The notes beneath the pieces are model-generated. The model did no database searches. It worked only from the letters and a program-made list of their open reading frames with translations, and was not told the origin of the DNA. Both the position numbers and the translations under genes were made by a program. DNA of 64,000 bases, taken from assembly GCA_965113315.1 (NCBI GenBank), contig OZ220364.1. One strand, given 5' to 3'. Source of the DNA: Podarcis vaucheri (Eukaryota). The stretch's first letter is position 1. The number at the start of each line of letters is the position of its first letter. Of the stretch, positions 1-64,000 are shown in pieces.

Positions 1-103
1 TCAAGTCGTGGTTGTAGCTGGGCTGTGGGGAGTGAGCAAACCCAACACCAGCCTCCCAGATGTACTCACAGCTGTCAATTGCATGGATATCCTCAGCTGT
101 GTC
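1..103 (-). CDS. HID1: HID1 coding exon 5 (cut by window edge)
   Basis: Minus strand reads DTAEDIHAIDSCEYIWEAGVGFAHSPQPSYNHDL, matching vertebrate HID1. CAG acceptor at 104-106 with pyrimidine tract; phase 0 joins exon 4. Confidence 0.95.
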
Positions 104-3100
104 CTGGAAAAGAAGTCAGGAGATGAAAGATAAATACTCATGCAAACCGGAAGTGGGATTTACTTTGTCTTTTTACTAGCAGAGGCTCCTGCTGAATCTT
201 CCAGCTGAATGAATGGCCAGGATAACCAAGATCAGGGTAAATACCTCCTTATGCCAAGGATCTCTTGTATATAGATTAAGAGGATCTGAGAGTTTCAAGC
301 AGCAGAGAAGCGAGATAGGGCTACTAGGGATAGACCAATCAGTCTATTTCCAGTCGGTGCTGATTTACTGTGTGTTTATTCAGAAGTCTGTTGTCTGCCC
401 TTTTCCAAAGTTTTTAAAATCCATACAAAAGCATTATGAATTCAGATACATAATTAAATACATATTTATCACAAAATAGGTGTTTAAATACACCTATTTT
501 GGTGTATTCAACTAATGAGTCCCATCAGGAGACACCTGCACAAGGACTTCCACTTGTGCAATAGGGCTTCGCCTCTTTCTTCCCTCCCATGCCCTTCAAA
601 ATTGGCTCGGGGAGGTGGGAGTTGGGAGAACCCCAAAAACAACACATGGAAGGAGAGTGGGGTGTCGTTCTATCTGGCAAGCTGAAATGTTTGCATCGAC
701 AGAACAACTGTAATAGCCCAAGGTTGAATTCCTCCCACAGTTTATGCCAGTGAGTGAACTTCTAATCATCTTTTATCCTAAAACACATGTTAACAAATGT
801 TGGTACGTTTTTGAGCCAAGAACCGTATTGCAAAACTTGGAGAAGCACGAAATCCAAAACATAGTCATGTTCCAATCTGCATATTAGCCCAGCAAGACGT
901 AAGTGAAGCCACTTAAAAATGCAGAACAAACAAAATTCACTTCCGGCCTTGAATGCCACACATCGCAACACACAGCCATATTATGTTTGGTTGTTTGTAG
1001 GAACTGGTGGTGTTTGCATTTATATTAGTTTACAATTTAGAGAGGCAGAGTTATGACAAGGTTGTTCCATTAGTGCCACATGGCTTCCTTTCCCCATGTG
1101 CCCCTGGCACCCACAATCACACCCACAAAGGAGATGAGGGGGGCACAGGGGTGTGTGGTGAGAAAAGAGGAAGCCGTATTGTGCAGGTGGAAGTCCTTGT
1201 GCTAATGGAATGACTCCGCTGAATATAACTGAAAATGTGTGGCTATTTTCAATCTTCTGTTTAAATGAGCACGTCCTGCATCTGGGAAGGTGGCATCTGG
1301 TCCAAAAAAGCTTATGGTACAAGAAATGATGCCAAAAGACTCTATTATTTCTAGTCTTGCATTCTGGACTATCATCCAGGACAAATCAGGTAGTCTCAGA
1401 CATGTTTAGTAGCAAACAGATCCCACAATAGTGTAGTTAGCCACAAATAGCTCTTCTTCTATACAGAAAAGGGCACATTCCAATACTAGTTCATCCATAT
1501 TCTTGCTGCCGCTTTTCAAGGCCAATGAATCATTACTCACATGAAGACCCCCTTCCCACCAGCACACACTGAAAACAGTTATAAATTTAAGAAGCTTTTC
1601 CTTTGTATCCAGCTTTATTAAGGTTGACCACTTTGCCCTTCCTCTTATTTTCCCAGTATTGTTTTTTTGGCAGCAACACGCTCTATTCTGTGCCACAAAC
1701 AAATCACTGGGACCACTTTTATGGAAACAAGCAGCCATTGAATACAGTGGCGTTTTATTTTACTTTTCAGGAGCAGCTGAGGCAAAAGGGGCCTCAGATT
1801 AATGTGCTCAAATTAAGGGCATCTGGCATCATTAAAACAAATCATTCCGGTGCTTTAATTAAGAAAGTTCTATGTTATCCTTTCCCTGGCACACACGGAG
1901 TGGCATTTACAACTCTTGCCCAATGCCTCAGAATTTCCATTATATAATGGTCAACCTCACACATCCCAACACAGAGACAGGACAACAGTTTGAATGGCTG
2001 GAGCGGCAACCAACTCTGCCTGCCTGCTAAGGCACAATCGTGCAGAGCAGCGCCTTCTGTAGAGGAGTACAACTTTTAAGCTCAATCCAACAGCTGCAAT
2101 CTCCCCACGGAGCCAACATTTCACTGAAGGCAAACAATCAAATAAGTTTTGGGGGGTTTTTTGTAAGTCACTCAGGGCTTTTAAAAATCTCTCTCAGACG
2201 TAAGTTCAATCTGCAGCATTAAAAAAAGGAGCATGGCATAAAACGTGTCCAGCGAGCTAAAGGATACTTCTGCCGAGCTAACCTTGTCTCAATTAGAACG
2301 CCAATGAAAGAAGCAAGATGGTGCAATGATCACAATGGCTGAGATGCAGTAATGGGGACAGTGTCAGCAACCCAGTTAAAGGTTCACTCAACAATACCAC
2401 AACACTCTGCCAGCAACACTCCTTGGACAGTCTGTACCAGGCAACTCCAATTTAGTTTTTCCAAGAACAACACAAAACTCATGGAAGAGAAAAGCTTCCT
2501 AATTTGACAGAACAGGCCAAATAGTCCGACTCTGTTTACATCACTTGCTCCTCAGCAGCTTGAAAGCATCATGCAGTGGTAGTGGGGAAGAGAGGCAGAA
2601 GGATCATGTGGTGCTCCCGAACCCCTACAACCAACTTGGTTTTGAATCCAGTGTAGATTCCTTAACACAATAACTGGTGCTAGCCTTTGCAGGGTGCTAT
2701 AGCTGAGGATGGAGGGCAATTCATCCCATATGCATTTTAAGCAAATAGCACAAATGTGCGCTGGTAAGAAAATAACTGTATATTTAAATTTGCACTTCTA
2801 TGAATTTCATGACCTAGTTCTTGGATCAAAAAGTATATGAAATTTGTAAAAAGCATAATTTGGAGTAAAAAAACCCCATTTAGAAATGTACTTATTATAT
2901 TTTGGTAGTCTATAAATAAATAAATAAATAAATCACAGATTAATGAGTAAATACAATGGATTTATGAATGTATGCGAGACTGTCATGTTAAACTGATTCA
3001 CCCATATCTAGTTACATCAGGTGTTCAGAGGCTAGCCATGTAGAAAACTATTTTCAAGCACACCCCACCAAATAGGAAGGCACAGGGGGTAGATTCAGCA

Positions 3101-3871
3101 TTAGTCACACTAATTTTCCCATACATGAGTCACTATTCTGCCGTCAACAGCTCTTCAATATTGCTGGAGGCCCTTAGAATGACGCACTATGATAAGAGTG
3201 ATTTCTACTCAACACGCAGAGGTCTGTGCAAGAACCCTTGCCATCAAAAGAAGCCACAGGCTACACATATTGTACCAAGGCTCTTCCACAGAGTCGAAAG
3301 GCACCCGTCCATTTTCATTTTTAAAAAGTCCTTGCTAATAGTATTTAATTATTGCATATTATGCATGCCTGTTACCAAATAGCCTTAAGATGAATTACTA
3401 CTTAAACATGCTAAAATATGACAAAGGAAAGAAAGGAAAAGGAAAGACATGTAAAAACAAGCTTTTGGAGATTATTGCAGTGTGCCAAAGGATCAGAAAC
3501 CGAAAGGTAATTTAAAATAAATAGATATCTGAAAGATTCAGAATTATGATTTTTATGGGTTCATCAAATTTTGGGTCATCAGTCTAATGTTAAATGCACT
3601 ACGTTCACCATGCTACCTGCAAATGGAATACAAACTCATGGAGAAGCATACTGTGCCCTACATCCAACACAGAGTTAGGCAAACCTGTTGCGTAAGCATG
3701 CCTAGGTGTGCTGAATTGGGGCCTATAGGTGTGGATATTTTCTGTTAACATTCTAAGCAGGGCTTTATTCAAAACTCACAGTGCAATCCTAATCATGACT
3801 ACAGTACTAAGTATTATTGAGCTGCAACCGTAACCTGTCAGGATAGAACAAAATCAAATTATTGAACTCAC

Positions 3872-3985
3872 CACATTGTTTTTTCGGTGGCTCTGGACAG
3901 TGAATTCTGGACAAAAGAGCAAATCCGCAATGGCCAGAAGCAGCGACTCAGCGAGAGGCCTAGCATTTTCATCATCTTCATCTCC
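3872..3985 (-). CDS. HID1: HID1 coding exon 4 (114 nt)
   Basis: GDEDDENARPLAESLLLAIADLLFCPEFTVQSHRKNNV. CAG acceptor 3986-3988, GTGAG donor 3867-3871. Confidence 0.95.
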
Positions 3986-4206
3986 CTGCCAATCAAAGGA
4001 TAAGTCACAGCATACTCGATCTGATCTTGACACTGACTGCAAAGCAACATTACTTAGTTCACCTAGCTTCCTTTGGAAGCACACAAGACATGTGTGTTGG
4101 AATAGGTTCTACCAAGAGTCACTGGTGCAGGATTCAGAAAAAACCAAAACTATGGAGGAGGAAAAAATGCAACAGAGGCAAACTCTAAAAGAGGCAGTGC
4201 TACTGA

Positions 4207-4592
4207 GGGAGAGGGTGCCAATGTGGTCTAAACCACAGAGCCTCTTGGGCTTGCCGATTAGAAGATCGGTGGTTCGATTTCCTGAGACGGGCTGAGCTCC
4301 TGTTGCTCTGTTCCAGTTTCTGTCCACCTAGCAGCTTGAAAGCACACCTGTGCAAGTAAATAAATAGTTACCGCTGCTGCGGAAAGGTAAACGGCGTTTC
4401 CGTGCGCTCTGGCTTCCGTCACGGTGTTCCGTTGTGCCAGAAGCGGTTTAATCATACTGGCCACATGACCTAGAAAGCTATCTGTAGACAAACGCCAGCT
4501 CCCTCAACTGGAAAGCGAGATAAAGTGCTGCACCCAATAGTCACCTTTGACTGGACTTATCCGTTCAGGGGTCCTTTACCTTTTCCTACCTT
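4207..4592 (+). mobile_element. Sauria SINE (Squam1 type), older diverged copy
   Basis: tRNA-like head with GGTTCGA box, core gtgcaagtaaataaatag, (ACCTTT)-type tail, TSD tactga (4201-4206 / 4593-4598). Confidence 0.9.
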
Positions 4593-5214
4593 TACTGAGC
4601 TATGTGAAGAAACATGTTTATTTTTATTTAGAACCAGGCCTATTTCTATGGGTAAGGGCTGTGAACACAGTATATTTATAGGATAAACATAAGGAGTAGG
4701 ACACAGCTTTTTCCACGTTCTAGCTGAGGAAGCAAGTCTAAGCACTAACATTTTTTCTTGGGACCACCCAATGGCAGCCTGACCAAGGTAGGAATTGAAA
4801 CAAAGGGTTTATTTATATATCGTCCACAGCTTTCTCTCAAATTACATTTTACCTATCTGCAGTTTCTGAGCACCTTTGCTCTGCAGACCACATGAAGCAT
4901 GTTACTGTGTCCAGAAGCAGCTTTGTGCTGCTGCTCTTCCCTTTGTGTTTTTAGTTTTCTAAATAAGTTCACATGTACAAGTTTCCATGTAACTAAAACT
5001 CAGGATGAAATATAAAGTTGTCTTAGAACTGGAAAGTGCACCTTATCAGTTTGTTTGTTTTTAATGATGGGATTACACAAGCACAGCCAAATACTCCTGG
5101 ATACTTCAGCCAGATACTCCTGACTGAGTTATTTAACTGGAAATAAAAGTCGGGGGGGGGGGATGTAACAGGCAAATTAAATTTTTAACAAGAATGATTG
5201 TTATTAAAACCACA

Positions 5215-5425
5215 CAATGGTCAGGTGTGGTTAAGAGCAAATGGTAGAATGTGGTTGTGGCTACCAGCCATAATAGCTGAAAATGGCGACTCCATGTTTA
5301 GAAGCAAGTCACCCCAATGAAGGGGTTGCTATCTTCATCATGCCGTACTTGTAAGCTTCCCAGGGGCATCCAGCTAGCCACTTTTGGAAACAAAATGCTG
5401 AGCTACTTTAGCTGCCTAACACGCC
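5215..5425 (+). mobile_element. Degenerate CR1 3' end
   Basis: Reverse-complement similarity to 21685-21900 (ggctaccagccat; ggcatccagctagccact...atgctgagcta). Confidence 0.5.
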
Positions 5426-6645
5426 AATGCTTATGTCTTAGCACAAGCTATGCATATGAAGAAAAAGTAGCATTCGTGCAGCCCATGATCTCCATCATAA
5501 TTGCAAAACCTACTGATGCATTATCTATAATTATTATAAATATCTTCCCCACATAGAAAATATAGGGCTTTCGCTCAGTGGAACACAATATATCCCAAAG
5601 TATCACACAAAAGTACAAAGTTAATGCAGACTATGCATTGCCAAAAAAATGGCTGCAAATGAGCCCAAATGTCCTTGGTCAAATAATTTAACATCAGGGC
5701 CACTTTGGCTTCAAATACATTACTGTATTCTAGAATCTAGTCATTGCATGAGCAGACCTTAAACAGAAGCATATAGTTCTTATGTTGCTGAATGATCTGT
5801 GAGAAATGTGTTATAGAGGCAGGCGGTTATTCAGCAAGGAGATGCTCTTAGTTTTGCTGGGGCAAAGCAAGTCTCTTACTTCAGCAGCCCAAGTGCTTCC
5901 AGGCATCCAAATCAAGCCCTATTCTTCTATCTCAGTGCTGGTGCTTCGCTTCAGTCACAAGTCTGCAGCTGTTTCCAAGGGAACCATACATCCCCTCTGC
6001 AGGCCTGTAGCACTGCCACTCAAAGCTCATCCTGGATCTCATACTCTCCTCCAGCGGAGGGGGAGGGACAGGGGCTTATCTGTGACAGCCAGGCCTGTAT
6101 CAGCCTGTGCATGACACAGAGCCCTTCACTCATGGCAAGCAGGCTAGACTACAATAATGACCTGCATTGATCCAACCTTGTCTAGTACCATAACGGGGCA
6201 ACCAATAAAAGCACACTAAGTGCAGAAATAGAAAACAAAAGAGATGAAAACCGGCTAGCTGCCCTTCCATTCAGCTTTGAAATCAGAGAAGGAAAAATAG
6301 TCTCTAAGAATCTTAAGGGCAAAAGCATCAAATCGATTAATCACAGACATCTGTTATTGTTAATATGGGATGGCTTTAACACAGAGCCATGGCCTTCAGT
6401 GTAGCATACAATGCACAGCTCTTGAGGTAAGCACCAATTACAATCTCCAGCTTAAGCTCCACTGAAATGAATAGGCAGAATTATACTATCACAGTTGTGC
6501 TCTTATAACTCCTGCTCCTTTTAACGGGTCTAGCCTAGAAGAAACTCCTGAAAAAGAACAGAGCCCATAAATTGACCCCCATAAATTATTTGATGTTATT
6601 TAGTCAACAAAAACATTTTCATACATATTCCCAATATTTCAACTA

Positions 6646-6898
6646 CAGTCAAACCTCAGGTTACAGACACTTCGGGTTGTGTGTTTTCGAATTGTGCACC
6701 GCGCCGAACCCAGAAGTACTGGAACAGGTTACTTCCGGGTTTCGGCAATCGCGCTTTGCGCATGCACATAAGCACCGAATTGTAACCCGAGCGTGCACAG
6801 ACGCGACACTGCGGGTTGCGAATGCTGCGGGTTGCGAACGCTGTGGGTTGCGAACGTGCCTCCTGCACGGATCACGTTCGCAACCCAAGCGTCCACTG
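6646..6898. mobile_element. Tc1/mariner (Tigger/pogo-like) MITE
   Basis: TA|CAGT...ACTG|TA ends, imperfect ~23-bp TIRs, internal repeats of GGGTTGCGAA. Confidence 0.85.
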
Positions 6899-8577
6899 TA
6901 TTGCATTTGACCAATTTAATAATTTAAAATGTTATTGGAAAGTCAACACATTTAAACAGCTTGGCAGTCTGTAGGAGGATGAACTATAGTAAAGCAAAAT
7001 GAGGCAAGAAAGCACCACTATGCTGTACACAGGCTGTAATTGGCAGTGGGGACTATTTTTAAGCAAGTCCTTCTGCAGATATGGTGTGGAAACAGATTTC
7101 CGTGGCATTCTCAGTTTAACAATTTGCAAAAACAAAAATCCCACCAACAACTCAAAAACACACATAAAATGGTTTCATCCTGTGTTGCTTATGGGTACAA
7201 AACTGCAGTTTGTAAAACAAAACGAAAATGTTCCAAATTCTACGAGCAAAGCCCAAATGAGAAACTAAATCAATAAAACATGCAAAGTGGCTGAATGCTC
7301 AATATTTGGTTGCAAAAATTTCTGTGCTTTGTCAGATTTAAATTCCTTGACAGAAGTTGGGGGTTTAGAGACTAGAATGGCATTATAGAAGTCAAAAGCA
7401 AAGAATTTTTATTACGCATTCGGGGAAAGTGGGCATAAACAACTCAGAAACTGATTGCTTCCAGACAATATGAAGAAGTCCGCCCCACTTAGTGTTGCAT
7501 TGGGGTTAGCCCTCTTCAGTACTTCCTGCACATTTTCCAAGTCCCATTTTCTAAGGCCAATGCAGAGAACACATTTCAAGTGTTCATCACAATTTACACC
7601 CACCACATCCCTATTCCTACAAACACTTGGGCTGCACACATAGTCTTTGAGGAAAGTAAATTAAGAATGCCACCAGCCATCTCCTCAGGAGCAGGAAATG
7701 GGTTTGGATTCAGTCCTTTCACCTCCCCACCCAAACCAAAAAACTGATTTGTGGGATTTTAATACTATTATTTTTTTGAAGGTTCAAAGCAAGGTTTTGG
7801 CATTGATATACACAGCCGTATACAGCTTGGGACCAGGATAACTTGATGTTTCTACATCCCAGCTGATCATATATGTATATATGATCATATGTGTTGTTAT
7901 TGTAAATAACAACAACACCTGGAACTACTGAGAGTATGTCTGAACCCTGAAAACTATTGTGATTGTGGTCGTTGGCTCTGAATAAGCATGACTTGGAACA
8001 AGAGATCAATAGTACAGTCAGTCCTTGCCATTTTTCACTGGCACTGCAGACCAAAATTACTCCTTACCAGGCTATTGCAGATGCTGAGTAAGATGCAAAA
8101 TTCAGCAACGAAAAGCACCTTACGTTGTCCTTCCGAGGACATCATCAGTCTAGGTTCATTTAATTTTCTTTCCTCCCATCCCATTTATAGATAGAATGAA
8201 TTTCAAGACAATTCTTCAACACCGGGTATCGTTTTGAGAATGACCAGCTTTCCCTTGAGATGCCCATGGATGAAAAAATAGTTTAAAAGATACAGGCATG
8301 GACAAAGCCAGGTGCCCGCTTTACCAGTCTTTCCATTATGAGCCTCTAGTCCTCCATTAAATATGTTTCAGTGCTTCATTTAAGAAGGTAGAAATGCTGC
8401 CAGGATCAGAGCAAACCAAGCAACACAGTCCAGGCATGCCTAGGCCTGGGTAAAGTTTTCCTACCTCTAGATAAATATAATTTAGTAGTTAAAATAAATT
8501 AATCATTACACTTTGATTAAGAAGTCCTTCCTCCTTCATCTGTTTGAAAGCAGTAGTACAATTCAATAGATACATAC

Positions 8578-8748
8578 CCCTCCTCGACCTGCTCCGGGAA
8601 CGGTTGACCAGAAAAAGCCTCTCCAGTCGGGATCCTCAAAGATATAGGGTAGGATGCGGGTCAACAGGCGGCTACAGTTCAGGACAATCTGCTTTTCCTT
8701 ATCAGAGTGACAGCCACTCTCAGCTCCCTGCACCAGCTTTTCCACTGC
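8578..8748 (-). CDS. HID1: HID1 coding exon 3 (171 nt)
   Basis: AVEKLVQGAESGCHSDKEKQIVLNCSRLLTRILPYIFEDPDWRGFFWSTVPGAGRGG. CAG acceptor 8749-8751, GTATG donor 8573-8577. Confidence 0.97.
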
Positions 8749-9715
8749 CTGAAACAAATAAGGTAAAGCAAATGACAGGAACTGCTGCCATGCAGACACC
8801 AATTATTGCCACAGATAATTCAAGTTTTCAAATGGCTTACTGCAGCAGCAGCAACATTTAATAAATGCATCATTATTTATTATTAGTGCTGGCCTCTGTT
8901 TGAACGTAATAGGTAACATCCAATGTTTCCATCCCATTAGCACAACAGATTTCCATTCGTTTTACAGAACTTGCCCTTCTAGCCCCTTCCCCCACCCAAA
9001 TTTGCTTTTGGAACAGAGTTCGAGGAGGGGGGAAGCAGAGGAAAGGGAAATACTTTTGTGAGCATTTAAATCTGATCATGCAATGCTGTATGTTACCCAA
9101 TACTGAAATCCATCTGAAAAAGACGTTTTTCTGAGAATGTGATAATTTAGTAAAGGGCGGGGGAGAGAAAGGATTTCAAGACTTAGAAGTGTGTAATCAA
9201 AATCTTACTTTCTTCCTTGATCTTGAAAAATGACTGAAGGTTCCACAGATGAATATGCTGCTCTATGAGAAGTGCTCTTAACAAGTGCCAAGCATAATGG
9301 AAGAGGTGGGAAATGTGGATCCAACTGATTTGTAAAGTGTGGGGAGAGAGCATGCCAGATTTCCAAGATAAATACCTGAGATCAAGTTAATATCAATGTT
9401 TTTCAGGAACAAGGTCACTGACTCCAGTATAACCCTACCAGCAGCAGTCCGTGCCAGCTTCTATTTTTGCAATTATCTGATATTCCCAGATACATTTTTA
9501 GTGGAGGGAGAAAAGCTTTGGTCTGCAGTATGGTATGCATTACTCTTGAAAATGAACTCATATTTGAATTGGAAATGCAAAGTACATTTTGAGGATCAAT
9601 ATGCCACTTCCAGCTCTTGGAGAACTATCAGAAATTGTTTAACATGGCTGCTCACATAGTTTGAATAGCATGTATCCAGCCCAGTGATTTGCAAGGTATG
9701 TAAAGTCATATTAAA

Positions 9716-10069
9716 GGGACGCGAGTGGCACTGTGGGTTAAACCACAGAGCCTAGGACTTGCCGATCAGAAGGTTGGCGGTTCAAATTCCCGTGATGGGG
9801 TGAGCTCCCATTGTTCAGTCCCTGCTCCTGCCAACCTAGCAGTTCGAAAGCACGTCAAAGTGCAAATAGATAAATAGGTACCGCTCCGGCGGGAAGGTAA
9901 ACTGTGTTTCCATGTGCTGCTCTGGTTCGCCAGAAGTGGCTTAGTCATGCTGGCCACAAGACCCGGAAGCTGTACGCCGGCTCCCTCAGCCAATAAAGCG
10001 AGATGAGCGCCGCAACCCCAGAGTCGGTCACGACTGGACCTAATGGTCAGGGGTCCCTTTACTTTACCT
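9716..10069 (+). mobile_element. Sauria SINE, full length
   Basis: GGGACGCG head, conserved body, ACCTTT tail; perfect 15-bp TSD taaagtcatattaaa (9701-9715 / 10070-10084). Confidence 0.95.
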
Positions 10070-10709
10070 TAAAGTCATATTAAACAGAGTGCTCTGCAGG
10101 TAAATACTGCATAGCGGACTAGCAATAGTCCAATCTACAAGTATTGGTGGTACAGTAGATGCAAATAGGTTCCTCTTTCCTCCGTTTACCAAAGAGTAAA
10201 AGAAGAGGGGAAACCTCATACATTAAAAGTATTTTCAATGTCTGAACGACATTCCAGACTAGAGCAGTTGAAGTTCCTATTGCTGAATATGGGAGAACTC
10301 TCCTAGGATGCATCTTAGTGGTATGCAAATATCATAATATTCTACTGTGCCACATACACGTACAGAAAAAAGACAGACCCGCTTGCTTATTTTCTACACC
10401 TGAAAGCAAGAAACTACAAATTTGATGCATATCCCCTGTCCACGACACCCTTGTGCTGTTAAAGTCTTCTCTGTTAGACAGAGAATTACAAATATTCTGC
10501 TATAATGAGTAAGAAAACCTAAACAAGAAGAGATAAAACCAAAGTCTTTAACAACCGCTTCAACTTATAATGCAAGGGATTAAACAAGATGGAATAATAC
10601 AAAGGGCATTTTTATAAATACTGAACTTGCTCTGGGGCACAATTTTCTGAGGTAGGAAGTGATGTTTGTTTATTTAAGGAATGCATTCCCTGCTTTGCAA
10701 TATATGTCT

Positions 10710-10879
10710 NNNNNNNNNNNNNNNNNNNNNNNNNNNNNNNNNNNNNNNNNNNNNNNNNNNNNNNNNNNNNNNNNNNNNNNNNNNNNNNNNNNNNNNNNNN
10801 NNNNNNNNNNNNNNNNNNNNNNNNNNNNNNNNNNNNNNNNNNNNNNNNNNNNNNNNNNNNNNNNNNNNNNNNNNNNNNN
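10710..10879. other. Assembly gap (170 N)
   Basis: Run of N in HID1 intron 2. Confidence 1.
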
Positions 10880-11547
10880 TGGAAATATTACAGCAACATT
10901 CATAGTGCCTGGGCCTCCTGAAATAAAACTGCTTTAACCTGCAAGATGGCCCTCCTTCAGGAGACACAAGCAATTTACTAAAAAAGCAAGTTCTCACTTG
11001 TTTTCCTTTTCACCAGTTTCTAACTTGTTTTCCTTTTCACCAATATCATTCCCTCATCACTACATCATGTTCAGAACTAGAAAAGCATTTCCAGCAGCAT
11101 TTTTTCTAGCCTCTGAGCGATCAGGTACAAGGAGTTTTTCATTCGTGGTAATGATGATGACCATTTCTTTTCCAAAACATTTTAGGGGGAGGCTGGAAGC
11201 GCAGCCACTGCTCTTCAGCAGGCATTTCCTTTTTCTCTGGAGAAAACCTCTGGGACCATCCAAAGGCATTCTAAGGAAAGTGAGGGAAGAAGGCTAGGTG
11301 GCTGAATGCCCAGCACCAAACGTTTAAAAATAGTTCTTAAACCTAATTTAAAAATAATAATAAAAATTGGGAGGGGCAGGGGGTCTCGGTCCAAGAACAC
11401 TATGCTGCCTGCAGACACCACATGGGGGACTCCAGGCTTAAAAGAACAGGAGAGTCCCTATAATGGGATTCAGAGGCATAATTGAGGTCACATCTAGTTT
11501 GACCCTTAGGTCTGCTTTCCTGGGGAGGGTTAGAAAGATGGTATTCT

Positions 11548-11647
11548 GGGACAGCTTAGCCTAGCGGTTACTTCGGAGCAATCTTTGCAGATTCACCAAT
11601 TGCTTAACGGCAGTTCGATACCCTGCAGGCGCTGTCTGGCTTTTTTT
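11548..11647 (+). ncRNA. VTRNA: Vault RNA-like sequence, apparently a retroposed copy (antisense in HID1 intron 2)
   Basis: Box A with vault signature TAGCCTAGCGGTTACTTCG (11557-11575); box B with signature AGTTCGATACCCTGCAGGCGCT (11612-11633); terminal stem GGACAGC/GCTGTCT; T7 at 11641-11647; ~100 nt long; A-rich tail and TSD (11532-11547 / 11698-11713). Confidence 0.88.
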
Positions 11648-11656
11648 AAAAAAGAA

Positions 11657-11704
<48 letters not shown>

Positions 11705-11705
11705 A
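11648..11705 (+). repeat. (GAAA)n microsatellite grown from the A-rich tail
   Basis: A6 followed by about 12 GAAA units directly after the vault-like sequence. Confidence 0.95.
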
Positions 11706-12238
11706 GGTATTCTAAAATTCACCTGGTAAATGTAACTCCTGAGCACACTTAAACTAGCAAAGGTCTGTCTGATTCTTTGATCATATGTACCAAGTATCTA
11801 CAGTTGAAATACATGGGAGCTTTATAGCTGGAATTCAGATTATTGCACTCTTATTCTTGCCTTGCAGGCTACTGCTGTCCAAGACTGATTGCCATAGTTA
11901 ATCCTGTTGAAGTTTAACTACAGCTTTCATGTTTGCCTACCCTGCAGGGTATTGGTGGTTTGATACTATTTCCTCTTCCAGATTACCATAAACCTCAGCT
12001 AACAATGAATCTACTGAAGTATCTTTCTATGCCTTGGTGCTAATTTAGGATTGTTTGGAATTATGGAGTCGTTTCAAAAACTGTACATTCCCTGTGATCA
12101 GGGGTCTCTACTTAAGAGTGACGGACATCTCATTCTGGATTGGTTTACCTTCAGCCAATTGTCCCCCTTTGAATGAGCTAATGTTTGACTAATTGAATTT
12201 CACAGCGGGGACAATACAGGAAGAATAATGCCTTTTAC

Positions 12239-12388
12239 CTTATAACACAAAGTAGCCAAATTTGAAGGAGATTCTTCCCTCACAGCTCTGATTTCTGCAG
12301 CAGGAACAAGAGCAAAAACATCTTGGACTGAAGTAGCTGTATCTGCCCAGAACTGGTCCCAGAACGCATCATCTGTTGCTTCTACAGG
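12239..12388 (-). CDS. HID1: HID1 coding exon 2 (150 nt)
   Basis: PVEATDDAFWDQFWADTATSVQDVFALVPAAEIRAVREESPSNLATLCYK. CAG acceptor 12389-12391, GT donor 12237-12238. Confidence 0.97.
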
Positions 12389-15300
12389 CTGAAGAGACAC
12401 AAATATCAAAGGATTGAATTGATTCAGTGTTTTTATGCTGCTTTTTCCAACAGCAAAGTTGAGGTCAAAGCAGTCCACAACAATAAAGATAAGAACGCTT
12501 CCATCAGTATAATCATAGCACATCAGTAAGCAAAAGCGGACCAATAAAAAAGACATTTAATACAAACCCATGCTTATTCAAAAATAATTTATCAGAAATG
12601 ACTGCTAAGCACTAGCCCAGTGCCAGCTGACATAACTCCTATAGAAAGTGGTTTTCTCGCCCAATGCAGCAGCACAACCTAAGAAGGCAGATGGGAGTAG
12701 TCAGGTGGTCTTTAATGAAAACATACAAAACCTGGAAATGGGAATGATTTTTGGGAAAGCTAAGAGGCACAGAAGGCTGACCGGAATGCAGGGAGTAGGT
12801 TAAAAACACCACCACACAATTATAACCTACATTGGTTTTTGAGTTACTGGTTGAATACTTGGTGTGATCACTTTGTTTATCAAGCAGACATTTGAATGAA
12901 GTCCATGACCAAGGAACATCCAAAGCCATCCAACCAAATCAACCCAATACTACTGACCAGTTGGACAAATGTAAATGCATTATTAATAAAATAATAGAGT
13001 ATCTTGGAGAGACACAAGTAGGGTGGAAAAACTGAAGGGAAATGATGTAGAGAAGCTGAGAGCAAAAAGGCAAAGACTTAGGGCCAATAGGAAGGGGCAA
13101 GAAGCTGTGGTGAGATTCGGCAAGTACCTATGAAGCTACACCAACATCTCTTGTTCATTCGTTGCTGCTTTCAAGAAAGACGCTTTGACAGACACTTACT
13201 TTAATAGAAACCAATGCATGTGTGGGAACAGAGCTATATACACAGGCAGAGTAACACACAGCGTTCTGGACATGGGTGCACATCTACATGCATATAGTTT
13301 ATGATACAGACAACCACAAAAGTCATACTGAGCAGACTTGATTATTTTGTGCCAACACAAACAGTCACTCTAAGAATACTAAGTGTACCAAGTGAAGAAG
13401 GTTCTCTCCCTTAATAAAGGAAATAAATTTCAGTCATTACAGACTCACTGAATACTACTCAGCAGGACAAGTCAAGACATCAGGTAGAATGAATATTCTA
13501 TCGTGATCTTGTGTGTCTGACATAGTAAAAGCTCCAAAAGCAAACAGCAGTTCTTGCCTAATAGCAAGTTATTCAGGGCATTCGGCAATTTCAAATTGTG
13601 TTTGGAAAGGGTGAGGAGAGGAAAGACGACTGCTTGTTTAAACAAAGACAATTTCCTGGCTTCCAATTTCCTGGCTTTACAGCAGATAAAGGAATCCAAT
13701 GCCTACATTGTTAAAGAACAGTTTAAAAAGCAAGTGAGAGTGAGAAACTTTGTCATGCCTGATTAATAACTGGCTGTGATGAAGGGGCACTACCTGAGCT
13801 ATTGATAGGTAATGTGTCACTAAAACATAAAGACCAGAAAGCTGAAGCAGGTAAGCAAAGCATAAACTGGTAGAGCATGTTTGTTCTGTAGTGATTATAT
13901 ATTCCCATGAGATACTAATGTCAACTACCTCCCTGTCACCATCCTTAACATCCATAAAATGAGCCCCTTTGCATTCTCTAAAAGTAGGCACTTAATCACA
14001 GGTGATTGCCTTAATGCAGAAAGTATTTGCATGTTAACCAATGGGCAACACAGCAAGTCTGCATTCAGCTCCTTCTGAGTGAGGAAAGAGGAAAAGAGAC
14101 TGAACAATCAGAAATAAATTCAGCAGGAAAGCATATTCATAGTACTGAACTACTGAGAATCAGGAATTTTAGCGGATTGTGTGCACAGGTGTAAAATGCA
14201 TTTACACTGACATTCAGAATGATATAACCGAGGATTTAGGTAAAGAAGTGGCCCCTGACTTGATCAGAGTAACAACCACCCAGAATAAATAGGATTGGTA
14301 TAACTGGGGTGCAGTGTATTATGCAACTCAAATACATCCATTACCTTGAAAAATATTCAAGTTACCAAACTCTTTTCAACATGGTCCTGGGACAAACTAA
14401 TGAGCAAATCACCCACAATGCAGATGGATTAAAAATGTGACGTTAAAAAATGTGATATAAAAATGTGCATTATGCTGGATATGAAAAGGCAAGAAGAATG
14501 CAAAACTAACTGGAAGGAATATCAAATATAGTGTATTAGAATAGTAGACACAGCACTCATCAAAGAAGTGTCAGCCTTGCCTCTTCCCTAAGCTCCACCC
14601 CCCTCATAGTATCCTCTCCCACACCCTTAGGATGATGTCTGTCCCACACCCTACAAAATCCCCTTCCCAACTCCCAGAACAGCCACTTTATACGAAAGGG
14701 TAGCCATTTTGTGTATGCACCCCAAGCAGTATTTTCAAGGTAGGTTGTGATCTATCCATGTTGGATGAGGGTGGATATATGAGCACTGGCCCCATGCTAT
14801 TAGCTGATATACTTTCCAGCCATTGAATTGTGTTAAGATGAACCCCCACCCCTCAAAAAAAATTGCTCTGCAAGCTTATCTAGCCAGATGGCCACAAGGA
14901 AGCCAGAGAAGGAAGTACAGTATTATATGCTCTCAAGGCAATGATTCACCAGGGACTCTGCTGAGAAGGTTGTGCGCTGGAAGAGTGTTTATTTACATGA
15001 GGAGGGTGGGGAGAATTCAGTGCTGTGCACCCATTTATCCCACCACATAATATTAATTTCCTTTTATTTCCCCCACTAAGAACCATGAAAATGTAAGGAT
15101 CCCTGTAGTATATTAAAAAAACATATTGAATGTTACATTTGTAAATAATGTAAAACAAAAGTATAGAACATAAAATTTTAAAAAAACCAGTTTGATTCCA
15201 GATCTACCCTCTGTTTCACTGGAATGCAGTGTTTCCGGAAATACTGGATATCGTTCAGGGAATTAGGCAGAATGTCCTGGTCAGATGACTGCCAAGGGAA

Positions 15301-18300
15301 GGGGCCACTTCAGCAGAAAAGGCAGGTGTTCTACCTTACACTGAACAGTTTCCTGGCTGAAAAAACAGAAAGATTTTGCATTACAGAATCCTTCCCCAGG
15401 CATAACTATTTGGACTATTTATTATAGTAAACTGTTTCAATGATACTTCTTCAAATATCATGAGTATGTTTGATCCAATACTCTCTGTACAAAGCATGGG
15501 ACAAGTTGGGGGCAGGGGAGAACATACTTGAGAACTATGCTTTTGGGTCACCTCCAAAGTAAGAGCCCAACAAAACTACCTTAAGCTGCTACCAGACTGA
15601 TGTTCAGCTGTGCCATCCTTGATATGCCAAAAAGTTTCTACCACTTCCATTAGAATTAAAATGTATCTTGAAATAAAAAGGCATTGCAGACGAAGATATT
15701 TGAACATAACCACTTGCTACAGACATGCTGTGATATGTCTGCAAGCCTAAGAGGACCAAGGGTATTATAAGTGAGCTAATGATCAAAAGTAACTATTACC
15801 AGTGATGCATTTATGGCAAGGGGGTGGGTGTGAAACGTACCACCATCACCCCCACTACAAATGTAGCCAAGGAGCACAGCTCTTCTTATCATATGCCAGA
15901 AAATCAATGGCTACGACCATTTGATCTCAAATCTCCATAAGTGAAATTCTAATAGGAGATATAGGAAACACAATTATCTTATTACAGTGTAATGCTTTAA
16001 TATCTATTTGTAAGTATTGTAAGTACCACTGAGTAAGGCAGGCTCAATGAGTTCAAGAGAACTTACTTCCAAATAAACAGGTACATGATTGCTGCCTTAG
16101 TTGAGTATTTGAGGAAAGGGGTTAGAGCCAGGAAACATAGCTGAGGTTTAAAGTAATTACTATAAAATAAAGCAAGAGATTTAATCCAGCCCCTCCAGGA
16201 ATAATCCACCCCAAACCTAGAGAAAGTCAATGTGTGTATCAAGTGGTGTGTTGCGCATTTTAGTTCTGTCTTAACAGCTTTGCTTTAACTTGAGAGAAAT
16301 GAAAGGATCTACTTAAATTCCAGTGGACCTGATAATTTCCAGAGAATCAAGAGCTCTGCATAAGATTCCTGAGGAAACAGGATACATCTGCAGAAATAAG
16401 AGAATAGTGCTACCCTTTGAAACAGGAAAAGGCAACAACGCACTCTTCCAAATCAGCATTAGCTAGATTTTCAAATAATGGTAACTTCATAAAGATAGTG
16501 CAATGCAGAATTCTGGACTTATATGGGAAATCTGGGTTCAAATCCTTGCTGAAGTTGGTGGTCTTGATAAAATCACAGTCTCCTAGCCTACTTATATGTT
16601 TGGTGCAATAATAAGATGCTTTGTAACTGCCCAGAGCCTTTTATGAGGGAAGACAACCTAGAGCTGTATAAAAATGAAAGGAGATCCTATGCTTACACCT
16701 GCAAGGTAAGACAGGTATACAAATTAGCCCGCTGAATTGTACTTAATGTTGTCAAGCAAGAAAGCCTAGTTTGACCGTAGCTGCCCAAATAACTTTTGCT
16801 TCTCGTGCCTAAGGCCAGTTGCCTTGCTGAGTTCAAATGCCTAAAATTAATGCCTCTCTATTTGCTAATCCTACCCATCAGTAAAGGAGACAATAGGAAG
16901 AAGGAAGGCATGTGATAAAAAAAAATTGTCATTTTCTCTGGAGAAGGTATTCCAGTTGCAATATAAAAAGCAATCCATCAACACTGACAGAATGCAATGG
17001 CAGGCAGCATATTTTCACCAAAGAGACTATGGAAAAGATAGCACTGCTTATTTGCAATTTGTACAAATTACATTAACATAGTAAAGACACCAGTCCCCAG
17101 GTTACAGACGCACATAGCCTTTCATACTGGTCACTTTTCAGGCTTTTTGAAAATTATCTCATTAGAAAACACAGACTACAGAAACTATCCATGTGCACCA
17201 AGTCCAGTTGGTTCAGATCTGCAGCCTGACATTCATAAAAAGAAATTTGAAATAGTAGGATTTATTAGGTTGCACAAGTATGTGTTGTGTGTATATATAG
17301 TCTTTATGATCATTTTTTTGTCAGTCTGTACAACAGTATGACATTATGGTATAGTTTTCATTTTGACAAAACAGTCAAAAGCAACGGCATCAAACTTCAA
17401 TTCACCTATCCCTGACTGATATGAAGGATCTATGTTTTTGTTATAATGGTGTAATAAACAGCACCACCAAAATGTTACATACAGAATGCGGCTGATAAGG
17501 CAGTGCTATATCTTACACAGATATTTTGGTGACTAGCCCCAAGATAGTCATACATACTGCCCTGCAGGTACTGTAGGGCCCTTCTCAAGTATGTAAATAT
17601 GGGTGTTCCATCTCCTCCACCCACCTTTCCTCATGGCACAGTCTCCCCAGTACTGCTATGGAGGCTTTTAACAAACCAAGCTAGGGACACCAAACGTTCA
17701 CTTTTATAAAAGGAATGAACTTGTAAAGTCAGCAAACCAAAAAAATAACAACTCCTATTTGCTTGCTGTGTACTAGCACTATGCTCAGACTGTGAAACCC
17801 AAGGAGACATTATACTTATACTGTAGGAGTAAGACTCACTGAATTTAACCGAGCTTTAAGCATAGATGTCAAAAATTGCAAAGGTTATAGTCTCTTTATA
17901 CACACACAGCAGTTTTTAATTTTTCCTTTACTCAATTGAAGGACACCACATTAGCACTAAAAGAAAAAAAATACATAATATTATATTAAACCTAAAGTAT
18001 TGATTTATATTTTTCCATTATCTTTCTTTCAATATATTTGTCTCAACCTCAAGCTGGCTTACAGATTTTACAAATGTAATTATTATTTAGTGATGGGACA
18101 AGGAATGTGGGACTAGGCACAAGAAAGCCTAGTCATGCATACTGTACCTGCAGGTACAAATCAAATTATTTGGTGATGGGACAAGGAATGTGGGACTCTC
18201 AGGATCCCTAACGGGTGCCCTTATTAGCATTCTTTCTCCTTTGTTGGAACCTGTAGAAAAGGAACCAACAGAAAAGAAAGTTAACTTTTTCCTCATATCA

Positions 18301-19899
18301 TGAGATCTGAACATATAATGCCTAACTCTGAAGGTCTATTCGTCCTTCCTTTCATCATAAACTCCATACAGCTAAAATGTCACCATGACTCTGCTGCAAG
18401 CAGGCCTTCCACTGCCACATTGCAGCAAATCAAAATAAGTCTGGAAAATCCATGTCACTAGAGCTTCAAAATATCTCTTAATTTTACTTATCTGCAGGTT
18501 CAAGTACTAGGATACTTACACTGACAAGCCTAAGCAGCATTGTTATATGCCAACTAAGGGAGGTGGGTTTTTTTACAGCCTCCCTGCATTCTCACACTGT
18601 ACCTGTCTCTAACCATGGTTACTAGTCCTATGCTTTTTTTGCTGGAGATGGCAAAAATCCACCAGCTGTTGCATTTTGGCCACCGTGCAACAAGCAGGGT
18701 AAAGAGAAGAATTTTGCTGAATATATTTGTTGAGAATCTTCCTCTAGCTGTAACTTTCACCCTTCAAGTACAAATAAAAGGTCTCAAGGCCCTTCCTGTC
18801 TCTTGTCAATAAGCACCACCTCACGTAGCCCAACCTGTCTGATGTTTCTAAAGTTGCGACAGCTGCTGCACTTTCCAGTACTCACTCAACTATTTGCCTG
18901 CAGGCTACCAGTTCATTACCTCTTCTCTCCGTAACAACATTTTTTGTACCCATGCACCTGACTTAAAATTTAAGTGCAAGCAAACAAAAGGCATAACCCG
19001 ATTAGCCGAACACCATATGCTATGTAACCACTAATTCCCCAGGCTTCCCTGAAAGGGTAAAAGAAAGTTACGCATCAAGGATGTGTGTATCCAAATGATT
19101 TGATTCAGTTACCCGATGCTATGAAATAGATGCATATAGGTCAACAAAACAATTCAGCATTTTGCAAACAGGCACAGCCTTGAGCCTTGGTCCTAATCGT
19201 GCTCATTTTTTACTCCAACTGTGGTTACTTTACCACATACAGTGATTGGGGAAGAGCGTCTACCATCTGGCCTGACTACATCATATTACTAGACTGCACC
19301 CTTCCAACTTTCTCCTATGCTCTTCTCCTCAGGCCTTCTGCTCCAGTGAGGCCTTCTCCGACTGTTAGGCCCAAATCCTTGAGGCAGCCCACCTCTGTCA
19401 GCCTCTATTCACAAACATATGGAGCTGTGGGCACCGCAGGTTTTACTTGGCTGCCTTGCGTATGTGAGAGGCCAAGTTTAATCCTGTGGGTTGTGGAGAT
19501 AACACACAGATAAGAAAGGGGGGCAATACAAATAAAGGCATGGCAGCAAGCAAATGGTTTGCAGCACAGCAATGTCTGTGAAGATGAATTGACTTAAGAC
19601 CCACTTTGCAGAGGGCTCGCAAACCCGGCACTTTTCAGGTGCCTGTATGCATCTCACAAGGTCCATTCCCACCTAGATCCCCAGGATGGTGGGCTTACCC
19701 CACGTCAACACCCCCCAGAGGGAGAAAAGGGGGGTGGATCTTCCAGCGTCAGAAGCTTCCCTGCTGCATCCTGTCAAACCCCAGCCCCACGGCTTCTCCT
19801 TGGATCAATGTCTCTGCCCAGGAAGAAGACCCTTTGCCCATCAAACCCCCCCCCCAACCAACCACCTCGAAAGGCCTTTCCTTCAAGCCCCCCCCTGCA

Positions 19900-20720
19900 C
19901 GCCTCTCCTCCTCGCCTGCCTGAGTAGTGAGCCAGCCTCGCCGCCGATGCCTTTGATTTAAGGGGTGCTTCTCCCTCGCAGACCGGCCCTGCTCAGGTGC
20001 GCTCCCCCCCCCCCGCCTCACCTGCGTCTTGGTGGTGAGCTGGATCACCGCCTTCCTGAAGTTGAGCTTGGAGTCGGCGTTGCCCATCCTCCTCCCGCGC
20101 CCGGATCCGGGTCCGCTACCTGCTCACTCCCTGCGGCGGGCCAGAGCGAGCCGCCGCCGCCTCCTCCTCCCTCGTCACCGCTAACAGCCCTCCTCTCCTT
20201 CTCCACCTCTTCCTCTCCTCGGCGCTGCGGGCTCCATCCCGGCGGCTTCGCTCACCTGCTTCCCTGGCGGCGGCGGAGGCTGCTACTCCCTCCCTCCCTC
20301 CCTCCCTCCCTGTCAAAGGGAGCCGCGCAGCAGCTGATGCTGTTGCTGGTCCTGATCCCGCCTCCCCTCGTCAGAGAGAGGCGGCTCCTCCTCGCGCCTC
20401 CCTCCGTCCCCGGCAGCAGCCGCCCCCTTTCCCTGATCGGGAAAAGCCACGCTAAGCCCGCCTCCCTCTCTTCCATCAGCATCGCCTCTCTGGTCCTTAG
20501 GCACGCACGCATCATGCATCCCTCCATCTTCTCCATGGGCAAAAAGGCCTTTCTGCTCAGTTGCGGTGACGCCGCCTTCGCACGGCTCCACACTAAAAAC
20601 ATAACCTCTCGGTTTTCCTCCAATTCTGCCTGAAGCGCAGACCGCTCCCTCGCCCCGCCTGCTTCTCATTGCTGCCTCCACCATTTCCCGCTCTCCTGCC
20701 TCATGCACACCCCAGGGTTA
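19900..20720. promoter_or_regulatory. CpG island / HID1 promoter and 5'UTR
   Basis: High GC and CpG density against a CpG-depleted background; GC-box-like CCGCCC/CCCGCC motifs and (GCC)/(CCT) runs around exon 1. Boundaries approximate. Confidence 0.85.
20022..20087 (-). CDS. HID1: HID1 coding exon 1 (66 nt), N-myristoylation motif MGxxxS
   Basis: MGNADSKLNFRKAVIQLTTKTQ followed by GTGAG donor (20017-20021). Strong Kozak context (AGGATGG); lies in a CpG island. Confidence 0.97.
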
Positions 20721-21684
20721 TTTTCTCCCCTTATACCGCCTTGCGGCTCAGTTCTCTATTTGTTTTCACACTGTGTTGAGGAGGGCATCCTCCCCTTAAA
20801 TGTGTATAAGATTGGAGCCCTACAGTACATCTTCTTCTTAATTATTATCCCAGTGTATCTCATAACTGGTTTTTTGGTCCCTCACACAGAAGAGTCCTAT
20901 ATATATGCATTCACCCTTTCCCCACTTGTTCAACCTATTTATCTACTATATATTTATGTTCCACTATTAATTTATCTGGTCCATCCTCCACTCCCTTCCA
21001 AACTTTAAATGGCAAGATTAGCCCAAGATATTTTGGTATGCATAAAATTGTACCCACCCATCCTATGTTCTGGCAACATAGGCAAAAAGTACACATCCAT
21101 ATTTTTAACAGTGTGCACACAAAGAATACTGTGCATGCAAAAAGTCTGAAGTTCAAATTCTGGCATATCCAAATATGGCTGGGAATTTAGAGAAGGCACT
21201 TGTCTGAAACTGGAGAGCTGTCCAAACCCTTTGCACACATCAGATACATTTCAGGGCCTTGGGTTATTTTGTGGAACATAAAGGTATGGTCATACATATA
21301 AGAATACTTTTTAAACATAGGTGTACAAATATAAGGAACGGTTTAAGAGATGATTAGCACACTGTCTCAAATTTGCTACCCAAGTCAACTGCCACAGTTT
21401 GCTTCAGAATACGGCCAGACCTTTAAAATAGTTCCTTCTGCTCTTTTCCTGTCTTAAAGTATATATGTGGCTGGTGAGGGGATTTGAATTGTCCTTATTA
21501 ATGACTTTATGTATAAACCAAGTGTGGTAGCTACTCTTCTTTTGCCATAGTACAAATTGACAAGATATATATTTTCACACACATCCTTCTTAATTTCTAC
21601 TTTATTCAGTTGCCAGCATTCATCTTTCCTTCTCCCTTCTGTATCACCCACCACTTATATGTTATCTGTATTGTAGGCTCATAA

Positions 21685-22420
21685 ATGAAGAGTCCTGCTA
21701 AATCAAACCAGAAGCCCATCTAGCCCAGCATCTCGTTCTCACAGTGGTCAACCAGATGCCAATGAGGGCAACAGTACTCTTACCACTTGTAATGCCCAAC
21801 AATGTATATTCAGAATCACACTGCCTCTGATACTAAAGGCAGTATGTAGCTATCATGGCTGGTAGCCACTGATAACCTTGTCACCCATGAATCAGTCTAA
21901 AATCATTTGTAAGTCATCTTGTTGTAGATAATTCCATAGTTTAACCAGGCACCTTATGAAGAAGTATTTCATTTTGTCTTTCTGAATCTTCCAAAATTCA
22001 GGTTAATTGGATGGGCCCTGGTTCTTGTTTTATGAGCAAGGGAGAAAATTTTATCCACTTTCTACACATGAAGGATAATTTTGTAAATATCTGTCATTTC
22101 ATCTACTTATGTGCCTTTTTTCTAAACTAAAAAGCTGAACATATTGATTCCCCCCCATTGGGGAATTACTCCAACCACTCGATCTTTTTGGTTGCCCTTT
22201 TTGGAACTTCTTTTGCAGTATATCAAAAAATATCCTTCTTGGAGTGTGGCATGGCAATTACAGTATTCAAAGTGCAGCCGGATTTGTATAACAGCATATT
22301 AGCAATTTCATTTTTAATTCCTTTTCCTAATAATCCCTCACATGAGGTGGGTTTTTTGTTTTTTTACAGTTGCCACACGTTAGGTCAACATCTTCATAAA
22401 GCTATTTGCAGAATTGGGCC
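21685..22420 (-). mobile_element. Old CR1 LINE 3' fragment
   Basis: cccatctagcccagcat...cagatgcc 3'UTR signature and degenerate reverse-strand FSLEKR coding (ccttttttctaaactaaaaag, ~22113-22133). Confidence 0.7.
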
Positions 22421-23009
22421 TATAGCTATTGCTTGGTTTCTATAGAGGAACCAAGTGAGCTTTCTCCTAACGCAGGTGTGTGAGGGCTGATCGAGAAAAG
22501 ACACTCAGCGCATGAGCAAGGACACTATTTCTTCATTAAAGAAAACTAGATTCTGAACTAAACCCTGGGGAAGGGTGGCACATCAAATTAAGTTCTTTTG
22601 CCAGTAGTTGATATGGAATCACCAGCACCCCTCCATCAAATTCAGATGCCTACCCCTGTTCCAAGCTTTCCTACTCTGTCCTCCACTAGGAAGACTATTT
22701 GCCACCTCCTATTGCAAGGAACAATCTTGCCTCCCATCTATTTTAATTAATAAGAGACATGGAATTAGATTCCCCCCTCCCCAAGTCGGATTGTTCGTTT
22801 ATTGCAGCGAGAGCAAGGATTTTCCAAAGGAACAATGGCAAGGAATAATGCCAGCATAAGCTGTCGTGAAAACATTCATCGCTGGCTCTTACCCAACACA
22901 CACATCCCCAGCGCGCAAAGTAAAAGCTGTGCAGGCTGCCGTAGTAAAAAGGACCTCCCACTTATGTGCAGATTCACAGATTTGGGTTTTGTTTTGCTTT
23001 TTGACTGGC

Positions 23010-23560
23010 ACCTTCCACGGCTCCGCCCCTAGCTCTCTACATCCTGGAGGAATGCAAGCCTCAAATCCGCCTAGCAGCTAAAATGCATCTGGAATTCCTC
23101 TGATGAGAAGGATCGGGCGGGTAAAAAAAAAAAAGGAAAAGGAGGGAGGTCTGCTCTCCCTCTCCCTCCTCCCCTCCTCCCGCGCCCATGTCTTTTGCAT
23201 GGAATTTTTTTTGCAGCAGTTCCATGCTAGAGGTCTCCACCGAGCTGCACAAATAGGAACTGGCTGCATCGGAAGGTTGCTCTTTCTTTTGTGCATCATC
23301 ACCCAGCGAAGTCGGCGCAAGTAAGAGAGCCTTTGCAGTCTTCAGGTTCTGGTTCCCGTCCGTAACAAAGACTTAATAATCCCTCCGCCCCCAGCCAGAA
23401 AGCAAGATTTTGGCGTGGAGGACAAGAAAAAGGCCGGGGAAATCCGTACGCCACGTCTTCTCTGCTCTCGCTCCCTCGCCAAAGGGCTGATGGAGAGAGA
23501 AGGAAGGAAGGTGATGCAGAGATAGAGGGAGAGAGAGAGCGCTCGATGCCTGCTACTACT
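23010..23560. promoter_or_regulatory. CpG-enriched CDR2L promoter / 5' leader
   Basis: Raised CpG density and Sp1-type CTCCGCCCC motifs (~23021, ~23383) upstream of the CDR2L ATG. Divergent from HID1, with start codons ~3.76 kb apart. Confidence 0.65.
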
Positions 23561-23850
23561 GCAGCAGCAGCAGCACTGATCACAATAGCACATCTGCAAA
23601 GCCATTGTCCCAACCTTACGTCTGCGCAGGATCAGACCTACTGGCCGATTCCCAGCCTTAAAGCCTGGCGACTGGATCCTGCCTTCATCAGCTTGGGTCT
23701 TTGGGAGAAGATCCCCTCTGCTCCCCCTCCCCCAGCTCCGGTCTTTTCTCACCCTTGATTGTATATATCTTTCTGCAGTATCCTCTTTGAGAGCTCAGCC
23801 TCTCTCTGCTTTACTGCTCTGTTTTGGATGTTTCCGGAGTAGGAGAGCTA

Positions 23851-23929
23851 ATGCTGAGCGCCGACAGGATGGAAGAGTTTCAAAGCGAAGAAGAGGAACC
23901 CTGGTACGACCAACAGGACTTGGAGCAAG
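23851..23929 (+). CDS. CDR2L: CDR2L coding exon 1 (79 nt)
   Basis: MLSADRMEEFQSEEEEPWYDQQDLEQ plus 1 nt, GTAAGG donor at 23930. Matches the CDR2/CDR2L N-terminus ([18 protein letters not shown]). Not in the ORF track. Confidence 0.93.
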
Positions 23930-26900
23930 GTAAGGAAACGTATAAAAAAACAAAACACTATAGCACCAAAGCCATGACGATCTTCACACAGGGGATGACC
24001 TAGCAGAACGGGATAGGGACACAGAAGCAAATAGGCTGGAAAAAGCTTCCTAATCCAACTTCTGAAACGCCATTCTCTCTCCGCCTTCAATACCTGAAAG
24101 ACTGCACCATCTCTCAGGGGAGCTAAACCATCGGATTGTAAATTTAATATTTCACCGTACATCAATGGGGAACTCTTTAAGTTAAAAGGCCTCTGTAGAC
24201 CCAGGGAAAGATGCATACATTTTGCCCCAAGTTATCCTGATGGGAAAAATACGTCACCATGTCATTAGTGTTCGTGGTGTTAGACCTCTGCAAAAATGGT
24301 CATGGCACTTGATTTGAGTCCCAACTATTTACCTGTTAGTGCTAGTTTAGATTAGATTAAGTCATGTTGGTTACAGACAATTGTAAATCAGTAAGAAGTG
24401 ACTTGTACAGAAATGGGAGAGAGATATAATGAGAATGGAGAAAGTTTTCAGTTGCAAACAACCAAAAGTAAGTGAACCATATTTTTTTTTGAAAGATAGA
24501 AATTTGTTTTGTACGTTTCTTTTTAAACGAGCAGCCACAAATTTATGCTGTATGCTTTCAACATAAGCAATATTTGCTGTACAAGCTGCAATGAGCTGCA
24601 TTAAAAAAATTAAAATGTTATTTGTGTCAAACTCTTACTGACCACTAGGAAATCTCTCCTTTTCTTATATGAGAGCCCCAAAAATGAACCTTCCTATGCT
24701 CAGTAAAATAAAGGAATTGAAGATAAACCTACAACTGTAATACTGAATTAAATGTAGACATAACTGTTGGTGAGATAATCTCTTCAACTAATAGCTTCAC
24801 ATGGATGCTCATAGCCTTAGGAGATTTTGCTGGAACATAAGTTTTCATAACTTCAGTTGCAGAGGAGGAAATGAGAAAAGACTAAACATTCCATTTACAA
24901 CATCGCACACTTAAACTAATAAAAAATACGCAGCCTAGATATTAGAGGTGCAAAACATTCATGAAACTGGAGATCAGATCAATACCCTTGTATTGTGGAG
25001 AGAGAGAGCCATAGCTAAGCATTTTATATGCCAATGAATTAAGCATGTCCTTAACTCTTAGATGTACTTTGGCCAGGTTGTGGCCTTACACTTGGGGGAT
25101 GGGGTGTTTCAGCTTACTCCATCCCGTCAAAAGGAAGGCAGGATCCGAAGATGGAATGCAAAAGTGAGGATTCTGTGTAGGGAATCTAGGTTAAAACACA
25201 ATTGACTTGATCCTGAACAGCATGCAACTTGGCCTCAATTTCTTGAGGCAGCATCAAGAAAGTAAATATATTTCCACCCCCAAAAAAGTGAGGTTATTAT
25301 GAGGGCTTGCTTGGTGACACTGAACCCAACGTGTGACAGTGTTCAATAACTTATGCTTGCTTATGTGAATGGGAAGGGAGTTTGAATAATAAGAAAAGAA
25401 CTGATGCTTCCAGAGGATGAAAACAATTTGGAGAGCTACCATATCCTTGCATACCATTTTAAAAACTTGAGCCAACACCTAAGTGCCTAGGATGGGAGCA
25501 AGCCAACAGTAACATTAGCATAACATCAGTAAACATAATTTTCCACTGGCATTGGAGGTGGTGTTCCATGCTGATAAACTCACAGTTATTGAAGAACAGG
25601 GTCCAGGAAAATAGAGGTTATAATAAAGAAGCTTAAATCAGCTAGGAATCCGAACATGGAGAAGATGTTGAGGTCTGCTATTGCTTAATAACTACAACCA
25701 CAGTTAATATGTACAATACACAAAGCTGACAAGTACTTACAGTATTGTATTCTGTGCAACTGCATTGAGACGGAATAGCAGTCTCTGGTTGATTACTGTC
25801 TCTTAAGTTTAACACATTATTGCAGGCTTGTTGTTTTTTTTAGTTGGGAAATGCGGAAGCTTTTAAAAGGTGCAGAGTGTGTTATGCATTGCTAAGAGGA
25901 TCAGGATGTGAGCCTTCTGGGGGTCACGGAGGCAAGGTAATATTTGGCAGCAGATTCAGACAGGGTGAGTGACCTTTCCTGCAGGTTAAATGCTGAAACT
26001 GCTGAAGGCAAAGTAATGTGGGAATGACATCGGTCTTGATTACTCCAGTTTGTAATGTGATTTTGCTCGGTTATCAAAAGTGCTCTTTATGTAGGAATAA
26101 TAAAAGCTGCCTCCCAAGCAGTCAGTACTTTTAAGTAGGAATTCAGCAAAGGGTTATTATGATCACTAACCACTTAGCTACTGGTTCATTATACCCACAT
26201 TCTAAGCATAATATCTCCATACAGTACTAGGTTCTTTTCTTTTCTCTGAATTTCCAGCTGTCTGGATATTCACATCTCTGCCTCAGTAAGTCTGCTTGCA
26301 TGAACTATCAGTTTAGTTATGTCTTTCACTGCCTAGAGACTTCACATGAGGCAGTTGTGAAGTACTGTATTAACAAATAATAAGTTCTAGGGTTTTCCCC
26401 CTTTTCATTAATTATGTCTCTTATCTAAAAGCCATTTTTGAATGATGCACATTGATCCCTCTTGCTCTCTGCTTGTAATACAGGGTATTTAGTATTCTAC
26501 ATGGCTAAAGTCAATTGGTAGCCTATGTGGAATGATGAAATAGCAGCTTCTATTTGTAATATCAGCTTCTGTTTGTAATGGAAAACAGCTTTCTTTCCCT
26601 TGTGGTGTTGAAAATTAAATGAAGAATATCTTCTGAATTCTGAAGTACACTGCACATGACCTTGCTCTTCGCCTGACCACCACCATCCTCCTCCTCCTCC
26701 TCTCCTTGTCTTTAAATATATACCAGTCAAGAACATTTCTCTCCAATGCAAGGCTTCATTTAAAACTAAACTGGAATCAGTTTGGAGAGAATGTGCAAAT
26801 TTGAGATCTACACACTCTTTGCAGAGTTCCTGTTCCTGAATATAACAGAAGCCTACACCCTTGACTCTAATAATTTAAGTGGCGTGTTTACTGTTTATGT

Positions 26901-29459
26901 TATTGTCAGAAATACTAGTTCCTTAAGAAAGGGGGATTAGACTAGTTGACTTTCAGGTTTATTTCAGCTCTTTGCTTTTAGAATGCTTTTCATAGAAAAA
27001 ACTATTAGGTATATTAAGAGATTTTAGATTTAGTAGTATGACTGAGCCTTTTTCAGGTAATATCAGCTTCTGTATATCGTTTCAGATTTAATTCAGCCAT
27101 TGAACTTGGAGAATATTGACAAATGAGTTTATTTTGTTTCCAGAAGTAAGATTTTGTACTTTTTTATTTTTAGACATGCTTTTATTGTTGACAAACAGCT
27201 GGTGATGGCACTGTAATACTACACTTAAAACAATGCCACTAAATTGTAGCTTATGTTGCTTTAATGGCTGCAAAGAACAGTCTATAGAAAAAACCGGTTT
27301 GGCAGAGCGAGAGTGTAAACACGGATTTTGTTTAATCAGAAACCCTTTTCCCATTTGCTGAAGACATGCGTTGTGTGGCCTTGTTCCTTTAAGGAAGTCC
27401 TGCAATTGGAATGCATGAATGAAGGTAGAGCTGTGGAGAGAAGTGGAGACAATGAGCCTTGTTTCTGGCAGCTGGAACATGATGATGTGGCTGTACTGAC
27501 ATAATGCAGTAACTTCCCAAGGAATGTTTGCTATGAGAGCTCAAGGGAGTGAACTAGGAAACCTAAACTATAAAGAATCAGGGGAATATTTCTACTTCTT
27601 GGCTTATTATTTAGTTCAGAATAAATATACCAGAAGAGAATTGCAGTCACAGGCCAAATAGCCTGCCTAGCTGCTATGGCTCAGCAGGCATGATGTTCAT
27701 GCAAGTGATATACACAATTATTTCATTTTTTTCCTTGATGTTTTACATTTCTACTTTCTCTCTCTAAGATGCTCAGGGTGATGTGATCGGTCCCCCATTT
27801 TCCCTTATAACAACTGGATTAGGCTAAGAGATGGTGATTGTCCCAGGCTTATCAACTGAGAGTCATGGTTTAACATGGATTTTAATTACTTGCATGCGCA
27901 CGCACATACACACACACACGCATATCTGCCATTGTTTGTTTCCATTGTGATCCTTGGTGGTAAACAAGGAGGAGGAATATAGTCAACAGCCATTAAACGG
28001 GGGTGGGAGGGCATCTGTACTTACTTTCAGAAATAACAATAGTTTGCTCCAGGAGTGAAGTACTTCACATCCGTTCTGCTTGCACTGCTGTTCTTCTCAC
28101 CTGGTTCTCACCCCCTTCCTAAGCTGAGAATAAACCATGTAGTAGCTGGTACATAGAGCATGTAAGAAAGGATTCTTCTTTGCATTATGTGATGTGTAAG
28201 TTAGGATGAAGGAGGCTGCATTGCAAAACAAATCTGCATTGCAAAACAAATCTACCTAAGTATTTCTCCTACCTGGGAAGACAGAACTCGTTACAGGCTT
28301 CTCCCAAGTCTTTTTATGTGTTGCATTTGGGGACAAAGCAACGTATGGAGGGACAGCTTGGAGATAAGAGTAGAGCCAGCAGGCATGATCCCAATTTCCG
28401 TCTGTTTAAGGGTCCTGTTTGAACATGGATAGGCTCTTGTATGCATGACTGGGAAACCTTCATTTTTCCAGGATACTAGATGTTAAGCACTTTCAGGTAT
28501 ATTTGCGTAGATTCCATTCATTTGGGACCCATGAGTTCATGGAAGTCCAGGAAAGGACCAGCAGGTGTTTGCTGACCACCTGTACAGCACTACTGACTTT
28601 CAGCTATTCAAAGAGAAGCAGCAACAAATTACTGCTAACCAAACATAAACAGTAGGGAAATACCTAATAGTAGCTCCAGCAGTAAACCAGGCATGAACTG
28701 CTAATGCAAACATACCATATGTGTACACTTAAGCCATATAATGTTAATGCCCACTCCAGAGCACAAATCTAAGCATTCTTCTCTCTCAGGATCCGTAGTC
28801 TGTTTAGGCAACTTGTCACTTGTTTTGCTCACATGTAACAACACAAAATGATGTTACTGTCTTTCACTGTGGGTTCCGGCATTCATTATGCTTCATCCTT
28901 GTACCAAGATGTAACTGCTGCACTTTCCACTAGGTGTCTATAAATCTTTTGATACAGAAGAGTAGCTGTTAACTGCAAAAGTTTTTCAAAGTACTGTATT
29001 CATTTAAAGGGCTTCAAAGGGATAATTGCAATGTAATATGTTACTTGACGGTAACTAACCTGGAGTGTGTTGCAGTGATGAAGAATGCGCAGTTACATCC
29101 TGTGTCTTCAGCATTGCTAATACTCCAGTTGTTGTTTTTTTAAGAATCTGAACATTTTCATAGAGTTTCTGGGCAAATGTATTCAACATGTAAATCAGCA
29201 GGTTTGCCACTCATATGAAATGTGAATATATCTTAAAACTTGAACATTTTTTTAAAAAAGTATATTGCTAGATGAGGAGGTTGATAAAAACGACCCGGTT
29301 GGCAAGAAAAGATTGTTGGATTATGTAAAACCATCCTAATCACAACTTTAGGTAATAATAAAATTACTTTATTGCACTAGCCAAAGACCATGGCATCATT
29401 CTCAAAGGGAACAAAAAGAAAAGCAATAAAAACCATAAAAACATCAGGCACTGCAGATA

Positions 29460-29762
29460 CAGTGGTGCCCCGCAAGACGAATGCCTCGCAAGACGAAAAA
29501 CCCGCTAGACGAAAGGGTTTTCCGTTTTTCGATGCACTTCGCAAGACGAATTTCCCTATGGGCTTGCTTCGCAAGACGAAAACGTCTTGCGAGTCCTGCG
29601 ATTTTTTTCACTCCCCCCCTTTTTCTATGCCGCTAAATGGCCGCTAAACCGCTAATAGCGCTAATCCACTAAGCCGCTAATGGGGTTGCTTCGCAAGACG
29701 AAAAAACCGCTAGACGAAGAGACTCACGGAACGGATTATTTTCGTCTTGCGAGGCACCACAT
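29460..29762. mobile_element. Tc1/mariner (Tigger/pogo-like) MITE
   Basis: TIRs CAGTGGTGCCCCGCAAGACGAA / TTCGTCTTGCGAGGCACCAC, TA flanks, internal CGCAAGACGAA repeats, CpG-rich. Confidence 0.88.
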
Positions 29763-29889
29763 TACAATAAACCATGATCACATCTCCTAAAAATTATTTG
29801 TTGCATACGATAGAATAGCAGGGGGTTCTCAGGTAAAATGTGCCAGCTTAAATGTCTGGATCACCTTTGCAATTGACCGCTATTTTATC

Positions 29890-30330
29890 TAGTTCTTTTC
29901 TCCTGATCTTCTTAGCTGCCAATGCATAGAGTGCTACTTTATAAGTTACGAAGTCATCAGTATCACTCAGCAGCCATTTCACCCTTTCCACCCTGTTTCA
30001 GTGTGTTCCATTCATAAGCAGGGGTTTTATAAATCAATCTCCTGGTTCTATATGTAGTGGGCATTGCAATAAATAGTGGTACAGATGCTCTACACAAGGT
30101 TGCCCACACAGACAAACTCTCTCCTTGCACTGTACTTTGCCGTACCGACCATCCACCACCGCCGAGGGCATCGATTGGAATCGTAATTCTGTAAAAGCGA
30201 TTCTTAGTATGGCAAGTGGGAGCTTTGTCAAATAATTAGCTCAGATGTGCTCCGTTTTGATAAGTGGGAACCATGGTGAATTTTTGGTAGAGGCAATTGT
30301 AGTTAAATCCCTTTCTGCATCGGACCTGAA
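29890..30330 (-). mobile_element. Non-LTR retrotransposon ORF2 C-terminal remnant (RTE-X-like)
   Basis: ORF 30034-30231 reads AFTELRFQSMPS..GRY...ERVCLC...VE..YHYLLQCP, a CCHC zinc knuckle. Clade and boundaries approximate. Confidence 0.65.
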
Positions 30331-33300
30331 GAGACAATCTCTTAAGTGCCTCTTATCCATCCATCTTCATGATCACCTGAAGATCTTGGGTCAAGAGGCA
30401 TTGGACGCCATCCTTCCAACATTTGGTCTGTTCCTGCTCTGTGTGGGAAAATCTCTCCTCTGAGAGAGATTCAAGTCTTTTCACATAGTTTAGACACAGA
30501 TAGTCAATTCTAGCCCATATTGCACAACTTTAGGTAATTCACAAGAGTATTGCTACCTCATGGCTTGCCCAGAAATTTCTCAGCCAGATTAGTCAGTTAG
30601 AAATACATAGTTTAATTAAATTTACACAAGACCCTTCTTTTCCCCCCCATAATGCATTTTAGGCAATGAACTTGGCCAGCCTTATTGCTAAAGCTGGGGT
30701 GTATGTTTTGTTTGATTAGTGGGGAGGCTTTTGGGGTGGAGTTGATAGGGGCCTAAAACTTTCTGCAGTGTCTCTCTCTGCACCCAGTTAACCACTCTGA
30801 AATTCAAGTCCTTACATTGCTGGGAATTCAGAAATACATGGGTTATTTTATTGGCTAGGTTTTGTAAACAAATGTACAATAACTCTCATTTCTGACATGG
30901 CCAGAAATACTTATCAGATACACCAGACTGAAGCATTGTGGATAAAGAAGGGAATGAAAAAGGTCACTCCATCGAGTGGCAGAAAGCTTCCCAACTTGTC
31001 TCATAATTCTGGTTGTGCTGCTCTGAAGAAGCGTGATGCAGATTGCCTGGCACTGTGGGCTGTACCGCTGTGATTGGCTGGATGTTGTTTGACCCAAAAT
31101 CTGCGCAGTCAGAAGGATGCTGCTGGCTATCTCTGCAGTATCTGAAGCTCTTATTTATTTATGAGTCTAAACAAGCAGGTGTGTTCAGCTAGTGGAAACT
31201 TTTTCTCCTAACTGCTGAGCTGCCATACTGCTAAACCAGTGGCCTGTGTAAGATGTGGAGGCAAAGATTATATTTAGTTATTAAATTTAGAGCAGGGAAA
31301 CCCTTTTGAACCCAAGGGCCAGAGGCCAAAGTAGATGGAGCAATTAATGTGATTTTTTTCTTTGTACGGTAGGCTACTTTCTTCGCACACGCACATCCCT
31401 CTCTATCTTTCATCCAAGCAAGCAACTCGAGTTCAAGGGCATACTGCAGCCAGGAAAAACCACTCAAGGGAGATGTGGAGGAGGACTGGTGAGGGGTGTA
31501 GCCTGAGGAGAGTTCAGAGGGCCAGCTATGGAGGCATAAAATGCTACATTTGGCCCTCGCTTGGTTTTAGAGCCTCTTCCAGCATTAAAAAATAAAATAA
31601 AAAATTGTGGGCACAGAAGTGCTTCATGAATAATTTCCACAGTTAAATTGTATTATAGGAAATACTAATGCAATCAGCCTTAAGTAGGGCTGGACGATAT
31701 CAGCTTTTTGACGATATACCGAGATGTTGAAAAAACTGCATTGGCCTCTGCCCACGAGGCACCTGGTGAAACTGCCCCAGCTTTCACCTCTCGCCTCACA
31801 ACTCATTGTGTCGTCTTCATTTTGTAGCAGTATTCACATGGATTAAAAAATGTAATGTGGAAAGGCAGCCCCTTCCATGGACTAGATTCTGGTCACTGGA
31901 ACATGTCAAGGAGATTCCGAAATCGATTTTCTTAAAGGAAAGAAAAATCCACACACACCCCGCCAAATCTCCTGGAGAAAGGGAATTATTTATGCACAGA
32001 TTGATCTGTAACTTCCTGTGAGAACCTCCTATGGAAGATCTTTTTAGCACTTGGTTCCACATGCAGGAGAGAGTAGAATTAGAAGGAAATTGCAGTTAGA
32101 AAGTCAAGCCAGTGGGTGATTTGAGGGCAGGGGAGAAGCAAAATGGATCCTCTGAACCCTGGAATGGCCACCTGGCTGCAGATGTTTCTCCCTGTCTAAT
32201 CTATAAATAGAAAAATTTGCCTCATGAATCCTAAATGTCATTCCAACTCTAGCGACATAGACTTGTATTAGTCATTTGGGGCACGTCAGCAGCCTAGGAG
32301 GAGGTGGGGAAAGCAATTTGTTTTGCAACTTAGAAAAACCTTCCTGAATACCTGCCTGAAATTATTTTTTAAATGGGCACAATCCAGCACTCCTGTTGGA
32401 ATCAATGAGATTGGAAATCAAAGGGTCTTACATTCTGCCAGATCACAACCTCTGCTAAATTGCCAATATCATCTTTCAGTAATGGAGTATTTTGCTGCTG
32501 CTTCTTTTTCATTTAAGCTATCATTTTTTGATAGCTGATAGTTTTAGCCTTTTATCATATGACTGGTCTTCTATACCTATTAATATTTCAATATTTCTCT
32601 GTTTTACTCCCTTTAATAGTGAAGTCAGGTGCTGAGGGTCAACAGAATTGGAGCCCAAAGGGGAGCCATTAGGAAACAAGATGGGGGAGGTATCTGCATC
32701 CTCAGGGAAACCCCAAGATTTGCAAAACTAAGTCTCCCCCCTTTTTTTTAAAGTGGCAGCTTCTCTCCCCCCCAAAACAGTCCAAGGACTTTGTAGCCAC
32801 AGAACACTGAGAGTCCAGTTGCAAAGGAAAACCTGGGAAGGGCAATTGAGGTATAGAAGTTGGAGGAAAGGGATGGCTAGCTGGCTGTTCCTGTTAGGAG
32901 ATAACGATATACTGCAACATTTTGGTTGCAGGTCCCACTTGTTCCTTACTATTGGTCACCATGCTTGTGTCTTTACTGTGCCACTACCATACTAAATGAA
33001 GCATGAAGGGGATTCTTATGTGCGTTTGAAGTAAATGGGTACATGGCTCCGAAGGAAGGTGCGGTTTGGAACGGTGCTCTTGAGAATGAATAGTAATGGC
33101 TCTGCACCATTGGCTCCTTCCCAGAGAAGAATTATTATTTCTGCTCAGTCACCTACACAGAGTGCAGCAGTGAGTGCAAAGGATTATGGGGACTAGGTAG
33201 CCTGTTTCTAAAGACCTGAACAACACAGATAATGAGCTGGTTATGTTGAGGGCTGAAGAATAAAGCAACCATGAGGTCGGTCAGGATCCCCAGCTTTGTA

Positions 33301-33860
33301 TGACGCACGGATGCAGAAAGGAGTTTGGGAGTTTCTGCAGTGCAGCTCCTTCCCACATGACTACGGTAATGTAAGAAGCTCCAGGCCACATGGGAGGTGG
33401 GTGTGCTGCATCTCCTCCCCACACCAGCAAGATTTCTCCTGGAATCTAGGACAGAAGCTGGCGCAGGAACAGGCTGCAGCAGGGGCTCCTCTTATGTGCC
33501 CAAGTCTTCGGATGCTATCTTCAAGGTGCAGGAAGGAGCAGGCTGAACCACAAGAAGTGGCTCTGTGTTAACAATAACCCAGATTCACAGTGTTCACAGT
33601 AGATGTTTATGCCTCTTGATTGCTCTACCTTAGTGTATCTCTGAAAGGCAGTTGCAAGCACAGACTCTTCCTGATTTAGTAAGGGTATGCAAGGATCACC
33701 CAGGTTGTAGACAAGTATGGGGACAGGGGAAAGGTTATTTATTGTTGGCAAAATGCTGGGAAATACAGTGTAATGAAGAAATGCCAACTGAGACATCTTA
33801 AATGCCATGTAATACCTCAACGTCGGTAAGCATTTATGGTTACTGTTTTCATACTGATTA

Positions 33861-34086
33861 CAGTGGTACCTCGGGTTACATACGCTTCAGGTTACAGACT
33901 CTGCTAACCCAGAAATAGTACCTCGGGTTAAGAACTTTGCTTCAGGATGAGAACAGAAATTGTGCTCCGGCGGTGCAGCGGCAGCAGGAGGCCCCATTAG
34001 CTAAAGCGGTGCTTCAGGTTAAGAACAGTTTCAGGTTAAGGACAGACCTCTGGAATGAATTAAGTACTTAACCCGAGGTACCACTG
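33861..34086. mobile_element. Tc1/mariner (Tigger/pogo-like) MITE
   Basis: TA|CAGTGGTACCTCGGGTTA...TAACCCGAGGTACCACTG|TA, perfect TIRs. Confidence 0.92.
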
Positions 34087-35960
34087 TAAATGCTTTATGT
34101 TAGGCTACTCCGAAGAAGACCGGGCATCTTAGAATATCCTGGGGCAGTAAAAATGCTCAAGGAGCGTGGTCTGGCCCTTTGCACGTCTTGCAGAAGAGTT
34201 CTTTCCCAGGGAACACAGGCCCATAAACTTAAAGAGATTTAAACTGGATTAAAGTATCATGGTGTTGACTTGTGGGAAGCAGAAGTTACAAATCAGACTG
34301 AGCCACTCTCCATTTTGATTCTGATGTAGTTGGTCAGGAACCTATTTGAGAGTAGATTGACATGATTTACATATTGTTGCACTAAGAACAAAGGAAGAGT
34401 CTGTGAAAATGATTCCTAGGCTTTATGCTTACCTGCTGCTACAGAGGGCTGAAAGGTGCTGTGGCCCATGATAGAGACAAGCAGGTTCTCCAGACACTAA
34501 TGAGTGGCTGCCGATTGAACAGCAGATTCTTTTCCTTCATGCAACTACGTACTTTGCTATCCACATACTTTTAAGTGGCTGCATTGGCAAGAGGAGATTT
34601 TTTAAATGATACTTTTCTTTATGGGGAGGCTGATGAGAGGAGAGGAGTGCTTTGTGGTTTAACTAAAGAGAAACTGATTGGGGGGGATCTAGTTATGGGC
34701 TTAGATACATTAAGGGAGGGTTTATCTATAGATTATCTGAGAAATCAACTGGTTAGCTTTCTGAGAAATAGGTATTGTTGTTGCAGCCAAAAAAAAAGTG
34801 ACCTCAGACAAGTGGCCTGGTGTTTGGAGGACCAGGCTCTTGCTTGTCTCTTTGCCTCATTGGTTTGCCTTCTATGAAATGGGTATTGTGTTGCAGTAGG
34901 CAAATGGGGTGCTTCAATGAATTGCTTAGTGTTTTCAGCTCTGAGAGAGAGAGAGAGAAATAGCCTGTGCATTGTAACTTCTTAGCTTCCACATCTGTAA
35001 AATGGGTAATTTTTTTTTATAGAAAGACTTCTGCCTCCTTAATTCCTCGATCACCATGTGTGAATTATTCAACTCAGTAGCATAGCTCATTTTCTTGAGG
35101 CATATATCTGCTCTTCGTGTATCTTCTTTTCTGCTTACTGTTCATAGCACAGTTGTCGTCTGGATTGCCTTTCATTTCTGGGGTCTTGGTATCATGTGTG
35201 GATAAGCATTGCCCTTGCAATCACATGCAGTAGTATACATCTTAGATTAGTGTAGTTTTTTATGGGGGGGTGGGCTGCCAACTGGCCAAGCTCTGCTCTT
35301 ATCTTTAACATGCCAGACTCAGTGGTTGTATTAGTAATGACTTCACTTTGGTAGGCACCGGCTGCCACTGCGTTCTTGATTCCTGAACTGATGCTCTGTT
35401 TTCCAAAATGAATCTTAGGGACAATTTAAATGTTCAGCAAAATCAAGCAGTAAAACGTTCCCTTGTTGTCCCACACTTGACTCAGGTATGCAAAGCAAAA
35501 TGCTTTTTTTTGAATGTGTGGAGACTTTTGTCATGGGATATCGTTCGGATTGGCAAAGCCCCTCCTTAGCCAGTTGAAATGACCAACAAGGACAAATTCC
35601 ACTTCTTAATTCTACTTAAGCTGGCCTTTTTATTGTGGTTTTATTTAAAAAAAACCCCACAATACTAACATGGTTTCTTTATTTGCCATTGAGTTGTTAA
35701 AAGCTCTTGTCAAATGCTTGAAAAATTGTATTTTAGTATGTATAACATATCTAGTGTTTCTGTATGTATATATGTATATATGTAATATAATATAATATCT
35801 ACACAGAGGTGGATTAAATGGACAGCTGGCGATTAAAGTGTGTTGTGTAGACCTTCATCATTTTACACTGATGGTTATGAATTCCACAATTTGTTCAGTT
35901 GTAAAGAAAGGCTAGCAATCTCAACTGTGGTTAGCTTAGTCTGGAGTTATGAGTGTTACA

Positions 35961-36032
35961 TTTCCAGAGGGGTAGACAGGTTAAAACTTGCAGCAAAAGC
36001 TACAGAGAGGCTTGTGGCACCTTAAAGGCTAG
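35961..36032. mobile_element. Possible Penelope-like terminal-repeat remnant
   Basis: tccagaggggtag...gcagcaaaa...gtggcaccttaaaggcta resembles reptile Penelope/Neptune repeat ends, recalled from memory. Confidence 0.4.
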
Positions 36033-37937
36033 TTGCCTAACCTAGAGTCCTTGTCAAGTTGCCGTGGAGCAGAGGAATGATGAATGAAGGTCATGAGGTT
36101 CCTAAAAAGCATGCCGTAAAAAGCTTCCTAAAGCTGTATAAATTTTAAAAAGCTTTAAAATCTCTGGAGGTTGAAACACAAGAAGTTAAAGGCAGGGATA
36201 AACCATTAAATCTGCCTTCTTTGGCTTGAAAGACCTGCAAACAAAATGTGGCTTTGGAGACCAGTATTACCTGAGACGTCAAAAATGCCCAAAGTAAGCC
36301 CTCTCAGGACATAGGAGATGATATCAGATAATGTGTCGTGGCCTCCTTAAGCACACTTAGGAAAGCAATTGAGATCTGAACAGCAAGAGTCTTGGAAACA
36401 TCTACTGATCACATAAGTTGTCTCAGATCAAGGAGAGAAGACAGACTCAAAAGGCTAAACAAAGCAACAAGCATTAGTAGATAAGGTGAGCAATATTTTC
36501 ATGGAAGATGCAGACATTTGTACTGCCTTCACTTTGGAGGCTTCAAAAAAGGAGTTGAAAATAATGATTTTATTCCTTACCACCTGCATTAAAAAAGCTT
36601 TAGCAATGGAACATGCGACTGGGAGCAGAGCAGTCTCTACGGGCCTCTTTTGACATTGTTATGTTTCTGCATTTTCACGACAAGAAAACTATTAAGAAAG
36701 AGCAGCGACTGTTAAAGCATGAAGTTGAAAGCATGAAGGGTATTGTATTTCAAGGTCTCTCTGTGGAAATGATGCATAAGTCCAAAATTATGAACTCATC
36801 ACAGTCCTAATAGTTGAAGGATTACAACAATGAGGGGGACTTGCTCTGTTGTGCTGAAGTGTGTGGTGCTCTGAAGTGTGTGGTGGCAATAAGCCCCAGA
36901 TTAACCATTTTTACAAGTTTAAAGGACAAAAAGAAGAACTGAGGCAGCCCCCAGATTGTATCATACAGGAATCCAAAGGAGCTTGCTTTCTGAAACAGAC
37001 CCACAGCCCAAACTGAGTCATGATTTGCTGAGACCAAATTGAATCCAAGTTATGTGGATTCCTCCCTCATCCCTAAAGGCAACTGAAAACCTCTGAATAT
37101 AACCAATTGTGTTTTGAACAAACCACAGTTATAGGTGAAAAAAAAATGAGAACTTGAAAAGGTTACTCGAAAAAATAGTGAAATGGAACGATTTTTGAAA
37201 GATGGCATTACAATCATTTGTAACATCTCAGTAAGATTCGAGTGCTAATAACATGGTATGTTTGAAAAACCGAATTTCTTCTGGAACAAGAGATATGGAC
37301 AAGCTTACATCCTTGGTGGTAGTTCAAAGGAGAACTGTTTCAAAGTTGTGGCATTTTGGTACATTACCTGAGAGCCTTAAACACTTTATAAAGATGGAGA
37401 TGCTTGGAATGTCCTGGTGTTCTTGGTTACTCACTTGAACTTCTGGTGGCCTTGGCTAGCAATTCAGTGAGCTTTTCCAGCTGGATGAAAAGGTCTCTGC
37501 CTAAGGCGATCATTTTGAATTGATTTTAAACCACTGTTCAGTTGCTTTTTGCACTGTTTTTAAAACGATGTTTAGCTTGTCTTATGGTAAGCATGGAAAT
37601 CGCCTGGTGACACATGTAAAGGTGATTCATAAATTAATAAATAATAATAATTCTGGATATGTGTCCTTCACAGAAAGTACAGTGGTTGGAATTACAGTCA
37701 CTAGCTATACTGGTTGGGATATGTAAATCAAAAGATAACTACCTGGCTTTATAAAATAAGCTAGATGCTCACAGTTCAATGATGAAAATCATCTAAACCA
37801 TTAAAAGAGACAGATTAGATTTATAAATTATAGGGGATATTCTAAAGATGGACAAACTAAATCTGGGGTCAAAATAGATTATTTTATAGCAAAATTTTGG
37901 CCTATGATTGGAGAATGCTCGAGCCAAGATTCATATA

Positions 37938-37976
37938 TCTCTATCTATCTATCATCTATCTATCTATCTATATCTA
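37938..37976. repeat. (TCTA)n microsatellite
   Basis: Imperfect TCTA array seen directly. Confidence 0.85.
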
Positions 37977-39674
37977 TTCCTGAGATTAGTCCTGAGAGAT
38001 ATAGAAGAATTTATTTGAATTAAACCTTAATTCAATATAGAGTTTGATTAATGGATGAATTAAACAAGGATCTAGTCAGCCCTTTCCTTGGTGGGATAAG
38101 GAACAGAAAGGACAACGATAGGATTGGTTAATTCTTTCCTTGTGTTGCATTTTTTGTGAAGGGACAATTAATATATATATTTTTAAGTTGCCCTAGAGCA
38201 ATCTCTGTCACCATGGCAGCATGGTTCCTGAGCTGGTGTTATTTCATTCTACAATGACTTTCTGGCTTGCTTCCGGCTTTGTGTTTTCTTAACTGCAAGG
38301 CTATCTGCCCTTCTTGTTGCTCTCGACATAATTTGTCTTAACTGCTCTGACAAAAGACAGCTGCTAGAACTCCTCCTTCAAGACATCTTGAATAATATTT
38401 AACATATTTATTCCAAATCTGCCTGTATGTTTGTGTAGAAGTGCTAATACTTTTGATTTTACAGAAAAATTGCAGTGATTTTGCCAAGGTGACCCTGTAG
38501 TAAGGTGACCCTCTTCGTAGATGGATTTAGGATTGCAGCCTCCTAAATCCCACTGGATTTAGTTGGACATACTTCTGGGTAAATATGAGTAGGATTGCAC
38601 TATTAATTAAGCATGTTACCTGCTTGGTAGCTGAATTAATGGTCCCCCATAACTTGCATGTGTGGTTCGTATCTACCACATGCATTCAGTATTATGAACC
38701 TCGCTCAGGTCGGACAAACCACCCTCCTCCTTGTTGAACTTCTTTTGTTTCAGCAGGCCTTTTAAGTAACTTTTCCGATTTTGTAGTTAGTTAGTTTAAT
38801 CTTTATTGTAGCATTTTAGCCTTATGGTACACTGGTTAGAGATTAAAGCGTTAAACCTATGTATAAATGCTTGAAGTAAAATAGCTGAAAACAAAATATG
38901 CCATATCAGTTCTGATGGTGCTGTGTGACAGGCCCAGTTTGGACAATTGTATCTAGGCTTAAGCAGAAATAAGCATAAGTCTTGGGGATGCGAGCTCTGT
39001 CCCCTTCCTTCCCTCTGTTTTTCTTGGTGTACAGTGATGAGCCAGGAAGTCTTCAGTTAACTATAATTTTCCATTTTATCTGAACCAGAAAACTGTTTAC
39101 TATGCCATGACTTAAAGCCATAGTTTGATGCTGGTTTAAGAATATGGCATTTCCCAAAGCTGGTAGTTTCCCCACTTGGATGAATAGTAAATTATGCTTA
39201 ATTGAAGGCTCAGCGCAGTGCACTGAGAAGGGATGGAACTGTATGCACATGCATTTTGAAACACGAGAGGAAAACTTTGAGAGGAAAGGGAAATATATGC
39301 ATTGCTGACTTACCTATGAAGAAGCCTTGGCTCTTTTACCACCTTAAAAATAAGAAATGCATTATGTTTAACTTAGGCTGCAGTTCACACATAAAACACC
39401 ACTGTTTAAATGAATTAAAAATATATAAAATCTTAAACTGTTATTCACGATTACGAGTATACCGTACCTTGTGTTAGAAATGAAACGTTTAGCTGATTAA
39501 GTAGCTAATTGTGCTTTTTGCAAGTTGGCAAAAATGAAGCAAAAGTTTGCCATGGATGATAAATGAAAGAGGGCTTTAAAAAAAAAAAAATTATGGGAAG
39601 TTGTGCAGGGAAGGAGTGTTCATACCTTTTAAGTAGAAATCAGAGAGGGGGAATATGTCTCCCTCCTTATGTTA

Positions 39675-40051
39675 AAAGGTAAAGACCTTAAAATTCTTAT
39701 AAGAAAAGGTACCCTTGACCGTTAGGTCCAGTTGCGGATGACTCTGGGGTTGTGTGCTCATCTCGCTCTGTAGGCCGAGGGAGCCGGCGTTTGTCTGCAG
39801 ACAGCTTCCGGGTCATGTGGCCAGCATCTGCTTCTGGCGAACCAGAGCAGTGCATGGAAATGCCGTTTACCTTCCCGCCGGAGCAGTACCTATTTATCTA
39901 CTTGCACTTGATGTGCTTTCAAACTGCTAGGTGGGCAGGAGCTGGGACTGAACAATGGGAGCTCACCCCATCGCGGGGATTCAAACTGCTGACCTTCCGA
40001 TCGGCAAGCCCTAGGCTCTGTGGTTTAGACCACAGCACCACCTGCGTCTCC
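39675..40051 (-). mobile_element. Sauria SINE, reverse orientation
   Basis: Reverse complement of the other copies (aaaggtaaag tail, tacctatttatctacttgcac core); flanked by t(t/g)atgtta. Confidence 0.92.
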
Positions 40052-40052
40052 T

Positions 40053-40120
40053 GATGTTACTGGACTACAACTCCTATCAGCCCTGATCACTGGCCATGCT
40101 GGCTGGGGCTGATGGGAGTA
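40053..40120. mobile_element. URR1-like hAT MITE remnant
   Basis: tggactacaactcctatcagccc...ggggctgatgggagt internal palindrome typical of this family; ends not resolved. Confidence 0.55.
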
Positions 40121-41412
40121 AGAGGATTCCTACCGTCAAGTAGGAGTGCCTGGCACAATAGGGCAGTGGCGTGGAGCCACCCTCCTAACTACTGGCATTG
40201 CTGCTGAATGGGGCAGGGCAGCTGCTGCTGGTGTACCCACATTGCCATAACCTCACTACCCCTCGGTCTCCACTCTGTCCAGGACACAGCTCATACACTT
40301 TTAATTCCTCACATGCTGTTGCTGGTTTCCGTGGGTGCAGAGTTCCTAGTTGTGTAGAAGCAAATGTGATTGTTGAAAGCAGCAGTTCTTTAAGATGTTA
40401 CTTTAAACTGAAAAACCTCATTGCCTCCCGACGAAGATGTCCTCCGTCACAGAAAAGAATAATAATTTTCCTACGATTTTTTTCTCTTATACCTTTTACA
40501 GCTCCTGCAAAAAAATTACTAGTTTTTAAAACCATGATGCTGGATCCCGGGCTTTCCTAATCCACTTAACTCAACCCCAGCAAATTAAATTGGAAGCCAT
40601 ATGGTGGGACAAGGCTGACGTAATCCTTGGATATGCAGGGAGAACTCTGCTCTTTGTTACCTGGAGTGAGGCAGCACAAATGTTTCTGGGTCTATCAGCT
40701 TCTAAATAATAATTTAAAAAAGATGACGTAGAAGAAAAAGAGTACATCAGTCACAGCCCAAGGAGCTAATGAATATGACATTTCCCTTTTGACACAAGCT
40801 GGAACATATTATTTTCCTCATCCAGTACTAACCCCTCTTTGTCACGCTTCCAATCTCTTGGGGGCATTTTGAAACCTGGAGGTGGCTCCTATAAAAATCT
40901 CTCTACCCGTAAATGCAATCCACTCTTAATCAGACCCATTCAGGGAGTGCAGCTGCCAGACCAGGTCATTCCGCATCGTTATGATTATTAAAATTAAGAG
41001 CTTGTCACTTCTCAGAGTTCACCCTGGGGTATAGTGTTCAGAGCCGGAAATCGGGTTCCCGAGGAATAATCAACATATATAACAAGGAGCTTAGGAATAC
41101 ATCTAAAGCCCTTGGCCAGCCTCTGGGTGTAATTTGGTGCTTCTCTCGTACTTCTTGTCAGGTTTTAAGCAGGGAAGGACAATTAGGAAAAGCTGAATCT
41201 GATTACTAATTAACAATTCTATATTTGCATACTGTTGCAAATGCAGCACAGGACACATGCACCCAGATTTAGTTATTTCCCTCCATTCTAGCATATTCAA
41301 ATCCCACAATCAGTAGGCCCAGTGGGCTTAATTATACAAATAGTATTGCCTTGTGTGCCTTTACAGAGGGTAGCCCTCCATTTGAAGGGCTGTCCAGTCC
41401 AAGACGCAGTAA

Positions 41413-41772
41413 GGGACGCGGGTGGCGCTGTGGGTTAAACCACAGAGCCTAGGACTTGCCGATCAGAAGGTCGGCAGTTCGAATCCCTGCGACAGGGTGA
41501 GCTCCCGTTGCTCGGTCCCTGCTCCTGCCAACCTAGCAGTTCGAAAGCACAAAGTGCAAGTAGATAAATAGGTACCGCTCCAGCGGGAAGGTAAATGGCG
41601 TTTCTGTGCGCTGCTCTGGTTCACCAGAAGCAGCTTAGTCATGCTGGCCACATGACCCAGAAGCTGTCTGCAGACAAACGCTGGCTCCCTCGGCCAATAA
41701 AGCGAGATGAGCGCCGCAACGCCAGAGTCGGTCACGACTGGACCTAATGGCCAGGGGTCCCTTTACCTTTTA
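41413..41772 (+). mobile_element. Sauria SINE, young copy
   Basis: Highly similar to 9716-10069 with CpGs retained; TSD ccagtccaagac (41394-41405 / 41773-41784). Confidence 0.95.
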
Positions 41773-42759
41773 CCAGTCCAAGACTGGTTGAAAGATCAAG
41801 ACTCCTGCTGTTCTTTCTTTTCACAGCAGACTGTGAAACCATACAGGTCAAACCTATTCCTACTATGATATGATAGTGCATCTTTCTAAATGTGCATCTC
41901 TCTGTCATTAATCAGCATATGCAACTTTTGAGCAAATCAGTGTCATCTTCCAACTTTCCCTTAGACTTATGCATTTTTTTTTGGCGGTGTGTAACTGGCC
42001 CGCCCTCTGTACAACCTTTGCCCAAAGTGAGCTGAGGTGCAGGGTGCAATTCCAGAAACTGCTGATTTACCAGAAAGGCATTTGGATTCGAGACCTGTTA
42101 ATTCCTATCTGAAGCCTGACATCTACATGTGCGGGGAATAGGGAGGACAGCAGAGGAAGGTGTGTATTTGTGTGGGTGGGTGTCTGGCCTCCTGCTTCTG
42201 CTATAGCAACCAGTTCAGAACAATAGCTCCCCAGAAGCATTACTCATTAAAGTCCAGGGGAACCAGGAGGAAAGGCAGTGATTCAATTAGCACCTCTGTG
42301 GCAGCACTGCCCCCTTTGGCTTCCCAGCAGTGTGGGATAATTAGGACAATTTATCCTACAGCTGCGCTGCCCCAGAGAGACGGGCAGGTGCAGCTGACTC
42401 TTCCTGACACACGAAGGAGTCTATGGCAGCTTGTCCCCCAGGCAGCAGCCACCAACACTCCCAAGTCTTCTCACACGTTCACTGACAAATAGAGGATCAG
42501 ATCAGACAGACAGTGGCAGAGGCAGCTGTGAAGAGTCTGGTGGGAAGAGATGGCTTTGTGCCTCCAGGCTGAGCAGGACTCTTGTCAGGAGCTGGAGATG
42601 GATGAAATGCAGAGGGTTACTCAGTCCTTGAAAAGGACTATAAACCCATTCTCCGCTGGTAGTGCATTGTAAGCGACAAGGCTGACTCTACAAGGCACTG
42701 GACAATGTTGACCTGAATATTCAACATTGGCTTGGAAAAGCTGAGAGTGTAGAATCTTA

Positions 42760-45700
42760 TCAGAGTGAGCTCGTGGCCGTGGGATCCGGCGGGCACCTAG
42801 AGCGACCCCCAAAACGAAGAAGGGATCCCGTAAGGGGCTCCGGAAGCGCGGAGGGGAAGCGGTGCTGTGGATTCATCGCTCTTTCTGCGGGAGTGAAGCC
42901 GCGCGGCTGTTGCGGATGAGCGCCGACCTTTCTTCCTTTTACATTGGATTACAAACCAACTACTCGTGAGTAAGATTTACTCAAAATTGGATTACAAATT
43001 TACGAATTTGGCTGAAAGCGGGAGGCGAGAAAAAGGAAGTCCGTCTCCCGAGGATGCTAGTGATCAAAAGCAAAGATTTGACAAGCTGGAAGCAGTGCGG
43101 AGAGATTTTAAAGTGAGACATCATACGTTCGGAAAAGTCGGAAACTGAAGCAGGCAAGTTACCTTTATTTCCTTGCTATTTTCTGTACCTTATCTGGGGA
43201 CTTTCTCCTCCGCCGGACTTTTTTAAATTTTAAAGACTTTAAAACCCCCAGTCTCGGGCTTGCAGTGGGACAAAAGGCTACTTTGCGGATATACTTATAA
43301 ATTTGAAATGGACACTTAGAGGCATTACTGTTGGATACAATTAAACAACTGTACTTTTGCACCTTTTAAGAAGCTTATGGCAACATTGTGAGAGCTCTGC
43401 TAGAGGGAAAAGGTCTTTTCCAAGGATCAGCGTTAATTTATTTAACTTAAGGAACTTTAATGGCGTCTGAAACTTTGTTTCTTCTTCCCTGAATTGCAAC
43501 TTACTCCCTCTAGTGGAACTTGGGACTTACAATTTCCTGAGAACTAACTTTGCTTTGTCTTTCTGTGGTTGGATTGTTTACGCTTGTGCCTGCCTTTCTC
43601 ATGAAACTTTTGACAGCCTGACCTTGAATCCAAAGACAGGTGTGGAATGAGCGATAAAGTAAAAACAAGAGCTGCGTCGAAGGCAGGGAAAGGCAAACTG
43701 ACACAAACAACCCTGTTTTCTCAGGGACGCAGATCTTCAGTCCCTGCCGTTTTACAGACTGCACCCTCGCCAACAACACCAGCTGAAGAAGCTGAACAAC
43801 CAATAGGTGAGGATATGGCATCTGGAGGATCTAACACTCTTTTAGAGGAAATGTTACAACAATTCGCAATTTTGAACAAAAAAGTGGATGATCAAACTGC
43901 AAAAATTGACTTAGCCACATCTTCAATTACCAAACTTTCAGAACAGGTGGCTAAGCATTCACAGGATATTGGAAACTTAAACGACGTAACATCTGAAAAT
44001 CGAAAATTGGCGGAGGCTGCGATTGGGAAAGCAGAGGCCGCAGCCAAAGGAGTGGAGGAATTGAAAGGAGAGGTAAGACCGCTCCACAAACATATCACAG
44101 ACCAGCAGGCCTACCTGTCTTTGGTGGAACTGCGAAACAGGGAAAATAACCTGAGATTACGCTCTATCCCAGAGATTGAGAAAGAGGATTTGACCGGCTT
44201 TCTAACGGCAGAATTTTCCAAATTCTGGGGTATAAATCAAGACACAGATTTCAAAATAACGACTGCATTTAGATTGGGAAGAGTCGCTGGGAAGGACAGG
44301 CCTAGAGACTGTTTGATTATTTTAAGGACTAAACAGGAGAGAGACAAGCTACTTGATTTACACTTCAATAAAGCACTTGTGATCCAGGATAGAAGAGCAC
44401 AAATTTACAAAGATATTCCCAAACAATTACCGGATCTAAGAGCCAACTACACTGACCTAACTGGACTTCTGAGAGGTAACGGAATACCTTACAGGTGGGA
44501 GTTTCCACAAGGCGTCTTATTTAAATACAAAGGAAAGAAGATAAAAATCAAAACGAAAGAGGATTGCCAGAAGTTCCTACACGATCACGGAGAAGACCTA
44601 CAGAAAGGAGCAGCTATTTGGCCACCACCAGAGTCAGGGAAAGAGTTACCACCTTCGGACTCGGACAAAAAAGAAGACACCCCACAAGACTAACAACAGA
44701 TTGATACAAGATGTCTCTGCAGCTGTATAGTTGGAACATTAATGGCGCGAATTCCCCAGAAAAACGCAAACGGATCTTCCATATCCTAAAGAAAGAGAAC
44801 TTGGACATAATTTGTTTGCAAGAAACCCATGTGACAAGGGCTCACAGGAAGGTGTTAACAAATAAAAGATTAGGCCAAGAATTTATCTCATCAGATAGAG
44901 TCAAGAAGAGAGGCGTGGTGATTTACGCCAAAGAGACTCTTTCACCGAAATTTTTGTTTAAAGATGAACAAGGAAGAATCCTGGCTATTGAGATTTCGAC
45001 CCAAGGAGAGAAAATTTTGATATTAGGAATTTATGCACCAAACGAGGGGAAATCAGAATTTTATAAGAAGCTGCATGAGACATTATTGGACTATCTGGAC
45101 TATTCGAACATCATTATGATGGGAGACATGAATGGGGTTGTCTCTACCTTTATGGATAAGTCACAGAACCAGAATTTGACTAAAGATGGAAGACTACCAA
45201 AAACTTTCTTTGAACTAACTGACAATATGGATTTAATTGACTCATGGAGGACGAGAAACCCCCTCGGTAAAGAAGGAACTTTCTTTTCTGAGGCCCACCT
45301 GTCATGGACAAGGATCGACCAAATTTGGACAACTAGAGGGCTGGCACCTAAGACCACAAAAATAGAAATCTGCCCAAAGACTTGCTCCGACCATAACGCT
45401 TTGAAAATGGAAATGAGATTTACTACTGCCGACTCCTTCAGATGGAAAATGAATGACAACCTGCTAAGAGATCAAGAGATTGTAAAGAAGGCCCAAAAAG
45501 CTTTAAAGGATTATTTTGAAATCAACTTGAACACCTCGGTGGAAAAAAGAATAATCTGGGACGCGAGCAAAGCTGTTATGAGAGGGTTTCTGATACAACA
45601 GAATACGATTAAGAAAAAACTCTGGAATGGTAAAAAGGACAAGATATTGGAGAAGATAAGGGACGGCGAGAAAAAATTAAGATTAAACCCAAAATCCAAA

Positions 45701-45964
45701 GAGACCTTAAGAGAAATTAAATTCCACCAGTCACAATATGCGCAATTGATCAACCAAGAAGTGGAATGGAGAATTAAACAAATGAAACAAAGATCATTTG
45801 AATCGGCGAATAAATGTGGGAAACTGCTAGCTTGGCAGTTGAAAAAGAGACAAAAATTAAACTATGTTACCAATCTAGAAGTTGAAGGAAAGAACATCCA
45901 GAAACCGGGAGAAATTAGAAAGTGTTTCCAGAAATATTTTAAAAAATTGTATACACAAGGACCC
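42760..45964 (+). mobile_element. L1-clade LINE, 5' half only (5'UTR, ORF1, endonuclease part of ORF2)
   Basis: CpG-rich 5'UTR, two tandem ORFs 17 nt apart, A-rich sense strand. The 5' boundary is approximate and no TSD was found. Confidence 0.92.
43647..44693 (+). CDS. L1-type ORF1p (coiled coil, RRM, CTD), 348 aa, uninterrupted
   Basis: Heptad coiled coil, ELRNRENNLRLRSIPE motif, AFRLG..PR and IYKDIP...GIPYRWEFP, all typical of L1/Tx1 ORF1. Confidence 0.9.
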   Translation: MSDKVKTRAASKAGKGKLTQTTLFSQGRRSSVPAVLQTAPSPTTPAEEAEQPIGEDMASGGSNTLLEEMLQQFAILNKKVDDQTAKIDLATSSITKLSEQVAKHSQDIGNLNDVTSENRKLAEAAIGKAEAAAKGVEELKGEVRPLHKHITDQQAYLSLVELRNRENNLRLRSIPEIEKEDLTGFLTAEFSKFWGINQDTDFKITTAFRLGRVAGKDRPRDCLIILRTKQERDKLLDLHFNKALVIQDRRAQIYKDIPKQLPDLRANYTDLTGLLRGNGIPYRWEFPQGVLFKYKGKKIKIKTKEDCQKFLHDHGEDLQKGAAIWPPPESGKELPPSDSDKKEDTPQD

Positions 45965-45967
45965 TAG
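44711..45967 (+). CDS. L1-type ORF2, truncated: APE endonuclease plus following region, no RT (418 aa)
   Basis: SWNING, LQETH, IYAPN, GDMN, RIDQ, SDHN motifs all present, then WDASKAVMRG. The stop TAG coincides with the first bases of a SINE. Confidence 0.92.
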   Translation: MSLQLYSWNINGANSPEKRKRIFHILKKENLDIICLQETHVTRAHRKVLTNKRLGQEFISSDRVKKRGVVIYAKETLSPKFLFKDEQGRILAIEISTQGEKILILGIYAPNEGKSEFYKKLHETLLDYLDYSNIIMMGDMNGVVSTFMDKSQNQNLTKDGRLPKTFFELTDNMDLIDSWRTRNPLGKEGTFFSEAHLSWTRIDQIWTTRGLAPKTTKIEICPKTCSDHNALKMEMRFTTADSFRWKMNDNLLRDQEIVKKAQKALKDYFEINLNTSVEKRIIWDASKAVMRGFLIQQNTIKKKLWNGKKDKILEKIRDGEKKLRLNPKSKETLREIKFHQSQYAQLINQEVEWRIKQMKQRSFESANKCGKLLAWQLKKRQKLNYVTNLEVEGKNIQKPGEIRKCFQKYFKKLYTQGP

Positions 45968-46224
45968 TGGTTAAGAGCAGTAGACTCGTAATCTGGTGAA
46001 CCGGGTTCGCGTCTCCGCTCCTCCACATGCAGCTGCTGGGTGACCTTGGGCCAGTCACACTTCTCTGAAGTCTCTCAGCCCCACTCACCTCACAGAGTGT
46101 TTGTTGTGGGGGAGGAAGGGAAAGGAGAATGTTAGCTGCTTTGAGACTCCTTTGGGTAGTGATAAAGTGGAATATCAAATCCAAACTCCTCCTTCTCCTC
46201 CTCCTCTTCTTCTTCTTCTTCTTC
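45965..46224 (+). mobile_element. tRNA-derived SINE (Squam3-like), missing the first bases of its head
   Basis: Starts inside box A (TAGTGGTTAAG); box B GGTTCG at 46004; CORE-like tgaccttgggccagtcac; (CCT/CTT)n tail. Subfamily name from memory. Confidence 0.82.
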
Positions 46225-46929
46225 GGCAGCCATGCCTTCAACAGCCACCTCTTCATATGCAGCAGTGTCAACTCTGTGCATCAGGCCCTTCTCCAAAGTA
46301 CCTTAATTTTAGAGGGGAAACAGCATCCGCTGCAAGATGCAAGGGCTATATTTCACTTGCCCAAAGGCACAGGAACGCCCTTGTTGATCAGCCTCATAGC
46401 CTTCTGTAGAGTCTTTGCAACCAATCTAACTTTGGCAAGCATATGTCTGCTGCTTCTGCCGCCATTGTCATTGATAATGACGGTAATGATAACAATGATA
46501 AATATAACCATTATTATGGGGTTTTATATTCTGCTCTTCAAGCAGAGGCTCTTGGAGAAACCAACAAATCATAAAATAAAACACTAAAAAGATAATTAGC
46601 ACCTCAGCAGTGGCAAGGGCCCCCTCCTGTGCCACACTAGGGTGAGATAATCAGGACAATTTGCCCGACAGCTGAGCTGCTGAAAACGATAATTAAGAAT
46701 CATAAATAAATAAAAGCAGCAGTGCAATAAAGTATCTCCTCCTTAGGAGGTGGGGGGAGTCCACATAGGAGGGGGACGGTATCCAGTTCTGCAGTGATGC
46801 TCAAAAACGTTAGAGTCCCCCATATGTCTAATCTGGGTCAGTGAAAAGTGGACGCCACTCCGCTTCTTGGAAGCTTGACTTTTGCATGAAAAATAGCTGT
46901 ATCTGCACTACCTTCATGGAACTTATGAG

Positions 46930-47548
46930 GAGCCCTGCTGGATCAGATTGAAAGCCCATCTAGATCAGGGTCTTCTTCTCATTTCAGCCCACCAGATGCC
47001 TGTGGGAAGCCCAAAATCACAGCCTGAGCACAACAGCCCTTCCCCTCCTAGTGATCCTCAGCAGTTGATATTCAGAAGCGTACTGTCTCAGGCAGCTGAG
47101 GTAGAACATAGCAAGGGTCCATTGGGTGGCCATCACTATCTCTTGTGGGAGCAGATTCCATGGTTGTAACAATGCAATGTATGAAGAAGTGCTTGTTTTT
47201 GTCTGTACTGAATCTCCCAAAGTTCAGCTTCGTTAAATCACCCTGGCGTCTAGTACAGTGGTACCTCGGGTTAAGAACTTAATTTATTCTGGAGGTCCGT
47301 TCTTAACCTGAAACTGTTCTTAACCTGAGGCACCACTTTAGCTAATGGGACCTCCCACTGCCGCCACGCCACCACCGCACAATTTCTGTTCTCATCCTGA
47401 AGCAAAGTTCTTAACCCGAGGTACTATTTCTGGGTTAGTGGAGTCTGTAACCAGAAGCGTCTGTAACCCGAGGTACCACTATATATTGAGAGGGGGAGAA
47501 AAACGTGTTTCTAACCATTTACTTCACATCACACATAGTTTTGTACAC
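46930..47548 (-). mobile_element. Old CR1 3' fragment, same family as 21685-22420, interrupted by a MITE
   Basis: gagccctgctggatcag...cccatctag...ccagatgcc signature; similarity resumes after the MITE. Confidence 0.65.
47256..47481. mobile_element. Same MITE family as 33861-34086, opposite orientation, inserted in an old CR1
   Basis: Same TIRs with TA flanks; internal sequence is the reverse complement of the 33861 copy. Confidence 0.92.
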
Positions 47549-48092
47549 TGTCCTGCTTGGACCAGGTTAGATAATGGTCTGTGAGTTAGACAGGGCAGGT
47601 TTCTCAGTACCATCTGCTGAAGGCTTAGGGCCATACACAATAACAAGGTTGGACCCAAGTCAAAAAATAAACCAGGGTGGTGTCCAAAAACAGGAATCAA
47701 CAACTGAGGAAATCTTGTACATAGCAGGGCAAAGACATCAGGCTCAGACATAGGCAGTTGAATGACATATATCATTCAAGCAACAGATTCCAATGAAGGT
47801 TGATACAACCCAGACCATACCCAGCCTAAGATGCAGTTGTTTGCACTAAGAGCCCACTCACTTTAGAAGGACCATTACTCTCAGGGAGCTCTTCGGTTAT
47901 GCAGTAAAATTGGGTTCTCAGGCATGCACTCCACTGTTGACCAGCTGCCTCGGATTGGGCCTTCTGTTGAGTGCTGGTGGGTATGTGACCTCCCCCTCTG
48001 ACTTGGCTGGAGGCTCCTCTTCCAGAGGAGGGTCAGAAACTCATCTTGAGGGTCGTTAAGTTATCCAGACTATAACTTCCTGGACACTGACA
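47549..48092. mobile_element. Possible solo LTR (Gypsy-like)
   Basis: ~540-bp block with TGTC...GACA ends interrupting CR1-like sequence; no convincing TSD. Confidence 0.3.
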
Positions 48093-48145
48093 GTCTGACT
48101 TCGTATTTTCTCCTTTGTCTCCAAACCACAAGGAATTAGCAAAAC

Positions 48146-48564
48146 AAAGGCCTGGAAACGATGCCTTATGAGGAACGGCTAAGGGAGCTGGGCATGTTTA
48201 GCCTGGAGAAGAGGAGGTTAAGGGGTGATATGATAGCCATGTTCAAATATATAAAAGGATGTCACATGGAGGAGGGAGAAAGGTTGTTTTCTGCTGCTCC
48301 GGAGAAGCGGACACGGAGCAATGGATCCAAACTACAAGAAAGAAGATTCCACCTAAACATTAGGAAGAACTTCCTGACAGTAAGAGCTGTTCGACAGTGG
48401 AATTTGCTGCCAAGGAGTGTGGTGGAGTCTCCTCCTTTGGAGGTCTTTAAGCAGAGGCTTGACAACCATGTCAGGAGTGCTCTGATGGTGTTTCCTGCTT
48501 GGCAGGGGGTTGGACTCGATGGCCCTTGTGGTCTCTTCCAACTCTATGATTCTATGATTCTATG
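48146..48564 (+). mobile_element. CR1 LINE 3' fragment, young
   Basis: ORF2 C-terminus YEERLRELGMFSLEKRRLRGDMIAMFKY...WNLLP..VV; 3'UTR and (ATTCTATG)n tail. Confidence 0.95.
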
Positions 48565-48782
48565 GCTTTTATGATCCAAAACTACAGAAGGAACCTGTGC
48601 AGTTAAAATGCATTATTTATGGCACCTGAACTGCTGTACTTGCTTCTGTTGTTTTATTAATGCATTAATCTGAGGTGTTTGAAAGCTCCTTTTTTGTAGA
48701 TTTAGGTGTAGTTGTTGTTGTTTTTTCCATTAGCTGCCTTGAGATTTGGGAAGATGGGTTAAAAATATTTTTAAGAGATTGA

Positions 48783-49064
<282 letters not shown>

Positions 49065-49354
49065 TAGACAGCTGCTTGTTTGGTATTTTCACTGCCACAG
49101 CGCAAGCCAGGATGAGCTGCAGCCTCAGAGATGTGCTATTAGGGGGAGGGATGAAAAACACATATGGAAGAGGGTAGAAAAGAGGTGGATTAAGGCCCAC
49201 AGCTCAAAAAGACATTGCTTTGCATTCCTGGGAAGCCCTCCCACCCCTAACCCATATGTTTACATTCTGGGCAGCAGCTTTAGTCAGGGTCACTTTGAGC
49301 TTTGTTGAGTCCCTGGATTAGTTTCCAACAAAGTCCCTGAAATGGGGTTAACGG

Positions 49355-49446
49355 TGCAGACCTAACCCTGCCTGCTCAGAAGTAAGTCCTATTGAACTGA
49401 ATTTAGTGTGGCTTACTCCCAGGTAAGGGGGGTTAGGATTGCAGCC
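49355..49446. repeat. Short palindromic interspersed repeat (GCAATCCTA...TAGGATTGC family), clearest of several copies
   Basis: tgcagacctaaccc...agtaagtcc...ggcttact...ggttaggattgca. Related degenerate copies near 16020, 17800, 38530, 60215 and 63007. Confidence 0.6.
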
Positions 49447-49612
49447 TAAATGGCTTTGTCCCCTTTTGACAAAATGCATCTGTTTTCCATGGACTTTTTC
49501 TGTTTTCATTTTTCAAAATATTAAGATAGGCTTAGCAGTAGCTTACCTTGTTGTTGTTTTTTAATAGTAAATTCGGGCCCACCCATGTTGCCCAATAGGG
49601 TCAGCCTTTTAG

Positions 49613-49894
<282 letters not shown>

Positions 49895-64000: not shown

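Follow-up and report, generated by a model that had tools for sequence, protein, structure and literature searches.

Introduction

Retrocopies of vault RNA that carry a target-site duplication and a poly(A) tail have been described in human (PMC11727581), and VTRNA2-2P and VTRNA3-1P are given as human vault retrocopies (PMC10491885; PMC7058938). Vault genes are reported to use upstream elements besides their internal boxes, and a CRE-like element is described at all transcribed human vault paralogues and is missing at the human vault pseudogenes, which are silent (PMC7058938) and have closed chromatin (PMC8287541). In gnathostomes, most functional vault genes are reported to lie upstream of the protocadherin cluster (PMC10491885), and one table gives nine vault matches in human and two in chicken (PMC4378963). 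For U6 of Anolis, 192 matches are reported, about 40 of which were analysed, and the table in that study gives only chimeric and 3′-truncated copies and no poly(A)-type (PMC4476161). Lizards are also described as the sole non-mammal group with tailless retropseudogenes, which was read as a sign of a relaxed L1 (PMC5322556). We found neither lizard vault copies nor a vault-derived SINE in the literature, and the supplements of PMC11727581 may list other species.

Here, we analysed a 64-kb stretch of lizard DNA (the window). Our reading, to which we give a probability of roughly 70% on sequence comparison, is that intron 2 of HID1 holds a full-length vault RNA copy that is likely L1-made, likely silent and one of probably tens of copies.

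A full-length vault RNA unit inside HID1

An initial annotation of the window had recognized a vault RNA by its motifs. The covariance-model search bears this identity out, since 11548-11646 matches Rfam RF00006 (Vault) over the whole model (positions 1-99 of 99) with 62.5 bits, compared to a gathering threshold of 34 (E = 1e-11). This was the only gathering-level Rfam match in the 64-kb window, and one of the seven matches at E ≤ 1 in the window-wide search was a vault match, which fell on the same unit. The match begins at model position 1, directly behind the 5′ copy of a target-site duplication, and the full-length vault RNA copy occupies 11548-11647 on the plus strand.

The positions proposed earlier for the two boxes, the blocks that follow them, the T7 run, the tail and the flanking repeats were all confirmed in the sequence. 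The Pol III box A (11557-11567, plus strand) fits its consensus and falls in the 5′ block that is conserved in the Rfam alignment, with an octamer next to it at 11568-11575. Box B (11612-11622, plus strand) is followed by an 11-mer at 11623-11633, and the T7 run, a Pol III terminator, lies at 11641-11647 (plus strand), upstream of the tail. Box B has an intact core, but misses the strict consensus at its first base, which is A and not G; no letter other than A was seen at 11612 among 40 of the 54 variant rows, and A may be the norm at this base in this lineage. Most human vault and Y transcripts are reported to end in three to five U (PMC5137419), fewer than the seven T of this run. The unit had also been called CpG-retaining, which holds for the five CpGs that are left (observed/expected 0.74, compared to 0.19 in the flanks), but two more appear decayed in comparison with other copies.

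The predicted fold of the unit is unremarkable (z = -1.26; 18 of 200 shuffles fold equally well), and folding by itself is no evidence. All eight pairs of the inner helix are formed. The 7-bp terminal stem named in the initial annotation is present in the predicted fold, but it is not the terminal stem of Rfam. With A at 11551, the Rfam terminal helix keeps five of its six pairs in the window allele, and this lets the shifted 7-bp stem win, with pair probabilities of 0.9-1.0 compared to 0.0. This A moves the stem off the Rfam register, and the 7-bp stem was rejected as a sign of intactness. Taken together, the lizard copy is the same as the RF00006 family in the whole-model match, both boxes, the inner helix and the terminator, but differs in its place in a HID1 intron, its retroposition marks, the missing TATA upstream and the terminal stem that is shifted in this allele.

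HID1 lies on the minus strand, with exons 1-3 at about 20087-20022, 12388-12239 and 8748-8578. The host intron is bordered upstream by exon 2 (12239-12388, minus strand; Pfam Hid1, E = 3.7e-15) and downstream by exon 3 (8578-8748, minus strand, with approximate edges; Pfam Hid1, E = 3.7e-11), so the earlier placement of the unit in intron 2, antisense to HID1, agrees with the exons and the Pfam matches at two of them. About 525 bases separate the element from the donor site of exon 2. This location is outside the protocadherin/ZMAT2 and TGFBI-SMAD5 loci, and in its locus the copy differs from a functional vault gene. In the same intron, an assembly gap of 170 N is found at 10710-10879, 650 bases from the vault element. 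No tRNA genes were found in the 64-kb window. Farther along, an open frame of 306 aa at 54416-55336 (plus strand) encodes a coiled-coil protein with a weak Pfam match; it is probably the last exon of a neighbouring gene and is presumably CDR2L-like.

The unit carries the marks of retroposition

The 5′ copy of the target-site duplication (11532-11547, plus strand) starts at TT/AGAA, one mismatch away from the L1 consensus TT/AAAA, and the 3′ copy (11698-11713, plus strand) is identical to it at 15 of 16 bases. Ahead of the 3′ copy lies an A-rich tail (11648-11697, plus strand) that has turned into a (GAAA)n microsatellite. Since the GAAA array spans 11651-11705 and overlaps the first half of the 3′ repeat, only the last eight bases of this repeat are independent of the tail; these eight match exactly, and the duplication abuts both junctions. 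Pairs of 16-mers that match at 15 or more positions and lie 100-400 nt apart gave seven rows at four places in the window, one of which is the vault unit and another the target-site duplication that flanks a SINE, likewise in intron 2; a random-pair test gave 1.9e-5, but this value recovers merely the duplication itself. The further 15/16 direct repeats 100-400 bases apart, at 60681-60800 and 29466-29710, are possible small insertions or repeat remnants.

No LINE-derived 3′ segment was found between the unit and the tail. The body is confined to the vault RNA, parental flank is absent, and the flanks of other copies differ. The proposed origin by retroposition is therefore upheld by the duplication, the tail, the whole-model match and the foreign flanks of the other copies. 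A native or DNA-duplicated vault gene with coincidental flanking repeats would be expected to keep its full terminator, as this copy does, and half of the 3′ repeat could stem from the microsatellite. Such an origin is nevertheless extremely improbable, because eight independent bases are exact at both junctions within a match that extends to 15/16, no flank is held in common with other copies, and functional vault genes of gnathostomes are reported for the most part upstream of the protocadherin cluster (PMC10491885).

For the retrocopy, we propose the following course. A Pol III vault transcript ending in a U run would have gained an A tail, either because it was adenylated without a template or because a template switch from an L1 poly(A) supplied it. 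Pol III RNAs in human cells are reported to be mostly monoadenylated (PMC12811392) and vault RNAs to be uridylated (PMC5137419), and either modification could have contributed to the U-then-A end; the T run of the copy was found at other loci as well, which suggests that it was templated. L1 ORF2p, the presumed enzyme, would then have nicked the bottom strand at TT/AGAA and copied the RNA up to its first base, which would account for the 16-bp duplication and the other hallmarks seen at the site. Slippage may then have converted the tail into (GAAA)n, with the AGAAAG at the start of the target site as the probable seed. Severed from the upstream elements of its parent, the copy would have decayed as a putatively neutral and silent sequence, and changes of this kind are present in it.

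The age of the insertion was assessed with contigs of four out of 24 listed public runs, which were aligned to 11060-11664 at 80% likeness, so that copies less than 80% alike are invisible. Three runs are DNA (X4 from organism A, X2 from organism B and X11 from organism D), and X16, also from organism D, is of a guessed RNA type. The 5′ junction is bridged by the one X16 contig, which runs at a depth of 2.3 from the flank into the unit with 133 and 53 letters on the two sides and 2 other letters, and which informs on the junction and not on expression. An X11 contig reaches the junction with 118 and 29 letters, below the 31-letter bridging rule, and an X4 contig extends 7 letters into the unit across it; an X4 piece also runs from the unit into the same tail. 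The filled 5′ junction was thus seen over varying length in three of the four runs, and X2 is without cover at 11522-11542. Its recurrence in other samples indicates that the insertion is no assembly artefact and is not brand new, and since the junction is shared, the insertion predates alleles that depart from the window at up to 11 of 447 flank bases. There was no empty allele among 18 of the 63 loose ends, where the stretch compared (11060-11664) is the left flank and the unit. The view that the insertion is fairly recent can be granted in part only, since its 5′ junction is common to samples under two species labels and changes have gathered in the copy.

L1 is the likely source of the machinery

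A tail, a target-site duplication and an L1-type cleavage site are described as hallmarks of L1 (PMC4476161; PMC13295347). On the duplication, the tail and the TT/AGAA site, the L1-mediated insertion proposed earlier is likely, but the enzyme itself is presumed. The site fits TT/AAAA at five of six positions, and 1.2% of window positions fit within one mismatch. L1 is not the only candidate, as several LINE clades occur in lizards. In Anolis, chimeras of U6 with L1, L2 and RTE have been reported (PMC4476161).

The window also contains an L1-clade element at 43614-45967 (plus strand), whose ORF1-like frame is open over 359 aa and whose ORF2 is represented by 420 aa. The N-terminus of this ORF2, which covers the endonuclease and the next region, matches human LINE-1 ORF2p with E = 4e-54; the frame stops at 45967, where unrelated SINE-like sequence starts. 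No Pfam or PDB match was found for the ORF ahead of the endonuclease. In the same HID1 intron as the vault unit, a Sauria-SINE-like insertion was found at about 9716-10068, within 9701-10084 (plus strand), with a 15-bp duplication that starts with T and has TTT 13 bases upstream; its tail type and T-started duplication are those given for Sauria SINEs (PMC13295347) and point to a squamate host. Four more Sauria-SINE-like copies lie at about 4215-4582, 39701-40048, 41413-41774 and 51915-52276 and are 71-88% identical.

These SINEs bear on whether the same silent retrocopy could owe its origin to another LINE; the most plausible would be Bov-B/RTE, whose activity in lizards is very high. Bov-B duplications are described as starting with A after T and having three T about ten bases upstream (PMC13295347). 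The vault insertion has the T/A start and, at this one site, TTT at 16-14 bases upstream of the duplication; the five Sauria-SINE-like copies suggest that the machinery has been active, and U6 chimeras with L2 and RTE are known from Anolis. However, the TTT lies three bases beyond its place at the neighbouring SINE (-13) and departs by about 4-6 bases from the described spacing, the site fits TT/AAAA at five of six positions, the tail is A-rich and not (CAA)n or (ACCTTT)n, and no LINE 3′ segment is attached. Bov-B/RTE is an unlikely maker of the copy, although its signature is missed by just a few bases at this site, and L1 is the preferred one.

Vault copies probably number in the tens and form at least two types

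In the three DNA runs, 47, 30 and 31 contigs were aligned. Among 25 of the 113 pieces, nine span at least 89 bases of the unit and differ from it at 6-18 letters; eight of these near-full-length pieces bear at least 20 letters of foreign flank. Relative to the flank, the summed depth over the unit was 8.5-33 times as high in X4 and 4-15 times as high in X11. These values give an order of magnitude only, because contig depths that are added up do not equal a number of copies and are inflated by overlapping contigs. On this basis, the vault copies in these genomes probably number in the tens. Other loci in X2 and X11 align through the T run (11647-11648) and then continue into sequence other than a tail, which makes them candidate vault genes. 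At two other loci, an A-rich tail is followed by foreign sequence (behind 11663 in X2 and behind 11653 in X4), and these are candidate retrocopies. Two stretches of the flank, 11488-11520 and 11333-11395, also match other loci, as seen from loose ends in X11 and X2 and from raised depth, and are perhaps the remains of older repeats.

A second sequence type was found in all three DNA runs, in which the variable loop differs at 11578, 11580, 11582, 11583, 11592 and 11597; it makes up about 20-64% of the depth at 11578 in X4, X2 and X11. Since this different variable loop (11575-11600) recurs in all three DNA runs, at least two types of vault paralogue, with copies of each, are probably present in these lizards.

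The initial annotation had also raised the idea of a vault-derived SINE-like family, which is not supported: the copies exceed one or two, yet the number indicated is in the tens, and the terminator lies ahead of the tail. Like small-RNA-derived SINEs (PMC3531059), the vault unit is short, interspersed, LINE-dependent and tailed and contains internal Pol III boxes, and other A-tailed copies are present, as would be expected if it belonged to a SINE family whose members give rise to new copies. SINEBase, however, requires at least 100 copies (PMC3531059), and this number was not reached with 30-47 contigs per run at 80% likeness, a rough measure, since contigs can be filtered, and with depths of 4-33 times the flank. 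The 64-kb window has one vault copy compared to five of a true SINE, and the unit differs from small-RNA-derived SINEs in having no body module and its terminator before the tail, so that its transcript would be tail-less and would not be expected to spread like a SINE. In addition, the distinctive letters of the window copy are in the minority and give no shared subfamily mark. Membership in such a family is therefore very unlikely, and a low-copy set of retrocopies is preferred.

The copy has changed since insertion

The distinctive letters of the window copy are minority letters among the copies. At 11622, T makes up 48-92% of the contig depth, and the window differs. At two CpG positions, the window has T at 11624, where C makes up 70-82% of the depth in three runs, and A at 11627, where G makes up 63-100%. 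These CpG-type changes leave the inner helix fully paired, and transitions in such helix pairs often keep pairing. At 11551, the A of the window is unpaired in the Rfam stem, while the X16 allele of the same locus has C, which pairs; C also makes up all of the X2 depth. The X11 allele probably keeps the canonical terminal pair, and the X4 allele, all 11 other letters of which fall in the flank, seems to carry the A as well. As the A at 11551 is allele-specific, the 7-bp stem noted above is the product of a change after insertion.

The copy is likely silent

Intact internal boxes are insufficient for transcription, as the silent vault pseudogenes of humans are reported to be without the upstream elements (PMC7058938). 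No TATA-like or TRE motif was found within 100 bases upstream of the lizard unit. A CRE-like octamer with one mismatch to the CRE consensus lies at 11483-11490 (plus strand), at -65 and outside both the insertion and the duplication. Such octamers occur 13 times in the 64 kb, and 0.8% of 40-base stretches hold one; the observation was made post hoc.

It is conceivable that this chance site replaces the element of the parent, so that the copy would be a transcribed vault retrogene whose putative vault-sized RNA is antisense to HID1 pre-mRNA. The intact boxes and T7 run, the fully paired inner helix and the X16 and probably X11 alleles with the canonical terminal pair at 11551 are in keeping with this, as is the CRE-like octamer, since a CRE-like element is the mark of transcribed human vault genes (PMC7058938). 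But the octamer was picked out post hoc, TATA and TRE motifs are missing upstream, the CpG-type decay suggests methylation, and in the window allele the Rfam terminal stem no longer forms (pair probabilities of 0.0). We regard transcription as quite improbable, with the octamer at -65 as the reason for giving it any weight, and consider the copy likely silent.

Discussion

The best reading of the locus is a well-formed processed vault pseudogene in a low-copy family, a kind already described in humans. It is the same as the human vault retrocopies in having a body away from the conserved loci, a tail, a duplication, retrotransposon machinery as its source and no upstream promoter of the parent. 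It differs in its squamate host, in apparently more copies and two sequence types, and in a tail turned into (GAAA)n, a full T7 run that was kept and a CRE-like octamer upstream. With the polyadenylated snRNA pseudogenes (PMC4476161), the copy has in common the small RNA body, the A-rich tract, the duplication, the L1-type site and the low copy number, but its source is a vault RNA with internal boxes, and poly(A)-type copies are absent from the Anolis U6 table of that study.

There is a slim chance that lizards repeatedly retropose two vault types and that this copy is Pol III-transcribed, which would make it a new putative vault gene inside HID1. If so, it would be a live example of a second vault locus arising by retroposition, and if it is transcribed via the chance CRE-like site, it would offer a direct test of whether the upstream element decides which vault copies live.

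As a silent copy, the insertion matters little by itself, and it could serve as a presence/absence marker. The two vault types and the probably tens of copies are of some help in the annotation of vault genes in lizards. A silent copy also supports the view that the L1 system of lizards copies cellular small RNAs, and it extends vault retroposition from humans to squamates.
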